Origin: Bacteroidales bacterium
GTDB lineage: Bacteria > Bacteroidota > Bacteroidia > Bacteroidales > JAIOZK01
Reading direction: 5' to 3'
Length of the DNA: 64,000 nucleotides
Assembly (NCBI GenBank): GCA_021740625.1
Contig: JAIOZK010000008.1
Span: forward strand, 27,627-91,626
This document shows positions 1-64,000 of this stretch, piece after piece (position 1 is the first letter of the stretch; every line of letters starts with the position of its first letter). Made by a program: the position numbers and the translations under genes. The notes under the pieces were generated by a model that did not search any database, had not been told where the DNA came from, and worked only from the letters and a program-made list of their open reading frames with translations.

Positions 1-2
1 TT

Positions 3-1202
3 CAGCATCCTGACCCGGGGCGCATCAGGGATGCCATGAAGGAAAAGAAAGCACCCCTGAACGATTCCACCCTGGAATTGATCCGAAACGTAGAGGGTGT
101 AGCGATCGCCCACCCCGAAATCATTCTACCCTGCAAACTCGTAATGGGTGAGAAAAACACATCAACCCGTGCACAGGCCCTGCCTGCAGCCATGGGCAAA
201 TACAAGCCCTACAAAGATCTTATGGCCGGTACTTTCCTGCTTTCAGATACCGGCCGGCAAATGGTATTGAGCTGGGAAACCATGCGCAGGCTTGGTTATG
301 TTTGCATCGATGACAAACAGAACAAGCTCAGCAAGAAAGACTCATCAGAAAACAGGATTCTCGTGAATGCCGATACGATGATCGGGAAGAAGCTATTCCT
401 GGTGGCAGCCACCATTGACGTGAAAAAAGTAATGAAAAATCCCTTTGCCATGATGAATGGTGCAGGTGAAGAAGCTTTCAGTGAAGATTCAACTGTTTTC
501 ACCCTGACCGGCATTTTAAAACGTTCCGGGCCTTTTGGTTCGGGTGATATCAAAGGAGGGGCTGTGATCCCGGCAAAAACAGCCAGTGAAATCCCGACGC
601 TTGGTTTCAGCAGTATCTGGGATATTTTGAGCCCGGGAAAAGATGAAAATCAGTACAGTTCCATTTATGTGCGCGTGGGAGATATTCAGGAAATGGGTCG
701 CATCCGCAAGGAAATCGAAGACATGGATATGCATGTTTTTTCCATCAGCGATCAGCTGGAAGAGATCAAGAGAGGTTTTCTCATCATGGATTCCATACTT
801 GGCGCCATTGGGGTAGTAGCCCTGCTGATCGCAGCCCTGGGCATCATCAACACCATGGTGATGTCGATCCTGGAACGAACCCGTGAAATTGGAATCATGA
901 AAGCAATCGGCGGAAGCGACCGGGAGATCAAGACCATCTTTTTCGTGGAAGCCGGCTCCATTGGTCTTATCGGTGCCATCTTCGGGCTTTTGCTGGGATG
1001 GCTGTTTACCAGGGTGGCTACACTGGTTATCAACAATTACATCGTTCCGGATGATGAAGTGGCTGTTGACCTGTTTTATTTCCCTATCTGGTTGATTCTG
1101 GGAGCCATTGCCTTTTCAATATTGATCAGCCTGGCAGCGGGATTATACCCGGCGGCAAGGGCGGCAAGGATCGATCCGGTGAAGGCTTTGCGGCATGATT
1201 AG
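3..1202 (+). CDS. ABC transporter permease, MacB/FtsX family (5' truncated by window edge)
   Basis: Frame open from position 3; C-terminal FtsX signature 'NTMVMSILERTREIGIMKAIG' and 'GLYPAARAARIDPVKALRHD'. Confidence 0.9.
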   Translation, partial: QHPDPGRIRDAMKEKKAPLNDSTLELIRNVEGVAIAHPEIILPCKLVMGEKNTSTRAQALPAAMGKYKPYKDLMAGTFLLSDTGRQMVLSWETMRRLGYVCIDDKQNKLSKKDSSENRILVNADTMIGKKLFLVAATIDVKKVMKNPFAMMNGAGEEAFSEDSTVFTLTGILKRSGPFGSGDIKGGAVIPAKTASEIPTLGFSSIWDILSPGKDENQYSSIYVRVGDIQEMGRIRKEIEDMDMHVFSISDQLEEIKRGFLIMDSILGAIGVVALLIAALGIINTMVMSILERTREIGIMKAIGGSDREIKTIFFVEAGSIGLIGAIFGLLLGWLFTRVATLVINNYIVPDDEVAVDLFYFPIWLILGAIAFSILISLAAGLYPAARAARIDPVKALRHD

Positions 1203-1203
1203 A

Positions 1204-1330
1204 TAGAACGCGGATGACACGGATTTTGCAGATTTTAACTGATTAATGATAAATACAGCTATTGTAAAAAGGTAGTATAAAATTTTAAGGCTCCGGGTAA
1301 ATCCGCCTGATCAGCCTCATCCGTGTTCCA
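1204..1330. repeat. Imperfect inverted repeat with ~9-nt internal periodicity between convergent genes
   Basis: 1204-1235 tagaacgcggatgacacggattttgcagattt vs reverse complement of 1299-1330: 23/32 identical by manual alignment. Confidence 0.7.
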
Positions 1331-1332
1331 TT

Positions 1333-1689
1333 TCAGTACTTCCCCCAGAAACCCGTCACATCAAAATAAATGATCTTCGTTCTTTTTTTATCCTTGAGGG
1401 CAATCTCATACAGGTAGTATTCACGGCCATCCTGCTCCTTCTGGCCTTTGGAGAACATCACCCAATCGGGGCCCTGTTTGCCATAGGTTTCAGTCAGATA
1501 ATGCCTGATGGCCTTCATACCCTGGTTCATATTATCGGCATTTCGAATGACCACGGCTTTTTTATAATTTTTACCGTTCCCGCCTTCATAGCTTATGTTC
1601 CCGTAATCAAGGTTCTGGGCAGGTTTTGGCGAAGAACAACTATAAGCTGTAATGATCAAAAGCAAAGAAAAGAATCTTGATAGTTTCAT
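1333..1689 (-). CDS. Hypothetical lipoprotein
   Basis: MKLSRFFSLLLIITAYSC lipobox-like signal; ATG at 1689 overlaps pfkA stop (TAATG coupling). Confidence 0.7.
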   Translation of the reverse strand: MKLSRFFSLLLIITAYSCSSPKPAQNLDYGNISYEGGNGKNYKKAVVIRNADNMNQGMKAIRHYLTETYGKQGPDWVMFSKGQKEQDGREYYLYEIALKDKKRTKIIYFDVTGFWGKY

Positions 1690-2741
1690 TATATGCATGA
1701 TTTGCGATCTCCAAAACAAATATCCATTTTCCTGGCCTTGCGGATCAGGGCGTGGTCTGGCGGTACGGTCCTCAATTTCCCGGCAACTTCATTCAGGTCG
1801 ACGGAACCAATATTATCCCCCGTGATTTTCACCATGTGCCCGAATTTGCGTTCATGTATCAACTGCACGGCGTGTGCGCCAAACCTTGTGGCCAGGATGC
1901 GGTCGTTGGGTGAAGGACTTCCTCCCCTTTGGATATACCCCAGGATGGTTTCCCGGGCTTCCTGGTCGGTATTTTTTCTGATCTTCTTACCAATATACTG
2001 GGCTGCCGATCCACTTTTGGATTTCTTAATACCTTCGGCAACCACCACGATGGAATAAGGTTTTTTCTTGTCAGCCCTGTTCTGCAGGTATTCGTAAATA
2101 ATATCCATATCGTATTTGATCTCTGGCAGCAGGATTACATCACCGCCTCCGGCAACGCCAGAGTATAGGGCGAGCCAGCCGGCATGATGCCCCATGATCT
2201 CGATCACCATGATGCGCTTGTGGGAGTTGGCAGTGCTGTGCAGGCGGTCGATGGCATCGGTGGCGATCCACAGGGCCGAATCAAATCCGAAGGTCACATC
2301 CGTGCCCCAAACATCATTGTCGATGGTCTTTGGCAGGCCAATGATGTTGAGTCCTTCCTCGGCCAGCCTGGCTGCCGTTTTCTGGGTGCCATTGCCACCG
2401 ATGCAAACCAGGCAGTCCAGTTCGAGTTCTTTGTAATGCTTTTTGATCAACTTGGGCTTGTCGATCTGGTTCAAACCATTGCCTTCTTTTTTAAAAGGTT
2501 TTTCACGGGAAGTTCCCAGGATGGTGCCGCCCAGGGTAAGTATGCCGGAAAGATCCCTTTCGTATAACTGGGAATACTCCTTGTTGATCATCCCCAGGAA
2601 ACCGGATGATATGCCGAACACTTCCATGCCGTATTCCACAATGGCTGTCTTTCCCACTCCGCGTATAGCAGCATTGATACCGGGGCAATCGCCTCCGGCA
2701 GAAAGGATCCCAACACGCATGCCTTTGCTTGACTTGCTCAT
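1689..2741 (-). CDS. pfkA: 6-phosphofructokinase (PfkA family)
   Basis: GGDCPGINA, GGTILGTSR, GGNGT, PKTIDND, EIMGHHAGW, LGYIQRGGSP motifs. Confidence 0.95.
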   Translation of the reverse strand: MSKSSKGMRVGILSAGGDCPGINAAIRGVGKTAIVEYGMEVFGISSGFLGMINKEYSQLYERDLSGILTLGGTILGTSREKPFKKEGNGLNQIDKPKLIKKHYKELELDCLVCIGGNGTQKTAARLAEEGLNIIGLPKTIDNDVWGTDVTFGFDSALWIATDAIDRLHSTANSHKRIMVIEIMGHHAGWLALYSGVAGGGDVILLPEIKYDMDIIYEYLQNRADKKKPYSIVVVAEGIKKSKSGSAAQYIGKKIRKNTDQEARETILGYIQRGGSPSPNDRILATRFGAHAVQLIHERKFGHMVKITGDNIGSVDLNEVAGKLRTVPPDHALIRKARKMDICFGDRKSCI

Positions 2742-2846
2742 ATCTGTGGATTTACCCGGGTACTAAGGTAATAACTAATGAAAGGGAGATGTATTTTAAT
2801 TTTCAGGAATTATCAACAGGATGGCTCTGGAGCCCTGAGGTATCTT

Positions 2847-2982
2847 GCCCTTTCAGGGCGAATTTAATAAAAACCACATTTTACCCTGTGAAACGTATGG
2901 AGATTGTTTTGCCCTGCGCCCCGAAGGGGCAATATAAAACCGAAAACAAATAGTATTAATTCCCGGGTAGATTCCCGGGCCT
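2847..2982. repeat. REP-like palindrome doublet
   Basis: gccctttcagggc (2847-2859) and gccccgaaggggc (2918-2930) in inverted orientation, followed by cccggg-n-cccggg. Confidence 0.55.
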
Positions 2983-3051
2983 ATTTTCGGATACAGGGCA
3001 TAGGGGATAAAACTTTATATTCTCTCAGGGTGAAACGAAAGCGATCGAAGG

Positions 3052-4266
3052 CTATACCTTCAGCTCCTCCCCTTCCGATTTGGCAATGATCACCGCACCA
3101 CAACTGTCGCTCCACACATTGGTAGCTGTGCGGAACATGTCGAGGATACGATCGACTGAAAGAATCAGGCCCACTCCTTCCAGCGGAAGCCCTACCGCAG
3201 AAAGGATTACTGAAATCATAACAAGACCTGCCATTGGAATCCCAGCAGCACCGACAGAAGCCAACAGAGCCGTTACAACCACAATGATTTGCTGTCCGAA
3301 TGTCAGGTCGATACCATAGGCCTGAGCGATGAACATGGCTGCGACACATTCATACAATGCCGTTCCATCCATGTTGATGGTAGCCCCTAGCGGAAGTGTA
3401 AAACTGGAGATCTTATTGGATACCCCGTCATTTTCCTCCACTGCCTGTATAGTCAGTGGAAGCGTTGCACTGGAAGATGAAGTAGACCAGGCAGTCAAAA
3501 GCGGTGTGGTCACATTTCTGAAATGTTTCAGTGGTTTTGCCTTTCCGAAAAAACGGGTAAGGAGCGGGAGTGTAATGATCGCATGGACTGCGAGTGCCAG
3601 CATTACTGCCAGCATGTATTTGCCCATGCTTTGCGCCAAATCCAATATATCGCCCGATTCGCTCACCTGCAATGCAACGATCCCAAAAACACCAAGCGGG
3701 GCAAAGCGAATGATGAAAAAAGTAATCTTCATCATCACGTCGAAAACCGCATCAAAAAAATCGGTTAGGACTTTTTTCGATTTTCTGTTTGTTCTTGTAA
3801 TGAAGAACCCAAACAGAATGGCAAAGAAGATCACAGATAGCATTCTGTTCTCTACAAAAGCCTGAAAAATATTTGTTGGGATGATTTTGATCAGGGTTTG
3901 GCCAAAGGAATCAGTAATGATATCCAGGTCTTCCACATTCCGGGATAAACCCAGGTCGGCCCCAACACCAGGTTGCAATAAATTAACAAACAATAAACCG
4001 GTTACAATGGCCAGTGTGCTGGTCATGACATAATACAGTATTGTTTTTAATCCCAATCTTCCAAGGTTTTCAGCATTTCCAATATTGGTTACACCCGAAA
4101 TAATTGAGCTTAAGATCAAAGGAATGATGATCATTTTCAGGGCACGGATAAAGATATCCCCCATCCAGCTAATGTATTTCACCTGAGCCGGGAAAAAGAC
4201 ACCAAACAAAACACCAAAAACCAGGGCCAGAAATATCTGCCAGTGCAAAGGGAACTTCTTCATCAT
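3052..4266 (-). CDS. Dicarboxylate/amino acid:cation symporter (DAACS, GltP-like)
   Basis: STSSSSATLP, LPLGATINMDGT, DRILDMFRTATNVWSD motifs; multiple TM helices. Confidence 0.95.
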   Translation of the reverse strand: MMKKFPLHWQIFLALVFGVLFGVFFPAQVKYISWMGDIFIRALKMIIIPLILSSIISGVTNIGNAENLGRLGLKTILYYVMTSTLAIVTGLLFVNLLQPGVGADLGLSRNVEDLDIITDSFGQTLIKIIPTNIFQAFVENRMLSVIFFAILFGFFITRTNRKSKKVLTDFFDAVFDVMMKITFFIIRFAPLGVFGIVALQVSESGDILDLAQSMGKYMLAVMLALAVHAIITLPLLTRFFGKAKPLKHFRNVTTPLLTAWSTSSSSATLPLTIQAVEENDGVSNKISSFTLPLGATINMDGTALYECVAAMFIAQAYGIDLTFGQQIIVVVTALLASVGAAGIPMAGLVMISVILSAVGLPLEGVGLILSVDRILDMFRTATNVWSDSCGAVIIAKSEGEELKV

Positions 4267-4380
4267 GCAACCATTCGTATTTTGAGGGGTCTAAATTAAT
4301 AAAATCTGAATACCACAGGTAAAATCCGTGAAACAGCTACAATGAATTGTATTAATTTTACCAGAAGAAAAACCAGCGAG

Positions 4381-5955
4381 ATGAAAAAAAACATTTACCT
4401 TTTGGCCATGGTGTTTCTGCCTGTTTTCTTATCGGCTCAGCACACCAACATACTGATTGATGACAACCAGTTCGGTTACAAACCCTGCGAACCCTCTATC
4501 ATCATCAATCCAAAAAACACAGATCATATGGTAGCGGGTGCTATTATCAATCGATATTATTATTCAACTGACGGGGGAGAAAACTGGTCGATCGGATTTC
4601 TGGAATCCCCCTGGGGAGTATGGGGTGATCCTTCCGTTGTGGTAGATACCGCAGGAGCTTATTATTATTTCCATCTTGCCAATCCCCCGGTCGGAGTGGG
4701 AAGCTGGATAGACAGGATCATCTCTCAAAAGCTTGATCAGCCTGGCGGAAGCTGGGAACAGAAAACTTTTATGGGGCTGAACGGCACCAAGGCCCAGGAC
4801 AAAGAATGGCCTGTGATTGACCGCAGCAACAACAATATCTATGTAACCTGGACACAATTTGATGATTACGCATCTTATAGCCCGGACGATTACAGCAATA
4901 TTCACTTCTCTAAATCAACGGATGCCGGTCAAACCTGGTCCGAAGCCATGCAGATCAATGAAGTTTCGGGCAATTGTGTCGACAGCGACAATACCGTTGA
5001 AGGCGCTGTTCCGGCTGTAGGCCCCAATGGCGAGATTTATGTTGCCTGGGTAGGTCCTGCCGGACTGGTTTTTGACCGCTCCCTGGATGAAGGAGAAACC
5101 TGGCTGGAAGAAGATATTTTCATTACCGATGTTCCGGGAGGCTGGGATTATGATATTCCGGGGATTTCCAGATGCAATGGTTTGCCCATTACCAAATGCG
5201 ATCTGAGTGGCGGTGAACATCATGGTACGATTTACGTTAACTGGTCAGATCAGAGAAATGGGATGGATGATACCGACGTATGGCTGGTAAAATCCACAAA
5301 CGGGGGTGATACCTGGACAGAGCCCATCAGAGTAAACGACGATCCTCCAGGCAGCCAGCAGTTCTTCACCTGGATGGATGTGGACCTGGCAACTGGTTAT
5401 CTCTGGTTTGTATGGTATGACAGAAGAAACTATGATGACAACAATACGGATGTTTACATGGCGGTTTCAAGAGATGGAGGTGAAACTTTTCACAATTTCA
5501 AAGTCAGTGAAAGTCCGTTTTATCCTGAAACCGGATTCAACATTTTTTTCGGAGATTACAACAATGTATCTGCCTTCAACAATGTAATCCGACCCATCTG
5601 GACCAGACAGGATGCAGGAGAGTTGAGTGTTTGGACAGCCCTTGTGGATCCGTATATCGTGGGTTTCGAAGAAAATATCCCCAGCCTGCTGAGCCTGGAA
5701 CAAAATTATCCCAATCCTTTCAAGGTAAGTACGAAGATCGCCTATAAGATCATGGAGCCCGGTGATGTGAGTCTGAGTATCTATAATCTTCATGGGGAAA
5801 AAGTAGTTCAGTTATTTGAGAACAAATATCATTTTCGTGGAAAGTTTATTGAAAGTTTCAACCCGGCAGATCATGGTTTGCCTGCTGGGGTTTATTTCTT
5901 TCGGCTCTCTACCAAAAATGAAGTGCTGAAAAGGACGATGGTTTTTGTGAAATAG
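4381..5955 (+). CDS. Secreted Asp-box (BNR) beta-propeller, sialidase-like fold, with T9SS C-terminal sorting domain
   Basis: Signal peptide; five Asp-boxes (STDGGENW, STDAGQTW, SLDEGETW, STNGGDTW, SRDGGETF); 'QNYPNPF...GVYFFRL' CTD. Confidence 0.85.
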   Translation: MKKNIYLLAMVFLPVFLSAQHTNILIDDNQFGYKPCEPSIIINPKNTDHMVAGAIINRYYYSTDGGENWSIGFLESPWGVWGDPSVVVDTAGAYYYFHLANPPVGVGSWIDRIISQKLDQPGGSWEQKTFMGLNGTKAQDKEWPVIDRSNNNIYVTWTQFDDYASYSPDDYSNIHFSKSTDAGQTWSEAMQINEVSGNCVDSDNTVEGAVPAVGPNGEIYVAWVGPAGLVFDRSLDEGETWLEEDIFITDVPGGWDYDIPGISRCNGLPITKCDLSGGEHHGTIYVNWSDQRNGMDDTDVWLVKSTNGGDTWTEPIRVNDDPPGSQQFFTWMDVDLATGYLWFVWYDRRNYDDNNTDVYMAVSRDGGETFHNFKVSESPFYPETGFNIFFGDYNNVSAFNNVIRPIWTRQDAGELSVWTALVDPYIVGFEENIPSLLSLEQNYPNPFKVSTKIAYKIMEPGDVSLSIYNLHGEKVVQLFENKYHFRGKFIESFNPADHGLPAGVYFFRLSTKNEVLKRTMVFVK

Positions 5956-5989
5956 GAATTGTAGCTCACAGGGGACGAAGAAATTGTTT

Positions 5990-6081
5990 CGGGCTGAAGC
6001 CCTCATTCATCTGTACTCCGCCATGCCCCCATGCTTCAGCATGGGGTAAGTATTGTTGGAAATCAATTCTGGGCTGAAGAC
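5990..6081. repeat. REP-like palindromes
   Basis: gggctgaagccc, ccccatgcttcagcatgggg and gggctgaagacc in a convergent intergenic region. Confidence 0.55.
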
Positions 6082-6147
6082 CAGCTCTTATTTTCAAAGC
6101 GAGGCTGTATCAGGAGTTGTAAAATTGTGAAGCACAAAGTTCGCGAA

Positions 6148-6232
6148 TAAATCGCAACGGAGGCAAAGGGTTCACATTCTGAAGCGTTTTCTTTGCGTTC
6201 TTTATTGAAACCTGTCGTCCATTGCGGTTAAT
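6148..6232. repeat. Degenerate inverted repeat (cgcaacgg/ccattgcg type)
   Basis: taaatcgcaacggaggcaaag is roughly complementary to ctttgcg...gtccattgcggttaa. Confidence 0.4.
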
Positions 6233-6277
6233 CAAGCTTTTGATATAGTCTTAAATTAACATTAAACCTACAGGATA

Positions 6278-7546
6278 TTATTCTGCATAGAAATCGATCA
6301 TTCTTTGAATGGCCCGTTTGCAGGCTCCGCAGAATTCATTTCCCTTGAATGTATTCATCAGGCAGTCGTATTTGGGTCTGTAGACCCCTTTGGCAGAGTA
6401 TCCGCCTCCTTCGAAAACACCCAGTATATCCAAATAAGGCGCTTCGGCCGGGGTTGGAACGGGTACGGTATCAGACAGCAGCTCTTGCCATTTGGATCCG
6501 AAATTTACAAGTGTGCTTAGGTTGGGTTCCCAGGGCTCAACTTCGGTATTGTAAAAATCGCTGTAGGCCACTTCGTCGGCATAATATTCATCTCCCAGTC
6601 CTGCAAAACCATGCCCGAATTCATGGATAAAAATCTTGGCTGCAGCACTGTTGCTGTTTACGCTCAGGCAGTAAAAGTTATAAATCCCACCACCTCCGTA
6701 TTTGGAATCATTGGCCAGGATGTATATCTGGTCGTAAGGAGCGTTGGCGGCAAGATCTCGTATGCTTTTATTGTCGAGACTCATACAATACCTTTCCGAA
6801 TCAAAGGTATAAAAGGAAGAACTTAAGATTGTATTTTTCCAGACCGAATCTGCCGGAATATCCACACCCGAATCCTCAGAAGGAGCGAGTACGCCCCGGA
6901 TGTTGAATTTATCCATATTCTGATCATATGGACTGAAAGAAAAAAGCGCATCCATAAAAGTGTTGCAATCCTGTTGGAACAAGGCCATTTCCCGTTTTGT
7001 ATAACCATCTGGCAAAATCAATATGTCAACGCTTTCGGCCGGATCGCCGCTGATATAAGCTTCATATACGGGATATTCTAATCTTCTTTCCGGTTTGATG
7101 AAATAGGAATCTACATCCACTTCATAAGTAAATTTTATCTCAAACTCACCTTCCCAGTTTCTGCTGTAAAAATCCACCCTGACATCGTTCTTCGGAAAAG
7201 GGAATAACACACTTTCGGAAAAACTTTTGCTTGTTTCCTTTGCTTCAGCAGTGTTCTGCCATTCCCCGAATAATGTTGAATATCCCCGTGAGTAGATCAT
7301 GCTATCGCTTGCAAGGTCAATCACTTCAAAATAATACTTTCCCAACCTGAAGGTATCAACAAGGTTAATTTTTGAACCTCCCCAGTTTGGTTCGGCCAGC
7401 AATTCATCGATCGAAAAGATTTCAGATTCATGATCACCGGTATGGTAATAGTCGATGCGGAGACTTTTGTCGTGAAAATATTTTTCAAACTGGGCCTGTA
7501 AAGAAAAACTGGCCAGCAACATAAGAATTAAGAGCAGTTTTTTCAT
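6278..7546 (-). CDS. Peptidase M64 (IgA peptidase-like) family metalloprotease
   Basis: Signal peptide; HEFGHGFAGLGDEY zinc motif; GVFEGGGY..GVYRP and C-terminal C-x-M...C-x-x-C. Confidence 0.9.
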   Translation of the reverse strand: MKKLLLILMLLASFSLQAQFEKYFHDKSLRIDYYHTGDHESEIFSIDELLAEPNWGGSKINLVDTFRLGKYYFEVIDLASDSMIYSRGYSTLFGEWQNTAEAKETSKSFSESVLFPFPKNDVRVDFYSRNWEGEFEIKFTYEVDVDSYFIKPERRLEYPVYEAYISGDPAESVDILILPDGYTKREMALFQQDCNTFMDALFSFSPYDQNMDKFNIRGVLAPSEDSGVDIPADSVWKNTILSSSFYTFDSERYCMSLDNKSIRDLAANAPYDQIYILANDSKYGGGGIYNFYCLSVNSNSAAAKIFIHEFGHGFAGLGDEYYADEVAYSDFYNTEVEPWEPNLSTLVNFGSKWQELLSDTVPVPTPAEAPYLDILGVFEGGGYSAKGVYRPKYDCLMNTFKGNEFCGACKRAIQRMIDFYAE

Positions 7547-7910
7547 CTTGATTATTTTTAACAAAATTCGGAAAAAATATTTTTCACGTTAAGCCGCAAA
7601 TACATAATTTGTGGAAACGTAAGAAAATTTTACGAGCATCCTGGCTTTATATGAAGTCTTTTCACCCTCACGCTAATCTGAGAAGTATTCGGTGATCTTG
7701 CCTGTTGATTTATTTAAATAAGAAACTAACAACTCTGCGTGAAACTGGAACTTTCTTAGAATGTTTCCAAATAAAGAAAAAACTGCAAGTATTGTTTTCA
7801 TAAGCATATATCTTTCTTTATTTTTGGTTTAAGAAAAAGATTGATACAGCATTTCGAAAAAAGTTCACAAAAAAATCAGGAATTTCCATTATTAACAAAA
7901 CATAGGGATT

Positions 7911-8741
7911 TTGCGTTTCAAATTAATTTTTTCTGTCGACCGGGTAAAAAGCCCATTGCCCATATTACCGGTTCATTATCAGTACCCGGTTTCCTGCTGG
8001 ATTTATAAAACCATCCGTGAGGGCAATCCGGATTACAGGGGCTGGCTGAAAAAGAACGGATTTATTTCGAGCCGTCAGGTTTTTAAGATTTTTACCTTTT
8101 CAAATTTCCTCCTGAATGAAAACGAATATGAAATCCGCGGAGACCGGATCATGTTATTGAGTGATAGCATCGAAATGGTACTGAGCAGTCTTGTCAATAC
8201 TGATATTACTGAATATGTCAAAGCCCTTTTTACCGGACAGGAGCTTTCGCTGGGAGATAAGAAAAGCCGGGTGTTTTTTGAGCTCAGGGATGTAGTACCC
8301 CTGGATGAGCAATTGAATGAAAAGACCAGATTGAGGCTGATATCGCCGGTTGTGATCAGCCCGGATTTTGTAAAAGAAGAAAACAAAATTCCGGAAGCCT
8401 TCCTTAACCCGCAAGATGATGAATACAAATTCTACTTTTTTAAAAACCTGATCGAAAAAGAGCTGATCAAAAAGGGAAAGAACCCGGCCCAGGCCAAGAT
8501 GGACCTGGAAGATGCCGAAATGGAAATCCTCAGCAAACCCAAAAAAGTGGATACACCTATTAAATCAGGGAATAACGGAACCAAAAACATTCCGGCTTAT
8601 TCTTTCGAGTTTGAAATCAAGGCCCCCGAACATCTTATTAAAAACGGATTCTACGGAGGCTTCGGCACCCTGAACAGCAAGGGTTTCGGTTGTGCGGAGA
8701 TCGTGGAAGAGGAAGAAGAATATCCCTATTATGGCAGATAA
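7911..8741 (+). CDS. cas6: CRISPR-associated endoribonuclease Cas6-like (orphan)
   Basis: N-terminal LP.HYQY...WIY...FKIFTFS and C-terminal Gly-rich loop GFYGGFGTLNSKGFG; no other cas gene or array in window. Confidence 0.85.
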   Translation: MRFKLIFSVDRVKSPLPILPVHYQYPVSCWIYKTIREGNPDYRGWLKKNGFISSRQVFKIFTFSNFLLNENEYEIRGDRIMLLSDSIEMVLSSLVNTDITEYVKALFTGQELSLGDKKSRVFFELRDVVPLDEQLNEKTRLRLISPVVISPDFVKEENKIPEAFLNPQDDEYKFYFFKNLIEKELIKKGKNPAQAKMDLEDAEMEILSKPKKVDTPIKSGNNGTKNIPAYSFEFEIKAPEHLIKNGFYGGFGTLNSKGFGCAEIVEEEEEYPYYGR

Positions 8742-8765
8742 CAAAGCCGGTACATTGATCACAAT

Positions 8766-9422
8766 ATGCAGATGAAACGAATTTACCTCGGTTTTGAGTT
8801 TATCTTATTATTCTTTGCCATTCCCCTGTTCTTATATCTTTTCCCTGAAATCGTTTTCAGGCCCATTGCTTTCCTTCTGCCCTTAGTTCTCCTGATCTTT
8901 TTTTACTTATACAGAGCACCAGGTTTCAAATTCATGGAGCTTTTAAAGCTCAACATCGATCGAAAGATATGGTTTAAGAACCTGTTGACAATTGTCATTA
9001 CAGGAATCCTGATGCTGCTTTCGGTATGGTACTTCGATCCTGCCAATCTTTTCAATTTGCCCCGGATGAACCTCAGGCTCTGGTTCATGCTCTGCATTTT
9101 CTACCCCCTCTTTTCAGCTAGCATACAAGAGATCATTTTCAAGACTTTCTTTTTCAGGAGATACAGGGAGCTATTCAGGAGCAAAACAACCCTTATCATA
9201 GGCAGCGGCATCAGCTTCGGTTTTATGCATATCGTTTATTACAGTTGGATCTCCATGAGCTTGTCATTTTTCATGGGCATTTACCTGGCGATGGTTTATG
9301 AAAAAACAGGAAGTGTTTTATTTATAACAATCCTTCATGGTATTTTCGGAATCATGGCTTTTTCATTCGGACTGGGACAGTATTTCTGGCTGGATATGTT
9401 TGAGTATATCAATAAGTTTTGA
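8766..9422 (+). CDS. CPBP/Abi (CAAX protease-like) intramembrane metalloprotease
   Basis: QEIIFK (EExxFR-like), FGFMH and LHG motifs in a multi-TM protein. Confidence 0.75.
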   Translation: MQMKRIYLGFEFILLFFAIPLFLYLFPEIVFRPIAFLLPLVLLIFFYLYRAPGFKFMELLKLNIDRKIWFKNLLTIVITGILMLLSVWYFDPANLFNLPRMNLRLWFMLCIFYPLFSASIQEIIFKTFFFRRYRELFRSKTTLIIGSGISFGFMHIVYYSWISMSLSFFMGIYLAMVYEKTGSVLFITILHGIFGIMAFSFGLGQYFWLDMFEYINKF

Positions 9423-9514
9423 CCAACCTCACTAAAGTTTCGGGGGTTAAACGTTTTACAAAGTAGCTGGAATTAACTATGACGCGTTGGTGTTTTCTCA
9501 ATGTTAATAGATAA

Positions 9515-9922
9515 TCATTGAAACAGGCCAGTGAAAAGATCGTAGATTACGAATCCGATGAAACTGCCGATGAGCATATATATCAATCCTTCCGGGTCGA
9601 AGGTGATGCCGGGGGTGAAATGCTCCCAGGCACGGCCGGCAATGTTCCAGTCGGCATGCCGGAAGAAGGCAAATATCTTACCCAGGATTGAGGCCTCCTG
9701 AATGGCTTGCATGCCTTCTTCCAGTTCCCGGGCTCTTTGGGTAAGTTCGGGGATACCAAATTCCAGGGCGCTTCTGCGGGCTTCGTCAATATGACCGCCA
9801 AGGCGCTGCAGGTATTGTGCAATGTATTGCGGGAACTGTCCGGCCGCCACACCACCTGCCAGTCCGGCGATAGCGGTGAACAGTCTGTCGATCCTTCTGC
9901 CTGTCCATTTTTTGAATCCCAT
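9515..9922 (-). CDS. DUF2937-like membrane protein
   Basis: QFPQYIAQYLQRLGGHIDEA motif; start at MGFKK, preceded by a TATCTTTG promoter motif. Confidence 0.7.
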   Translation of the reverse strand: MGFKKWTGRRIDRLFTAIAGLAGGVAAGQFPQYIAQYLQRLGGHIDEARRSALEFGIPELTQRARELEEGMQAIQEASILGKIFAFFRHADWNIAGRAWEHFTPGITFDPEGLIYMLIGSFIGFVIYDLFTGLFQ

Positions 9923-10020
9923 ATCGCAAAGATAAACGGAAAATGATTGACCCTTGAATATTTGAAAATTAAGAAATTGAGGAATTTGTTGTGAGCCTTG
10001 GTAAGCAGGATGATAACAAA

Positions 10021-11169
10021 TCAAATCACCTTTCTTGGAATATGATTTGGCAAGCGGGTTAAAAGCTCATAATTCATGCTATTGTTCATATCACTGAAGG
10101 AACTTACGGAAATTGACGTATCACCTTGCTCTCCGATCAGTACCACCTCATCCCCTACTTTTACATTTTTCACATCCGTAACATCGATCACCACCATATT
10201 CATATTGACAGTGCCTACAACCGGCACCCGTTTTCCGCTGACCAGCACATGGCCATTGTTGCTCAAAGTCCGGCTGAATCCGTATCCATAGCCAACCGGT
10301 ACCGTAGCGATCAAACTGTTTCGGTTGGTAATATAGCTTCTCCCGTAACTTACATATTTCCCTCTGGGTACTTTGTTTACACTCATGATCTCGCTCTTCC
10401 ACGACAAAACTCTTTTGAGGGGATCTTCTTCAAAGCCTTCCTCTTTCATGTGCATCATCTTTGTTTCATCGCTGGGCCAGAAACCGTAATTGGAAATGCC
10501 TACCCGCACCATATCCATGACAGAGTCCGAATAATTCAAAACACCGGCCGAACAGGCCAGGTGCCTGTACCTGGGATCAAAGCCTTCATCGTGAAACCAG
10601 TCGCATAATTCATGAAAAGTTCTTATTTGTTCAAGGATTCGTTTATAATTCACAATGCTTTCGGCTCCGGCCAGATGCGAACAAATGCCTTCAATTTCCA
10701 AGTACACGAAATGTTGTTTTAACAAACTCACCACTTCTTCGAGCTGGTATTCACAAAAACCGGTTCTATGCATACCGGTTTCAATTTCCACGTGGATCTT
10801 TGCTTTCTTTTCTATTTTGCGGGCCATCTCTATGGTATGTTTGAGGCGGTGAAGGCTAAAGACGAAAAATGAAATACCTCTTTCGATCGCCCATTCAAGG
10901 TAATCATCATCCACAAAACCCATGATCATCAGATCGCAGTAGTCTTTTTTGATCTCATAGGCCCGCATGGCTTCGGCTACACTGAATACGGAAAAATGAT
11001 CCACACCACATTCCTCAATCATGGGCAGGATTTCCTCAATTCCATGTCCGTAAGCATTTGCTTTAACGACCATGGAATACTTTACATCCTTGTTCATCCG
11101 GCTTTTGATGTACTGGATATTGTTGTTTAATGCGCTTTTGTCCAATTCAATATGAGATGTATGCAGCAT
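10021..11169 (-). CDS. alr: Alanine racemase
   Basis: VVKANAYGHG (PLP lysine), ETGMHRTG, VSYG, PVGYGYG, GTVNMN. Confidence 0.93.
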   Translation of the reverse strand: MLHTSHIELDKSALNNNIQYIKSRMNKDVKYSMVVKANAYGHGIEEILPMIEECGVDHFSVFSVAEAMRAYEIKKDYCDLMIMGFVDDDYLEWAIERGISFFVFSLHRLKHTIEMARKIEKKAKIHVEIETGMHRTGFCEYQLEEVVSLLKQHFVYLEIEGICSHLAGAESIVNYKRILEQIRTFHELCDWFHDEGFDPRYRHLACSAGVLNYSDSVMDMVRVGISNYGFWPSDETKMMHMKEEGFEEDPLKRVLSWKSEIMSVNKVPRGKYVSYGRSYITNRNSLIATVPVGYGYGFSRTLSNNGHVLVSGKRVPVVGTVNMNMVVIDVTDVKNVKVGDEVVLIGEQGDTSISVSSFSDMNNSMNYELLTRLPNHIPRKVI

Positions 11170-11232
11170 AGCTTTGAAGGTTCTAAGACCCAAAAATACA
11201 AAATCCTTCCGGGCTTCAGGGTCTAAGGTCCT

Positions 11233-12021
11233 TTAGGAATAAACATGCACACTGTTTTGTGCCGATGGAAGATAATTGATGCCAAACCAGCAAATCAGCA
11301 AAACGACGAAAGCCAGGGACAATATCCAGAGAGAAGATTTCACGTATTTTCTTTTGTTTACCCTGAAATGGATGTACAGCAAATAGACCAGCCAGGTGAG
11401 AAAGGCCCATGTTTCTTTGGGATCCCAGGTCCAGTAATGACCCCAGGCTTCTTTTGCCCACAAGGCCCCGAAAAGCAAACCGAATGTTAAAAAAGCAAAT
11501 CCGATGTAAACAATGTTGTCTGCCAGTTTTATGGTTTTATCCGTGGATTTGTTCCTGTACATCAGGTAGAGTCCTTTCAGACCCATCAAGGATGAAACAG
11601 CCAGGAAGGCATATCCTATGATATAGACGATCACATGGGGGATGAACCAGGGGCTCCGGAGGGCGGGCATCAGGGTTTTATCGAAAGTATCGGGATTCAT
11701 ATAATTGATGAACAAGAACAATATGGCCATCAATAGGCTGTAGGCAAGCATCCAGAGGAGCTTCCAGCGATAATAAATAATGATACCTATTAGCGAGATG
11801 AATATCGCATACCAGAGCCTTGTTTCGGCCAGTGTTCGGAAAGGGGGCCTTTCCAGGTTCAACCACAAGCCAATGGTGAATATTACAATGGATACAACAC
11901 CTCCGAGCAGAAAAATATCAGGAATCACTTTTACTTTCCTTGGCAAAACGAGTATAATCAGGGCAAGTATCCAAAGCCCTGATGATAAGATCATATAAAT
12001 TGAATAATCAGTCCAGTTCAT
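11233..12021 (-). CDS. ccsA: Cytochrome c biogenesis protein CcsA (system II)
   Basis: WWD domain GALWAKEAWGHYWTWDPKETWA; conserved His in WFIPHV and VHVY. Confidence 0.95.
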   Translation of the reverse strand: MNWTDYSIYMILSSGLWILALIILVLPRKVKVIPDIFLLGGVVSIVIFTIGLWLNLERPPFRTLAETRLWYAIFISLIGIIIYYRWKLLWMLAYSLLMAILFLFINYMNPDTFDKTLMPALRSPWFIPHVIVYIIGYAFLAVSSLMGLKGLYLMYRNKSTDKTIKLADNIVYIGFAFLTFGLLFGALWAKEAWGHYWTWDPKETWAFLTWLVYLLYIHFRVNKRKYVKSSLWILSLAFVVLLICWFGINYLPSAQNSVHVYS

Positions 12022-13246
12022 TTTCAGTCTTTTTCGTTGTTCTTCCCATCCAGACCAGGTAGAGCGATCCCAGCAGCATCATAAAGATTCCCACATAAAC
12101 GACGGGCAGCCAGGGGTCTTTCACGATCTCAACAATACTCACCTGCGACCATTTGCCCATCCTTTCATCATATCCGGTCTGGTAAAGGGTCCATCCATTT
12201 ATTTTAGCGGGTTTGTTCACCTTGATGGTGATATCCTCATATTCTTTCATGGATGTAAAAAAGCGTATTTCGGAACTGTATTCCATGGGTGCGGGTACCC
12301 GCATAGCGATCGCCCAGCGGTCAGAGAGATGCATGAATTTGTTCGGCACAATAAAACTGCCGCTGGTCAGCCACCCCGCTTTAATTTCGTCCGTAATTGT
12401 GTTTCTAACCCTCATATGCACCACCGGGGGAGCCCCGACCCGCTCACTCTCGGTATATCCTGTACTGTCGGGGAATCCGGATTCGTAATATTCATCTATA
12501 TTTATTTCCCACTGGCCGAATTCGGTGTTGAGTCCTTTTTCAACTGCGATCAGTTGTCCCATTTCGTCAATGGCAAACTGACCGGTATTTTTATCGACCA
12601 GCCCGATGCTGGGAGGATATTCCTTGATATGAAAATCGAGTAATTTTATGGCAAAGGGAAGCTGGTATGCCCTGCCCTCACCATCATATGCTCTGAAAAC
12701 GGCCTGGTTCTCCTGCAATGTCATATTTAACCGTCTCAGATCGGATGAACCCAGGGAGGCAGCAACGATGACAATCCATAAACCGGCATGATTCAGGAAA
12801 AAAGCAAAATTTTTAAGGTTCAGGGGGAATGAACGGCGCACTGTGGTATAGCCCAGTATGATCAGCAAATAAAAGGATAACAAGATATAGGGCCAGCTCC
12901 TTGTTACATGTGTCAGACCCAGATCAACCAGCAGTGAACCTCCCGATTCATCTGTTTGCGGAATAAAACCGAGTAACAATACCAGGATGGTAAACAAAGA
13001 AATGGAGGATATAGCTGCAGGCACACTGGACAGCCATTTCATGAAGGGATGTTTCACCATCCTGTAGGAAATATATATATAGGCGATCAAAACGAGGATC
13101 AATATAAAATTGAAGGGCCACCTGGGCAAATAGATCGCATCAACTGGTGATACAAGCTCAATAAAAAAACCCAGAAACAATAATACAATCCCAATGGTAA
13201 AACTTTCCCTGTATCCCCAGGGGTACTCCCAGAACCTTCTTCTCAT
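12008..13246 (-). CDS. resB: Cytochrome c biogenesis protein ResB/CcsB (system II)
   Basis: TM N-terminus, FFLNHAGLW conserved His, periplasmic domain, C-terminal KDPWLPVVYVG helix; overlaps ccsA start. Confidence 0.85.
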   Translation of the reverse strand: MRRRFWEYPWGYRESFTIGIVLLFLGFFIELVSPVDAIYLPRWPFNFILILVLIAYIYISYRMVKHPFMKWLSSVPAAISSISLFTILVLLLGFIPQTDESGGSLLVDLGLTHVTRSWPYILLSFYLLIILGYTTVRRSFPLNLKNFAFFLNHAGLWIVIVAASLGSSDLRRLNMTLQENQAVFRAYDGEGRAYQLPFAIKLLDFHIKEYPPSIGLVDKNTGQFAIDEMGQLIAVEKGLNTEFGQWEINIDEYYESGFPDSTGYTESERVGAPPVVHMRVRNTITDEIKAGWLTSGSFIVPNKFMHLSDRWAIAMRVPAPMEYSSEIRFFTSMKEYEDITIKVNKPAKINGWTLYQTGYDERMGKWSQVSIVEIVKDPWLPVVYVGIFMMLLGSLYLVWMGRTTKKTENELD

Positions 13247-13277
13247 TTTCGATCTTCTCAGTATTGCAAAGTATAGA

Positions 13278-14777
13278 TTAGTATAAATCCCTGTGACATT
13301 CGGCGCAATATGTGGTTTTCCATTCTTCACCAATATCAACGGGGTGCCTGAATTCAAGCGATTCTTCAGCCATAGCATATTCCTTGTTTCCGGGTGTACC
13401 TTGCGCCTTGATCTCGTGGCAGAGATTACAATCTCTTGAAATCACCCTGTTTCCTTTTGAAATGTGTTTATCATTGTGACACCTAACACATCCTTCGGTA
13501 TTCAAATGGCCGATATGATCGGGATATACATCCCACTTCACCTTCATTTCAGGAAAAATATTTTTTTTAAACTCTTCCTGCAAAACAGCAATTGCATTTT
13601 CAATCACAGCCTTATTGGTATCATAGATATCAGGATATAAAAACTCATAATAAAATCTGATTTCTTGTTCAATGTACTCCATGGCACTGTCGGTGGTTGG
13701 GAAATCATTGTTCAAAATATCCATGGCTGCAACTTTAATATCGGGAAGATCTTTGGGTATTCTGCCTGCCGTAATGGCATTATCCACAAACTCCTGCGGA
13801 GGATGGTATTTGTGTGAAGGTCTGTTGTGGCAATCCATACAATCCATTACACGAATTTCGGACTGGTTTATTTTTGATATATCAATGCTGGTATCAGGAT
13901 CCTGGTAAACGACTGACTTGCCGGTTTTCAAATCCGTATACCTCACCCATGGGATGTTCTCCCTTTCCCGGTCGGTGGCATAATATTCAATTTTAACATC
14001 CGGATTGATGTGCCAGTGAATGCCTTCTTTAAATCCGAGGGCTTCATAATTGGAGCCAATCTTCATCTGCATGCTAATATCCCATTCGGTATTTTCGGTA
14101 TTGGCAATATAGTGCTTGCGGTATTGCAGCTTTCTCGAGTAAAACTGTTCCGGCCAGTGGCATTCTTCACATGTTTCCCTGGCAGGGCGCAGGTTCCTTA
14201 CCGGAGTAGGAATGGGTTTGGGATAATTCCCCGTTGTAACAGCATAAACCTGGTACAGGCCCGACATTTTGGATTTTACGTACCAGTCGGCACCAGGACC
14301 TACATGACAATCCACACAGGCTACTCTTGCATGGGGTGATTCCTGGTAAGCTACATACTCAGGTTTCATCACTTTGTGGCATACCTTACCACAAAACTCT
14401 ACCGACTCGGTATAATGATATGCTTCATAGCTTCCGATGGCCGAAAGCATCAAAAAAATAACGGTTCCAAAAGTGAAAATAAAAAAAGCATTTCTGTAAC
14501 GTTTATCATTCAGATCGATTTTGGGCCAGCCACTTTTATGCGCAGGCTCCTTTTTCTTCTCACGTTTCTTTTTAACAAAGGTCCCAATGGGAATCAGGAT
14601 GAGCCCGATCACCAGAAACGCTGGCAATATAATATAAATGAACAAACCGAGGTAAGAACTCCCCTGGTCGAAGATTACGGATACCAGAAAAAGAAATACA
14701 ATAATAAAAAGGCTGACGAGTGCAATGATTGCTCCCATCAGTGATGTCCAGTTGTTAAATGATCTTGGCAGTTTCAT
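13278..14777 (-). CDS. 7-heme NapC/NirT-domain inner-membrane cytochrome c (ImcH-like)
   Basis: Three N-terminal TM helices; CGKVCH plus CVDCH, CEECH, CMDCH, CVRCH, CNLCH, CAECH. Confidence 0.85.
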   Translation of the reverse strand: MKLPRSFNNWTSLMGAIIALVSLFIIVFLFLVSVIFDQGSSYLGLFIYIILPAFLVIGLILIPIGTFVKKKREKKKEPAHKSGWPKIDLNDKRYRNAFFIFTFGTVIFLMLSAIGSYEAYHYTESVEFCGKVCHKVMKPEYVAYQESPHARVACVDCHVGPGADWYVKSKMSGLYQVYAVTTGNYPKPIPTPVRNLRPARETCEECHWPEQFYSRKLQYRKHYIANTENTEWDISMQMKIGSNYEALGFKEGIHWHINPDVKIEYYATDRERENIPWVRYTDLKTGKSVVYQDPDTSIDISKINQSEIRVMDCMDCHNRPSHKYHPPQEFVDNAITAGRIPKDLPDIKVAAMDILNNDFPTTDSAMEYIEQEIRFYYEFLYPDIYDTNKAVIENAIAVLQEEFKKNIFPEMKVKWDVYPDHIGHLNTEGCVRCHNDKHISKGNRVISRDCNLCHEIKAQGTPGNKEYAMAEESLEFRHPVDIGEEWKTTYCAECHRDLY

Positions 14778-14883
14778 AAGTTCATGATTCTTGTTATTTA
14801 CAATGCCCTGCCCTTCTACCTTTGCGTTCAGCTATTTGATAATAAAAATATTTTCAATCATGCTGCTTTTGCAGCACATTCAA

Positions 14884-15504
14884 TCAATCGTGTGTTTTAT
14901 GCCAGCCGTTAAACATGGCCTTAAAGTGGCTCAGGGGTGTGGCCCCGATGGTGCTGAAGTAAATATGAACGATCAGGAAAACCGAAACAAAAAACCCGAT
15001 GATCAAATGCAGGAGGTCTGTCAGATGCAAACCACTGACACCAAATACGTCATGTATGGTGATCTCGGGAAAAAGCAACGCCCAACCCGTAATAATAAGC
15101 AGGGGTATAAATACGTACATAACCACTGCATAGGATATTTTCTGTAGAGGATTGAATTTCCTTTTTTCATTGATCGGGAAAGGCGGCTTTTCGCCCCTGA
15201 ACAATCCAAGCGTGTAATATTTGAACTGTTTCATCAATTCAGTGCTGATGGTACGCAGGTTCAGATGGTAATATCTACCATTACCGGTAATCATGTTCCC
15301 CACAAGAAAGATCAGATAGCTCGCAGTTAAGAGTATACCGGTAATGTTGTGGATGGAAACAGCCAGATCGAAACGCATGAAGGGGAAATCGGGATTCGAA
15401 TATTGCATGCTCAGTCCTGTCAGGATCAAAAGAATGCATAAAACAGCATTTAACCAATGCCAGAACCTCAACCACAGCGGATAGAAATAATATTTTACTG
15501 CCAT
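14884..15504 (-). CDS. Diheme cytochrome b (HydC/FdnI-like, Ni_hydr_CYTB family)
   Basis: RFWHWLNA, SIHNITG, KFNPLQK, LHL...VHIY; four TM helices with paired His. Confidence 0.9.
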   Translation of the reverse strand: MAVKYYFYPLWLRFWHWLNAVLCILLILTGLSMQYSNPDFPFMRFDLAVSIHNITGILLTASYLIFLVGNMITGNGRYYHLNLRTISTELMKQFKYYTLGLFRGEKPPFPINEKRKFNPLQKISYAVVMYVFIPLLIITGWALLFPEITIHDVFGVSGLHLTDLLHLIIGFFVSVFLIVHIYFSTIGATPLSHFKAMFNGWHKTHD

Positions 15505-15513
15505 CTCCTTTTC

Positions 15514-16476
15514 CTATTTATTAATGATACGCAACACTATATGAACACCAATACCCAGCACTACCAATCCAAACAACACAATACTGATGAGATTAAGATA
15601 ATAGTTCCGGTTGGCTCCCACCACATAATATTCACCCAGCAATGCAGAATTGAAGAATCCTGCCTTATTTCTTTCTTCTTTAGCCTGGTAGCGGTAAAGA
15701 GAAGCCATCAGCAATGAATTATCAGAATGACATTCGACACATTTTTTTACAGCCTTTTCTTTGGGTAGTATGTTATGGGCTACCAACAGGGTATCACTTT
15801 GCTCGGCATGGCATTCGATACAGCGCACACTTTTAAAATGCAATGCCTGGTTGGGAAGCCAGTCATGTGTTTCCAGCACATTCGGGTTTTCCCTTTCGGC
15901 TATGAACATGAATTCATCAATATCAGCATGACAATTCAGACAAATTGCATTGTCATAGGCAATTACTTCTTTGATATTTTCTTCAGTTCTTGCGCTGATC
16001 TTATACTCGTGCGGATTATGGCACATCCAGCAACTGAAGGTTTCATTGTGCTTTTGAGAGTGGATGCTTTTTTCGTATTCCGATTGAATTTCTTCGAAAT
16101 TAAATTTGGCCCATTCATCCCCGAATCCATGACAATCCATACAGGAATAGGAAGGTTCCATCCGCAGGTAACCTGGGTGCGGAAATTCTTCATATTCGTA
16201 TGAATGGCAATCAATGCATGTGAAAGTTTTATGGTTGGAATTGTAATATTCTGCAGAATCGATCACATAAAACGGATTCATCCTTTCTCTCACATCTCCT
16301 TCCACCCAATCGTTATAATAACTGTAGTATTTATTCCCATGGCATTTTAGGCATTTTTGGTTTTCCTTAACATTTTCAGGTATGCTGTCAGTTTGCTGAG
16401 CAAACAAACCTGCATTAGCAATCATGAAAAAGAACATCCAAATCAATGCCTGAATTCTCATCCCTTTTATCATCAT
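15514..16476 (-). CDS. 7-heme periplasmic cytochrome c with C-terminal membrane anchor
   Basis: Signal peptide; CLKCH, CIDCH, CMDCH, CWMCH, CLNCH, CIECH, CVECH; C-terminal hydrophobic helix. Confidence 0.9.
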   Translation of the reverse strand: MMIKGMRIQALIWMFFFMIANAGLFAQQTDSIPENVKENQKCLKCHGNKYYSYYNDWVEGDVRERMNPFYVIDSAEYYNSNHKTFTCIDCHSYEYEEFPHPGYLRMEPSYSCMDCHGFGDEWAKFNFEEIQSEYEKSIHSQKHNETFSCWMCHNPHEYKISARTEENIKEVIAYDNAICLNCHADIDEFMFIAERENPNVLETHDWLPNQALHFKSVRCIECHAEQSDTLLVAHNILPKEKAVKKCVECHSDNSLLMASLYRYQAKEERNKAGFFNSALLGEYYVVGANRNYYLNLISIVLFGLVVLGIGVHIVLRIINK

Positions 16477-16554
16477 CTGTTCAGTATGTTTAGGAAAAAA
16501 TGAATGAGGACATCCAGCCAACAATGCCGGACATCCCCATTGATCACAGGCAAA

Positions 16555-16962
16555 TTATTTTTTCAGTGACCTGATGTAGTTTACCACTGCCCAGCGATCT
16601 TCGTCATCAGGGATTTTGCTTTCAAAATTGGGCATTTCATCCCTGCCGATGATGGACATATAATAGATTTCACCATCGTTATATGCTGCCTGAAAATCCT
16701 CCGACGAAAGGTCAAACATAGGCACATCGATCTGTTTGGCCCTGGGTCCGTCGGCTTCACCCTTGTTTCCGTGACAGGACTTACAATTCTTTGCATAAAG
16801 CATTTTTCCGATCCTGTCGAGGCCTTTATCGCCTTTATAAGGATTTTCCATGTTTTTATACTCATCCGGAATTTCCCAGGGGGTTTTATCCCCTTCGGGA
16901 AGTCCGAACGACATCATCAGAAATGCAAAACCTGCAATGAGTGTAATACTTGACTTTTTCAT
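16555..16962 (-). CDS. Monoheme class I cytochrome c
   Basis: Signal peptide, CKSCH, distal Met in EMPNF. Confidence 0.9.
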   Translation of the reverse strand: MKKSSITLIAGFAFLMMSFGLPEGDKTPWEIPDEYKNMENPYKGDKGLDRIGKMLYAKNCKSCHGNKGEADGPRAKQIDVPMFDLSSEDFQAAYNDGEIYYMSIIGRDEMPNFESKIPDDEDRWAVVNYIRSLKK

Positions 16963-17159
16963 ATTTTATTCTCCTTTATTATAGATTATTTTGTGAATAT
17001 CTGCAATTAATTCTTATTCAACCCCAAGGCCGGACCCATTTTTCTGATGCCGGACATTGGGCAAACTTATCTGACGGCAATCATGTTAAATCATACCTCT
17101 CGTCCGCACCCTGCCACTGAAGCTTCAGCATAAGCGTTCGAAGCAAATGCGAATAAGGA

Positions 17160-18020
17160 TTAAAAACTCCACAATCTCGTAATATTAAACCCGAACATGA
17201 TGCCACCATCGAAAAAATCATTGGTATTGTGCATCATGTTATACTGTGGTACCAAGGCCCTTCCGCTGGATACGAACATCTGGAACACGTGGGTACTGGT
17301 AGAGATCTCCCAGCCGATCCCAATGTTGGCCTTGGGTTTTAAAGCCGGTTCATGATGTTCATAAATGCCTTCTATTTCAAGGGGTTGATTCCACTGCAAA
17401 GTTATGGAAGATTGCGGGCTTATCCTGGCCCTGCCGCTGAAAGCGATACCGATCTTGTCGTGCTCATATTCTTTCTGCACTTTATTGATGTGGGAGAAGG
17501 TTGGGGCCACCTGTACGGATATACCATAGCTTATTTTCCGGGAAATGATAAGCGCGGCATAGTAGCTAAAGCGGTTGCTAAACTTGTAATCTTTACCGAA
17601 AACATCTTTCTCCCTTCCATCGATGGCCATGTTTCCATAAAAGGCTACACCTACCGGAATGGTATTTTCACGTGTTTGCTCAAAAACAATATATTTCGCC
17701 CTGAAATCCTGAAGTTTTTGGTCTTTTGTTGTGCCGAGGCCGATCATAAGATTATCCAGCAAACTGTAGTTTAAAGCAAGTCGAATATTGGAGGCCGCAT
17801 AAATCCCCCACAGGTCTTTATGATCTTTTATTTCTCCAAATCTGTGTTCGATCACAAATTCAAGCGTTTTTTTCGTAGGTACAATGACGGTCTGGTTATC
17901 GATTAAAATCCCGCTTTCGAAAGGTGCCCTGACGGGTTTATCTTTTTTCTTCTCTTCCTGTGCAAGCAATGAACCCGCTCCTATGAGCAAAGCAAATAAT
18001 ATGATTGTAAATTTCTTCAT
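17160..18020 (-). CDS. DUF5777-like outer-membrane beta-barrel
   Basis: Signal peptide; HRFG, THVFQ motifs; C-terminal GFNITRLWSF with terminal aromatic residue; paralog at 47380-48288. Confidence 0.75.
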   Translation of the reverse strand: MKKFTIILFALLIGAGSLLAQEEKKKDKPVRAPFESGILIDNQTVIVPTKKTLEFVIEHRFGEIKDHKDLWGIYAASNIRLALNYSLLDNLMIGLGTTKDQKLQDFRAKYIVFEQTRENTIPVGVAFYGNMAIDGREKDVFGKDYKFSNRFSYYAALIISRKISYGISVQVAPTFSHINKVQKEYEHDKIGIAFSGRARISPQSSITLQWNQPLEIEGIYEHHEPALKPKANIGIGWEISTSTHVFQMFVSSGRALVPQYNMMHNTNDFFDGGIMFGFNITRLWSF

Positions 18021-18049
18021 TTTCCCTTTTTTTAAAATGAACAATAGGA

Positions 18050-18430
18050 TTAATTATTTTTGGCACCCTGTTGTATCCATATCAGTACTTTGGCGGCATT
18101 ATCCACACTATATTTATCATGCTGTTCCGCACTATTGGGATCGGGAACAACATACAGGGGGCTGCTTTGAGGATTGGCAGTATCAACAAGATTGTTATTC
18201 TGAATACTCTGGTAAGCCTGTGCTTCCTCGAGCGAAAATGCGATACCTGTAGTACTGTGGCAGGCAACACATCCATCATCCTGGAAGATCGGAACAATAT
18301 CCGATTTAAAGCTCAGGGGAACATCAGGATCTATATCTGGTTTTTTAAGTTCGATAAACTCGTATTCACAGGCACTCAGGAAAGCGATGACCGTGAAAAG
18401 CATGCATATTTGTATAATTTTTTTCATCAT
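18050..18430 (-). CDS. Monoheme cytochrome c lipoprotein
   Basis: Lipobox LSAC; SF..DI.PIF...CVACH...WIQQGAKNN module. Confidence 0.8.
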   Translation of the reverse strand: MMKKIIQICMLFTVIAFLSACEYEFIELKKPDIDPDVPLSFKSDIVPIFQDDGCVACHSTTGIAFSLEEAQAYQSIQNNNLVDTANPQSSPLYVVPDPNSAEQHDKYSVDNAAKVLIWIQQGAKNN

Positions 18431-18461
18431 ATCAGGTCTTTGAATATTATTACAAATTACG

Positions 18462-18495
18462 AAAAAGGCCTCATTGCGCAAACGAAGCCTTTTTT
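18462..18495 (-). terminator. Intrinsic terminator after the hexaheme lipoprotein gene
   Basis: Minus strand aaaaaggcttcgtt-tgcgc-aatgaggccttttt stem-loop with U tract. Confidence 0.7.
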
Positions 18496-18511
18496 CAATA
18501 TGCAATGAACT

Positions 18512-19543
18512 CTATTGCAATGATTCGATTGAGTTTGTCAGGAGGGCTTTGGCGTATTTCATATTGTGTGTTCCGCCGCTTCTGTCCTCAAGTACAAATT
18601 TATAATTGAAAACACCACCAACCTGATCCATTGAAAGGGTAATACCCTCATCTCCGACGGGTACATAACCTGTGCTGTCAAGTGCTCCCTGTGCAATCAG
18701 CAAGCCTTTTAAATCCTCGAGCAGATTATCTATTTCATTTTTGGATTCTTCGATCATGGTTTCAAGATCATCACCTTCGTGGCATTCAACACAGCCTGCT
18801 TCATTTACAACTGCATGACCATGGTAAATATAGCTCGTTCCCATGGTATGTCCTCCTGCCTGGGTTCCATAGGCTGTTGCCATGTGACAGGTAACACAAC
18901 CATCTTCTATCAGTTCGGTGTGTAAAGAATTGTTGTAGCCCATGCTACCGGCAACTTCATAACCGCCACTGCCTGCAAGCATATTTCCCTGGGGACCGTG
19001 ATGGGGACCATACCGCATATTGTCAACCAATACATCACCTCCTCCCGGAACCGGCATTGGATCGGGTACCCGTGACTGATGACAACTTGCACAAAGGTTT
19101 CCTTTGCCCATATCAGCCACTGCCCCATTGATCCAGAACTCAACCGGTTCGGATGTTGTAAATGCCCAGTCTTCTACTGTGTAAGTTTCGTGGATCTTGT
19201 GACATGCATAACAATTAACAGGTGCCGGATTGTTGATCGGCTCGGCTGTCTCCATAGCACCGGTTTCAATAACTTCAACAAATCCCTGACTGGTATGACA
19301 TGGTGCACAACTGGTTCCGTTCCTTTCAAAATTACCACCTGTAGCGTGGGTAGATGCTTCCCACTGAACAGAGGCAGCAAAGATCATCTGGGAATCATCA
19401 TGACATTTGACACATCCTGCTGTTCCGTCTTGCCCATCTTTTCCGTCGGCACCCGCTGGCCCTTCTTTCGTACATCCTGAAATGATCAATGCTGCTGCAA
19501 AGACCATCGCAGTGGATAGTGATAAGAGTTTAAAGTTTTTCAT
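18512..19543 (-). CDS. Hexaheme cytochrome c lipoprotein
   Basis: Lipobox ISGC; GPAGADGKDGQDG linker; CVKCH, CAPCH, CYACH, CASCH, CVTCH, CVECH. Confidence 0.9.
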   Translation of the reverse strand: MKNFKLLSLSTAMVFAAALIISGCTKEGPAGADGKDGQDGTAGCVKCHDDSQMIFAASVQWEASTHATGGNFERNGTSCAPCHTSQGFVEVIETGAMETAEPINNPAPVNCYACHKIHETYTVEDWAFTTSEPVEFWINGAVADMGKGNLCASCHQSRVPDPMPVPGGGDVLVDNMRYGPHHGPQGNMLAGSGGYEVAGSMGYNNSLHTELIEDGCVTCHMATAYGTQAGGHTMGTSYIYHGHAVVNEAGCVECHEGDDLETMIEESKNEIDNLLEDLKGLLIAQGALDSTGYVPVGDEGITLSMDQVGGVFNYKFVLEDRSGGTHNMKYAKALLTNSIESLQ

Positions 19544-19678
19544 AATCTATTCGTTTTATTTGTTTGTTTTTCACCCTGTTGTTAAACGCTTAACAATAAT
19601 AATCATAAATTACATCTAGGAACCGCAAATCAATATGATTTGAATCAGGATAATTAAATAACTAAATACATTGATTCA

Positions 19679-19692
19679 TTGATAAAAATCAA
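19679..19692. promoter_or_regulatory. FNR/CRP-family box TTGAT-N4-ATCAA
   Basis: Exact ttgataaaaatcaa; near matches at 19635-19648 and 19700-19713; lies between the cytochrome operon and the Crp/Fnr gene. Confidence 0.75.
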
Positions 19693-19792
19693 TATATTTG
19701 TGATCAGGGTCAATTGTGAAAACGATAAGTATTTGATTGGTTGGGCTATATAACGACCTGGTTTGTAGCTATTTAGACTAATTTTAAATAAG

Positions 19793-20488
19793 ATGGTGGA
19801 AAGATTCAGGAATTTAATGTGTAAAGATTGTCTCTTCAAGCAACCCTTGTTCAACATTTTGAATCCAAATGAGCTTGAAACATTGAACCAAAATAGATAT
19901 GAAGTCAGGTATAAAAAGGGAGAAACGATATTCAAGCAGGGTTCTGCATTAACGCATATTGCATGTTTTACACACGGCATGGCCAAAATATATATTGAAG
20001 GACTGAACAACAGGAATTTGATCATCAAGATTGTTAAAAGAGGTGAAATGGTTGGCGGTCCGGGTATGCATACTGACTTCAAACATCATTTTACCGTAAC
20101 AACCCTGACGGATACACAGGTGTGTTTAATCGATGCCGAAACCTTTCAGGATGTTGTAAAATCAAACAACAAGTTTGCCCTTGCAATGATGAAAAAAATA
20201 AACACACAGGGCATTAAGAATTTTGAGAAATTTATCAACCTGACCCAGAAACAAATGCCGGGCAGGATCGCAGATGCCATCTTCTACCTTTCAGACTTTG
20301 TGCATGAAAGCGATCATTTCGATGTTGTGATTTCGAGGCAGGACCTGGCAGATATGACGGCCATGACAAAAGAAAGTGCTATCAGGATCCTAAAGGAATT
20401 CAAAGATGCAGGATTGATCAGTGTTGAGGGGAATCATTTTGAGATCCTGGACAAAGAAACGCTCAGAAAGATATGCCGCACCGGCTAA
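19793..20488 (+). CDS. Crp/Fnr family transcriptional regulator
   Basis: N-terminal CKDC, cNMP-binding barrel, C-terminal HTH 'SRQDLADMTAMTKESAIRILKEF'; start may be 19817. Confidence 0.92.
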   Translation: MVERFRNLMCKDCLFKQPLFNILNPNELETLNQNRYEVRYKKGETIFKQGSALTHIACFTHGMAKIYIEGLNNRNLIIKIVKRGEMVGGPGMHTDFKHHFTVTTLTDTQVCLIDAETFQDVVKSNNKFALAMMKKINTQGIKNFEKFINLTQKQMPGRIADAIFYLSDFVHESDHFDVVISRQDLADMTAMTKESAIRILKEFKDAGLISVEGNHFEILDKETLRKICRTG

Positions 20489-20548
20489 ACTGTTTTTTTG
20501 AACCAATTACTCCAGGTTGACTACATTTGCAGTTTACAAAAGATCGTT

Positions 20549-22069
20549 GTGAAACACTTCAAAACAAAGGAGATCAGGATCGGTAATATTTCAATCGGAG
20601 GAGGACAGCCCATGCTAATTCAATCCATGACCTCCGCCGATACACTTAATACCAAGTCTACAGTGCAGCAATGCATCAAAATGTTCGAGACAGGTTGCAA
20701 ACTGATCAGGATTTCGGCTCCATCTGTTAAAGCAGCCCAAAACCTATCCGAAATCAAAAAGGAACTGGCAAAGCAGGGGTATAACATTCCGCTCGTTGCT
20801 GACATTCATTTCAACCCGAAAGCTGCTGAAATTGCAGCCCGCATCGTAGAAAAGATCAGGATCAATCCTGGTAATTTTGCGGATTCAAAAAAGAAAGCCA
20901 AGCGGACAGACCTGACGGTGCAAAATGAATTGGAAGAGATCAGCAGCAAATTGATCCCTTTGCTGAACGTTTGCAAAAAACATCATACGGCAATCAGGAT
21001 TGGTGTAAATCATGGTTCCCTATCCAAAAGAATATTATTTCAGCATGGAAACACACCCGGGGGAATGGTGGAATCGGCACTTGAATATTTACAGATCTGC
21101 CGGCAAAATGATTTTCATGACATCGTACTTTCCCTCAAAGCAAGCAATATCATCACCATGATACAATCCAACCGTTTGATGGTAAAAAAGATGCAGGAAA
21201 GAGGATGGGATTATCCCCTGCACCTGGGAGTTACCGAAGCCGGCAATGCAACAGAAGGAAGGATCAAATCAGCAGCCGGCATCGGAAGTTTGCTCCGGGA
21301 GGGCATCGGAGATACCATCCGGGTTTCCCTCACAGAAAATCCGCTTCATGAAATCCCGGTAGCAAAAAAGATCATTCAGTATGCACAAAAACAGCCTGCA
21401 CACTTGGAAACCTGGTGGATGGAAAGACCCGATGATACAGAGCTTCCATTGGTTTTGAACAATAAAAAAAACATGGCTGATTTATTCGTCAGGGATGAAC
21501 TTGCTTATGACCAGATGCAACATAGATATGCAATGGAAAAAGCACAAAGATCAGCCAGTGGCAAATTGTCCGGGAAATTGAAAATCCTGAAAGCTTCATA
21601 TCCCGGTCTTGCTCTTGAAGATATTATGATCCGTGCCACCATGGATTTCACAAAGCCCCTGATAACAAATCAATGCGATGGCATCTGGATTGAAGGGGAT
21701 GAGGAGATCCCGGCAGATAAAATTAATGAGATCGCTTTTGGCATACTGCAGGCTACGAAACGCCGAATCACGAAAACAGAATTCATTTCCTGCCCCTCTT
21801 GCGCCCGTACACTCTTTGATATTGAAAAACTGCTGGAGAAAGTCAAAAAAAACACCTCTCATCTGAAAGGTCTTAAAATCGGTGTGATGGGCTGTATTGT
21901 GAATGGGCCCGGCGAAATGGCCGGTGCGGATTACGGACTTGTTGGGTCGGGAAAAAACCAGGTGACTTTATACAAAGGACAAAACATACAGAAAAAAAAT
22001 ATCCCCCTGGAAAAGGCTGTTAAAGAACTGATCAAGCTGATCAAAGAAAACAAAGAATGGCAAGACTGA
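20549..22069 (+). CDS. ispG: 4-hydroxy-3-methylbut-2-en-1-yl diphosphate synthase
   Basis: IQSMT, LVADIHF, RINPGN, GDTIRVSLT, CPSCART, GCIVNGPGE; TACATTTG promoter at 20522. Confidence 0.95.
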   Translation: MKHFKTKEIRIGNISIGGGQPMLIQSMTSADTLNTKSTVQQCIKMFETGCKLIRISAPSVKAAQNLSEIKKELAKQGYNIPLVADIHFNPKAAEIAARIVEKIRINPGNFADSKKKAKRTDLTVQNELEEISSKLIPLLNVCKKHHTAIRIGVNHGSLSKRILFQHGNTPGGMVESALEYLQICRQNDFHDIVLSLKASNIITMIQSNRLMVKKMQERGWDYPLHLGVTEAGNATEGRIKSAAGIGSLLREGIGDTIRVSLTENPLHEIPVAKKIIQYAQKQPAHLETWWMERPDDTELPLVLNNKKNMADLFVRDELAYDQMQHRYAMEKAQRSASGKLSGKLKILKASYPGLALEDIMIRATMDFTKPLITNQCDGIWIEGDEEIPADKINEIAFGILQATKRRITKTEFISCPSCARTLFDIEKLLEKVKKNTSHLKGLKIGVMGCIVNGPGEMAGADYGLVGSGKNQVTLYKGQNIQKKNIPLEKAVKELIKLIKENKEWQD

Positions 22070-22240
22070 AAGTTGCAATATATCATATGTCAGCATTACT
22101 TTTTTCCTCTGTCATGGTTCCGTGATCGCCCTGATCATTATTCTGCATTCCTCTGCGCTTATCTTCATTCTAACCAAAGAGCACACCTGGCATGCGCAAA
22201 GCGCGAGGATCATAGAAAAGGTTCTCCTCCCAAGTGCAGG

Positions 22241-23212
22241 CTACTCCCCTTTCAGAAATTTCTTGTTTACAATCACCTTAACACTCGATGGGATGATCTC
22301 GAATTCCAGCGGGCTGTGGCCCAGTGATTCCCCATCGGTTTCGAGGAAGACCGATTTCTCAGGTATGGAAACTACGCGTATGTAACTTCCCCGGAAAGTT
22401 GAAACCTCATCCAGTTTCACAAAGGAACCATCGTAAAGATTCTTAATATTTCGAATGATCTTGAATTTGCTGGTTTTACGGATCACGGTCAGGTCGAAAA
22501 GACCGTCATCCGGGATGGCATCTGGCAATTGCATCATACCGCCACCATTGTATTTGCAGATGCCCAGGCTCATGCTAAAGACATCTCCATCAAAAACATC
22601 TTTGTTGTCCACATCGATTTTCAAACGGGTGATCTTATACTGAAACAGACCTGTCATCAGGTTGTAAAGATATGCAGTTGTTCCGCCCCTGCCCTTTTCT
22701 TTCAGGGCATTGGTCTTTTGCGCCACCAGCGCATCGAAACCCATGCCGGCCATGTTTACGAAATAGCGATTTTCTGTGTTACCATTTAGCTGATACCGGA
22801 CTTTTCCGGCATCCTGAACAAAAGTTTTTCCTTTTTTCAATACCTTGATGGCTTTCTTGTATTTGAATGGAATGCGATACATCCTGCCCCAGTCGTTGCC
22901 GGTCCCTACAGTAATCATCCCGATGGTAATATCTTTTGTGGGATATTTTTTCTGGATGAAAACACCGTTTACCACCTCATTCAATGTTCCGTCGCCACCC
23001 ACCACGATGATCTTTCTGCAACCCTTTTCAATTTGATCTTTTGCAATGTTGATTGCATGGAATCGGGCTTTGGTAAGTACCTCCTTAAAACGGAATTTTT
23101 TCTCAATCAGCAACTTCCTTATGCCCGGCCAGTCTTTTCTTCCTTTGCCCGAACCTGCATGCGGATTTACGATCACCAGCCATCTTTCCTCAGGTTTATC
23201 ATTTTCTTTCAT
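22241..23212 (-). CDS. Diacylglycerol kinase family lipid kinase (YegS/BmrU-like)
   Basis: VNPHAGSG, GGDGTLNEV, GTGNDW, YNGGG, DGE motifs. Confidence 0.92.
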   Translation of the reverse strand: MKENDKPEERWLVIVNPHAGSGKGRKDWPGIRKLLIEKKFRFKEVLTKARFHAINIAKDQIEKGCRKIIVVGGDGTLNEVVNGVFIQKKYPTKDITIGMITVGTGNDWGRMYRIPFKYKKAIKVLKKGKTFVQDAGKVRYQLNGNTENRYFVNMAGMGFDALVAQKTNALKEKGRGGTTAYLYNLMTGLFQYKITRLKIDVDNKDVFDGDVFSMSLGICKYNGGGMMQLPDAIPDDGLFDLTVIRKTSKFKIIRNIKNLYDGSFVKLDEVSTFRGSYIRVVSIPEKSVFLETDGESLGHSPLEFEIIPSSVKVIVNKKFLKGE

Positions 23213-23224
23213 CCACAGTTCATG

Positions 23225-24313
23225 TTAATCAGCAAATTTTTCCTGTAACAGGCGGTCGAGCGCCTTCACCGATACTTTTAATTCAAAATTCCTTGCTGCG
23301 ATTTCACGGCCATTTTTTCCCATTTCTTCTGCTCTATCTCTTTCTTTCAGCAATAGAATCTTTTCCACCATACCCTGGATATCACCTAATTTCACCAGAT
23401 ATCCATTGATCCCCTCTTTCACTAGTTCCGGATTGCTGCTCACATCAAAAGCAATTATGGGTTTCTTCGCCGCCATGGCCTCGAGTAAAACATAACCGAA
23501 TCCTTCCCAGAGGGATGTCAGAACAAAAATATCCATGTCAAACATAAAGGATTTCATATCCTCCACAAAACCCAAAAACGCAAAATGATCTTCCAGCTTA
23601 TGAGCGCTTACTTTATGTTTCAACTCTTTTTCCAGGGGACCTGATCCGGCAATACGGATCAGAAAATCGATGTTTTTATTTTTCAGCTCCACGGCCAGTT
23701 CAATCAGATAGAATTGTGCTTTTTGCTTCACAAGGCGTCCGGCATTTCCGATGATCAATTTCCCTTCCTTGGCTCTATTTTCTTTTGTTATGCTTTGATA
23801 ATCGTATTTTTCCAGATCGATCCCGTTATAGATCACAGCCATGGATTTTTCCGGAAAGAGTTGTGGATTGTTCCTGAGAATGGTTTTCCGGGTTTGTTCC
23901 GAATTGGCCAGGATCAGATCGATATTCTTACGAAAGATTTTCCGGTTCAGCCAGGTGTTCCGCACCGGGATTGCACTTCCCCGCCGGTAAACGCTTTTGA
24001 TCCCGAGTTTTCTATTGATGGGCGAGCATATCTTGAGCTCCGAAGGCGCATTGATGATCATGACATCGGGAGCGATTTCTTTTAACAGCCGTTTGTATTT
24101 CAACCTTTTCCATGGACTGACAAAGCTTAGGTTCCCAATAGGCAAATGATATACATGCAGTCCGGAATCCCGGGCGAGGCTTGCCAGTTTGCTTCCTTTG
24201 GCAGCAATCAAACTAACATCATAAGATCCCGCTTGCAGTTGCCGGGCCATTTCAAGATGCCATTTTTCACCTCCGCCCCAGGCCCTGCTCGTATTCACAA
24301 AACAAAGCTTCAT
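23225..24313 (-). CDS. Glycosyltransferase family 4 (GT-B)
   Basis: WGGGE N-terminus; GRLVKQK; SLWEGFGYVLLEAMA. Confidence 0.9.
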   Translation of the reverse strand: MKLCFVNTSRAWGGGEKWHLEMARQLQAGSYDVSLIAAKGSKLASLARDSGLHVYHLPIGNLSFVSPWKRLKYKRLLKEIAPDVMIINAPSELKICSPINRKLGIKSVYRRGSAIPVRNTWLNRKIFRKNIDLILANSEQTRKTILRNNPQLFPEKSMAVIYNGIDLEKYDYQSITKENRAKEGKLIIGNAGRLVKQKAQFYLIELAVELKNKNIDFLIRIAGSGPLEKELKHKVSAHKLEDHFAFLGFVEDMKSFMFDMDIFVLTSLWEGFGYVLLEAMAAKKPIIAFDVSSNPELVKEGINGYLVKLGDIQGMVEKILLLKERDRAEEMGKNGREIAARNFELKVSVKALDRLLQEKFAD

Positions 24314-25083
24314 AGGGTGGATTTTTGTTTCTCAGCCTTTTGTAGTTTATACAATTTGCTGTATTTCAGAAAAGTTGAATGTGCACTGTTCCTACAGATC
24401 AGGTACCCATGCAAACCATCCAGGAATCCAAGTTTGAAAAGATAATTCTGTATGAAGGTAAAAAAAGGTCGGCAGACAATCTTACACACACTGCTGCGCT
24501 TTCCGTCTTCGAACATAACCTCTGCCTTGATGCCCGAAAACTTGTTGATCTGATTGCTGTGCTGTTCGATGGAATAAAAAGAATAGTGCAACAATTCTCC
24601 CTCCAGAAAGGCTGTTTTCGACCCTTTCTCCAGGAAAAGCTTCTCATGTATCTTTTTCCCGTCCCATTTCGCTTTCCTGCGGTCGAACAGCCGTATTTTG
24701 CGGTCGGGATACCAGCCTGAATGCCGGATCCACTTGCCACAATAATTGGTAAGCCGGTTCATAAAATAAGCATCATATTGCCAGTTTTCTTTTACCAACA
24801 ATATAGATTTCCTTAATCTTTCCGACAGGGCTTCATCCGCATCCATTGACAGAATATGATCATGGCTTGCCAGTTTGTTCGCAAAATTCTTTTGTTCAAT
24901 ATAACCTTTAAACTTATTTTGATGGAAACAGACATTGTATTCAAGGCAAATATCCCGGGTTTTATCGTTTGAATGGGAATCCACTACAATGATCTCATCG
25001 GCCACATCCCTGACAGACTCCAGACAACGCCGGATGTTCTTTTCCTCGTTGAAGGTGATAATGACAACTGAAAGTTTGATCAT
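24310..25083 (-). CDS. Glycosyltransferase family 2 (WaaE/KdtX-like)
   Basis: ITFNEEKNI, VVDSHS.D, QKNFA, DADE, WYPD, LLHYSF. Confidence 0.9.
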   Translation of the reverse strand: MIKLSVVIITFNEEKNIRRCLESVRDVADEIIVVDSHSNDKTRDICLEYNVCFHQNKFKGYIEQKNFANKLASHDHILSMDADEALSERLRKSILLVKENWQYDAYFMNRLTNYCGKWIRHSGWYPDRKIRLFDRRKAKWDGKKIHEKLFLEKGSKTAFLEGELLHYSFYSIEQHSNQINKFSGIKAEVMFEDGKRSSVCKIVCRPFFTFIQNYLFKLGFLDGLHGYLICRNSAHSTFLKYSKLYKLQKAEKQKSTL

Positions 25084-25132
25084 ACTATTCCTATTATCTT
25101 TTCAAAAGTAAGGATTTTATCCTCCTTAAATT

Positions 25133-26593
25133 TTACTTCTTCCAGAATGCCGGTGTTAAAATGATCAGCACTGTAAAAAGTTCCAGTCTGCCCAGCAGCA
25201 TCAGGAAGGACAAGAACCATTTTCCGAAAACCGGAATACTTGCATAATTCCCGGTAGGCCCAACTTCCCCGATTCCCGGACCGATATTGCCCAGGGTTGC
25301 TGCCGAAGCACCAATGGCCGTTTCGAAGTCAAGGCCCAGCATCGACATCACCAAGATACCGAAAGCAAAAATAATGATGTAGATCAGGAAGAAGGCCATC
25401 ACCTTGAAGATGATCTCCTGGTTGACCGCTTTACCATTCAGCCTTACCGGTATCAGTGCATTGGGATGTACCAGGCGTTTGAGCTCCATGCCACTGTTCT
25501 TGAACAACAACAATTGTCGCACGACCTTGATTCCACCGCCGGTGGAACCCGCACTGCCACCCACGAACATCAGCAGGAAAATGACCATCCACAATATCCC
25601 CGGCCACAGCAGGTAATCGGCAGAAACGTATCCGGTGGTGGTAATAATGGAAACCACCTGGAAGAGAGATTCGCGAAATGCCAGTTCCAGTTCTTCATGT
25701 CTGAGCAACATAAGTGATGCGGTAAGCAATAGGGTTACGATGGAAAAAAGATATATGTATTTCCTGAATTCTTCGTTTTTCCAGACCCTTCTGAATCTAC
25801 CGTGCAACGCAAAATAGTGCAAAGTAAAATTGGTCCCGGCCAGGATCATGAAAATGATGATCACATATTGAATGAAAGGAGAATATCCGGCAATGCTGGT
25901 ATTCTGTGTTGAAAAACCCCCTGTGGCAACTGTTCCAAAAGTATGGCAAAGAGCGTTCAAGAGGTCCATGCCGCCAAACAGCAAAAGAGCTGTTTGTACT
26001 ACTGTTAGCAATAAATAGATCGCCCACAATCTTTTTGCTGTTTGCGTAATCCTGGGGTGCAGTTTATCCGGCTGTATGCCGGGCATTTCGGCAACAAAAA
26101 GCTGCATACCGCCAATTCCCAATACAGGCAGAATGGCAACCGAAAGCACGATGATCCCCATGCCTCCGATCCAGTGCGTAAGGCTTCTCCAAAACAAAAT
26201 ACCCCTGGGCAATGATTCTATGTCGGTGAGTATGGACGCTCCTGTTGTTGTAAATCCCGACATGGTTTCAAAAAAGGCATTTGTAAAAGCGGGTATGGCA
26301 CCACTGAATAAGTATGGCAGGGTGCCGAAAAGAGAGATCACCACCCAGGTAAGTGATACGATGATGTAGCCTTCCCTTTTGCCGATGTTTTTGTTTTTCG
26401 GATTCCAGGCGATCAGCATCATCAAACCACCCGCCCCTGCGGTGATCAATCCGGAATAGATCAGGTCATAACATTTATCACAATAATAAAGCGAAAAGGG
26501 AATCCCGGTAAACATAAAACCACCTTCCACAATCAGCAGGAAGCCGATCACCCTGGTGATCATAAGCACGTTGATACCCAGCCCTGATTTCAT
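25133..26593 (-). CDS. trkH: Trk system potassium uptake protein TrkH
   Basis: SGFTTTG, ATGGFS, ITTTGY, GSAGSTGGGIK, LGNIGPG, GRLE pore motifs. Confidence 0.95.
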   Translation of the reverse strand: MKSGLGINVLMITRVIGFLLIVEGGFMFTGIPFSLYYCDKCYDLIYSGLITAGAGGLMMLIAWNPKNKNIGKREGYIIVSLTWVVISLFGTLPYLFSGAIPAFTNAFFETMSGFTTTGASILTDIESLPRGILFWRSLTHWIGGMGIIVLSVAILPVLGIGGMQLFVAEMPGIQPDKLHPRITQTAKRLWAIYLLLTVVQTALLLFGGMDLLNALCHTFGTVATGGFSTQNTSIAGYSPFIQYVIIIFMILAGTNFTLHYFALHGRFRRVWKNEEFRKYIYLFSIVTLLLTASLMLLRHEELELAFRESLFQVVSIITTTGYVSADYLLWPGILWMVIFLLMFVGGSAGSTGGGIKVVRQLLLFKNSGMELKRLVHPNALIPVRLNGKAVNQEIIFKVMAFFLIYIIIFAFGILVMSMLGLDFETAIGASAATLGNIGPGIGEVGPTGNYASIPVFGKWFLSFLMLLGRLELFTVLIILTPAFWKK

Positions 26594-26633
26594 GCAAAAT
26601 GATTTTGTGCGAAATTATAAAATAATAAGGATT

Positions 26634-27974
26634 CTAGCTGAATAGCTTTTCAACTTTATGAATGGCATGGGGCAGCGTGAAAACCACCACATGGTCGTTT
26701 TCCGCAACCTGGAAATCTCCGGTTGCAATATGGCTTTCATCTCCCCGAACGATTCCCCCGATGATTGCACCATCTGGGATCTTCAATTTCCTGATGGGTT
26801 TCTTCGTAATTTGTGATCCTGGTTTTGCCACCAGTTCCATGGCTTCGGCATCGATACCACTCAGGCATTTGATGGATGTGACCTCTGCTCCCATGGTAAA
26901 ACGGATGATATAGCTGGCCGTGATCAGCTTTTTATTGATGATTGTATCGATTCCTATATTCTGTGAAATATCTATATAATCGATGTTCTCCACCAGGGCA
27001 ATGGTTTTCTGAACGCCGTATTTGCGTGCATGCAAACAGGTCAGGATGTTGGTTTCCGAATTATCGGTCACAGCGATGAAAGCATCCATGCTTCTGATAT
27101 CTTCATCTTCCAGCAATTGAATATCCCGTGCATCCCCGTTGATGATTAAAGTATCTTCCAGGTAATCCGTCAGGTAAATGCAACGTTCCTTATCAAACTC
27201 AAACAATTTGATGTTCAATTCTTTTTCCAGGCGCTTTGCCGCCGTACGACCAACCCTGCCACCACCCACGATCATGATGTTGCGAATGTCAATCTTCTGC
27301 TTGCCGCCCATCCTCATTAGTTCCTCAACCCCGCTGGGTTTGGAGATGACATAAGAAAGATCGTTCTCCAGGAATACATCTTCCCCTTTGGGAATGATGG
27401 TGGTGGAATTGCGATGGATGGCCACAGCCCGGAAATCCAGGTGGGGAACCTCGGAAGCAATCTCATTCAGTGTTTTGTTCAGTACCATGGCTCCTTTTTC
27501 AAGCTTGATCAGAAACAGGGACAATTTCCCTTCAGAAAACTCGAATATCTCTGTAGCCGCGGTTTGGTGCAACAGGGTGATAATTTCCTCGGCAGCAATG
27601 GCCTCAGGGCAAACCAACGCATCTATGCCCAATTCATAAAAAACCTTGCGGTTTTCTTCATCCAGGTTTTCCATGCTGTTGACCCGGGCAATGGTTTTTT
27701 TTGCACCCAGTTTTTTCCCAACAATGGATGTTATGATGTTGATCTGCTCATCGTGCACCACGGAGATCAGCAGATCGGCCTTTTTAACGTTGGCATTTCT
27801 CAGCACATTGATGGAAGTGGAATCACCTGTAATGGTCATCAGGTCCGTATGGGATTCCACCATTTTGAGCAATTCCTCGTGGGGATCCACAATGGTAATA
27901 TTGTGATTTTCATTTGCCAGTTCCTTGGCAAGATGCAATCCTACTTCTCCGTCTCCTGCAATGATGATGTTCAT
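26634..27974 (-). CDS. trkA: Trk system potassium transporter TrkA
   Basis: Two RCK N/C pairs; GDGEVG and GGGRVG dinucleotide-binding loops. Confidence 0.95.
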   Translation of the reverse strand: MNIIIAGDGEVGLHLAKELANENHNITIVDPHEELLKMVESHTDLMTITGDSTSINVLRNANVKKADLLISVVHDEQINIITSIVGKKLGAKKTIARVNSMENLDEENRKVFYELGIDALVCPEAIAAEEIITLLHQTAATEIFEFSEGKLSLFLIKLEKGAMVLNKTLNEIASEVPHLDFRAVAIHRNSTTIIPKGEDVFLENDLSYVISKPSGVEELMRMGGKQKIDIRNIMIVGGGRVGRTAAKRLEKELNIKLFEFDKERCIYLTDYLEDTLIINGDARDIQLLEDEDIRSMDAFIAVTDNSETNILTCLHARKYGVQKTIALVENIDYIDISQNIGIDTIINKKLITASYIIRFTMGAEVTSIKCLSGIDAEAMELVAKPGSQITKKPIRKLKIPDGAIIGGIVRGDESHIATGDFQVAENDHVVVFTLPHAIHKVEKLFS

Positions 27975-28089
27975 AAAATTTCAAATGAAATTTTTTGCAA
28001 AGATAAGCTTTATCCGTCTTTCTTGTCCAAATCACCATTTCTTCTTTCTAGCCGGAGCCTGTCCGTAAAGTACCCTTCTTATCATTAAC

Positions 28090-28180
28090 AGCCTCGAAGC
28101 CTTTAGTCTCCGGAGGGGGAAATACACACGCACCCACAGGCTTGGCTGATTCTCCCCTTTAAGGGAGTTAGAGGGGTGTC
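28090..28180. repeat. Intergenic G/C-run hairpin (REP-like)
   Basis: ctcccctttaagggag followed by ttagagggg. Confidence 0.35.
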
Positions 28181-28217
28181 TAACGGATAGCCACTGTAGG
28201 GATAATATCTAACTGAA

Positions 28218-29012
28218 TCAGTGATGGATTGTAAAATTATCCCAGTCGGCACCAACGTTGAAACTTTTACGAAATTCTTTTAAATCACCTGCTGACAGGC
28301 GGGTACTGATGGATTCTTCTTTTCCCGCTCCGGCTGCTGAAAGGACCTTGCCATCCGGGCCGATCAGCATGCTGTCGCCCGAATAGGACATGCCTTTATC
28401 GTCTACCCCTACCCTGTTCAGCCCGATCACATAGGACTGGTTTTCCATGGCCCTGGCGATCAGCAGTTGTTTCCAGGGATAATTGCGGATCTCAGGCCAG
28501 TTGGCCACGAAGATCAGCAGGTCATATTCAAATTTTCCATCCCGGTAGGTGTTTTTCACCCAGACCGGAAACCGCAGGTCGTAGCAGATCATGGGGCTAA
28601 TCTTCCAGCCATGCAAATCACAGATGATCTTCCCCATCCCTTTTGAAATAAATCCCGACTCCTCACCCAGGTGGAATACATGGCGTTTAAAATAAGTTCT
28701 ATAATTACCGGATGGTTCCATCCAGACCAGGCAATTGAAATATCTGCCATCATCTTCTATCATCAGACTGCCTGTGATTACGGCATTCGCCTGTTTTGCG
28801 CTTTCGTGCATCCATTCAAATGTCGGCCCGTCGATCTTTTCAGCAAATTGCCGGGGATCCACCGGGAAAGCTGTATTGAACATCTCGGGGAGGATGATCA
28901 GATGATCCCCGCTTTTCAGTTTGGAAATTTTGTCTGCAAATTTCTTCCGGTTCTCTTCAGGATCTTCCCAGACAATATCGGATTGAATGAAACTTATTTT
29001 CAGATCTCGCAT
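28218..29012 (-). CDS. Nitrilase-family omega-amidase (YafV/MtnU-like)
   Basis: LPEMF, Y.KRH.F, ICYDLRFP catalytic E-K-C triad. Confidence 0.9.
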   Translation of the reverse strand: MRDLKISFIQSDIVWEDPEENRKKFADKISKLKSGDHLIILPEMFNTAFPVDPRQFAEKIDGPTFEWMHESAKQANAVITGSLMIEDDGRYFNCLVWMEPSGNYRTYFKRHVFHLGEESGFISKGMGKIICDLHGWKISPMICYDLRFPVWVKNTYRDGKFEYDLLIFVANWPEIRNYPWKQLLIARAMENQSYVIGLNRVGVDDKGMSYSGDSMLIGPDGKVLSAAGAGKEESISTRLSAGDLKEFRKSFNVGADWDNFTIHH

Positions 29013-30157
29013 AAGATGTCAGCAGCTTTTTTCAGGGTTTCTTCCTTTTTCGCAAAGCAGAAACGCAGCATTTTTGGATTGTGGTTGTTATGATAAAAGG
29101 GTGATAGCGGAATACTGGCAATGCCATGCTCCCGGATTAGCCTTTCGGCAAATTCCATGTCCCCCTCATCGGTAATATCGCTGTAATCGAGTAACTGGAA
29201 ATAGGTGCCGTATGAAGGGATGATCCTGAATCTGGATTTTTTGAGATGCCTGACAAAGAAGTTCCTTTTCTTCTGGTACATCTTGCCGACATTGTTGTAG
29301 TTCTTTTTGTATTTAAGGAAATCGGCAATGGCCAGTTGCACGGGTGTATTGCATGTAAATACTACGAATTGGTGGGCTTTCCTGAATTCCACCATCAGGT
29401 TTTTCGGGGCCAGCACATAGCCCATCTTCCAGCCGGTGGCATGAAAGGTTTTCCCGAAGGAGCCGATGGCAAAACTTCTCCTGGCCAGTTCAGGATATTT
29501 GCAAACGCTCTGGTGGATCTTGCCGTCAAAGATGAGGTGTTCATATACCTCATCGCTGAGAACAATAATACTGGTATTGCGGGTGAGCTGCTCCAGCTTC
29601 TTCATGTCATCCTCTTCCAGGACCATTCCTGAAGGATTATGTGGGGTATTGATGATGATCATTTTGGTGTTGTGGGAGATCATCCCGGTGAGTTCCTCCC
29701 AGTTGATCCTGAAATCTGGAGTGCTTAGCCTGGCATATTTTACCGTTCCCCCGTTCAGGATCACCGCAGGAGCATAGCTGTCGTAAGCCGGTTCAAAAAT
29801 GATGGCCTCATCTTCTTCTTTGAAGATACATGATATGGCGGTATATATGGCCTGCGTGGCACCGGCGGTGATATTGACCTCTGTTTCCGGATTATATTCC
29901 GCGCCATGCAAATCTTTCACCTTCTTTGCGATCCGTTCGCGGATGATACGGGTGCCGGTCATGGGTGCGTACTGGTTATGGCCTTCTTTCATATAATGAT
30001 AAACCCGGTCGATCAGATCGGGGTTCACATCAAAATCCGGGAAACCCTGGGAAAGATTGAGCGCCTTGTTTTCATGGGCAAGCTTGCTCATGACAGCAAA
30101 GATGGAAGTGCCTGCATTGGGTAGTTTGGAAATGATACGTTCTTCGAATTGCTCCAT
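29000..30157 (-). CDS. Methionine/glutamine aminotransferase (YbdL/MtnE-like, class I/II)
   Basis: NLSQGFPD, NTPHNP.G, SDEVYEH, SFGKTFHATGWK, RFCFAK. Confidence 0.9.
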   Translation of the reverse strand: MEQFEERIISKLPNAGTSIFAVMSKLAHENKALNLSQGFPDFDVNPDLIDRVYHYMKEGHNQYAPMTGTRIIRERIAKKVKDLHGAEYNPETEVNITAGATQAIYTAISCIFKEEDEAIIFEPAYDSYAPAVILNGGTVKYARLSTPDFRINWEELTGMISHNTKMIIINTPHNPSGMVLEEDDMKKLEQLTRNTSIIVLSDEVYEHLIFDGKIHQSVCKYPELARRSFAIGSFGKTFHATGWKMGYVLAPKNLMVEFRKAHQFVVFTCNTPVQLAIADFLKYKKNYNNVGKMYQKKRNFFVRHLKKSRFRIIPSYGTYFQLLDYSDITDEGDMEFAERLIREHGIASIPLSPFYHNNHNPKMLRFCFAKKEETLKKAADILCEI

Positions 30158-30277
30158 AACTATTGCTTTATGCTTAACAAATATATCAATTAATCGGAGT
30201 CTTTATTCATACTTTTTCAGACTTTTCTTCAGATAAAAAACCATCTTTTGCTAAAAAAATATATAGTTTAAGGAGAA

Positions 30278-30317
30278 AAAATGAACTACCCCGCCGCAGA
30301 GCAGCGGAGTATCAAAA
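30278..30317. repeat. Dispersed hairpin repeat, copy 1
   Basis: aaaatgaactaccccgccgca identical to 59975-59995; imperfect palindrome taccccgccgc-aga-gcagcggagta. Confidence 0.65.
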
Positions 30318-30418
30318 GAAAAAACTTGTCCGCCTACTGGCGGATTAAAATTTGAAATACCGGCCTACAGTTTTCCTGCTAAAATTGTAATTTTGAATAT
30401 CTAAAAACCAAAATTTTT

Positions 30419-31615
30419 TTGAACATGAAAAGCATAGACAATTATAATTTTGAAGGCAAGAAAGCAATCATACGTGTGGATTTTAACGTACCCCTGAATG
30501 ATGAATATAAGATCACCGATTCCACAAGGATTGATGCAGCCATCCCGACCATAAAAAAGATCCTGGAAAAGGGGGGTGCAGTAATATTGATGTCGCACCT
30601 GGGCCGTCCCAAATCAGGACCGGAAGAAAAGTTTTCACTCAAACATGTGATCCCTTATCTTTCCGAACAACTCGGGCAGGAAGTAAAATTTGCAAGCGAC
30701 TGCATTGGTGAAGAAGCTGAATCCATGACCTCAGCCCTGCAAAACGGTGAAGTCTTGCTGCTGGAAAACCTCCGTTTCCACAAAGAAGAAAAAGGCGGCG
30801 ATGAAGCATTTGCAAAAAAGCTGGCCGGCCTTGCAGATGTTTATGTGAACGATGCTTTTGGCACGGCACATCGTGCCCATGCATCCACGGCAGTGATCGC
30901 CCGTTTCTTCCCGGAAGAAAAGCTATTCGGCTATATCATGGAAAACGAGATCAAAAACATGGACAAGGTGCTGGAAGATCCCCGGAAGCCATTTACCGCA
31001 ATTTTAGGCGGCGCCAAGGTTTCCGGCAAAGTGGAAGTGATCGAGAACCTCATCGACAAAGTGGACAACCTCATCATCGGGGGCGGTATGATGTTTACCT
31101 TTATCAAGGCCCTGGGCGGCAATGTGGGAAAATCCCTGGTAGAAGAAGACCTGATCGACCTGGCCAACGAGGTCATTGCCAAGGCCCGAGAAAAAGACGT
31201 TACCCTCTATCTTCCCAAAGATACCATTGCAGCTTCGGAGTTCGACAATGATGCCGAAAGAAAGCAAACGCCTTCGCACAACATACCTGAGGGATGGATG
31301 GGGCTGGACATTGGTGAAGAAGCCATCAAGACTTTTTCGGAAGTGATCCGGGACTCCAAAACGATTCTATGGAACGGTCCCATGGGCGTATTTGAAAAAC
31401 CGAATTTTGCAAAAGGAACCAAAGCCATAGCCGAAGCCATTGCGGATGCCACAGAAAAAGGTGCCTATTCACTGGTAGGTGGAGGAGATTCGGTTGCGGC
31501 CATCAAACAAATGGGGCTGGCCGACAAAATCAGCTATGTTTCTACCGGCGGCGGTGCCATGCTGGAATATATCGAAGGCAAACAGCTGCCCGGGGTTGAG
31601 GCGATCAGGGGGTGA
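30419..31615 (+). CDS. pgk: Phosphoglycerate kinase
   Basis: [40 protein letters not shown]. Confidence 0.97.
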
Positions 31616-32053
31616 TGATAAATACACATCATGTGAACATAACACTTCATATTTGGCAATTACATTTATAAACGATTTAGAAAAAAGGGTTCAATGATTA
31701 ATTTCGTTGTTCTTTGCGACAAATTGGACGTATAAAAAAGAACAACTGAGCACAATTAACGATAGCGTGTGGAAGGTTAACAGCCACTACCAAAACGATT
31801 CAGGATTCTTGGTGTTTGGGTTCAACAAACCTTATATGGGTGAAGAAATTGTAACAAAAGAAGAATTGATCGGAATCGTAAAAAAATAGATTTGAGTAAA
31901 TTTGAATAAACGAAACAACTTTGTTCTGCTTTACGATAAGGCCAGGGCCCTATTTTAATGACCCCTTCACAATTTGATTTCCGCAGAAAAATACCTTATA
32001 TTTGTTTAATCTTAAGAGAGAACTATTCTCCTGTAAGTATAATTTTCCAAAAA

Positions 32054-32473
32054 ATGAACAGGGAAGAAATCGGAAATAAAATAAAGGAAAAGGGCCTGAA
32101 GATCACCCCACAAAGAATGGTGATTCTTGAAGCTATTTTCAAATTAAACAATCACCCAACGGCAGACAGTATCATCGACTATATCAAAAAAGAACATCCG
32201 GAAATTGCAACAGGTACTGTTTATAAAGTCCTGAATGTACTGGTGGAGCATGAGCTGATCAAAAGGGTGAAGACCGAAAAAGATATCATGAGATATGACG
32301 GCATTGTTGAAAAGCATCATCATTTGTACGATACAACATCAGATGTGATCAAAGACTTTTTTGATGATGAACTGGATGAAATCCTTAGAAAGTATTTTAA
32401 AAAAAAGAATATACCGGATTTCAGGATAGAAGATATTGTTCTTCATATAAAAGGGAGTTTCAGAAAAACATAA
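32054..32473 (+). CDS. Fur/PerR family transcriptional regulator
   Basis: KITPQR..IL, HPTA, ATGTVYK.L, RYD...HHHL; directly upstream of katG. Confidence 0.88.
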   Translation: MNREEIGNKIKEKGLKITPQRMVILEAIFKLNNHPTADSIIDYIKKEHPEIATGTVYKVLNVLVEHELIKRVKTEKDIMRYDGIVEKHHHLYDTTSDVIKDFFDDELDEILRKYFKKKNIPDFRIEDIVLHIKGSFRKT

Positions 32474-32496
32474 GTATAAACCAATAAAATGAATAA

Positions 32497-34707
<2,211 letters not shown>

Positions 34708-34781
34708 GTGCGAAAGAGAATAACTTTGCAAATTTAAATTTCAACACAAGCGGAGTTTTTTCTTAAGCTGTAATAAAAGGA

Positions 34782-34850
34782 TTTCACGCAGAGCCACCAA
34801 GTCGCAAAGAAATAACCTTAAAAACTGCGTCTTCGCACCTCTGCGTGAAA
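34782..34850. repeat. Inverted repeat with 8-nt periodicity (possible terminator role)
   Basis: tttcacgcagag (34782) / ctctgcgtgaaa (34839-34850) perfect 12-bp arms plus degenerate extensions. Confidence 0.7.
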
Positions 34851-35217
34851 AAATATTTGTGTGGATACGAATGGGGCCTGCTCGCCGGAAAATTCAATAA
34901 ATCACACACTTTCAGCAAATATTCGTATATTTGCATATTATTATTACTTTCAGTGAGCATAAATATCGTCACTACTTTATAATCCGGCTCGAACCGGGCA
35001 TTTGCAAAATGCCGGATCAACAAGGGTCGGCGCTTCCCGCATTATTTCCCTGAGGCATTTTGAAAACAAATGAACAGATCCATTTACAGCCCGGCTGTAT
35101 TGGAAATGCTGCAAAATGAATGCACAATTGCCTGCAAATTAAGAGAATTCGGAATGGATGAATGGTTTATGAAAATGACGTGATTGTCAGGAACCTAAGA
35201 TATATATTGAAAATGCA

Positions 35218-36039
35218 ATGAATAAAAAACCACTTATATTATTTAAGTATGGCGGAAACGCCATGACAAATGCATCTTTAAAAAAGGATGTGATCAGGAA
35301 GATCATTTCTCTGAAACAAAAAGGTTTTGATGTGATCATCTCGCATGGCGGTGGGCCCTACATCAAAAAGATACTTAAACAGACAGGTATTGAATCCGAA
35401 TTTATCGACGGACAGCGTGTAACCACACCTGAAGCTTTTGTATTCATTGAAATGGCGCTGAAAGGCCAGGTGAACAGCGATCTCGTCAATACGATCAACA
35501 CAAACGGCGGCAAAGCGGTGGGTTTGTCAGGAAAGGATGGTAAAACTGTTATCGCTGCAAAAAGAAAGCATAAAAGATATATGGACGGGAAGGAAGAACT
35601 GATCGACCTGGGACAGGTGGGCGATGTCGCCAGCGTGGACAGAACCCTGATCGATGCATTGCTTGAAAAAAACTTCATTCCTGTAATTGCCTGCATTGCC
35701 GCAGACGAAAAAGGCAACGGTTACAACATCAATGGCGATAACTTTGCCGGAACCCTCGCAGGAGCCCTGCAGGCAGATCAGTTCGTTATACTGACCGATG
35801 TGGATGGTTTGCTCCAAGACAAAGACAAGCCGGATACCATTATCAGGAGCCTGCACCTGGAGGAGATTAAAAAGCTTACATCTGATGGGACAATAAAGGG
35901 CGGTATGATCCCCAAAATGGAAGCCTGTGAAAATGCCATGCTCAAAGGAGCCTTATCCGCAAAGATCATCAACGGGACAAAACCCGAACAGATATTATCC
36001 ATAGAGGAAAACAAATTCGGAACATTGATCAAAAAATAA
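35218..36039 (+). CDS. argB: Acetylglutamate kinase
   Basis: KYGGNAM, HGGGP, GLSGKDG, NINGD, GGMIPKM. Confidence 0.93.
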   Translation: MNKKPLILFKYGGNAMTNASLKKDVIRKIISLKQKGFDVIISHGGGPYIKKILKQTGIESEFIDGQRVTTPEAFVFIEMALKGQVNSDLVNTINTNGGKAVGLSGKDGKTVIAAKRKHKRYMDGKEELIDLGQVGDVASVDRTLIDALLEKNFIPVIACIAADEKGNGYNINGDNFAGTLAGALQADQFVILTDVDGLLQDKDKPDTIIRSLHLEEIKKLTSDGTIKGGMIPKMEACENAMLKGALSAKIINGTKPEQILSIEENKFGTLIKK

Positions 36040-36051
36040 ATATCGTATACC

Positions 36052-37242
36052 ATGACAAATAAAGAAAATTCTGATTTAGATAAAAAGTACTATCTGCAAG
36101 CTTTTAAAAGATATCCCATCACACTTGCCCGCGGACAGGGCAGCCATGTTTGGGATGTTGAGGGGAATGAATACATCGATGCACTGGGTGGCATCGCTGT
36201 GAATGCCCTCGGTCATAATCATCCTGACCTTGTGAAATCCTTACAGGAACAGCTTTCCAGATTAATCCATGTCTCAAATTTCTATCTAAGCGAAGCACAG
36301 GTAAAACTCTCGGAAAAGCTTGTTCAGCTTTCAGCTTTGGAGCGGGTGTTTATCACCAACAGCGGCGCTGAGTCAGTTGAGGGGGCCATCAAAATTGCAC
36401 GCAAATATGCACACAGCATCGGCAGAGGCGGTGAGGTCATTTCCTTTACGGGAGCTTTCCACGGGCGCACCCTGGCCAGCCTTGCCGCCACGGGTAAAAA
36501 ACAAATGCAAAAAGGATTCGATCCAATGCCCGGTGGTTTTAAGCAAATTCCTTTTAACGATATTGAAGCTGCAAGAAATGCAATTTCAAAAGAAACAGCA
36601 GCTTTTATTATCGAACCCATACAGGGAGAAGGCGGTATTCATCTTGCAGATCGGGATTTCCTGCATGCATTGAGAAAGCTTTGCAATGAACACAACATTG
36701 TGCTTATTTTCGACGAGATACAATGCGGCATGGGACGAACGGGAAAGATGTTTGCCCACGAGCATACGGGTGTCAAACCCGATATCATGACCCTGGCAAA
36801 AGCACTGGGTGGAGGTGTTCCGATGGGGTCCATCCTGTCCAGCGAAAAGGTGAGTTCAGCCATCGATTTTGGGGATCACGGGACAACCTTCGGTGGGAAC
36901 CCACTGGCATGTACAGCCGGTCTGGCCACCCTGGAAGCAATTGAAAAGGAAGATCTTTTGAGCAGGGCGGGAAAAAAAGGAAACTGGCTTAAAAACAAAA
37001 TAAACACATTACAACTGCCAGGATTTAAAGAATTCAGGGGCAAAGGACTGATGATAGGAGTTGAATTTGAATTCGGCACAAAACCCCTGGTGGCGAAAAT
37101 GCTTGAAAAGGGAGTCCTGGTGAATTCTACGGCAGATACCGTATTGCGCATGCTGCCCGCGCTGAATATTCCGCAAGAAGACCTGGAAAAAGTAATTGAA
37201 GTATTGATTGAATCACTAAATGAACTGAAAACACATGACTAA
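36052..37242 (+). CDS. argD: Acetylornithine aminotransferase
   Basis: GGIAVN.LGH, NSGAES, FHGRT, EPIQGEGG, DEIQCG.GRTG, AKALGGG. Confidence 0.93.
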   Translation: MTNKENSDLDKKYYLQAFKRYPITLARGQGSHVWDVEGNEYIDALGGIAVNALGHNHPDLVKSLQEQLSRLIHVSNFYLSEAQVKLSEKLVQLSALERVFITNSGAESVEGAIKIARKYAHSIGRGGEVISFTGAFHGRTLASLAATGKKQMQKGFDPMPGGFKQIPFNDIEAARNAISKETAAFIIEPIQGEGGIHLADRDFLHALRKLCNEHNIVLIFDEIQCGMGRTGKMFAHEHTGVKPDIMTLAKALGGGVPMGSILSSEKVSSAIDFGDHGTTFGGNPLACTAGLATLEAIEKEDLLSRAGKKGNWLKNKINTLQLPGFKEFRGKGLMIGVEFEFGTKPLVAKMLEKGVLVNSTADTVLRMLPALNIPQEDLEKVIEVLIESLNELKTHD

Positions 37243-38272
37243 GAAAAAAATTGGAATTATCGGTGCAACAGGATATACGGGTTCCGAACTGGTCAGGATC
37301 CTGAAAAAACATCCTGAAGTTGACATAGAGATCATAACCTCTGAAAGCAGATCCGGGGAAAAGTTTTCGGAAGTACATCCTTTCTTTCAGGCCATAGAAG
37401 AACAAAAACTGAAATCTCTGGAAGAAATAGATCAATATGATCTTGACCTGGTTTTTCTGGCCCTGCCACATGGCGTTTCCATGAACTTCGTAAAAGAACA
37501 TGCCGGCAAAGATTTTAAGATCATTGATCTTTCGGGTGATTTCAGGATAAAACCCAAAGATGTATACGAAGAATGGTACAATACCGAGCATGTTTTCAGC
37601 CAGGGGATAGAGGATGCTGTATTTGGCAGTCCCGAGCTTTTCGCGGATAAAATCAAAACGGCCGGTCTTGTGGCCAACCCGGGTTGTTATCCCACCAGTG
37701 CGATCCTGGCATCAGCTCCTTTGCTGATGGCTGAATATGTGGATTCAAAATCTATTATCATCGATTCAAAATCGGGTGTAACAGGTGCAGGGATCAAGGC
37801 AAAGCCCACAAATCTTTATTCAAATGTGAATGATAACTTCAAGGCCTACGGATTAAAAACGCACAGGCACACCATCGAGATCCAGAACATCCTTGAAAAA
37901 GTAACAGGAAACAATGTGATGGTCCAGTTCACACCGCACCTGCTGCCGGTCGACCGGGGCATACTTTCCACAACTTATTTGCGTCCCCTGAAAAAAACGG
38001 ACGAAAATGAATTGATCAACATTTATAAAGAATTTTACGCGGATGCACCCTTTGTAAGGATCCGTGAATTCCCACCCGCAATCAAAGATGTGAAAGGGAC
38101 AAATTTTTGTGATATTAATATCAACCATGATCCGAGAACGAATATGATCATCATCATCAGTGTGATCGACAACCTTGTAAAAGGAGCAGCCGGGCAGGCT
38201 GTACAAAACATGAATCTCATGTTCGGTTGGGACGAAAAAACGGGATTGACCCAAATACCTGTCAACCCGTAA
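37235..38272 (+). CDS. argC: N-acetyl-gamma-glutamyl-phosphate reductase
   Basis: GATGYTG, LALPHG, DLSGDFR, ANPGCYPT, DNLVKGAAGQA.QNMN. Confidence 0.96.
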   Translation: MTKKKIGIIGATGYTGSELVRILKKHPEVDIEIITSESRSGEKFSEVHPFFQAIEEQKLKSLEEIDQYDLDLVFLALPHGVSMNFVKEHAGKDFKIIDLSGDFRIKPKDVYEEWYNTEHVFSQGIEDAVFGSPELFADKIKTAGLVANPGCYPTSAILASAPLLMAEYVDSKSIIIDSKSGVTGAGIKAKPTNLYSNVNDNFKAYGLKTHRHTIEIQNILEKVTGNNVMVQFTPHLLPVDRGILSTTYLRPLKKTDENELINIYKEFYADAPFVRIREFPPAIKDVKGTNFCDININHDPRTNMIIIISVIDNLVKGAAGQAVQNMNLMFGWDEKTGLTQIPVNP

Positions 38273-38307
38273 AATATTTTTCCAAATTTTAATAAACAGA
38301 AAGTAAT

Positions 38308-39519
38308 ATGATTAAGAATTTAACCAATGTTAGAGGAATCAAATGCTGGGGAGCACATACCGGCGTAAAATCTTTAAGAAGAGACCTGGCCATCATATAC
38401 TCGACTGTTCCGGCAAGTGCAGCAGCCGTCTTTACACAAAACCAGGTTGTGGCGGCTCCTGTTAGCCTGTCGAAAAAACACATCAAAAACGGCAAAGCAC
38501 AGGCCATTGTAATCAATGCAGGAAATGCCAATGCCGCCAATGGCGAACAGGGCATGCGCGGAGCGGAAGCAATGGCTGAAATCCTGGCCGGGGAACTGAA
38601 AATAGAAAAGGAAATGGTGCTGGTATCTTCAACCGGTGTGATCGGCGAACCCTTTCCAACCGAAGAAATCGTGCAGGGCATCAAGGAAAATGCGGGCAAA
38701 CTGACCACCAAATCCAATGCCGGTACTTTTGTGGCCAATGCCATCCTGACCACGGATACTTTTGCCAAAGAAGGTTTTGTGGAATTCGACCTGGAGGGTT
38801 ATGAAGTGAACATGGCCGGTATCGCAAAGGGATCCGGCATGATCCATCCCAATATGGCAACCATGCTTTCTTTTATTGTTACGGATGCGGCTATAGATCC
38901 CAAACTACTTCAAAAAACCGTAAAAGAAGTAGTTGATGTTACTTTCAATATGATCACGGTGGATGGTGATACTTCCACCAACGACATGGTGGCTGTGCTT
39001 GCCAACGGCAAAGCACAGAATGATGAGCTGAAAACAAAGGAAGACAAAGGTTATCGCGTGTTCAGGAAAAATCTGGAAGATATGATGATGCACCTGGCAC
39101 AACAGATCGTGTCGGATGGGGAAGGGGCCTCCAAATTCATCGAATACGAGGTGGTGAATGCAAAAAGTGTTAAAAAAGCAAGGACGATTCTCAGGTCTAT
39201 TTCAACCTCAACGCTTGTCAAAACAGCCATGTTCGGCCGGGATCCCAACTGGGGTAGGATCATCTCAGCAGCCGGGAATGCAGGCGTTCCCTTTAATTAC
39301 GAAAAGGTAGACCTGCACCTGGGTTCGGAAAGTAAAACGGCAATTATCCTGAAAGACGGCGTCCCGGTGGATGTGGACAAAAGTTACCTGAAGAAACTGC
39401 TTCGTGAGTCTCACATCCACATCAAACTGGATATGAAAGAAGGCAAAGCCAATGCAAAAGGCTGGGGTACGGATCTGACCACAGACTATGTGATGTTCAA
39501 TTCCATTTACACCACTTGA
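38308..39519 (+). CDS. argJ: Bifunctional ornithine acetyltransferase
   Basis: NAGNANA, STGVIG, TTDT, KGSGMIHPNMATML autocleavage site, DGDTSTND, DPNWGR. Confidence 0.95.
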   Translation: MIKNLTNVRGIKCWGAHTGVKSLRRDLAIIYSTVPASAAAVFTQNQVVAAPVSLSKKHIKNGKAQAIVINAGNANAANGEQGMRGAEAMAEILAGELKIEKEMVLVSSTGVIGEPFPTEEIVQGIKENAGKLTTKSNAGTFVANAILTTDTFAKEGFVEFDLEGYEVNMAGIAKGSGMIHPNMATMLSFIVTDAAIDPKLLQKTVKEVVDVTFNMITVDGDTSTNDMVAVLANGKAQNDELKTKEDKGYRVFRKNLEDMMMHLAQQIVSDGEGASKFIEYEVVNAKSVKKARTILRSISTSTLVKTAMFGRDPNWGRIISAAGNAGVPFNYEKVDLHLGSESKTAIILKDGVPVDVDKSYLKKLLRESHIHIKLDMKEGKANAKGWGTDLTTDYVMFNSIYTT

Positions 39520-39951
39520 TAATTTTTTCTTCCTGCCAATCTCTTTTATCTGATCTTTGCATCATTGGTTGATGAAGCATATTTATTCTTGTGTAATTTC
39601 CATAGATTACAAATTGAAATAAATATCTTCAATGTCATTTTTTATTAGTTTATTCTTTTGGCAATTCATCGTAGCCATATTCATTAAGTTTTATCAATGA
39701 GCCCAATAGAAAAAAGGCAAGACAGATCGTATTGGATTACCTGGAGCTGGATCAGAACAAATATGTCCTCATCTTTCTAAACCCCCGCCGGGCCAATATC
39801 CTGGAAACAGCTTGAAAGCGCATCTTTAAGGCGCTTCAGCTCATCAAAAAATATGGAAAGGATATTTTCCGTGATCATCCTCAGGATAAACAACCTGCCA
39901 GGGAAAAGAAAGACAAGGATGGACAGAATAAGAGAATTCAAGAGGAAATAG

Positions 39952-40500
39952 ATGCCTTCATTGAAGCTGCCGGCCAAAAAGCATGATATCAAAACCGAAG
40001 AGGAAGAATACCAGCTCTTCAGGGAGTACTACACCATTTTTTTCAGGAAAACAAAATATAAGGCAGATGATATGGAGGCACTTGCAGATGAACTTGCCAG
40101 GGACATCGTGTACAATGACGGGAAGTTCACATTCTTTGAAGATGTGGAAAGCACCCTTGAGAAACTTAAGGACCATTATAAATTGGGTATCGTTTCCGAT
40201 TCCTGGCCTCCCCTGAGGCGCGTTTACAAAAACAAAGGCCTACTGGATTTCTTTTCGTGTTTTGTGATCTCCTCCATGTATAACAGCAGGAAGCAAAAGT
40301 GAAAACTTTTTGAAATTGCGCTTGGCGAATTAAATGTAAAACCTCAGGCAGTGCTTTTCATCGATGACCTGGAGCATAATCTCAGGGCCGCAGAAAGATT
40401 GGGGATCGTGGCGGTTAAAATGGATAGATATAAGCGTCATAAATTCAGATCAAAGTATCCTGTCATTGCTTCATTAAGGGATTTAACCGTGAATGGATAA
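39952..40500 (+). pseudogene. HAD-family hydrolase pseudogene
   Basis: HAD motifs II (VSDSW) and IV (LFIDD) share one frame but are split by TGA at 40300-40302; motif I N-terminus missing. Confidence 0.7.
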
Positions 40501-40606
40501 TAAACAGTACATATAATTTTAATTTTTTTTAAGAAATAACCTTATGTATTCTGATAATAAGAGTTCGTGATTTTATGTTATTCAATAAATCCCAAATCAA
40601 ATTAAG

Positions 40607-41923
40607 ATGAACCAAAACATGCGCTCCTGGATACGAGAATCCATCACTTTCAAATTCATCATCATTTCCATCCTTGTTTTACTATTGCTTATCCCTACCG
40701 GGATGATACAATCCCTGATCAGAGAAAGACAACAAACAAGAAATGAAGTCATCGAAGAAGTAAGTTCAAAATGGGCTCATGACCAGTTATTGATCGGACC
40801 CATGATCAGCATTCCCTATTTCACAACTTATGTGGATGATGATAAGATCAGGAAATATAAGAAATTCGCACATTTCCTTCCGTCCGAATTAAAAATACAT
40901 GGGACAGTTAATCCACAAATCAGATATCGCAGTATATACGAGGTGATCGTTTATTCCTCGGAATTTAGTTTTTCAGGTTATTTTGATAAGCCTGATTTTT
41001 CCAAATGGAAGATCAATGAAGAAGATATTCTTTATGATGAAACCACTATTGTTTATGGACTTAGCGATATGCGGGGCATCAACAAAGTCATTAACATTGA
41101 TTTCAACGGTAGGTCCTACGAAACAGGTCCGGGTATTCCTTCAAAAGAGGTCTTCCAATCGGGGATCTCCGCAAATCTGGGAAAACTGGAAAAAGAAAAA
41201 AACGAATTCAGCTTCACAATAGATTTCAATGGAAGCCAGGAGTTGAGTTTTGTCCCAATGGGTAAAACTACAAATGTAAAGCTGAACTCCAGCTGGACGG
41301 ATCCCAGTTTTATGGGTGCCTTCCTGCCCGATAATAGAAACATTGACAAAGATGGATTTACAGCAGAATGGTTCATACTGGAGCTCAACAGAACTTATCC
41401 GCAAAAATGGCTCGGTGATGCATACAATGTTACCGATTCAGCATTCGGAGTTGAATTCCTGTTTGGTGTCGACATATATCATAAAGCCGAAAGATCAGCA
41501 AAATATGCAGTCATGTTCCTGGCCTTGACCTTTCTTATTTTTATCATGTCTGAGATCATCAATAAAAAAAGAATACATCCGATCCAATACCTGCTTATCG
41601 GGATTGCACTTTCGGTTTTTTACGTTTTGCTGATCTCCCTGGCAGAGCAAATTGGTTTTACCTGGGCATACCTGATTGCGAGTATTGCCAACATTACACT
41701 TATCACTGCCTATACTGCCAGTATATTGAATAAGAAGAAAATAACTTTTTTTGTTGCACTGGCATTGGTCATCTTATACTCATTCCTTTTTACGATATTG
41801 CAGTTACAAGATTACGCACTTTTGATGGGCAGTATCGGATTGTTCATTGTTGTGGCCATAACCATGTACCTATCGCGCAAAATAGACTGGTATGGTACAA
41901 TCGATCAGGGGGATAATCCTTAA
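40607..41923 (+). CDS. creD: Inner membrane protein CreD
   Basis: LLLLIP...LIRERQ, YRSIYEVIVY, KYAVMFLALTF, IHPIQYLLIG, SRKIDWY. Confidence 0.92.
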   Translation: MNQNMRSWIRESITFKFIIISILVLLLLIPTGMIQSLIRERQQTRNEVIEEVSSKWAHDQLLIGPMISIPYFTTYVDDDKIRKYKKFAHFLPSELKIHGTVNPQIRYRSIYEVIVYSSEFSFSGYFDKPDFSKWKINEEDILYDETTIVYGLSDMRGINKVINIDFNGRSYETGPGIPSKEVFQSGISANLGKLEKEKNEFSFTIDFNGSQELSFVPMGKTTNVKLNSSWTDPSFMGAFLPDNRNIDKDGFTAEWFILELNRTYPQKWLGDAYNVTDSAFGVEFLFGVDIYHKAERSAKYAVMFLALTFLIFIMSEIINKKRIHPIQYLLIGIALSVFYVLLISLAEQIGFTWAYLIASIANITLITAYTASILNKKKITFFVALALVILYSFLFTILQLQDYALLMGSIGLFIVVAITMYLSRKIDWYGTIDQGDNP

Positions 41924-42067
41924 AAATCCTTAAAAAACACAATAGTTTTCATCAGGAACCAGTTATTCAATTAATCGCTTCACCTGAAAACGAACAAAAT
42001 CAATGCGGATGAATTAAAATTACGTTTCGATCATTCAACAGATTTGCTAACTTAATTTTAATTCATC

Positions 42068-44290
42068 ATGAAAAACTTCATTCAAACCCACCTGCTCCTG
42101 ATCGCCATCATTGCAGGTTTTCAAGCATTTTCACAGCAAGGTGAAACAAACGAAGACAAAGTCTTATCCCCCTATTTCCTGGTAAAAAGCGATGATCCGG
42201 ATACCGACCGGCTTCCGCTCAAACATACCTCTGCCGAGGTGAACATTGCCGGGATGATCGCCGATGTTACCATCCACCAGGTATACGCCAATGAAGGCAA
42301 AAATGCACTGGAAGCCATTTACACATTTCCCGCCTCTGCCAATGCAGCCGTTTATGCCATGGAAATGAAGGTAGGCGAAAGAATAATCAGGGCTAAAATA
42401 GAAGAAAAGCAAAAGGCAAGAGAAGATTATGAAAAAGCTAAGAATCAAGGGAAAAGGACTTCCCTGCTGGAACAATCCAGGCCCAATGTCTTTCAAATGA
42501 ACGTGGCCAACATCATGCCCGGGGATGCGATCAAGGTCAGCCTCCGTTATACCGAGATGCTGGTCCCCGAAAAGGGCATTTATAGCTTTGTATACCCTAC
42601 TGTCGTCGGCCCGAGATATTCCACTGAAAAGCAGAACGACGACAATCAAAACAGTTATATCAATACACCCTACCTGCATGAAGGGGAAGATGCCACCTAT
42701 GATTTCGATATCGAGGTCTTCCTGAATGCAGGCATGCCCATACAGAATATCGATTGCAAAAGCCATGAGGTGGTCACGCATTATCCGGCCCTCGATCAGG
42801 TAAAAATTAACCTGGATCCCACTGAGAACAAAGGAGGCAACCGGGATTTTGTCCTGGAGTACCAGCTGGCAGGCGAAGAGATCTCTTCCGGAATGATGCT
42901 CTACGAACACGAGGACGAAAATTTCTTTTTGATGATGGTGCAGCCGCCCAAAAGGATAGAAAATGAAGATATTCCCCCAAGGGAATACATTTTCATCAAT
43001 GATGTTTCCGGCTCCATGAACGGCTATCCCATGGATGTATCCAAAAAGATCATGCGCAACCTGGTGAGCAATCTCCGGCCGGTGGACAGGTTCAACGTGC
43101 TGGTTTTTGCCGGCAATTCCGGCTGGTGGTCCGATCAGTCGAGACCGGCCACACGGGAGAACATCAGCAAAGCAATCAATTTTATCGATTACCAGCGGGG
43201 CAGTGGGGGTACTGAAATTCTTCATGCACTCCGCAAGGCCATGAGCTTCCCCAGAGAATTCGAAGAACTGTCGCGTACATTTGTCATTTTCACCGACGGA
43301 TATATAAGCGTGGAAAAGGAAGCCTTCGACCTCATCCGCAACAACAGCGACCTGGCCAATACTTTCGTTTTCGGTATCGGCAGTTCTGTGAACCGTTACC
43401 TGATCGAAGGCATGGCGCATGTCGGGATGGGCGAGCCCTTCATCGTCCTCAATAAAGAGGAAACCAATGAAAAAGCGGAACGCTTCCGGGAATACATCAG
43501 CAACCCGGTTCTGACGCAGATCAAGATGGATGCTTCGGGATTCGATGTTTATGATGTTGAGCCCTTCAGCATCCCCGATGTGTTTGCAGAAAGGCCTATT
43601 ATCATATTTGGCAAGTACAGGGGAAAACCTGAAGGGAGCATCACCCTGAAAGGATATTCGGGACGAAAACGCTGGAAGACCAGGATTGATGTATCAGAAA
43701 GCAAAGCAGATGAAAAGAATGTTGCTTTGCGCTACCTCTGGTCCCGCAAACGCATTCAGCTCATCGACGATTATGCCAGGGTGGATCACCAAAACGATAC
43801 AAAGGAAGAAACAACGCAGCTTGGATTGAAATATAATCTTCTGACAAAATACACATCATTCATCGCCATTGAAGAAGCCCGGACCAACGATGGAGAGATC
43901 AAAACCGTAAAACAAGCCCTTCCTTTGCCACAAAATGTATCAGATTATGCCGTAGGTTTTGAAATGGCCATGTGTAAAATCAGTCCCCGCAAGATCATCC
44001 TGTACAGACAGGTTCATGTTATCACATCCATGGATGCTGCCAGAAAGATCAAAATCAGGAAACAAATCGAGAACAAATACATGGCGAGCCTGAACAACTG
44101 CCTGATGATGCCGCATGATATAGAATCATTCACCATAACGGTGAATCAGGACGGCAAGGTGGCCGGAGTCACCTTTAAAGGTGGGATCAAGGCCAAAGCC
44201 GTCAGAAAATGCATACGTGAAATCGTCAGCAAATGGAACTTCAGCAATTTTTCTTCCGCCGGCGGATTTGAATTGCAAGTGAAATTATAA
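42068..44290 (+). CDS. Secreted VIT + VWA domain protein (inter-alpha-trypsin inhibitor heavy chain-like)
   Basis: Signal peptide; VIT 'LEAIYTFP..A.AAV'; MIDAS DVSGSM, GGTE, FTDG. Confidence 0.9.
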   Translation: MKNFIQTHLLLIAIIAGFQAFSQQGETNEDKVLSPYFLVKSDDPDTDRLPLKHTSAEVNIAGMIADVTIHQVYANEGKNALEAIYTFPASANAAVYAMEMKVGERIIRAKIEEKQKAREDYEKAKNQGKRTSLLEQSRPNVFQMNVANIMPGDAIKVSLRYTEMLVPEKGIYSFVYPTVVGPRYSTEKQNDDNQNSYINTPYLHEGEDATYDFDIEVFLNAGMPIQNIDCKSHEVVTHYPALDQVKINLDPTENKGGNRDFVLEYQLAGEEISSGMMLYEHEDENFFLMMVQPPKRIENEDIPPREYIFINDVSGSMNGYPMDVSKKIMRNLVSNLRPVDRFNVLVFAGNSGWWSDQSRPATRENISKAINFIDYQRGSGGTEILHALRKAMSFPREFEELSRTFVIFTDGYISVEKEAFDLIRNNSDLANTFVFGIGSSVNRYLIEGMAHVGMGEPFIVLNKEETNEKAERFREYISNPVLTQIKMDASGFDVYDVEPFSIPDVFAERPIIIFGKYRGKPEGSITLKGYSGRKRWKTRIDVSESKADEKNVALRYLWSRKRIQLIDDYARVDHQNDTKEETTQLGLKYNLLTKYTSFIAIEEARTNDGEIKTVKQALPLPQNVSDYAVGFEMAMCKISPRKIILYRQVHVITSMDAARKIKIRKQIENKYMASLNNCLMMPHDIESFTITVNQDGKVAGVTFKGGIKAKAVRKCIREIVSKWNFSNFSSAGGFELQVKL

Positions 44291-44303
44291 AACCCTGCAC
44301 AGC

Positions 44304-45359
44304 ATGAAACGAAAGAGCATCCGGCAAAATATTTTGGGTATTAACATGATTCTGCCATGGATGATGGTTTTGATGTTTCCTGTTCCGTTGCGAACGGAAA
44401 TATCAAAACCATTTCACGCTACCCCATCCCAGCGACAAAACATTACTTTCATCCTTGGTGAGGACCAAGGTTTAAAGAACCCTTTTTACAGCAAAGCAGA
44501 GCAATACTACCGCATGGATGAAAAAGAAAAAACCGAATTTGTGATAACATCCTGCAGATCTCTGGCTGAAGTGCAGGAATATCTACTCAGGCATGTTCCC
44601 AGAGATCAGCCGTGGGGCCTGATCAATCTGGTTTCCCATGGCAATCCTTACCAGGGTTTGCGCGCGAAAGTAACACTCAATGGAAAAAGAGCAAGCCCGG
44701 AAAGTATTTTTGAAGGTGTAACAACAGGCAAGCTGAAAAAGATGTCTTCCCGGATCGTTGATAATACGACCCGGATCGTCCTGCATGCCTGCGGCCTTGG
44801 CTACAATCGTGAGCTGACAGAAGCCGTGCAAGCAGCTTTTTCCGGGCCTGTAGATACCCCGATTGTAAAAAGCAGCAAATATTTTGAATACTATGTTGGT
44901 GATGCGCATGCTGAAAGCAATATCCGAAAATTCATGGCTGATTACTGGTTCATCTCTTACAAGATGGGATACAGGCCTTCCGACAGGATCATTTCCAGGA
45001 TGTTCAGGTACAAATACCCCGGGCAGAAAATCAACTGGCGTGAAGCGCTGTTAAAGGAAAGAGCGAACAAGGCAGGTGAAGTTTTTCATTACACCTTTGA
45101 TGTTCCCGTAAAATGGGTTTTTCCTTACAGTTCCCGCGATTCGGTACCTGACCTGAGAAGCCAGCGGGAATGCCTGGAGTGGGTGAACCGGAACAGCCGA
45201 ATACTTCAGGATCTAAAAACTTTGGATATACCCCCGGAAAAATTCAACTGGTGGATGCGTCGGATTTACCTCAGGAATGATGATGGCTCAAGCACCCCTG
45301 CCCTTTGGGTTAAGGGATACAGCACGATACTGTGTGTACTGAAATTGCTACCGGCATAG
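44304..45359 (+). CDS. Hypothetical exported protein with possible clan CD cysteine-peptidase dyad
   Basis: N-terminal hydrophobic segment; LVSHG and VLHAC motifs. Confidence 0.6.
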   Translation: MKRKSIRQNILGINMILPWMMVLMFPVPLRTEISKPFHATPSQRQNITFILGEDQGLKNPFYSKAEQYYRMDEKEKTEFVITSCRSLAEVQEYLLRHVPRDQPWGLINLVSHGNPYQGLRAKVTLNGKRASPESIFEGVTTGKLKKMSSRIVDNTTRIVLHACGLGYNRELTEAVQAAFSGPVDTPIVKSSKYFEYYVGDAHAESNIRKFMADYWFISYKMGYRPSDRIISRMFRYKYPGQKINWREALLKERANKAGEVFHYTFDVPVKWVFPYSSRDSVPDLRSQRECLEWVNRNSRILQDLKTLDIPPEKFNWWMRRIYLRNDDGSSTPALWVKGYSTILCVLKLLPA

Positions 45360-45617
45360 CATCCTTTGTGAAACTCTAATAATAAAGACTTTCCAAAATA
45401 TCTAAGGTATTTACCTTAGTTAAATACGTTGATTGCCTGATTGCTTTCCGCTTTTGCATATTGTACTTTTATTCCGTTGATCTTCAAAGCTCAGAACTTA
45501 AAAGAAATTATTGCAGGGTTTCTTCAATCCATAAGTTTTGAGCTTGATCAACGCAAAAAACGGATGAGGCCCTGCTTTTTTCGTTAAAGAAATGATGTTA
45601 TACCAAAACCAAAAAAG

Positions 45618-47237
45618 ATGAAAAATTTAGTTTTATTATTAAGTCTGTTGCTCTGCTGCATTTTTTCAAATATCTATGCAGGAGGTGAAAAACTCTGGAC
45701 ACAGGAATATCCCAAAGAGATCAACTGGATGATGGTCAGCGATGCCGGCATCCTGATCCTCGGTACGGATGAAGCCCTGTATGGGGTCAATCCCGAAACG
45801 GGCGAAGAGCTCTGGAAACGGGAAGATCAGAAAAAGATCGACAGGGAATACGTGGAGGTGATCGATGTAACGCCGGTGATCCTGGTCACACGCAAAGGAC
45901 TGCGCAATGAGGCAGTCGCCATCAACACCCTGACGGGGGAAGCGATCTTCAGCACCAAGGATTACAACTTCATGCCCATGCACGGAGCCATGCCGGTATA
46001 CGATAATCTGACATTCCTGTTGGCAGGCGTGGAAGGAAAAAGCCGGAGTACCTTTTACAACGTGGATATGGCTACCGGTGAAGTGAACTGGAAACAGGAC
46101 GAATGGCTTGGTCCCAAATCCGGCGATCCGCAACTGGTGGCCCTCAACCAGGAGAAAACATTCTCCAAAGTCGGTTTAATCGGTAATCAATACGTGGTTT
46201 TCGATACGGACAATACCTTTTTTGCCCACCTGGCCAAAGATCATCTGGCAAAATACAATATGAATACCGGTGAGATGATCTGGCAGGCCAATTTCAAGGA
46301 TTACAAGATTAAACCCAAACCGGAGGGTGCAAGCTCCCTTGCTTACGGATATGCACAAATGAGGTACAATGAAGCCAACAATACCCTCTATGTTCCCATA
46401 TCAAACTCACTGGTGGCTTTGAATGCTGATGACGGTAGCTTTGTGTGGGGTGAAAAACCCGAAGACCTGAAAGGTAAAGTTTCCAATATGGAATTCATCG
46501 ATGAGGGAATACTCGTGAAAACCACCGGGGAAAAGCCCATTATTACATTGCTGGACTACAACACGGGAGAACCCCTCTGGGATAAAGAGTTCAAGAAATT
46601 CCAGGACAATGGCGTGGTACTGTTCGAAGAGGACAAGATCCTGCTGCTGACCGGCAACGATCTTTATGAGATCAAACCTGTAAATGGAGAATATGAAAGG
46701 GTGGCCAAAAATATCAAATTCAAAGGAGAAGATCCCATGATGATGTCTATTGTTGAGGACGTGCTTGTATTTACAGCCAATCAGAACATCATGGGCATGG
46801 ACCCGGATACCTACGAAGTGATTTACCAGGAATATTATGCAGCCCCCGGCCTGGGTGCGCTGGAGATCGTAGGCCGGGCTCTGGCAGCAGCCGCGGCAAA
46901 TGCCATGAGTTATGCTTCTGCCCGTCATGCTGCCATGAGTGGCGGCGCCAATTATGATCCCATCTCCAATACATTTGAATATGATGTGGTGAGCGCAAAC
47001 CTCGGCCAGCGTTTCAGCAAATCCCTTGAAACCAACAAATATCATTATGTAAATACCAAGGAATGTGTTGTGGAGGGTAATAAAGACAAAGGGGTTATCT
47101 GTATCAATAAATTAACCGGTGAAATTGACGGTGCTGTGATCCTGGAAGACCGTAAACCGGAATATGAAGTGGATCAGGTGAGCAACCTGCTCTTCTTCAA
47201 ATCGGGAAAAAAGGAAGTGACCTGCTACAAACTGTAA
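45618..47237 (+). CDS. PQQ-like (BamB-type) beta-propeller repeat protein
   Basis: Signal peptide; repeated 'TGE.LW' blade motifs. Confidence 0.8.
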   Translation: MKNLVLLLSLLLCCIFSNIYAGGEKLWTQEYPKEINWMMVSDAGILILGTDEALYGVNPETGEELWKREDQKKIDREYVEVIDVTPVILVTRKGLRNEAVAINTLTGEAIFSTKDYNFMPMHGAMPVYDNLTFLLAGVEGKSRSTFYNVDMATGEVNWKQDEWLGPKSGDPQLVALNQEKTFSKVGLIGNQYVVFDTDNTFFAHLAKDHLAKYNMNTGEMIWQANFKDYKIKPKPEGASSLAYGYAQMRYNEANNTLYVPISNSLVALNADDGSFVWGEKPEDLKGKVSNMEFIDEGILVKTTGEKPIITLLDYNTGEPLWDKEFKKFQDNGVVLFEEDKILLLTGNDLYEIKPVNGEYERVAKNIKFKGEDPMMMSIVEDVLVFTANQNIMGMDPDTYEVIYQEYYAAPGLGALEIVGRALAAAAANAMSYASARHAAMSGGANYDPISNTFEYDVVSANLGQRFSKSLETNKYHYVNTKECVVEGNKDKGVICINKLTGEIDGAVILEDRKPEYEVDQVSNLLFFKSGKKEVTCYKL

Positions 47238-47286
47238 TATCCGACCCAAAATGATGCCTTGGTCTGTTCCTGATTGAGGTGAAGGC

Positions 47287-47314
47287 AACCCCCGGTATTT
47301 TCCGGGGGTTTTTT
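47287..47314 (+). terminator. Rho-independent terminator
   Basis: aacccccgg-tatttt-ccgggggtt perfect 9-bp stem followed by T run. Confidence 0.85.
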
Positions 47315-47379
47315 GCTTAAAATGTCCATGTTTTGCCAAAGTTTCAGCCAGAGCAAATTTCTTATTGTAAATGGAAAAA

Positions 47380-48288
47380 CTACCACTTCTCCCCTTCTCC
47401 TGGCTGTTTTGGCTTTTGAATCACAAAGGTCCGGTTGATGTTAAACCCGAAATGTATATCACCTTTGCCCCAACTGCCGGTGGTTTCGGCAATGAAATAT
47501 TCTTCGATCATCCCGGCCGAGTTGCTGAAGAAAAGCTGGAAAACATGTCCGCCGGTTTCAATATCCAAACTCAAGGACAATGAGTTTTTGTATTGATCGG
47601 CTGTTTCTCCTGGTAAGAGATAAAAGTATTCCGCATTGATCGACATGCGCTGGGTGATCTTGAAACGGCCACCCGCCCCAAGGGCAAATACATCATGCTG
47701 GTCTTCTTTTGCAGGCACCAGATTGCGATGGATATAGGTTGGTGTGAGCTGCAGCGACAGGCTGTTGCTGAATTTCCGGGCGATCAGCAACTGGTGGGCG
47801 TATTGCATGCGGGAGGAAAAGAAATTGTTGCGTTCGGGATCGGTCCACCTCAACCCGTTGATAATGGTATTGCCGAAATAAGAAAGGCTGAAAGGCATGT
47901 TGCGGGCACCGGAGCTCTGTCGCAGGATCTTGTATTTGACAAATCCGTCAACGGTTTTTTTGAGTGAGCTTCTGCCGATGCCCATGGTCAGTCGTTCGGT
48001 AATCCCATATTCCAGTCCAAGATGTATGGTCGCCTGGTCCAGGCCGAAAAACTCGTAAGAGCCTGAGTTCAGCCTGCCAAATTGGTGGCTCACAATGAAC
48101 AGGAGGTTTCCTTTTGCAGGATTCTCAACAGATTGACCTTTGATGATGCGGGTTGCTTTAAAAGTAGCATAGGTATATTCAATGGTCTCCTCATCGTCTT
48201 CAAGCAGGCCCATCAGGTCGTCCTGTGCATGAACAGGATATACCAAGAACATCAGCAGGATTACGATTATGTATTGATTCTTTTTCAT
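47380..48288 (-). CDS. DUF5777-like outer-membrane beta-barrel
   Basis: Signal peptide; TFKATRII..QSVE, SHQFG, ETGGHVFQLFFSN, FGFNINRTF. Confidence 0.85.
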   Translation of the reverse strand: MKKNQYIIVILLMFLVYPVHAQDDLMGLLEDDEETIEYTYATFKATRIIKGQSVENPAKGNLLFIVSHQFGRLNSGSYEFFGLDQATIHLGLEYGITERLTMGIGRSSLKKTVDGFVKYKILRQSSGARNMPFSLSYFGNTIINGLRWTDPERNNFFSSRMQYAHQLLIARKFSNSLSLQLTPTYIHRNLVPAKEDQHDVFALGAGGRFKITQRMSINAEYFYLLPGETADQYKNSLSLSLDIETGGHVFQLFFSNSAGMIEEYFIAETTGSWGKGDIHFGFNINRTFVIQKPKQPGEGEKW

Positions 48289-48313
48289 GTTAAATTATTT
48301 ATTTAATATGCAT

Positions 48314-48364
48314 CTTTGTGTGCTTTTTGCCACCAAGGCACCAAGGCACAAAGTACACACAAAG
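48314..48364. repeat. Inverted repeat with cacaaag/caccaagg tandem units
   Basis: ctttgtgtg / cacacaaag arms enclosing caccaagg-caccaagg-cacaaag. Confidence 0.65.
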
Positions 48365-48368
48365 TTTT

Positions 48369-48743
48369 TTAATTGTTTGGTTTTCCTTCTTCTATCCAGA
48401 TCTTTAATTTTTTGATTGTACAATCATCAAGTTTTTGACCCGGAGGCATGAGCTGGGGATCACCCACCGGTTTCGAGATCCTTTCATACATTTTTTCCGC
48501 AGCCGCACTGATCTGATCATAGGTTTCCAGGTTCAGGTTTCCAGAGGGCGTAGCTCCGCTGTGGCAGCTCTGGCAAAAATTATCCGCCATGCTCAGGATA
48601 TCCCCCGAAAAGGTAATCTCTGTTGTGTCGCATATCTGTCCTGTAGGATATAACTCTTCTTCATTGTCATAATAACAGGAGGTCATCATTCCTCCAACCA
48701 TCATCAGCAATAAAATCAATTGAAATAATTTCCTCATCCTCAA
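48369..48743 (-). CDS. Monoheme cytochrome c lipoprotein
   Basis: Lipobox MTSC; CDT...CQSCH...MPP...C...WIEEG.PNN. Confidence 0.85.
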   Translation of the reverse strand: MRMRKLFQLILLLMMVGGMMTSCYYDNEEELYPTGQICDTTEITFSGDILSMADNFCQSCHSGATPSGNLNLETYDQISAAAEKMYERISKPVGDPQLMPPGQKLDDCTIKKLKIWIEEGKPNN

Positions 48744-48768
48744 ATTATTATTTGTTAATTATTGTTTG

Positions 48769-50031
48769 TTAATTATTCGGCATTCCTTCTTCAATCCAAA
48801 TCTCAACAGCTCTCCGGTCGCACACGGACCACTGGTTTCCATTCCGGGGCATGTTGGCATAGCCGGCTTCCCAGTTCAAAGCACCCATTAACTGGCCTGT
48901 TTCTGCCACGGCCACCAGGTCGGCATGGTTTTCAAGCGGAATTCCTCCTGAAGGATTCCCTCCGCTGTGACAGCCGAAGCATGAGTTCTGGACCATGGGC
49001 CAGACGGTTCCGCCAAAAGTCACATTCACCGTATCGCAATCTTCATCACAATGTAAATCCTGGGCTCCCTGTGCGATCCATTTATACACCATATTGATCT
49101 GTTCCTGTGTTAATGGGTTGTTGGGTGGTGGGGGCATGCGTTTGTCGGGATCGGTTTCGATCAATACTTCATACAGGTCACTGCCTTCGGGATCAAAAGG
49201 ATCTACATCTGCGGTAGCCATGACTGAGGCATAATCTGTTAACTGTACACCATCTTCCTGAGTTATATCATCATGGCAATTGGCCAGGGCGCAACTGGAT
49301 TGCAGCACAGGTAAAAGATCTTTCTCGAAATAAATCGTATCCGGGTGACAGGGATCACCCCCGGGCGGATTGTTGAAGGACGTATCGTTTACCCATTTCT
49401 CGATCTGTGCAATGGAACAGCTATCGAGTTTGCTTCCGTTCTGTGGCATTGGAACGTAACCGGGTTCATGTTTGATCACCCCGAGCAGGGCGCCGTTCTG
49501 GGCCAGTGTTGCCACCTGGCTGTAATCACTCAGGTCTATTCCTGCTTCAGGATTCTGTCCGCTGTGACATTCAAAGCATTTGGCCTGCAATATGGGTTGT
49601 ACCGTACCCGGAAATGTAAGGTTGCTGGTATCGCATTCAATTTCTTCAAAGGTGGTATCATTGATCCAGATCTCGATGGTCCTGATCTCACAGACATTAA
49701 GTGGCTGCTGGTCTTTCGGCATGGGGTAATAGCCTTCAAGCCGTTTCAGTGCACCCAGCAAGGTGCCATTCTGTGCGATGGCGGCTACATCACTGTAATT
49801 GGTCAGGTCGATACCATAATCGGGATTGGGGCCGCTGTGGCACGACAGGCAATGATTTTCAAATATGGGATAAACAGAACCCTTATAGCTTACGTTGATG
49901 GTATCACATGTGCCAGGTTCGTTCCCATTATTATCATCCGGCATAAAATCCTGCGGTTCATGCTCACAGGCAATGAGAAACAGTATCCCTGCAGCGAGGT
50001 AAAAAAGTTTGCGATTCGATCGTGATTTCAT
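48769..50031 (-). CDS. Lipoprotein with four tandem monoheme cytochrome c modules
   Basis: Lipobox LIAC; CLSCH, CFECH, CALANCH, CFGCH, each followed by an MP motif. Confidence 0.88.
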   Translation of the reverse strand: MKSRSNRKLFYLAAGILFLIACEHEPQDFMPDDNNGNEPGTCDTINVSYKGSVYPIFENHCLSCHSGPNPDYGIDLTNYSDVAAIAQNGTLLGALKRLEGYYPMPKDQQPLNVCEIRTIEIWINDTTFEEIECDTSNLTFPGTVQPILQAKCFECHSGQNPEAGIDLSDYSQVATLAQNGALLGVIKHEPGYVPMPQNGSKLDSCSIAQIEKWVNDTSFNNPPGGDPCHPDTIYFEKDLLPVLQSSCALANCHDDITQEDGVQLTDYASVMATADVDPFDPEGSDLYEVLIETDPDKRMPPPPNNPLTQEQINMVYKWIAQGAQDLHCDEDCDTVNVTFGGTVWPMVQNSCFGCHSGGNPSGGIPLENHADLVAVAETGQLMGALNWEAGYANMPRNGNQWSVCDRRAVEIWIEEGMPNN

Positions 50032-50225
50032 ATGATTGATTCTTGATTTTTCCGACTTGCTCAGGATCACAAATCTAGATATTTAAATGTATTTAAGTGA
50101 CGGTTTTTCTTCTGAATAAGGATTTTTTCAAGATCAACCCGAAAAAATTCTGACAAAATTTATATAATAAATTTGGTTAGCTAACTAACGTTTGTTAGTT
50201 TTGCATCAAATTTTGAAATAAACAC

Positions 50226-50822
50226 ATGAACAACAGGGATAAGATATTGCATGAATCCATTAAGCTGATCGGGGAACATGGCTTTGATGCTGTTTCCATC
50301 CGGCAGATCACAAGGACGGTCGGGATCAGGGAAAGTTCTTTTTACAATCATTTTTCGAGCAAAGAAGGTCTGTTGCTGGAGATATTCACACAGATGCAGA
50401 AGGATCTGGAAGCACACCGCCCTTCACAGGAAGAAATCACAAAACTCACGAGCAAAATGGACCTCAAGGAATTTCTTGATTACAGGTTGAAACTCTTTCT
50501 GGAAGGATGGTCGAATGAAATGGCCCGTTTGCTCTGGTACGTGGTTTCACAGCAACAATATAAGAACAAACAGGCAGCCGGTCTCATTGTCGAGGAAACT
50601 GAAAAATCAATACGCATGTTCGAAACTGCTTTCCGTACCCTGATGGGCAGCGGCAAAATGAAAAAAGGCAATCCTGCCTACCTGGCCATGTTGTATGGAT
50701 TCTCTGTACGTGCCATTCACCTGGACTATACCTATCGTCAGTTTACTGAAGGTATTGAAGAAGTGGATTTTAAACGCATGTATCAATTGAAAGAAAAATT
50801 TGCAGAAGAACATTCAATTTAA
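50226..50822 (+). CDS. TetR/AcrR family transcriptional regulator
   Basis: GFDAVSIRQI...VGIRESSFYNHFSSKE HTH. Confidence 0.92.
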   Translation: MNNRDKILHESIKLIGEHGFDAVSIRQITRTVGIRESSFYNHFSSKEGLLLEIFTQMQKDLEAHRPSQEEITKLTSKMDLKEFLDYRLKLFLEGWSNEMARLLWYVVSQQQYKNKQAAGLIVEETEKSIRMFETAFRTLMGSGKMKKGNPAYLAMLYGFSVRAIHLDYTYRQFTEGIEEVDFKRMYQLKEKFAEEHSI

Positions 50823-50840
50823 TAACCAAAAACAAGAACT

Positions 50841-51284
50841 ATGATAACGAAAGAAACAAACATGAAAAAGCTGAAATCAATGATGATCATGCTGGCAATC
50901 CTGCAGACCTTTAATGGACTGAGCGGCCTGGCAGGAGGATTCGGCCTGATAAACGATCCCAGTGGTGTGGCACTTGCCATGAAACTCGAATGGCTTCAAT
51001 CTACACCTTTTCAATCTTATCTGATACCGGGACTAGTGTTATTTACCCTTAATGGCATTGGGAATATTATTGGTCTGGTATTGAGTTTGAAAAAACATCC
51101 CCGTTCGGGTCAGTATGCCGGACTTTTCGGCGCTGTTATGATGATCTGGATCATCGCCCAGGTTTCCTGGTTGGGATACCTGAGTTTTCTGCAACCTCTA
51201 TATTTCTCCACGGGATTATTGCAGCTTGTGATGGGTATAGCCCTGGATAGAGCACACAAAAAGAATTACACTGCAGTTTCATGA
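50841..51284 (+). CDS. Four-TM membrane protein (unknown function)
   Basis: Four hydrophobic segments; 'PFQSYLIPGLVLF' motif. Confidence 0.7.
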   Translation: MITKETNMKKLKSMMIMLAILQTFNGLSGLAGGFGLINDPSGVALAMKLEWLQSTPFQSYLIPGLVLFTLNGIGNIIGLVLSLKKHPRSGQYAGLFGAVMMIWIIAQVSWLGYLSFLQPLYFSTGLLQLVMGIALDRAHKKNYTAVS

Positions 51285-51667
51285 AAAACATAAAGATCAG
51301 CAGAAGAGAACAGCAAGGAGTATATGTGCTGGAAAAACTGGGATGGAAATTCCACCACATGGGCATCCCGACAAGCAAACCCATGAAAAATGAACGCTAC
51401 ATACCCCATCTGAAAATGTATGTTTCCGGCTTTGAAAGCAATCCCTATGGAATAGAATGGATGCGCTTTGAAGAAGATTGTCCACTGCCGGATATCATCA
51501 AAGAAGTCCCGCATCCGGCTTTCGAGCTTGAAAACCTGGATGCTGTTCTTTCCGAATTTGATTTTGATATTTTGGTGGAGCCCAATGCGCCCTCTGAGGC
51601 GGTCAGGGTTGCAATGATTTTACACAATGGAGCGCCGGTGGAGTTGATGGAGTTCTCGAAAAAGTAA
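51281..51667 (+). CDS. VOC/glyoxalase-like protein
   Basis: FHHMGIP, IEWMRF, PHPAFEL, APVELMEF. Confidence 0.65.
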   Translation: MKNIKISRREQQGVYVLEKLGWKFHHMGIPTSKPMKNERYIPHLKMYVSGFESNPYGIEWMRFEEDCPLPDIIKEVPHPAFELENLDAVLSEFDFDILVEPNAPSEAVRVAMILHNGAPVELMEFSKK

Positions 51668-51670
51668 AGT

Positions 51671-51805
51671 TGGAAATTACAGATTACAGATTCCAAAAAG
51701 CCCATGCTAACTACATTATTAATTATATCAATTGATACCTTAGAGCCTGGATCTTGAAAACATGCCAATTATCTGATATTTGGAATCTGGAATCAGGAAT
51801 TCCCA
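51671..51805. repeat. Inverted repeat with 7-nt periodicity between convergent genes
   Basis: 51671-51696 vs reverse complement of 51780-51805: 22/26 identical by manual alignment. Confidence 0.75.
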
Positions 51806-51808
51806 GGA

Positions 51809-52441
51809 TTATTTAATCAACTCCAGCCCTTCCTGCGCCGATTCATCCTCCGGACTGATAAGCAAAGTCTTTTGAAACAGCACTTTGGCTTCCCGGAGTT
51901 TTTCCAGTTTCAGCTTGGTCCAGGCCAGCATGATGACAGCATCGTAATCGAAAGGATAAAGATTGACTACCTTTTCAAAGTATTTTTCTGCTTTCTGGAA
52001 ATCTTCCCTGCCATAATAAATATTACCAAGCCTGTAATTGGCATAGGTATTTTCGGGATCAATTTCCAGGATCTTGTTGTACTGATTGATCACCTGTTCC
52101 CAGTTGCCCAGAGAGGATGCGGGATAAGCGATCCCAAAACGCGCTTCAATGGATATGGGTTTCAGGCTGATGGCCTTCTGATAATAGGCAATGGATTCGG
52201 TGAACAACCCGGAAAGATAGGCCAACCAACCCAGCCGGAGATTTATTTCGTAGGAGTTTTCATCATAAACTGTCTTCATGGTTTCCGATGCTTTGGAATA
52301 TTCTCCCTCTTTTTCCAGTTCGTAACTCAGGCTGAATGCCTCTTTAACTTCTTCAAATTGCTGGGCAAAAAGCATGGTACTGCTCAATAACAGCATCAAT
52401 AAAATCATGCTCACTTTGAAATATATTTTTACATTTTCCAT
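51809..52441 (-). CDS. Exported tetratricopeptide repeat protein
   Basis: Signal peptide; several TPR-like helical repeats. Confidence 0.85.
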   Translation of the reverse strand: MENVKIYFKVSMILLMLLLSSTMLFAQQFEEVKEAFSLSYELEKEGEYSKASETMKTVYDENSYEINLRLGWLAYLSGLFTESIAYYQKAISLKPISIEARFGIAYPASSLGNWEQVINQYNKILEIDPENTYANYRLGNIYYGREDFQKAEKYFEKVVNLYPFDYDAVIMLAWTKLKLEKLREAKVLFQKTLLISPEDESAQEGLELIK

Positions 52442-53910
52442 GTTAATCCTCCTATGATCATTTGTTCGGTATAATTCGTATTGATCGTATTATCGTTTGG
52501 CCTTTGCACAAAATCATTATAATAATGCAGCAGCCATCCTTCCTTTTCCCTGTACTGATATCGGATGCTTAACTCAAGTTTTTCCGTTAAAAGCATCAGC
52601 AGGTTAAGCTCTGCAATATATTTAATTTTATCGTACACATTGTAAACCACAAATGATTGGTCCCAATATGTGTTTTCGAGTTCTCCCTGCATGTATTTGC
52701 CTTCCAGCCAGATCCTTGGGAGTATTTTTAAACTGACCGATTGAGAGAACAGGAACTTATTCTCCTGGTGATTTTCTATGATATAATAAGAAAAACTTGT
52801 TGCACCGTAAAGATTCAGATTGCCGAAAGGGTAGTAATGAACACCGGCACTAAATCCAAGCTGATCTCTTAAATTCAGCCTCGAAAAGGATGCTGCCGCT
52901 GAAACTCCCAGGCATTGAAAATTCTTGTTTGCCGAAAGCCCGATGATGTAGTCATTCAAGACTGTATCCTTTTGATTGAAAATGTACTCATTTCTGATAT
53001 AATCGAAATAATTGTAGGTTCCATTAAATTTATCGTAATATTCGATTTCCTTTTCCTCATGGGGAATATAATTCACATCAAATTTCTTATAGTTTACCCG
53101 TAGATAATGCCCGTATGCAGCAATATTCCAGTCTTTTCCCAGATAAAAATCTGCTTTGAGGTATAGCTGGATTTGCCTGATATTCGACCGGAAAGTCATT
53201 TCTTCCTGCTGTAAAGTATAGTAGTAATCACTGGTAAAGGTAGTTTCAACAATGGAATCGAGTGCAAGATCCGTATAATAGCGGTATTTGTTCTTTTTCC
53301 TTCTTTGAATATAGCTCATACCGGAGTAAAGAGAAATGTCGGGTGACAGGTTCATTTTCAAACCGGCATGTGAATAAATTGAATTCCCTGTTAGCTGGTT
53401 TTCGAGGTAAATGGTGCTGTCGGTCCACTGCTTTTGCAAATCCCCGTTGTTTTTGTCATCATTGCCAAAAAGAATTCCTCCTTCTAAATAAATTTTATCC
53501 ACAAAACCCAGGTCATCGTCAATTTGCAGTTCCTTTCTCCGGGCTTCCGGGATCTTTTGAGCAAAATTCCGTGCTTGTTTATCCCTGTTCAGGTATAGGT
53601 TGGTATAATACAGGTATGTCAGCAGAGCATTGTCGTTCTGGTTGAATTCATATGCTTTTCCAAAATGCAGTTTTGCCTTAATATAATTTTTCATGGAATA
53701 ATAGGCCACCCCCATGCGATAGCGCAGGTAATAATAATCAAAACCCTGTTTGATCCCTGCCTTCCCCAGGTCAACCAGTGAGTCCCATTTTTCTTCCTGG
53801 TATAAACGATAGGTTTCCCTGTCCAGTGTCTGAAAGTCGATCTCCTTTGCAGCCATTAGATTCATGCACAATCCTGTCATCATTAAAACCAAAAAACCAT
53901 GTTTACTCAT
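52429..53910 (-). CDS. Exported protein with N-terminal TPR and probable C-terminal beta-barrel
   Basis: Signal peptide, TPR-like repeats, aromatic beta-strand pattern ending GGLTWKM. Confidence 0.65.
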   Translation of the reverse strand: MSKHGFLVLMMTGLCMNLMAAKEIDFQTLDRETYRLYQEEKWDSLVDLGKAGIKQGFDYYYLRYRMGVAYYSMKNYIKAKLHFGKAYEFNQNDNALLTYLYYTNLYLNRDKQARNFAQKIPEARRKELQIDDDLGFVDKIYLEGGILFGNDDKNNGDLQKQWTDSTIYLENQLTGNSIYSHAGLKMNLSPDISLYSGMSYIQRRKKNKYRYYTDLALDSIVETTFTSDYYYTLQQEEMTFRSNIRQIQLYLKADFYLGKDWNIAAYGHYLRVNYKKFDVNYIPHEEKEIEYYDKFNGTYNYFDYIRNEYIFNQKDTVLNDYIIGLSANKNFQCLGVSAAASFSRLNLRDQLGFSAGVHYYPFGNLNLYGATSFSYYIIENHQENKFLFSQSVSLKILPRIWLEGKYMQGELENTYWDQSFVVYNVYDKIKYIAELNLLMLLTEKLELSIRYQYREKEGWLLHYYNDFVQRPNDNTINTNYTEQMIIGGLTWKM

Positions 53911-56120
53911 AGAATTCCGTCTTTCGAGATATTGATCGCCTCTGTTTTTTGTTTCCCCTGTCGAATGACAAATTTTTTCAATTCATTCTCCCCGAAATAC
54001 ATTACAAAATTTAGAGCCCTCACCACCTTCCCTCCTATTTTTAATTCAGCAGTTGAATGCAGTTCAATCGCACTGCCAGAAATGTCTTCTGAACTCTTGT
54101 GATATAACAGGCTGTATTTTGGCCTGATGAAAATATAAAAAGGTGCAAGAAAATCCTGCAGTATCTTCCATCCTCCCAGCTTTATCCCGCTTACCGGGAT
54201 CTCATCCTCAACTTTCAATCCCCTGTAAAAACCATTCACAATCTTGAATGCACCCAGGTAGAAGTAATAAAGCAAGGTATTCTTCTTCCCCATGTAGTTG
54301 ACGAAGGAATGAATATCCCCTTCATTTTTCAGGTAAGCCTTTGCCCCGCTTGTTTTGCATAAAATGTAAGTATTGTTCAGGATATCCGTTTGTACTTCCC
54401 ATTCGAAAATTTGCTCACGACCGGATTCATCCCTGACTTCGAACTTCATCTTTTGTCCGGCAACAAAATGCAGGGCCTTTTTCAGGGTATCATTGGATCC
54501 TATGTTCGAGATTAACTGGTCTTTTTCAGGTAGGCGGAATGTTTTCAATTCATATTTTCCGGAGTGATTCAGGATATAATGTGACACAGGATAATCAACG
54601 GTTTTGGAACCCACATGTGGGGTTTCCTGCAACTGAAAATGTATATGAGGTTCCGGAGAGCGGCCCGAGTTGCCGCAATAAGCCAGCACATCGCCTTTTT
54701 TCACAAACTCCCCCCTGGTCACCTTGAATGAATCTGCTTTGATATGGCTGATCTGACTGAATACTTTTTCACGATGTTTGATCACAATGGAATTCCCCCA
54801 GTTCCTCTCCAGGTTCATATCCCCAATTTTATTGTCTTCAATGCCGTCCACGATTTCCTGCACATAGCCGTCGGCAGGGGCTACGATGGGTTTGTTATAG
54901 GCATAATAATCTTCCGGGGTATTTCCCCTGCCTTTGAATTTCTGACCTTCATCATCGAAAATCTCAAAATCCCAGGCATGTTTCCAGTCGGATTTGTGAG
55001 TCATTTCACCATCATGGGCCTGTGTCACTTTCCATTCTCCCCAGAAAGGCAATCCAATGGACACATGATCCAGGTCGTGAAAACGTTTGTGAAAATTTCT
55101 TTGCACGTACAGGTTCTTCTCCGGTGAAAACTGCTGCACCGCAACCAGTTCGGGTGATTTGAAGTATCTTTCCCTGAACTTCATCACATACAGGAAAAGC
55201 AATACGATGATATTGAAAGGCAGAGAAAAGATCGAAAGCTGGAAAATGGAGAACAATGCACTGGTGCTTGTGATGGTGATCGACAAAAGGGGTGTAAGCA
55301 GGATCACCCAGAGTACTGATAAACGTGATGGAACAACAAAGAAGCCACCCACGGCAATGGCCGAAAGGATGTAATTGAAACCGATGTAACTATAACTCAA
55401 CTCACTGATATCGGCGCCAATGAAATGATAGAAATAATAGGCTGCATAAAACCCGATGATCGAAAGCAGGAAAGCGATTCGGGAATATATCAGCAGACCC
55501 AGAGCAATCAGCAAGCCGGCAAACAAATGATACTGAAAAAAGATGGCTCCCAGTGAACGAAAATAGATCTTGATGCTTTCATGCAGGGGCAGGTTGTTGA
55601 ACCATTCGTAAATATTTACCATGGACAATCCGCCCAGCATGTACATTTCGTTCAGGTTATAAATACCCCTTTCACTGATCTCCAGCGCCGAGAATTCCCG
55701 TGCTGCCAGGGTCACCATCCAGATGCCGAACAAAAAAGAAATGCTCAGGTAGGGCAGCCCGTATTTGCCAATGATCCCTTCCAGTGAAACTGTGATGAAC
55801 AAAGTCAGAATGGCCGTAAAAATCAGGAATACATAAAACTCCACGGAAGGCTGGAAGAAAACACCAACCCCCAGTCCAACCAGCAAAGAATTGAATCCGT
55901 AATAGCCGGATCTGATATTGAATCGGTTAAATCCCAGCACAAAAGCCATGGCATTTGAAATGATCACGGCCAGCATCCCGCTGATACCGGCATAAAGATC
56001 GAAAAAGGAAACAATGATCAATGCCAGCGCAAAAATTTTATTGTTCGAGAAGAATACCTGTGTATAACTGTTTAACAGGCTTTCGATAAAGGCAGATATT
56101 TTGATCTTGCTGCTGTTCAT
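53907..56120 (-). CDS. Urea transporter (UT) domain fused to peptidase M23 domain
   Basis: N-terminal ~320 aa TM with QVFF, GYYGFNS.LVG, GAIFFQ, LPF motifs; M23 H...D (AWDFE) and GNSGRSPEPHIHFQ. Confidence 0.85.
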   Translation of the reverse strand: MNSSKIKISAFIESLLNSYTQVFFSNNKIFALALIIVSFFDLYAGISGMLAVIISNAMAFVLGFNRFNIRSGYYGFNSLLVGLGVGVFFQPSVEFYVFLIFTAILTLFITVSLEGIIGKYGLPYLSISFLFGIWMVTLAAREFSALEISERGIYNLNEMYMLGGLSMVNIYEWFNNLPLHESIKIYFRSLGAIFFQYHLFAGLLIALGLLIYSRIAFLLSIIGFYAAYYFYHFIGADISELSYSYIGFNYILSAIAVGGFFVVPSRLSVLWVILLTPLLSITITSTSALFSIFQLSIFSLPFNIIVLLFLYVMKFRERYFKSPELVAVQQFSPEKNLYVQRNFHKRFHDLDHVSIGLPFWGEWKVTQAHDGEMTHKSDWKHAWDFEIFDDEGQKFKGRGNTPEDYYAYNKPIVAPADGYVQEIVDGIEDNKIGDMNLERNWGNSIVIKHREKVFSQISHIKADSFKVTRGEFVKKGDVLAYCGNSGRSPEPHIHFQLQETPHVGSKTVDYPVSHYILNHSGKYELKTFRLPEKDQLISNIGSNDTLKKALHFVAGQKMKFEVRDESGREQIFEWEVQTDILNNTYILCKTSGAKAYLKNEGDIHSFVNYMGKKNTLLYYFYLGAFKIVNGFYRGLKVEDEIPVSGIKLGGWKILQDFLAPFYIFIRPKYSLLYHKSSEDISGSAIELHSTAELKIGGKVVRALNFVMYFGENELKKFVIRQGKQKTEAINISKDGIL

Positions 56121-57068
56121 TTAAAAACCGGCTTGTTCTTCAAATTTAAACAATTCCGAAAGCCTGAATTCCCTGAGGTGGTTTGCCAGTGCATCACCGC
56201 AAACAAATCCTGACTCCAGGATAAATCCGTTTAACAGATCATTGGGTATATCCTCGAAATAGAAATTCAGCAGCCGGACATTCGGTGCTGCATTTTTCCA
56301 GAGTTCATCAGCATCCTTTTCCTCCTCTGTTTTCAAAACTTCAAACAATGCAGGAGGGAGGTCTTTTTCATTGATCAGTTTTCGGCTGTCGGACAAAACA
56401 TAGGCGGCTTTCCCCGAATCATGAAACAGGCGTGCATAAAGATGCGTTCCTGTTTTGTTGACAAAGTGATCCGTAAAAATACCATCGCTGCCAAAGAGGG
56501 CCAGGTCCATTTCATCTGCAAAGCGGGCAACGGATGCATCGCTAATCACTCTGACCATAAACCCCATCTCCGCCAGCTTTTCAGCCTGTATTTTACCTTC
56601 TTCTGCCGGATAGGAAATCGTCTGGTAGATCCGTGGAAAAACAGACTTTTCCGACAATACCTCCAGAGTTTTCAAAACAACTGCAGTGTTGCTGTGCAAG
56701 AGTATGGTTTTCCGGGAAAGATCTTCTTTTTCCAGTAAGTGTTCTGCAATCTGTTGTTCAATTCCCTGCCATTGATTTAGATATTCTGCCAGGAAAGAGA
56801 GCAGTTCTTCTTTTGCAGCATCGCCCTTGCGCATCAATGCTTTGTCTTCAATCCGCAAAAAGAAGCTGTTGATAAAATGGAAAAGCACGATCATACCGGA
56901 ATGGGCTGAAAACAAACGATTCAACTGATCGACCAGGCGGCCGGTTTGCAGGGATGAGGACTTTCTCAAATGTTCCTGCAGTGCCTGAAGCGTTTTTTCC
57001 AGGATCCCTGTCGAACCGCTCCGGTTATCGTGCATGATTGCTTTCAGTTTTTCTTCCCAGTTATTCAT
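56121..57068 (-). CDS. eIF2B alpha/beta/delta-like (MtnA/R15P isomerase family) protein
   Basis: DNRSGS, LLHSNT, YPAEEG...AE.L, GSDGI....VNKTGT, FEDIP..L..GFI.E.G. Confidence 0.8.
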   Translation of the reverse strand: MNNWEEKLKAIMHDNRSGSTGILEKTLQALQEHLRKSSSLQTGRLVDQLNRLFSAHSGMIVLFHFINSFFLRIEDKALMRKGDAAKEELLSFLAEYLNQWQGIEQQIAEHLLEKEDLSRKTILLHSNTAVVLKTLEVLSEKSVFPRIYQTISYPAEEGKIQAEKLAEMGFMVRVISDASVARFADEMDLALFGSDGIFTDHFVNKTGTHLYARLFHDSGKAAYVLSDSRKLINEKDLPPALFEVLKTEEEKDADELWKNAAPNVRLLNFYFEDIPNDLLNGFILESGFVCGDALANHLREFRLSELFKFEEQAGF

Positions 57069-57072
57069 ATTG

Positions 57073-58431
57073 TTACAATTCGAATTTTTTCAAATGTTCC
57101 GGCACCTTTTCAAAATGGTTGATGCTTTCCATGCTTTCTTTTTCGCGGATCAGGTGGTGCTTGCCTTTCTCATCGATCATCACGATGTTGGGCCGCAATG
57201 TAATGAACTGCATCCATTGTGTCATATTGTAGGCACCCACGGAATGCACAACCACCTGCTCTCCTTTGTTCAGCAAGGGAAGGTTGGCGTTCTCACGGAT
57301 CACATCGATGTTCATGCACAAAGGACCGTAAAGCACCGTATCTTCGGTATACTGGGTAAAAGGCTGTGCTGGCGAAATTTTATGATCGTACCAGAAAGAG
57401 GTAAACAGCAGGTTTACACCAATATCGAGTATGGTGGTCCTTTTGCCATCTGCCAGCCGTTTATTGGAGATCACCGAGCCGATCAGGAAGCCGGCATCAT
57501 CGATTAGGGCACGGCCTGTTTCGAGTATCAGCAGGGGTAATTGATCCGGCTTGAAGTCGCTGTTGATCAAAGCACTGGTGATGGCCTCGGCAAAATCGTC
57601 GAAAGTGGGATTGGTATCCGATCCGGGCAGGTAAGCGCCTTTCAGGGTGTTTTTGGAAGAAAAACCGCCGCCCATGTCAATGTATTTTATTTCGTGATTG
57701 TATTTTTTCTGTATGCCCAGGGCAAGGTCAGCCATCTTATATGCCGCCACAGAATAGGCGTTGGCTGAAAGCATAAAGGTACCGATATGTGTATGCAAAC
57801 CGACCAGCTCCAGTTTCTCCGAACGCACAATCTTGTTGAGGGCATCCCAGGCCTGCCCGTTCTCGTAGTTGAAACCAAAACGATCCCACATGGGATATAT
57901 ACCGGTATCCATGTTCACACGAATGGCGACTTTGGGTTTTTTATTCATTTTGCCGGCCAGTTCGATGATGGTATACAACTCATCCAGGTGATCGATGTGG
58001 ATGAGGGAATCGTTTTCAATGGCCATTTCCAGGTCATCCACCGTTTTATCGGGACCGTTGAAAATGATCTTTTTTCCATCCACGCCGTTCAGCAACGCTT
58101 TCTGGTATTCAAATCCCGAAACCACCTCGGCCCAGGATCCTTCCTGGTGAAACACATTGCAAACCGCGCTCAGGTAATTGGTTTTATAAGACCATCCGAA
58201 TTGCACTTTGGGATAGCGCGTGCTGAATGCCTTTTTGGCTTCCCGGTAGGTTTTTCGTATGGTTTTCTCCGAGATCACAAAAAGTGGTGAACCATATTCC
58301 TTTACCAGCTCCTTCACCGCCACACCATCAATATGAGTCTTGGGTGTATATTCCGTTTTTGTACCGAATTTATTCGGCATATTGGTTTCCAGCTTCTTGA
58401 TCACCGGACGTTCGTATCTTTGTTTTTGCAT
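57073..58431 (-). CDS. Fold-type III PLP-dependent decarboxylase (LysA/BtrK-like)
   Basis: SYKTN PLP lysine, IFNGP, HTHIG, DMGGGF, ETGRAL, GPLCMNID, GAY. Confidence 0.88.
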   Translation of the reverse strand: MQKQRYERPVIKKLETNMPNKFGTKTEYTPKTHIDGVAVKELVKEYGSPLFVISEKTIRKTYREAKKAFSTRYPKVQFGWSYKTNYLSAVCNVFHQEGSWAEVVSGFEYQKALLNGVDGKKIIFNGPDKTVDDLEMAIENDSLIHIDHLDELYTIIELAGKMNKKPKVAIRVNMDTGIYPMWDRFGFNYENGQAWDALNKIVRSEKLELVGLHTHIGTFMLSANAYSVAAYKMADLALGIQKKYNHEIKYIDMGGGFSSKNTLKGAYLPGSDTNPTFDDFAEAITSALINSDFKPDQLPLLILETGRALIDDAGFLIGSVISNKRLADGKRTTILDIGVNLLFTSFWYDHKISPAQPFTQYTEDTVLYGPLCMNIDVIRENANLPLLNKGEQVVVHSVGAYNMTQWMQFITLRPNIVMIDEKGKHHLIREKESMESINHFEKVPEHLKKFEL

Positions 58432-58468
58432 GACTATTTTATGTGTTACTGATTATCTTATTTTTTCT

Positions 58469-58546
58469 ATTGTTCGATTGTTCCATTGTTTCATTTTTAT
58501 CCGATCTTGCTTTTAACAATAGAGCAATCGAACAATGGAACAATTG
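58469..58546. repeat. Inverted tandem 8-mer repeat inside the operon
   Basis: attgttcg-attgttcc-attgtttc vs aacaatag-agcaatcg-aacaatgg-aacaattg. Confidence 0.75.
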
Positions 58547-58549
58547 AAT

Positions 58550-59602
58550 TTACAATTCCCCATAAGTTGATATTTGTTCAAATTCTTTGATATCCACGAT
58601 CATATCGTATGCATACCGGATAAACATTTTACCGATATCGTAGGTTTTGTATGGCTCGACTTTCTCGCCCATGGCCAGGTTCACAAGGGCTTCTGGAATG
58701 TTTTGCCCGACACCTACTGCCAGATAGACCCATGCAGGAATTCTTGGATTGATCTCCAGGATATAGAAATCATTCTTTTTGTCCTTCATCAGTTCAAGTT
58801 CAAAACCGCCCCGCCATTTGGTCTGGCTGATAAACTTATCCGTGAGTTCCAGCATCTTTTTATCTGCAATGGAAATGCCGCCCCATGCTTTTCCTTTATC
58901 CGTGATGTATTGCTTTCGCATGGGTACGGCAGAAATGGTGTTCCCTTTTCCATCCCCCAGTCCTGTCACATTGTATTCTGTACCATGTACAAACTCCTGT
59001 ATGATGATGGGCAACCCCCATTTGGCTGAAATCTTGTTAAAAGCACTTTTGGCCTGCTCCGAATTGTACACAATGCTGGCATCATAATACTTTCCTTTTA
59101 CCACCAGCGGGTATTCAATACCTTCCGGCAAACGATAAAGATCATTCACTGTATAAATGGGTTCACTTCGGGGCACATGCAAATCGTACTTTTTGCCGAA
59201 TTCCGGGAGGTTGTGTTTGTGTCTCTCTTCAAATTGTTTCATGGTCGGTAAAAAAGTATGCATGCCGATCTCCTTCAATCTTTTCTCAAGTTTGATAAAG
59301 GAATACAATTCCGCATCAAAATTGGGAATGATCATATCGATCTTTTCGATGGAACTGATGTGTTCAAGTCTTTTGAAAAGATTCTCAATGCCGGTGGTAG
59401 GATAAGGCACATGATAGGTTTTATCCACCAGGTCGTGCATGTAGATGCCCGGCTCAAGCGATTCGTATGCCAGGCCGATGATCCGCACATCAAAAGAAGC
59501 CGCCTCCCGTAAAGCCCTGATCACCGCTACACCCGGTCCCGGACTGTCGATCGCATTCAATCCGCTGACAGCAATGTTATACTTCTTTTTCATTGTTTTC
59601 AT
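58550..59602 (-). CDS. ATP-grasp ligase (carboxylate-amine ligase family)
   Basis: YPLVVKG, IIQEFV.G.EY, FELE....FYILEINPR. Confidence 0.9.
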   Translation of the reverse strand: MKTMKKKYNIAVSGLNAIDSPGPGVAVIRALREAASFDVRIIGLAYESLEPGIYMHDLVDKTYHVPYPTTGIENLFKRLEHISSIEKIDMIIPNFDAELYSFIKLEKRLKEIGMHTFLPTMKQFEERHKHNLPEFGKKYDLHVPRSEPIYTVNDLYRLPEGIEYPLVVKGKYYDASIVYNSEQAKSAFNKISAKWGLPIIIQEFVHGTEYNVTGLGDGKGNTISAVPMRKQYITDKGKAWGGISIADKKMLELTDKFISQTKWRGGFELELMKDKKNDFYILEINPRIPAWVYLAVGVGQNIPEALVNLAMGEKVEPYKTYDIGKMFIRYAYDMIVDIKEFEQISTYGEL

Positions 59603-59840
59603 CTATTATTTGATATTGCTTCAGCATACTGATGAAATCATTGAAATCCTTTTCCAGGGTTTCGGCATCCACCTGGTATTTTTCAAGCAATTCCTTTTCA
59701 ATCTCATCAAAACTTTTGTTTTCCTTCAGCATATTGAAGATCTCGGCTGCAACCGGATTCACGGAATAGGATTCACCTGTAATGGGGTTGAACACAAATC
59801 CCGATTCGCTGACGGCCACATTGGATTTAATTTTTGTCAT
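59577..59840 (-). CDS. PqqD-family protein (RiPP recognition element)
   Basis: 88 aa; FVFNPITGESYSVNPVAAEIFNML...LLEKYQVD...EKDF..FI..L winged-helix pattern. Confidence 0.85.
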   Translation of the reverse strand: MTKIKSNVAVSESGFVFNPITGESYSVNPVAAEIFNMLKENKSFDEIEKELLEKYQVDAETLEKDFNDFISMLKQYQIIDENNEKEV

Positions 59841-59974
59841 TGAATAAAATGTTAAAGATTCATTTTGCAAGGATAAGATGAATTCAGCAAAAAGCTGTTA
59901 TAAAATTTTCAGAAAGATGTATAAGATTTCCGGCTTTTCAACTCTTGATGTAAAATCAAAAGAGCAGCTATTAC

Positions 59975-60133
59975 AAAATGAACTACCCCGCCGCATAGCA
60001 AAGAGGTATCATCTTAAATGTGCCACAGAGCGGCGGGGAACCTGACCGTCAGGCAAGTTAAACCCATGAGTTCACTCAACTATCGCTCGGGATCCCTGCC
60101 TCGCCGTCAGGCATGGAGTTCGGCTAAATGATT
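59975..60133. repeat. Dispersed hairpin element, copy 2 (longer)
   Basis: Shares aaaatgaactaccccgccgca with 30278; ccccgccgc (59986-59994) pairs with gcggcgggg (60030-60038). Confidence 0.65.
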
Positions 60134-60328
60134 TTGATTACAAAATCATGGTCTCACTGATTTAACTGGCAGGCATGTTTTTTCTAATCAGCAACCCATA
60201 TCTCTAAATAGAGTCTGTTCATAAACTTATTGTACTTCCCACATTCCTCTATAAAAGCAATTTGTTGCATAAAAAATCAAAAATCTTTAACTTTACGGAA
60301 CCTTTCTTTGGGGGGATAGATAAATTTT

Positions 60329-61384
60329 ATGAAAAACCAAAACAAAAAAATCCAGGAATTGATAACTGCATCCCGCTCAGAAATTGCGGAAGAGATTGTA
60401 AACCTGCAGTATGCAAAGAATCCTGAGGCGTGGGAAAAATACGGGCCTGCCGGCAAAAAACTCAGCATCCGGGATGCCGGATATCATTTACCTTTCTTAA
60501 CAGAAGCTATTGTTTCTGAAGATGATTCTATTTTCAGGGAATATGTGACCTGGGTAAAAAAGCTGTTCACAGGATTAAACCTGCCACAGGATACCATGAA
60601 AGTTACCCTGGAATGTACCCGGGAGGTCCTTCAGCATTATCTTTCGGAGGAAATGGCAAAAACTACAAATCACTTTATTGAATCAGGTCTTGAGCAATTA
60701 AAAAAGGAAGTAACTGATGACAAACCTTTTATCAATAAAGCGGATTACCTGGGGGAGGCTGCATATCAATATATTAATGCTTTGTTAAATGGTGACAGGA
60801 TGCAGGCCGGAGAGATCATCATGCAAACTGTTGAATCAGGGAAACCGGTCAGGGATATTTACATCCACATTTTCCAGAAATCTCAATATGAGGTTGGCCG
60901 ATTATGGCTGAATAACAAAATAACAGTAGCCAAGGAACATTTTTGCTCGGCGGCTACCCAACAGATCATGTCGCAGTTGTACCCCTACATTTTTACAACC
61001 GACAGGATCGGGAAAACTTTTGTGGCTGCTTGTATTGGAGGCGAATTGCATGAGATTGGGATTCGTATGGTAGCCGATTTTTTTGAGATGGAAGGATGGG
61101 ATACCTATTATCTGGGAGCCAATTCACCAACCAGCAGCATTGTCCAGGCCATAGAAGATAAAAATGCAAATCTTCTGGGTCTTTCCGTTGCCATGCCCTA
61201 TCACAGGAATTTACTCAGGGAGGCCATTGATGAAATCAGACAGGAAACCAACAATAAGATCAAGATCATGGTTGGTGGAAATGCCATGAATACCCATGAT
61301 GATGCATGGAGGAATTTTCGGTCGGATGCCTATGCGCCTGATGCCATCAAAGCCATTGAAATTGCAAAACAATTGCTGAATTAA
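60329..61384 (+). CDS. Cobalamin-binding sensor: helical N-terminal domain + CarH-type B12-binding module, no HTH
   Basis: W-x9-EH (WLNNKITVAKEH), ELHEIG, GLSV and VGG motifs. Confidence 0.85.
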   Translation: MKNQNKKIQELITASRSEIAEEIVNLQYAKNPEAWEKYGPAGKKLSIRDAGYHLPFLTEAIVSEDDSIFREYVTWVKKLFTGLNLPQDTMKVTLECTREVLQHYLSEEMAKTTNHFIESGLEQLKKEVTDDKPFINKADYLGEAAYQYINALLNGDRMQAGEIIMQTVESGKPVRDIYIHIFQKSQYEVGRLWLNNKITVAKEHFCSAATQQIMSQLYPYIFTTDRIGKTFVAACIGGELHEIGIRMVADFFEMEGWDTYYLGANSPTSSIVQAIEDKNANLLGLSVAMPYHRNLLREAIDEIRQETNNKIKIMVGGNAMNTHDDAWRNFRSDAYAPDAIKAIEIAKQLLN

Positions 61385-61389
61385 TCAAT

Positions 61390-62577
61390 ATGAAGGATCA
61401 TGCAATAAACGGACTGGCAGTTTTATGCGAAGAGAGCGGGAAGATCGAAAAGGTTCTCCGGGATGATTTTGGTGCACTGCAAAATGCAGGCGGAAAACAA
61501 TTCTCAAATATCATCGACCCCGGCTCGCGAGAGAAATCACTGAATTTCATCCTGGAAATTAAAAAGAAGAACATTGCATTTGACTATCAATTGAACATGT
61601 TGATCGATCAGAAGCTGAAAACACTTTATTTCATCGGGATACACCTTGATGAAAAAATTATGCTCATCGGAGCCGATAATCACAAGGAAGCCCTCGAATT
61701 CACCAATCATTTGCAACAAATATCCAACGAGCAAGCCAACCAGATCAGGGATTTACTAAAACAGCAGGCCATTAGGTCAAACAACAATGATAAGGAAACA
61801 GCACACCTGTTTGACGAGTTGACCCGCCTGAACAACGAATTGGTAAACCTTCAACGTGAGCTCTCGAAAAAAAACATTGAGCTTGAAAAGCTGAATGATC
61901 TGAAAAACCAGTTCATGGGGATGGCAGCACATGACATGCGAAATCCCCTGGGTATTATTCAAAACTACACTGAATTTCTGATTGAAGAGATTGCTGACGA
62001 TCTTGAAGAAGATCACCGCATGTTTTTAAATACCATCTATGAATCGACTGATTTCATGTTAAAGCTGATTGAAGATTTGCTCGACTATTCCAAAGTCGAA
62101 TCAGGGAAAATACAGTTGAATCCTTCCAGCTTTGATCTTGTTGAACTAATGCTGGATAATATCAAACTGAATCAAAGTCTCGCCAATAAGAAAGATATCA
62201 GGATTCATTTCGAGCATCCCGGCAAAATACCAATATATGCCGATCAGCATAAACTTGTTCAGGTGTTGAACAATCTGCTGAGCAATGCCATCAAATTTTC
62301 TGAAAACGGATCGAACATCAACGTTAAACTGCTCCTTGAAGGTAATAAAATTACACTCCGGGTAAAGGACGAAGGTATCGGGATAAAGGAGGAAGACCTT
62401 GAAAAGTTGTTCGTTCCTTTTTCCAAAATCTCCAGTACAGGCACCGGAGGAGAAAAAGGAACAGGATTGGGCTTATCCATTGTTAAAAAAATCATTGAAA
62501 GTCATAATGGAAGCATACAGGTGAAAAGTAAATATGGCGAGGGAACAGAGTTTTCAATCCATATGCCAACAAAGTAA
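61390..62577 (+). CDS. Cytoplasmic sensor histidine kinase
   Basis: No TM; coiled coil, AAHDMRNPL, NNLLSNAIKFS, DEGIGI, GTGLGLSI. Confidence 0.95.
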   Translation: MKDHAINGLAVLCEESGKIEKVLRDDFGALQNAGGKQFSNIIDPGSREKSLNFILEIKKKNIAFDYQLNMLIDQKLKTLYFIGIHLDEKIMLIGADNHKEALEFTNHLQQISNEQANQIRDLLKQQAIRSNNNDKETAHLFDELTRLNNELVNLQRELSKKNIELEKLNDLKNQFMGMAAHDMRNPLGIIQNYTEFLIEEIADDLEEDHRMFLNTIYESTDFMLKLIEDLLDYSKVESGKIQLNPSSFDLVELMLDNIKLNQSLANKKDIRIHFEHPGKIPIYADQHKLVQVLNNLLSNAIKFSENGSNINVKLLLEGNKITLRVKDEGIGIKEEDLEKLFVPFSKISSTGTGGEKGTGLGLSIVKKIIESHNGSIQVKSKYGEGTEFSIHMPTK

Positions 62578-62585
62578 ATTGAGTA

Positions 62586-63764
62586 TTGAAAAAAGATTTT
62601 AAAATATTGATTGTTGATGACGATCCTGATATTATTCAGGTCATTGAGCGTTCTTTGCAATCGGAAAATTACAAAACAGCATCCTGCCGGGATCTGAATT
62701 CAGCAATGGAGCTGATCAGGGAAATAAACCCCAACTTGCTTATTCTTGATGTAATACTACCAGATGGAAACGGAATTGAAGCGGCTGCAAGTATCCTGGA
62801 AAATCAGCCCAACCTGGATATGTATATCTTTTTGATCTCAGGCAATAGAAAGTCCGGGGATGATCTGGAAAAGGCTTATCAATCGGGTGTCCTGGATTAT
62901 GTACTCAAACCCATCAACCTGAAAGAACTAAGCAGAAAGATCAAGCTGATTTATCGCATAACAAAACTTAAAGAAAAACAAAAGCTTGCTGAAGGGAAAT
63001 ATATGCACCTGATCAAGCATTCGAATGATCTGATTTTCTCAATTGATAGCAAACAAAAGATATTGCTGCTCAATACCAGTTTTGAAAATGTAACGGGTCA
63101 TACAACCTGGTCATTGAAAAACAAAACTTTTGAAAAGATAGTATGCGCGGAAGATCAGTTAGAATGGAATGAATATTTGAAAGCCATCTTAACAAACCAG
63201 GCCAGCAATGCTCATGAAATTCGAATTCTTGACAAGGATCAGCAAATAATACCCCTGAGAGTTTTTCTGTCAAAAATAAAGCATGATAATGAAGAGATTG
63301 GTTTTCTTGGTATTGCAAAAGATCTGAGTGAGCAAAAACTGCTCAACCTGGAAAAAGGTTCCGGGGAAAATTCGCGCAAGCGGGAAATGAGGTCCTGGTC
63401 TGTTTTATCCGACAGCCAGACCTCAAAAACGTCGGATATCTACGAAGGAGCTTCTCCATTTAAAACAGATCCGGAGATATACGAACGACTTTTCAAAGAC
63501 TACCAGCAGATTCTTGATAAAAGCGTTGAACAAAGGATATACAAGGTCCATTTCAACGGAAAAGAGAAGCTGATAAAAATGGCAAGCGAATTTGGTTTTC
63601 TAAAAGCCTCCCCAAGGGAGGTGATCAAGTTAAACAGCATGGTCCTTAAGGAAAAAATGAAAACAAAACACCCCAGGAAGTTAATCGTATACCATGAAGA
63701 AGCCAGGCTGATCATGCTGGAATTGATGGGTTACCTGGCATCCTATTACAGAAACAGAATTTAA
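62586..63764 (+). CDS. Response regulator REC-PAS with KaiA-like C-terminal helical domain
   Basis: ILIVDDD, LDVILPDG, KP; PAS segment; C-terminus RLIMLELMGYLASYYRNRI; TTG start. Confidence 0.8.
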   Translation: MKKDFKILIVDDDPDIIQVIERSLQSENYKTASCRDLNSAMELIREINPNLLILDVILPDGNGIEAAASILENQPNLDMYIFLISGNRKSGDDLEKAYQSGVLDYVLKPINLKELSRKIKLIYRITKLKEKQKLAEGKYMHLIKHSNDLIFSIDSKQKILLLNTSFENVTGHTTWSLKNKTFEKIVCAEDQLEWNEYLKAILTNQASNAHEIRILDKDQQIIPLRVFLSKIKHDNEEIGFLGIAKDLSEQKLLNLEKGSGENSRKREMRSWSVLSDSQTSKTSDIYEGASPFKTDPEIYERLFKDYQQILDKSVEQRIYKVHFNGKEKLIKMASEFGFLKASPREVIKLNSMVLKEKMKTKHPRKLIVYHEEARLIMLELMGYLASYYRNRI

Positions 63765-63775
63765 ATGGAATAAAC

Positions 63776-64000
63776 ATGAATAAGTACACATTCAAATTGT
63801 TTTTAACCGGTAAATCCGCCCGATCGGAGGGAGCGGTTAAAACCATTAAACAGATTTTAAAAGATGAATCCGGTTTGGAATTCAAACTGGATATCATCGA
63901 TGTACTTGAAAGTCCTGATATTGCTGAACAGAATAAGGTACTGGCAACACCAACACTCATCAAATTGTTGCCTCCTCCGGTCAAACGTCTGGTTGGTGAT
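63776..64000 (+). CDS. kaiB: Circadian clock protein KaiB (3' truncated; not in ORF track)
   Basis: Manual translation MNKYTFKLFLTGKSARSEGAVKTIKQILKDESGLEFKLDIIDVLESPDIAEQNKVLATPTLIKLLPPPVKRLVGD; IDVLxxP, LATPTLIK and PxxRLxGD are KaiB signatures. Confidence 0.93.
   Translation, partial: MNKYTFKLFLTGKSARSEGAVKTIKQILKDESGLEFKLDIIDVLESPDIAEQNKVLATPTLIKLLPPPVKRLVGD

Follow-up and report, generated by a model that had tools for sequence, protein, structure and literature searches.

The window, a 64,000-nt stretch of Bacteroidales DNA at positions 27,627–91,626 of its contig, ends within a run of closely spaced genes that continues into the sequence beyond it. Reading of the ORFs across this boundary identified six co-directional genes on the + strand, separated by gaps of 5, 8, 11, 11, and 3 nt. 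They form one operon, encoding a photocobilin-type sensor, a PAS histidine kinase, a REC-PAS-KaiA3C protein, KaiB, a KaiC3-type KaiC, and a hybrid kinase. Features are listed in window numbering or in the numbering of locus L008.

60032–60165, strand not given: upstream copy of a direct repeat, a ~130–170-nt unit bracketing the six-gene operon
60329–61384, + strand: photocobilin-type sensor, 351 aa; N-terminal photoglobin (phycobiliprotein-like globin), aa ~7–118; B12-binding_2 cap, 147–217; B12-binding Rossmann domain, 231–327
61390–62577, + strand: soluble PAS histidine kinase, 395 aa; PAS, aa ~8–95; conserved coiled-coil linker; HisKA, 172–239 (H-box MGMAAHDMRNP); HATPase_c, 285–394
62586–63764, + strand: REC-PAS-KaiA3C protein, 392 aa, TTG start; receiver, aa 7–119; PAS, 137–252; linker; C-terminal KaiA3-type four-helix bundle, aa ~294–392 (window ~63465–63761)
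63776 to beyond 64000, + strand: kaiB, open at the window end, gene end at 64045 in window numbering; 89 codons, the first 75 in the window; full gene L008:6403–6672
L008:6684–8213, beyond the window: kaiC, 509 aa, starting 11 nt after kaiB
L008:8217–10280, beyond the window: REC-PAS-HisKA-HATPase-REC hybrid kinase, 687 aa, 3 nt after kaiC
L008:10349–10530 (about 67722–67903 in window numbering), beyond the window: second copy of the direct repeat

The initial annotation described a four-gene module of sensor, kinase, KaiA-like protein, and KaiB, with kaiC predicted just past the window. Its coordinates and three gaps were borne out, as was the order of the four co-directional genes, but the operon does not stop there: the predicted kaiC follows kaiB, and a hybrid kinase gene follows kaiC. 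The source genome has just one KaiB and one true KaiC. The two repeat copies share colinear segments of 77–88% identity in a repeat search, and no third copy was detected by blastn or mafft in the window or in the compared loci. A ferritin/rubrerythrin-like gene lies downstream of the operon.

A photocobilin-type sensor and its adjoining PAS kinase

The first protein matches the Pfam families Phycobilisome-like (aa 7–118, E 9e-8), B12-binding_2 (6e-15), and B12-binding (2e-21). A phmmer search of the PDB aligned it with the SasPcob/AbPcob structures 8J2W, 8J2X, and 8J2Y (E ~1e-21), with both the B12 and globin parts covered. Previous experiments have shown that a GxxW, EH, GxxH, GxxxP signature separates light-responsive from non-responsive cobalamin domains (PMC11796333). 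This signature is complete in the sensor (G190-R-L-W193, E203-H204, G238-E-L-H241, and G263-A-N-S-P267), and all four elements are invariant in an alignment of the 14-member sensor family. Residues D49 and W75, also invariant among the 14 members, align with the biliverdin contacts Asp270 and Trp296 of SasPcob, in a globin-part alignment that is itself weak (domain E 1.7); the residue mapping used a SEQRES-to-paper offset of +6, checked on W61/E71/H72. No HTH or MerR-type DNA-binding domain was found with Pfam or NCBIfam, and the N-terminus is globin-like. The sensor is a photocobilin/photoglobin-type protein that probably carries two chromophores. The B12 sensor of the initial annotation is retained, now with a full AdoCbl light signature, but not as the bare CarH domain envisaged there.

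The possibility that this protein works in the dark, reporting cobalamin availability, cofactor form, or redox so that B12/corrinoid status or oxidative conditions gate the Kai proteins, appears improbable. B12-binding domains also have non-photic roles, and the NCBIfam matches include corrinoid methyltransfer proteins. Relatives of the sensor were found in Bacteroidales, Prolixibacteraceae, and Perlabentimonas, which are largely anaerobic sediment dwellers, and the ferritin/rubrerythrin-like gene behind the operon would also suit such a role. Against it, the light signature is complete and invariant, the nearest solved relatives are proven photoreceptors, and the phycobiliprotein-like bilin pocket keeps its key Asp and Trp. 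In some relatives, a ChuW/HutW-like gene adjoins the sensor gene, hinting at O2-independent bilin synthesis.

The second protein belongs to HisKA and HATPase_c. Its N-terminal region (aa 1–175) was modeled with AF2, giving pLDDT values of 84–91 across the PAS core, and matched PAS structures in Foldseek (E 4e-6, TMt ~0.7), including PAS domains of PpsR, the CrtJ ortholog. Cys13 is invariant in this PAS domain. A kinase with the same PAS N-domain comes after the sensor in every sensor locus examined.

The KaiA3-type protein, KaiB, KaiC, and the hybrid kinase

The third protein, proposed from the outset to be a REC/PAS/KaiA-like regulator, matches Response_reg (E 2e-22) and PAS in Pfam. Its receiver reads as intact, with D11/D12, phospho-acceptor D55 (LLILDVILPDG), S84, and K108-P. 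The Pfam KaiA model (PF07688) gave no match to the protein at E≤10, so the KaiA-like assignment needed indirect proof. PF07688 reached E 0.027 in one of 13 family members and, as a control, also missed true KaiA3 in six cyanobacterial genomes; sequence searches of the PDB likewise did not pick up the C-domain. The AF2 model of this domain comprises four helices with pLDDT >90, and its best PDB folds are the KaiA C-domains 1q6a, 5jwr, 5n8y, 1r5q, and 1r8j, albeit with weak Foldseek scores (E 0.07). Alignment to canonical KaiA by hhalign gave P 0.0014 over 92 colinear columns, with a probability of 17%. By tblastn, the C-domain is 37–47% identical over 115–126 aa to KaiA3 of cyanobacteria (Crocosphaera watsonii WH8501, Cyanothece, and Microcystis) and Chloroflexota (Roseiflexus and Chloroflexaceae), and in nearly all of ~90 loci the KaiA3C gene immediately precedes kaiB-kaiC. 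The Microcystis locus has no adjoining kaiC, as published, and its receiver carries the Asp-to-Ser change reported in the KaiA3 paper (PMC11372060). Predicted fold, identity to KaiA3, and gene position together support a KaiA3-type C-domain, which gives the KaiA-like protein of the initial annotation a family.

The N-terminal region departs from the published family. The receiver is not of the NarL type, sharing 17.5% identity (E 0.02) with the Crocosphaera KaiA3 REC and 23% with that of Roseiflexus, versus 34–36% with Blastocatellia REC-KaiA3C proteins and the operon's own hybrid kinase; a PAS insertion brings the protein to 392 aa, compared with ~300 aa for two-domain KaiA3. KaiA3-type C-domains comprise about 1,700 clusters at 50% identity, and none was found in five same-genus and 55 same-order genomes. 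The non-NarL receiver, together with the weak similarity to canonical KaiA, and the absence of the domain from these genomes both count against the explanation we favor below.

The fourth protein was confirmed as KaiB, with Pfam matches of E 2e-22 for the part within the window and 1.5e-25 for the full 89 aa (PF07689, 89 bits against a cut-off of 27); it is closest to clock KaiBs, scoring 82 bits against the cyanobacterial structures 1R5P/1WWJ. KaiC is a double-domain protein, matched twice by the Pfam KaiC model (E 7e-120), and scores 727 bits against ancestral KaiC 8ZN5 and 612 bits against S. elongatus KaiC. It conserves the catalytic EE pairs (TFEESP, AFEESR) and the T/S/T phosphosites (T..HISTITD), and at 509 aa has no KaiC2-type C-terminal extension. 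Its identity is 70–76% to KaiA3-linked KaiCs (70–72% to the cyanobacterial ones), versus ~57% to KaiC1; by these sequence measures, it is of the KaiC3 type. A hybrid kinase is kept downstream of KaiA3BC sets even in loci that have no sensor, and is the likelier output of the operon.

Recurrence of the gene order and a proposed light input

A survey of the gene order, suggested with the initial annotation, found sensor, kinase, REC/PAS/KaiA3C, KaiB, and KaiC, with or without the hybrid kinase, in at least seven divergent loci (the window, L011, L012, L103, L112, L070, and L077) from Bacteroidia-like and Ignavibacteriaceae genomes. The distribution is patchy; across the seven loci, protein identities are only 28–79% and flanking genes differ. 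In each, the REC-PAS-KaiA3C gene follows the kinase directly, with a gap of 3–21 nt or a short overlap, and of the seven observed loci with a PAS-bearing KaiA3 variant, six also have the sensor–kinase pair. The pair is also a free-standing module, found without Kai genes in L101, L104, and L111.

We consider it somewhat probable that the operon encodes a protein timer built from KaiA3, KaiB, and a KaiC3-type KaiC, equipped with a photosensory input of its own and a kinase output. The sensor would bind AdoCbl, with His241 as lower ligand and W193/E203/H204 around the adenosyl group, and probably also a non-covalent bilin via D49 and W75. Light would cleave the Co–C bond and alter the conformation or oligomeric state of the sensor, which could then dock on the PAS domain of the kinase and switch its autophosphorylation. 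The kinase would pass phosphate to D55 of REC-PAS-KaiA3C; the hybrid kinase, whose N-terminal receiver is paralogous, may be a second target. Phosphorylation of the receiver may alter the contact of the KaiA3-type bundle with the A-loop/C-terminal tail of KaiC, a contact that would set how fast KaiC autophosphorylates at its conserved Ser/Thr pair, with KaiB opposing; light would in this way set or entrain the KaiC phosphorylation cycle. The hybrid kinase would read the KaiC/KaiB state. This scheme builds on what the sequences establish here (the domains and families of the proteins, their conserved cofactor and phospho-acceptor residues, and the structure and recurrence of the operon), and borrows photocobilin photochemistry (PMC10979010) and KaiA3 stimulation and oscillation (PMC11372060, PMC12081879) from experiments on homologs. 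From these we infer the flow of signal from photoreceptor to kinase to KaiA3 receiver, and with it the contact between sensor and kinase, which receiver takes the phosphate, how phosphorylation affects KaiA3C, and the role of the hybrid kinase as output.

The genes could instead be adjacent without being wired in this manner, which we judge unlikely. The photocobilin–kinase pair would then be independent, its real partner being a regulator encoded elsewhere or the hybrid kinase, through its N-terminal REC, and light would act not on KaiA3 but on unrelated genes or on the output branch of the clock. The pair often occurs without Kai genes or, as in L102, ahead of other hybrid kinases, there of REC-PAS-GAF type; its cognate receiver could thus be a protein other than the KaiA3-like one. 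The N-terminal REC-PAS of the hybrid kinase is 32–36% identical to the REC-PAS of the KaiA3-type protein, so either could be the target of the kinase. Moreover, the syntenic relative L101 has the pair at the same site and no Kai block, showing that this block can be missing, and the sensor–Kai adjacency could stem from insertion. This account sits poorly with the REC-PAS-KaiA3C gene lying directly behind the kinase in 7/7 Kai-linked loci, with the pairing of the PAS-bearing variant noted above, and with the hybrid kinase being truncated or different in some Kai-linked loci (in L011, only a 59-aa REC fragment is left).

It is also improbable that the Kai proteins keep no time and act as a stress-response switch, as the KaiBC/KaiC-like proteins of Legionella and Pseudomonas are reported to do, with the KaiA3-like protein serving as a response regulator with a KaiC-binding output. 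In its favor are the patchy distribution of the operon, the link of non-cyanobacterial Kai homologs to stress resistance in work cited by PMC11372060, and the KaiC of another bacteroidote, F. johnsoniae, which showed no oscillation in vitro when combined with heterologous KaiA/KaiB (PMC12081879). However, the KaiC here is of the KaiC3 type, members of which oscillate self-sustainedly with their own KaiA3 and KaiB (PMC12081879); KaiB is nearest to clock KaiBs, the phosphosites and catalytic residues of KaiC are all intact, and a dedicated light input suits a day/night function.

Returning to the light-regulated timer, all of its parts come from known families. The KaiA3 family was described in 2024 and was already known outside cyanobacteria (PMC11372060), so the occurrence of a KaiA beyond the cyanobacteria is no novelty by itself. 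The wiring of photoreceptor, kinase, and KaiA3 receiver that we propose would be new to the searched literature, in which no paper links a B12 photoreceptor to Kai, consistent with the expectation in the initial annotation. KaiA3 stimulates KaiC3 phosphorylation and KaiA3B3C3, recently described as a second kind of Kai clock, oscillates (PMC11372060, PMC12081879); the cognate kinase, input, and output of that system are stated as unknown (PMC11372060), and for stand-alone photocobilins no downstream partner is known (PMC10979010). The operon joins these two 2024 discoveries with open ends, supplies a candidate protein for every step, and is a testable candidate for the input pathway of a KaiA3-type clock. 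The proteins are small, soluble, and well suited to reconstitution in vitro, so this route from an environmental signal to the clock can be tested directly. If real, it would clearly show that bacteria without photosynthesis can carry machinery for light-driven timekeeping, of possible use to the host in anticipating, for instance, the oxygen and light stress that recurs daily in mats or sediments, and its parts could provide a green/red-light-controlled clock module for synthetic biology.

A bolder reading, which we offer only tentatively and regard as rather doubtful, is that the photocobilin/PAS-kinase pair is the missing cognate input of KaiA3-type clocks, and that the Bacteroidota and Ignavibacteria carrying it, non-phototrophic and probably anaerobic hosts, perform genuine, light-entrained daily timekeeping that is self-sustained or strongly resonant. 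The photoreceptor signal would then reach the oscillator core via a single kinase step, the bilin may come O2-free from the ChuW/HutW-like enzyme in some lineages, and bacteria would have grafted varied sensory modules onto the KaiA3-type C-domain, making it a widespread "KaiC-regulating output domain."

Comparison with known clock and photoreceptor systems

The closest described oscillator is KaiA3-KaiB3-KaiC3 of Synechocystis sp. PCC 6803 (Koebler et al. 2024, PMC11372060), alongside KaiC2/KaiA3 of Cyanothece (PMC12081879). Shared with these are the gene order kaiA3-like, kaiB, kaiC; a C-terminal KaiA-type four-helix bundle and an N-terminal receiver with an intact phospho-acceptor Asp, as in cyanobacterial KaiA3; and, as in KaiC3, a KaiC that keeps the Ser/Thr phosphosites and has no C-terminal extension. 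Unlike published KaiA3, the protein here has a receiver of another type and a PAS domain ahead of KaiA3C; unlike Synechocystis, which has no known input or cognate kinase, the non-phototrophic bacteroidote host encodes a photoreceptor and a kinase in the same operon.

The sensor resembles the photocobilins SasPcob and AbDPcob (Zhang et al. 2024, PMC10979010; PDB 8J2W, 8J2X, 8J2Y) in having the B12-binding_2 cap, the Rossmann domain, and a phycobiliprotein-like globin, together with the W/EH adenosyl-pocket motif, the His lower ligand, and the biliverdin-contact Asp and Trp. Like SasPcob, it is stand-alone, and it adjoins two-component genes, an association predicted together with the photoglobin–B12 hub itself by Schneider et al. 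2021 (PMC8717448). Its domain order is permuted relative to SasPcob and AbDPcob, with the globin first, and its partner would be a PAS histidine kinase that feeds a Kai clock, a link made in none of the three photocobilin and photoglobin papers.

As in the S. elongatus KaiABC system with CikA/SasA, the operon combines a KaiA-type activator, KaiB, a double-domain KaiC, and input/output histidine kinases. In its activator, a PAS domain and a receiver that is truly phosphorylatable replace the pseudo-receiver of S. elongatus KaiA, and the C-domain is too diverged for the Pfam KaiA model. There is no SasA-type KaiB-like kinase domain, and input would be a direct photoreceptor–kinase relay, in contrast to redox/quinone and ATP/ADP sensing. 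Finally, the AdoCbl-type B12 domain is used for light sensing in AerR–CrtJ of Rhodobacter capsulatus and in CarH/LitR. AerR, itself a stand-alone B12 protein, works through binding to a partner that contains a PAS domain. Unlike CarH/LitR, the sensor has no MerR/HTH DNA-binding domain, and unlike AerR–CrtJ, its proposed partner is a histidine kinase rather than a transcription factor.

Layout and surroundings of the operon

The initial annotation had described a module of four genes; those four are present, and the finding of kaiC and a hybrid kinase past the window end makes the unit one of six. The four window ORFs are co-directional, at the coordinates first read, with intergenic gaps of 5, 8 and 11 nt, and NCBIfam accords with the Pfam domain calls on their proteins:

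60329-61384, plus strand: protein 1, sensor; Pfam Phycobilisome-like, B12-binding_2 and B12-binding
61390-62577, plus strand: protein 2, histidine kinase; Pfam HisKA and HATPase_c
62586-63764, plus strand: protein 3, KaiA3-like; Pfam Response_reg and PAS
63776 to beyond 64000, plus strand: protein 4; Pfam KaiB, open at the window end

The source genome (4.0 Mb, 52 contigs) carries the window at C51:27627-91626. In L008, the overlapping segment of the same contig (C51:85000-103000), the fourth gene, correctly read at the outset as KaiB, spans its full 89 aa; adding 57373 to an L008 position gives the window position. A kaiC had been predicted just past the window, and a double-domain kaiC of 509 aa indeed begins 11 nt after kaiB, followed 3 nt later by a 687-aa hybrid kinase with the architecture REC-PAS-HisKA-HATPase-REC. 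Genome-wide, one KaiB and one true KaiC were counted. The chief condition named for refuting the initial reading, a missing kaiC, thus does not apply.

Downstream, a gap of ~350 nt separates the operon from a ferritin/rubrerythrin-like gene, beyond which an AraC-type gene lies on the opposite strand. The ferritin/rubrerythrin-like gene belongs to a block missing from the syntenic relative L101 and falls outside the conserved cassette elsewhere; the homologous operon at L112 has a HAD hydrolase at that spot. T9SS/PorZ genes adjoin the operon; the syntenic ortholog in L101, of 793 aa, has PorZ_N and Por_Secre_tail matches. These genes, the names of the nearest sensor homologs and the initial annotation are the basis for placing the genome in Bacteroidota. 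A direct repeat of ~130-170 nt, consisting of three colinear segments with 77-88% identity and indels, brackets all six genes:

window 60032-60165 and L008:10349-10530: the two copies of the bracketing direct repeat
L008:10632-11123: ferritin/rubrerythrin-like gene, just past the operon

No further copies of the repeat were found in ~75 kb of the contig or in any compared locus, and flanking direct repeats were sought around the L112 operon without success. The repeat could mark where a cassette was inserted, or be a regulatory or terminator element that was duplicated. A short motif, GYCAGGCAWG, with two matches that alone are not above chance, forms part of it. In a compositional test for recent transfer, the operon is only mildly deviant (GC 0.41 versus 0.435; tetranucleotide distance only marginally the highest). 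An Rfam scan of the 18 kb around the operon returned neither a cobalamin riboswitch nor any other credible RNA, and scans for sigma-70 promoters and terminators, with a consensus unsuited to Bacteroidota, gave counts no higher than those from shuffled sequence.

The third protein and the KaiA3-type domain

The C-terminal 137 aa of protein 3 gave nothing with the Pfam KaiA model at E<=10, no significant KaiA match in NCBIfam, and none by phmmer/hmmsearch against PDB sequences; in a six-frame scan of the genome the Pfam model produced only two sub-threshold chance matches elsewhere. The silence of this model is uninformative, because in six control cyanobacterial genomes encoding both proteins it detected canonical KaiA and missed true KaiA3, the receiver-bearing KaiA-like protein of a second Kai oscillator. 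Across an alignment of 13 family members (A1), the only suggestive Pfam matches, both marginal, were to KaiA (E 0.027, one member) and RsbU_N (E 0.11, two members), the two families said to share the KaiA fold (PMC11372060). AlphaFold2 models the domain with confidence as a four-helix bundle (pLDDT >90 over residues 31-128), for which the best PDB folds in Foldseek were the KaiA C-terminal domains 1q6a, 5jwr, 5n8y, 1r5q and 1r8j, with probability 0.82-1.00, RMSD 3.3-5.6 A and TMt <=0.78, at Foldseek E values of only 0.07-1.3; unrelated helical bundles in the same search had probability <0.3 and RMSD >10 A.

Scanning with A1, one genome per species, yielded 167 loci, the best 80 of which include Crocosphaera watsonii WH 8501, Cyanothece, Microcystis, Roseiflexus and Chloroflexaceae, taxa from which KaiA3 orthologs have been published (PMC11372060). 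The domain shares 37-47% identity with these loci across 115-126 residues, and in almost every one of ~90 loci its ORF lies directly upstream of kaiB and kaiC. In Microcystis the receiver Asp is replaced by Ser and no kaiC adjoins the gene, both in agreement with the same study (PMC11372060). Profile-profile comparison with six canonical KaiA C-domains (A2) gave one colinear alignment of 92 columns spanning the whole bundle (P 0.0014, probability 17%). Four independent lines (fold, KaiA3 homology, gene context and profile comparison) together place the domain within the KaiA fold, on its KaiA3 branch, which bears out the initial reading of the third protein as KaiA-like.

The receiver of protein 3 is intact, with D11/D12, D55, S84 and K108 read from the sequence. 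Its identity is 34-36% both to Blastocatellia REC-KaiA3C receivers and to the receiver at the N-terminus of the operon's hybrid kinase, and only 17.5% (E 0.02) to that of Crocosphaera KaiA3. Protein 3 thus differs from published KaiA3 in its N-terminal receiver and in an inserted PAS domain: its output is KaiA3-type, its input module swapped. In L112, whose six-gene operon is otherwise intact, the KaiA3-like protein (L112:9270-10454) has unrelated sequence in its final helix where the family's conserved C-terminal motif ELMGYLxxYYRN would stand; this is probably a frameshift, due either to faulty assembly or to the gene being a pseudogene.

The distribution of the KaiA3-type domain is far wider than published. 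An exhaustive HMM search found it in 1,743 clusters at 50% identity, spread over many phyla and one MAG labelled Helarchaeota, whereas the 2024 listing comprised 15 cyanobacterial species and five other genera (PMC11372060). The domain is C-terminal in every case, in host proteins of about 160-850 aa whose N-terminal modules vary from REC and REC-PAS to longer arrangements and a PAS-PAS form without REC, the last in Acidobacteriaceae (L087:6176-7408); L064 is a further example locus of the family. Run on the same cyanobacterial genomes as the control (for example at L037 and L065), PF07688 (KaiA) caught canonical KaiA and not KaiA3. Since the model is blind to KaiA3, present domain annotation systematically misses KaiA3-type proteins: precomputed Pfam annotation gives them a Response_reg domain only, and source names, where given, are (OmpR-family) response regulators.

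Sensor, kinase and clock proteins

The nearest solved relatives of protein 1 are the photocobilins SasPcob and AbPcob (8J2W/8J2X/8J2Y; E ~1e-21), established by experiment as AdoCbl and biliverdin photoreceptors (PMC10979010). The light-response signature GxxW/EH/GxxH/GxxxP (PMC11796333) is complete and invariant in 14 of 14 members of the sensor family. With SasPcob numbering calibrated (SEQRES W55/E65/H66 correspond to W61/E71/H72 of the paper), the invariant sensor residues D49 and W75 align with the biliverdin ligands Asp270 and Trp296. The segment S46-x-R48-D49 resembles the phycobiliprotein motif C-x-R-D, except that the Cys is missing, as it is in photocobilins. The protein is not a CarH/LitR, since it has no DNA-binding domain.

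A radical-SAM gene, found only in L012 and L102 in a search of the window and all loci, and so not in the window, lies directly upstream of the sensor:

L012:4445-5686 and L102:5493-6782: radical-SAM gene, best match ChuW/HutW

It scores 267-292 bits against ChuW/HutW versus ~170 against HemW, under the 400-bit equivalog cut-off. ChuW/HutW degrades heme anaerobically, producing the linear tetrapyrrole anaerobilin. This neighbor is a hint that anaerobes may provide photoglobin domains with bilin independently of oxygen.

The first 100 residues of protein 2 have no Pfam match and adopt a PAS fold in the AlphaFold2 model (Foldseek E 4e-6), joined to the DHp by a strongly conserved coiled coil. 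Cys13, in the first strand of this PAS domain (window 61390-61690, aa 1-100), is invariant in 9 of 9 aligned orthologs and may be a redox- or ligand-reactive site. The PAS kinase comes after the sensor in all sensor loci examined.

The KaiC can be aligned over its full length with solved KaiCs, scoring 727 bits against the reconstructed ancestral KaiC-beta 8ZN5 and 612 bits against S. elongatus KaiC; it keeps the catalytic EE pairs, the T426/S431/T432 equivalents and the C-terminal tail, and the alignment shows no KaiC2-type extension. It is 70-76% identical to KaiA3-linked KaiCs, those of Crocosphaera and Cyanothece among them, versus ~57% to KaiC1 over the CI half. In vitro, KaiCs from the KaiA3-linked group oscillate when combined with their cognate KaiB and KaiA3 (PMC12081879; PMC11372060). 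The KaiB is nearest to cyanobacterial clock KaiBs. In the complete genome of Colwellia sp. PAMC 20917 (CP014944; L016:7161-8674), kaiC is called as two genes of 417 and 87 aa, and the near-identical metagenome contig L017 has a single kaiC of 504 aa; a frameshift in the isolate or its assembly is likely.

Recurrence and a proposed input pathway

The survey of gene order found the arrangement sensor, PAS kinase, REC/PAS/KaiA3C, KaiB and KaiC (with or without the hybrid kinase) at seven loci: the window, two Logan metagenome assemblies (L011, L012), two JGI metagenomes (L103, L112) and two Ignavibacteriaceae MAGs (L070, L077). Compared with the window proteins, KaiC shares 71-79% identity, KaiB 52-64%, the sensor 51-64%, the kinase 50-60% and the KaiA3-like protein 28-40%; the neighboring genes are not the same. 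Sensor and kinase turn up as a pair much more often than the full operon does. A sensor search gave 2,987 matches at E<=1e-10, among whose names are Bacteroidales, Prolixibacteraceae and Perlabentimonas. Six sensor loci were sampled irrespective of Kai genes: L103 and L112 are Kai-linked, L101, L104 and L111 have the pair alone, and in L102 the pair precedes REC-PAS-GAF hybrid kinases. L101 (GCA_015657915.1, NPIE01007774.1) is syntenic with the window on both flanks (PqqD/ATP-grasp/decarboxylase/eIF2B-like/UT-M23 operon upstream; AraC, PorZ and RecO downstream) and lacks the KaiA3-KaiB-KaiC-hybrid kinase-ferritin block. The gene order of that upstream operon (window 53900-59870, minus strand; the decarboxylase PLP-type) is kept in L101, which bears on the separate RiPP-like finding in the window. 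Of 401 genomes sampled across the phylum, only 8 encode the KaiA3C domain, and none of five same-genus or 55 same-order genomes does. The other seven KaiA3C genomes have B12-domain matches on different contigs or, in one genome, none at all. The picture is of a portable photosensor-kinase module joined to a KaiA3BC cassette in a minority of lineages, the joined form retained long enough for divergence to about 30-75% identity.

In the best-supported scheme, light would act on AdoCbl, possibly also on bilin, in the photocobilin (step 1); the altered sensor state would change contact with the kinase PAS and hence autophosphorylation (step 2); phosphate would pass to D55 of the REC-PAS-KaiA3C protein (step 3); the KaiA3-type bundle would then act differently on KaiC, setting the timing of KaiC phosphorylation against KaiB (step 4); and the hybrid kinase would read out the result (step 5). 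Step 1, and the premise of step 4 that a KaiA3-type domain stimulates KaiC phosphorylation, draw on experiments with homologs; steps 2, 3 and 5, together with what phosphorylation of D55 does, we infer from how the genes are ordered, which of them occur together and which residues are intact. The evidence from this operon itself is all computational. A rival at step 3 is that the kinase targets the paralogous hybrid-kinase receiver or a distant regulator. At step 1 the sensor could instead signal B12 or redox status rather than light, and at step 4 the Kai set could be a stress switch rather than a timer.

The operon is of high practical interest because the system can be reconstituted in vitro. 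Nothing in the searched literature connects these protein families, in line with the initial annotation. Only two papers combine KaiC, cobalamin, photoreceptor and CarH, and neither, by title and abstract, deals with a Kai input; the papers on photoglobin (PMC8717448), photocobilin (PMC10979010) and SignatureFinder (PMC11796333) mention neither Kai nor circadian function. The 'photoglobin + B12' hub predicted in 2021 (PMC8717448) has the same architecture as protein 1, except that in protein 1 the globin comes first, and each protein of the operon falls in a described family.

What the first reader, a model, noticed from the sequence alone, without database searches (positions are those of the whole stretch)
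60329..61384. HTH-less CarH-type B12 photoreceptor domain fused to a phycobiliprotein/globin-like N-terminus
Seen: exact W-x9-EH (60905-60940) and ExHxxG (61043-61060) motifs, with no MerR helix-turn-helix. The N-terminal stretch LSIRDAGYHLPFLTEAIVSEDDSIFREY...LFTGLNLP resembles, from memory, the allophycocyanin segment [21 protein letters not shown], with Ser at the bilin-attachment Cys position. Known: W-x9-EH marks AdoCbl-binding, light-responsive CarH proteins. Inferred: a two-module sensor that signals by protein contact with the adjacent kinase, possibly with a second non-covalent tetrapyrrole pocket. Light sensing would be surprising in an apparent sediment/anaerobe gene context, so B12-form or redox sensing is an alternative.
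Basis: partly seen in the sequence, partly recalled or inferred. Interest (0 to 1): 0.78.

Follow-up and report, generated by a model that had tools for sequence, protein, structure and literature searches.

The report
Photocobilin B12-bilin sensor beside KaiBC
This gene encodes a member of the already published photoglobin/photocobilin family, a vitamin-B12 light-sensor module fused to a phycobiliprotein-like globin; here it sits with its own partner kinase directly upstream of KaiB-KaiC clock genes in a non-photosynthetic Bacteroidota bacterium.

Summary
ORF 60329-61384 (351 aa) carries W193-x9-E203-H204 and E239-x-H241-x-x-G244, has no MerR HTH, and has an N-terminal domain that passes Pfam's Phycobilisome threshold. 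An AlphaFold model of that domain superposes on allophycocyanin (TM 0.80-0.84, rmsd 1.9 A).

The architecture is not new. It is the photoglobin + B12-binding fusion predicted by Schneider et al. 2021. Zhang et al. 2024 characterised the opposite domain order as "photocobilins" (PDB 8J2W/X/Y). The residues that hold biliverdin in SasPcob (Asp270, Trp296) align with D49 and W75. All four published light-responsive B12 signatures are present.

In about 70 of 80 related loci from six or more phyla, the next gene is a soluble histidine kinase with a private N-terminal domain.

Three points go beyond the papers I read:
- In this genome the pair heads a six-gene operon containing REC-PAS, KaiB and KaiC, an arrangement that recurs patchily in Bacteroidales, Cytophagales and Anaerolineae.
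- ChuW/HutW-like anaerobic haem-cleaving genes lie next to the sensor gene in 10 related loci.
- SxRD-type and CxQD-type pockets associate with different haem-cleaving enzymes.

Verdict: a new member of a known kind, of moderate interest.

The parts
60329..61384 (+). Photocobilin-type sensor gene (351 aa): N-terminal photoglobin plus C-terminal CarH-type B12-binding module, with no output domain
   Evidence: ORF and Pfam. (AF2 full length: pLDDT 92.6, pTM 0.85). (2991 homologues, many carrying PF00502+PF02607+PF02310).
60329..60703 (+). Photoglobin domain (res 1-125), a phycobiliprotein-type globin lacking the N-terminal X/Y helix pair
   Evidence: The Pfam PF00502 match starts at profile position 33. 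A domain profile hits allophycocyanins at E 3.9e-8. The AF2 domain model has pLDDT 92.1. The Foldseek top 50 are all phycobiliproteins or smURFP, with TMq 0.80-0.84 and rmsd 1.9 A.
60464..60475 (+). S46-I-R48-D49, the counterpart of the phycobiliprotein CxRD chromophore motif. D49 aligns with the biliverdin-binding Asp270 of SasPcob.
   Evidence: Alignments. S46, R48 and D49 are invariant in 54 close homologues. D49 is kept in 63 of 65 wider relatives.
60551..60553 (+). W75, aligning with SasPcob Trp296, which packs on the bilin D ring
   Evidence: alignment, with the numbering offset derived from His108 in PMC10979010. W75 is kept in all 65 relatives.
60752..60991 (+). Four-helix-bundle cap (B12-binding_2, about res 142-221)
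60905..60940 (+). W193-x9-E203-H204, the motif that contacts the adenosyl group in CarH and the photocobilins
   Evidence: Kept in all 65 relatives.
61016..61384 (+). Rossmann-type B12-binding domain (about res 230-351)
61043..61060 (+). E239-x-H241-x-x-G244. H241 is the predicted lower axial ligand of cobalt (base-off/His-on).
   Evidence: Kept in all 65 relatives as [E/D]xHxxG.
61390..62577 (+). Partner soluble histidine kinase (395 aa). It starts 5 nt after the sensor's stop codon and has H-box His181 and N, G1 and G2 boxes.
61390..61884 (+). Private N-terminal input domain of the kinase (HK_N, res 1-165): an alpha/beta module followed by a coiled coil, with no Pfam or PDB homologue. It is the proposed docking site for the sensor.
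   Evidence: A homologous domain lies immediately downstream of the sensor gene in about 70 of 80 loci. Alignment. No family or PDB match.
62586..63764 (+). REC-PAS protein (392 aa, acceptor Asp55) with a conserved C-terminal helical domain of unknown family. It is the likely phospho-acceptor.
   Evidence: The same domain lies upstream of kaiB in L011, L022, L031, L072 and L080.
63776..64000 (+). kaiB, cut by the window end (full length 89 aa). kaiC (509 aa) and a REC-PAS-HK-REC hybrid kinase follow just beyond the window.
59871..60328 (.). 458-bp intergenic region upstream of the operon, with a divergent neighbour. It is the presumed promoter region and holds no Rfam element.

Best explanation
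The gene encodes a cytoplasmic photocobilin, a dual-tetrapyrrole sensor. Its C-terminal CarH-type module is predicted to bind adenosylcobalamin base-off/His-on through H241, with the adenosyl group held by W193, E203 and H204. Its N-terminal phycobiliprotein-like globin is predicted to hold a haem-derived linear tetrapyrrole non-covalently, using D49, R48 and W75, with Ser in place of the attachment Cys.

The protein has no output domain of its own. By analogy with CarH and SasPcob, light breaks the Co-C bond and changes the protein's conformation and oligomeric state. That change is proposed to be read by the private N-terminal domain of the histidine kinase encoded 5 nt downstream.

In this genome the kinase probably phosphorylates the next gene product, a REC-PAS protein. 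That would connect a light signal to the KaiB-KaiC timer and the hybrid kinase encoded in the same operon.

Shown here: domain composition, fold, conservation of every ligand-contacting motif, presence of an adenosyltransferase, and gene linkage across phyla.

Inferred, not shown: cofactor loading, photochemistry, sensor-kinase contact, phosphotransfer partner and the effect on KaiC.
For: Domains and motifs.

Closest solved relatives are the photocobilins 8J2X/8J2W/8J2Y. The B12 module matches at E 1e-21, and a second stretch aligns the globin pocket, with D49 = Asp270 and W75 = Trp296.

Folds: the full model matches CarH-type CBDs and photocobilins. The N-terminal domain alone matches allophycocyanins at TM 0.80-0.84.

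Conservation: W193, E203, H204, [E/D]239, H241 and G244 are kept in 65 of 65 relatives. H53, Y72 and W75 are kept in nearly all.

Family description, pocket residues and both domain orders are published (PMC8717448; PMC10979010). The light signature GxxW/EH/GxxH/GxxxP comes from PMC11796333.

Kinase partnership: a kinase with a homologous HK_N domain lies directly downstream in about 70 of 80 loci from Bacteroidota, Thermodesulfobacteriota, Chloroflexota, Acidobacteriota, Bacillota and a Methanotrichaceae archaeon.

A linear tetrapyrrole ligand is supported by haem-cleaving genes next to the sensor gene in 25 of 80 loci: ChuW/HutW-like 10, IsdG/HmuQ-like ABM 8, haem oxygenase 7.

AdoCbl supply: a PduO-type adenosyltransferase is present in this genome.

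Kai linkage: the six genes are separated by gaps of 3-11 nt. The same order is found in L011, L022, L031, L072 and L080, and the linkage needs at least 5 gains or losses on the sensor tree.
Against: No member with the globin at the N-terminus has been tested at the bench in any paper I found.

This genome (95% complete) has no canonical haem oxygenase and no ChuW-like gene. It has only a weak HmuQ-like ABM protein, at 52.6 bits against a cut-off of 130. The source of a bilin here is therefore uncertain.

The family is common in strict anaerobes from dark habitats such as digesters and deep sediments, where light is an odd signal.

Kinase contact is inferred from gene order only, and HK_N has no known fold relative.

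The Kai genes accompany the sensor in only about 10% of loci. The closest syntenic relative, at 65% identity, has the sensor-kinase pair without the Kai block. Kai is therefore not the general output.
Confidence: 0.8

Rival explanations
1. The protein senses cobalamin availability or cobalamin form, or redox state, rather than light. It would report whether AdoCbl (or another corrinoid form) is present, or its oxidation state, to the partner kinase in the dark. The globin would act only as a structural cap.
For: Relatives are abundant in strict anaerobes and dark habitats: Desulfomonile, Syntrophaceae, Anaerolineae from anaerobic reactors, and Methanotrichaceae. This genome has no canonical haem oxygenase and no ChuW-like gene. 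AbPcob, a characterised photocobilin, binds biliverdin only weakly (PMC10979010).
Against: Every residue that defines light-responsive AdoCbl domains is invariant. The bilin-pocket Asp and Trp are equally invariant, which is hard to explain for a mere cap. Haem-cleaving enzymes are recurrent neighbours. Repeated linkage to a KaiBC timer points to a daily cue. The genome has terminal oxidases, so the organism does meet oxic and probably lit zones.
Confidence: 0.12
2. The globin domain binds haem or another cyclic tetrapyrrole, or no ligand at all. On this reading the protein is a gas or redox globin-coupled B12 protein rather than a dual-chromophore photoreceptor.
For: It has a globin fold. H53 is nearly invariant. 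No obvious bilin source is encoded in this genome.
Against: The domain is specifically phycobiliprotein-like, not haem-globin-like: all top-50 structural matches are phycobiliproteins or smURFP. The xRD motif and the Trp that contact bilin are kept. The homologous SasPcob domain was crystallised with biliverdin (PMC10979010). Relatives carry haem-cleaving, not haem-inserting, neighbours.
Confidence: 0.08
3. It is a corrinoid methyl-carrier protein of the MtbC/MtgC/MtaC type, as several database annotations call its homologues.
For: JGI labels such as 'methanogenic corrinoid protein MtbC1' appear on homologues. There are NCBIfam hits to MtgC and MtbC.
Against: Those hits score 55-59 bits against cut-offs of 350-370. 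No methyltransferase genes are adjacent. The W-x9-EH adenosyl pocket and the fused photoglobin are features of photoreceptors. The conserved partner is a histidine kinase.
Confidence: 0.02

Closest known systems
Photocobilins SasPcob and AbDPcob/AbPcob (PDB 8J2W, 8J2X, 8J2Y; Zhang et al. 2024, Nat Commun, PMC10979010)
   Same: It has a CarH-type AdoCbl domain with W-x-EH and E/DxH motifs plus a phycobiliprotein-like bilin-binding globin without the attachment Cys. The biliverdin-contacting Asp270 and Trp296 correspond to D49 and W75. The stand-alone form is proposed to act through protein-protein contacts.
   Different: The domain order is reversed, with the globin first. That paper lists such proteins as a predicted group but did not characterise one. 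The pocket motif is SxRD rather than TLDD. The B12 module is only about 24-25% identical to the solved photocobilins in the structural alignment. The partner here is a histidine kinase, not a diguanylate cyclase or STAS/SpoIIE proteins.
Photoglobin family (Schneider et al. 2021, CSBJ, PMC8717448)
   Same: The architecture matches: photoglobin + B12-binding_2 + B12-binding, 'either before or after'. The predicted pocket positions 46/49/80 match S46, D49 and L79/F80 here. Ser or Thr at the Cys position was noted as common. Association with two-component systems was noted.
   Different: That work is purely computational. The text I searched does not mention Bacteroidota, Kai genes or radical-SAM ChuW-like neighbours.
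CarH/LitR B12-dependent photoreceptor repressors (e.g. Thermus thermophilus CarH, PDB 5C8D)
   Same: It has the same sensor module and the same adenosyl-contacting W-x9-EH and lower-ligand His.
   Different: There is no MerR DNA-binding domain. An extra globin domain is present, and the output is presumably through a kinase rather than DNA binding.
Allophycocyanin and other phycobiliproteins; smURFP
   Same: The globin fold matches (TM 0.80-0.84). It scores above threshold on Pfam PF00502. The xRD of the CxRD chromophore motif is kept.
   Different: Ser replaces the Cys. The N-terminal X/Y helices used for alpha-beta assembly are absent, since the Pfam match starts at profile position 33. The host is not photosynthetic, and the domain is fused to a B12 domain.
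KaiA3-KaiB3-KaiC3 systems (Köbler et al. 2024, Nat Commun, PMC11372060)
   Same: A REC-containing protein is encoded directly upstream of kaiB-kaiC (context only).
   Different: Here the REC protein carries a PAS domain. Its C-terminal domain gave no KaiA signal in three tests. That paper does not describe a B12 sensor or kinase upstream, nor Bacteroidota.

Membership tests
Photoglobin / photocobilin (photoglobin + CarH-type B12 module) | Phycobiliprotein-related globin domain lacking the N-terminal X/Y helices | tested here: met
   Pfam PF00502 scores 32.7 bits (GA 22.2), matching profile positions 33-149. A domain profile hits allophycocyanin at E 3.9e-8. Foldseek gives TM 0.80-0.84 and rmsd 1.9 A to allophycocyanins.
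Photoglobin / photocobilin (photoglobin + CarH-type B12 module) | Fusion or adjacency to B12-binding_2 (PF02607) and B12-binding (PF02310) | tested here: met
   Both domains are in the same polypeptide, at res 147-217 and 231-327.
Photoglobin / photocobilin (photoglobin + CarH-type B12 module) | Conserved pocket Asp (photoglobin D49 / SasPcob Asp270) and pocket Trp (SasPcob Trp296) | tested here: met
   D49 and W75 align with these residues. They are invariant or nearly invariant in relatives.
Photoglobin / photocobilin (photoglobin + CarH-type B12 module) | Light-responsive B12 signature: W-x9-EH, E/DxHxxG, and GxxW/EH/GxxH/GxxxP | tested here: met
   G190xxW193, E203H204, G238xxH241 and G263xxxP267 are all present.
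Photoglobin / photocobilin (photoglobin + CarH-type B12 module) | Binds AdoCbl and biliverdin, and changes spectrum and oligomeric state in light | not testable with these tools
   This needs purified protein. A PduO-type adenosyltransferase is present, but no clear bilin-making enzyme is encoded in this genome.
Photoglobin / photocobilin (photoglobin + CarH-type B12 module) | Same domain order as the experimentally characterised members (B12 module first, globin last) | tested here: not met
   The globin is N-terminal. This order is nevertheless included in the published family definitions.
CarH/LitR transcription factors | N-terminal MerR-type helix-turn-helix DNA-binding domain | tested here: not met
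   No HTH family appears in Pfam at E <= 10. The NCBIfam CarH model matches only the B12 part, at 42.9 bits against a cut-off of 400.
Light-harvesting phycobiliproteins | Cys for covalent bilin attachment in the CxRD motif | tested here: not met
   Ser46 occupies the Cys column.
Light-harvesting phycobiliproteins | N-terminal X/Y helix pair for alpha-beta monomer assembly; equivalog-level similarity to ApcA/ApcB | tested here: not met
   The Pfam match begins at profile position 33. The ApcB and ApcA NCBIfam models score 21 and 18 bits against cut-offs of 228 and 270.
Corrinoid methyl-carrier proteins (MtbC/MtgC/MtaC) | Equivalog-level score and an adjacent cognate methyltransferase | tested here: not met
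   The scores are 55-59 bits against cut-offs of 350-370. The neighbours are a kinase and Kai genes.
KaiA / KaiA3 (for the neighbouring REC-PAS protein, context only) | C-terminal KaiA-type four-helix domain | tested here: inconclusive
   There is no KaiA hit in Pfam at E <= 10. A six-sequence profile finds no KaiA chain in PDB at E <= 10. PF07688 searched over the whole genome finds nothing at this locus.

The most novel reading that the evidence does not exclude
The photocobilin-kinase pair is the light-input arm of a KaiB-KaiC timer in a non-photosynthetic Bacteroidota bacterium. On this reading a B12/bilin photoreceptor controls a dedicated kinase. The kinase phosphorylates the REC-PAS protein encoded just upstream of kaiB, and this sets or gates KaiC cycling. 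That would be the first natural photoreceptor-to-Kai input pathway outside phototrophs.

In the anaerobic relatives there is a corollary. The ChuW/HutW-like radical-SAM gene next to the sensor may supply an oxygen-independent linear tetrapyrrole (anaerobilin-type) as the globin's chromophore.
Probability: 0.3. Interest if true: 0.75.

Novelty: new member of a known kind. Interest (0 to 1): 0.4.

Why it matters
The protein itself adds nothing categorically new. It is a clear member of the photoglobin/photocobilin family, and earlier reports of this scan have already found the same sensor-kinase pairing in several other genomes.

Its value lies in what surrounds it.
- The globin-first, kinase-partnered form is by far the most widespread version (one search lists 2991 homologues; one search found relatives encoded in 546 stretches of species-representative genomes). 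In the papers I found it has not been tested at the bench. This would be a natural B12-gated two-component system.
- Here, and in scattered Bacteroidales, Cytophagales and Anaerolineae, the pair is built into a KaiBC operon. That offers a concrete and testable route by which non-phototrophic sediment bacteria could set a Kai timer by light.
- Three different haem-cleaving enzyme types associate with the sensor, including an oxygen-independent ChuW-like one. This suggests how anaerobes might obtain a bilin-type chromophore.

Compact green-plus-red responsive kinase switches would also be useful optogenetic parts.

Tried and rejected
- **Corrinoid methyl-carrier annotation.** Rejected: NCBIfam scores are far below the cut-offs and no methyltransferase neighbours are present.
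- **Cobalamin riboswitch or any Rfam element in the window.** None was found at gathering thresholds.
- **KaiA-like nature of the REC-PAS protein's C-terminus.** No signal came from Pfam, from a profile against PDB, or from PF07688 searched over the whole genome. A word-indexed homologue search of that region found only two proteins. The question is left open.
- **Identity of the kinase's N-terminal domain.** It has no Pfam or PDB relative.
- **Canonical haem oxygenase and ChuW in the own genome.** Both are absent. The best ChuW-model hit is HemW. L029's radical-SAM gene is a true HemN lying 6 kb away, so it was removed from the ChuW-like count.
- **Promoter and terminator scan of the operon.** The counts do not exceed the shuffled expectation, and Bacteroidota promoters are not covered by the scan. 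It gives no evidence either way beyond the 3-11 nt gene spacing.
- **Full-length fold search.** It could not show the globin match because the B12 module dominated the hits. A separate model of the domain alone resolved this.
Full report
**1. The observation**

The ORF at 60329-61384 on the + strand is open and encodes 351 residues. W193-x9-E203-H204 is at 60905-60940, and E239-L-H241-E-I-G244 is at 61043-61060.

Pfam finds three domains, all above their gathering scores:
- Phycobilisome PF00502 at residues 7-118 (32.7 bits against a gathering score of 22.2)
- B12-binding_2 at residues 147-217
- B12-binding at residues 231-327

No helix-turn-helix family appears, even at E <= 10.

**2. The N-terminal domain**

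I tested it in three ways.
- **Single sequence.** It already hits allophycocyanin chains in PDB at E about 1e-3.
- **Profile.** A profile of 26 N-terminal domains taken from related loci hits 77 PDB sequences at E < 0.01. All of them are phycobiliproteins or photocobilins. The best is allophycocyanin beta at E 3.9e-8. Ser46 lies in the column of the chromophore-attachment Cys, and R48 and D49 lie in the RD columns of the CxRD motif.
- **Structure.** An AlphaFold2 model of residues 1-135 has pLDDT 92.1. Its 50 best Foldseek matches in PDB are all phycobiliproteins or the allophycocyanin-derived smURFP. Query-normalised TM-scores are 0.80-0.84 and rmsd is about 1.9 A over about 128 columns.

The fold claim therefore holds. 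The Pfam match starts at profile position 33, so the two N-terminal helices that phycobiliproteins use to assemble are missing. This is as described for photoglobins.

**3. The B12 module**

The closest solved sequences are the photocobilins 8J2X, 8J2W and 8J2Y (E 1e-21 to 3e-19). Next come the Chloracidobacterium MerR-family B12 domain 8JBS, corrinoid proteins and CarH.

The full-length AlphaFold2 model is confident (pLDDT 92.6, pTM 0.85). It superposes on CarH-type cobalamin-binding domains and photocobilins with rmsd 1.9-2.8 A over about 205-213 columns.

The four-part signature published for light-responsive cobalamin domains is GxxW, EH, GxxH and GxxxP (PMC11796333). All four parts are present: G190xxW193, E203H204, G238xxH241 and G263xxxP267.

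Scores against corrinoid methyl-carrier models are far below their cut-offs. The database labels 'MtbC1' on homologues are therefore misnomers.

**4. What the protein is**

The architecture is published.
- Schneider et al. 2021 (PMC8717448) defined the photoglobin family. They reported that it is most often fused to B12-binding_2 and B12-binding 'either before or after' the globin. They placed the predicted pocket at positions 46, 49 and 80, noted that Ser or Thr often replaces the Cys, and noted association with two-component systems.
- Zhang et al. 2024 (PMC10979010) characterised two members with the B12 module first. They named them photocobilins, solved the structures 8J2W/X/Y, and showed non-covalent biliverdin held by Asp270 and stacked on Trp296. 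They also listed a predicted group with the B12 domain at the C-terminus.

In the HMMER alignment to SasPcob, the query's D49 and W75 fall on Asp270 and Trp296. I derived the numbering offset from the paper's His108.

The window's protein is thus a photocobilin of the globin-first group. It works like CarH's sensor module but is not a CarH family member, because the MerR domain is absent.

**5. Conservation in relatives**

A search of the 5.8-billion-protein collection found 2991 homologues. The closest are from Bacteroidales and Prolixibacteraceae, and many carry all three Pfam domains.

Of these, 546 encode a relative, and 80 loci were fetched. They come from Bacteroidota, Thermodesulfobacteriota, Chloroflexota, Acidobacteriota, Bacillota and a Methanotrichaceae archaeon.

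In 65 full-length proteins from these loci:
- W193, E203, H204, [E/D]239, H241 and G244 are kept in all 65.
- H53, Y72 and W75 are kept in nearly all.
- D49 is kept in 63.

The pocket motif comes in two forms. SxRD occurs in 45 proteins, including this one. CxQD or CxED occurs in 11.

**6. The partner kinase**

The next gene starts 5 nt after the sensor's stop codon. It encodes a soluble 395-aa histidine kinase with an intact H-box (His181) and N, G1 and G2 boxes. Its first 165 residues match no Pfam family and no PDB sequence.

A tblastn search with that N-terminal segment finds a homologous domain immediately downstream of the sensor gene in about 70 of the 80 loci, across all the phyla (alignment). 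Five look-ups in the contig collection gave the same order.

In one Cytophagales locus (L087) the domain stands alone as a 178-aa protein with no kinase core, between the sensor gene and kaiC.

This co-inheritance is the evidence that the sensor signals by contact with this domain. It is indirect evidence. Earlier reports of this scan reached the same conclusion for other genomes.

**7. The chromophore question**

Clustering all neighbours within 6 kb of the sensor gene shows three kinds of haem-cleaving enzyme genes next to it.

| Enzyme type | Loci | Where | Evidence |
|---|---|---|---|
| ChuW/HutW-like radical-SAM protein | 10 | Mostly directly upstream on the same strand; Prolixibacteraceae, Tenuifilaceae, other Bacteroidales, one Desulfobacteraceae | Best NCBIfam model TIGR04107 at 241-292 bits, about 80-130 bits above the next-best model (HemW or STM4012), but below the cut-off of 400 |
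| IsdG/HmuQ-like ABM protein | 8 | About 23 nt upstream | |
| Canonical haem oxygenase PF01126 | 7 | Desulfomonile-type loci, divergently transcribed | |

The ABM type appears only with the Cys-type pocket. The ChuW-like and HO types appear only with the Ser-type pocket. This pattern is confounded by phylogeny.

These neighbours support a haem-derived linear tetrapyrrole as the ligand. The photoglobin paper mentions ABM and haem-oxygenase neighbours but not radical-SAM ones. I found no paper linking anaerobilin to photoreceptors of this kind.

The window's own genome is 95% complete. It has no PF01126 gene and no ChuW-like gene; its best hit to the ChuW model is HemW. It has one HmuQ-like ABM protein, which scores below the cut-off.

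It does have a PduO-type adenosyltransferase, cytochrome bd and two haem-copper-oxidase family genes. AdoCbl supply and oxygen-dependent haem cleavage are therefore both plausible here. The bilin source remains uncertain.

**8. The operon and KaiBC**

The window ends inside kaiB. Reading on in the genome gives this gene order, with gaps of 3-11 nt:
1. sensor
2. kinase
3. REC-PAS protein with a conserved C-terminal domain
4. KaiB (89 aa)
5. KaiC (509 aa, two KaiC domains)
6. REC-PAS-HK-REC hybrid kinase
7. a ferritin-like gene

The same order, sensor-kinase-REC/PAS-KaiB-KaiC-kinase, occurs in other Bacteroidales (L011, L022, L031) and in Anaerolineae (L072, L080). Variants occur in L027, L042, L085 and L087.

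On a maximum-likelihood tree of the sensor proteins, the Kai linkage needs at least five gains or losses. The association is therefore patchy but recurrent across phyla.

The closest syntenic relative (65% identity) has the sensor-kinase pair at the same chromosomal site without the Kai block. Kai is therefore one of several outputs, not the general one.

No paper in the searchable library connects KaiC with B12-binding photoreceptors, and neither family paper mentions Kai.

Another first-stage note proposes that the REC-PAS protein's C-terminus is KaiA-like, as in KaiA3 (PMC11372060). Three sequence tests gave no KaiA signal.

**9. Mechanism, rivals and verdict**

The most likely mechanism has these steps.
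1. AdoCbl binds base-off/His-on at H241, with the adenosyl group under W193, E203 and H204.
2. A bilin sits non-covalently in the globin, close to the corrin. This widens the action spectrum, as in SasPcob.
3. Light cleaves the Co-C bond and changes the sensor's conformation and oligomeric state.
4. The change is read by the kinase's private N-terminal domain.
5. In this genome the kinase passes phosphate to the REC-PAS protein next to KaiBC.

Domain identity, fold, motif conservation and gene linkage are shown. All the biochemical steps are inferred by homology to CarH and SasPcob.

The main rival is sensing of B12 form or redox state in the dark. It draws on the family's abundance in strict anaerobes and on the missing bilin enzyme here. 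It does not explain the invariant adenosyl pocket, the bilin pocket, the haem-cleaving neighbours or the Kai linkage.

The finding is a new member of a known kind. Moderate interest remains for the untested kinase partnership, the Kai operon context and the ChuW-like lead.

**10. Limits**

- Counts from the 80 loci are of related sequences and are not independent events.
- The literature library is incomplete, so 'not reported' means not found in the papers that could be searched.

Noticed in passing
Related loci L017, L018, L019, L021, L024, L025, L031, L032, L036, L053 (e.g. L017:8484-9776): A radical-SAM gene lies next to the photocobilin gene in 10 of 80 loci. In 9 it is directly upstream on the same strand, and in L031 it is divergent. 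Its best NCBIfam model is the anaerobic haem-degrading ChuW/HutW (241-292 bits, below the cut-off of 400, but about 80-130 bits above the next-best model, HemW or STM4012). It may be an oxygen-independent source of a linear tetrapyrrole chromophore. I did not find this in the family papers I read.
   Followed up: partly
65 related sensor proteins; window 60464-60475: The pocket motif has two forms, which associate with different neighbouring haem-cleaving enzymes. SxRD goes with ChuW-like or canonical haem oxygenase. CxQD/CxED goes only with IsdG/HmuQ-like ABM proteins (7 of 11). The pattern is confounded by phylogeny.
   Followed up: partly
window 63351-63764 (C-terminal ~138 aa of the REC-PAS protein): A conserved helical domain with invariant '..EE....L.LMG.L...YRN' lies directly upstream of kaiB in Bacteroidales and Anaerolineae loci. 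It matches no Pfam family, and three sequence tests gave no KaiA signal. The fold was not tested.
   Followed up: partly
window 61390-61884; L087:11061-11597: The kinase's private N-terminal domain has a nearly invariant Cys (C13, 'LLCD'). In one Cytophagales locus the domain occurs as a stand-alone 178-aa protein between the sensor gene and kaiC, without any kinase core.
   Followed up: no
L008 (GCA_015657915.1) compared with window 61390 onward and L007: A relative whose sensor is 65% identical shares the flanking genes: UT-M23, IF-2B-like, decarboxylase, ATP-grasp and PqqD upstream, and AraC, PorZ and RecO downstream. It lacks the five-gene block REC-PAS/KaiB/KaiC/hybrid kinase/ferritin. 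This is a clean insertion or deletion next to the sensor-kinase pair.
   Followed up: partly
Own genome C6, about 40890-41225 (outside the window): A 111-aa ABM protein whose best NCBIfam model is the haem-degrading HmuQ (52.6 bits against a cut-off of 130). It is the only candidate bilin-forming enzyme found in this genome.
   Followed up: partly
L007:10632-11123 (just beyond the window end): A ferritin/rubrerythrin-like gene follows the hybrid kinase at the end of the Kai operon. It may be an oxidative-stress output.
   Followed up: no
window 53907-59870, minus strand: A divergent upstream operon encodes PqqD-like RRE, ATP-grasp, Orn/DAP decarboxylase, an IF-2B-like protein and a urea-transporter-M23 fusion. 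It is conserved next to the sensor gene in the syntenic relative L008. It is the subject of other first-stage notes.
   Followed up: no
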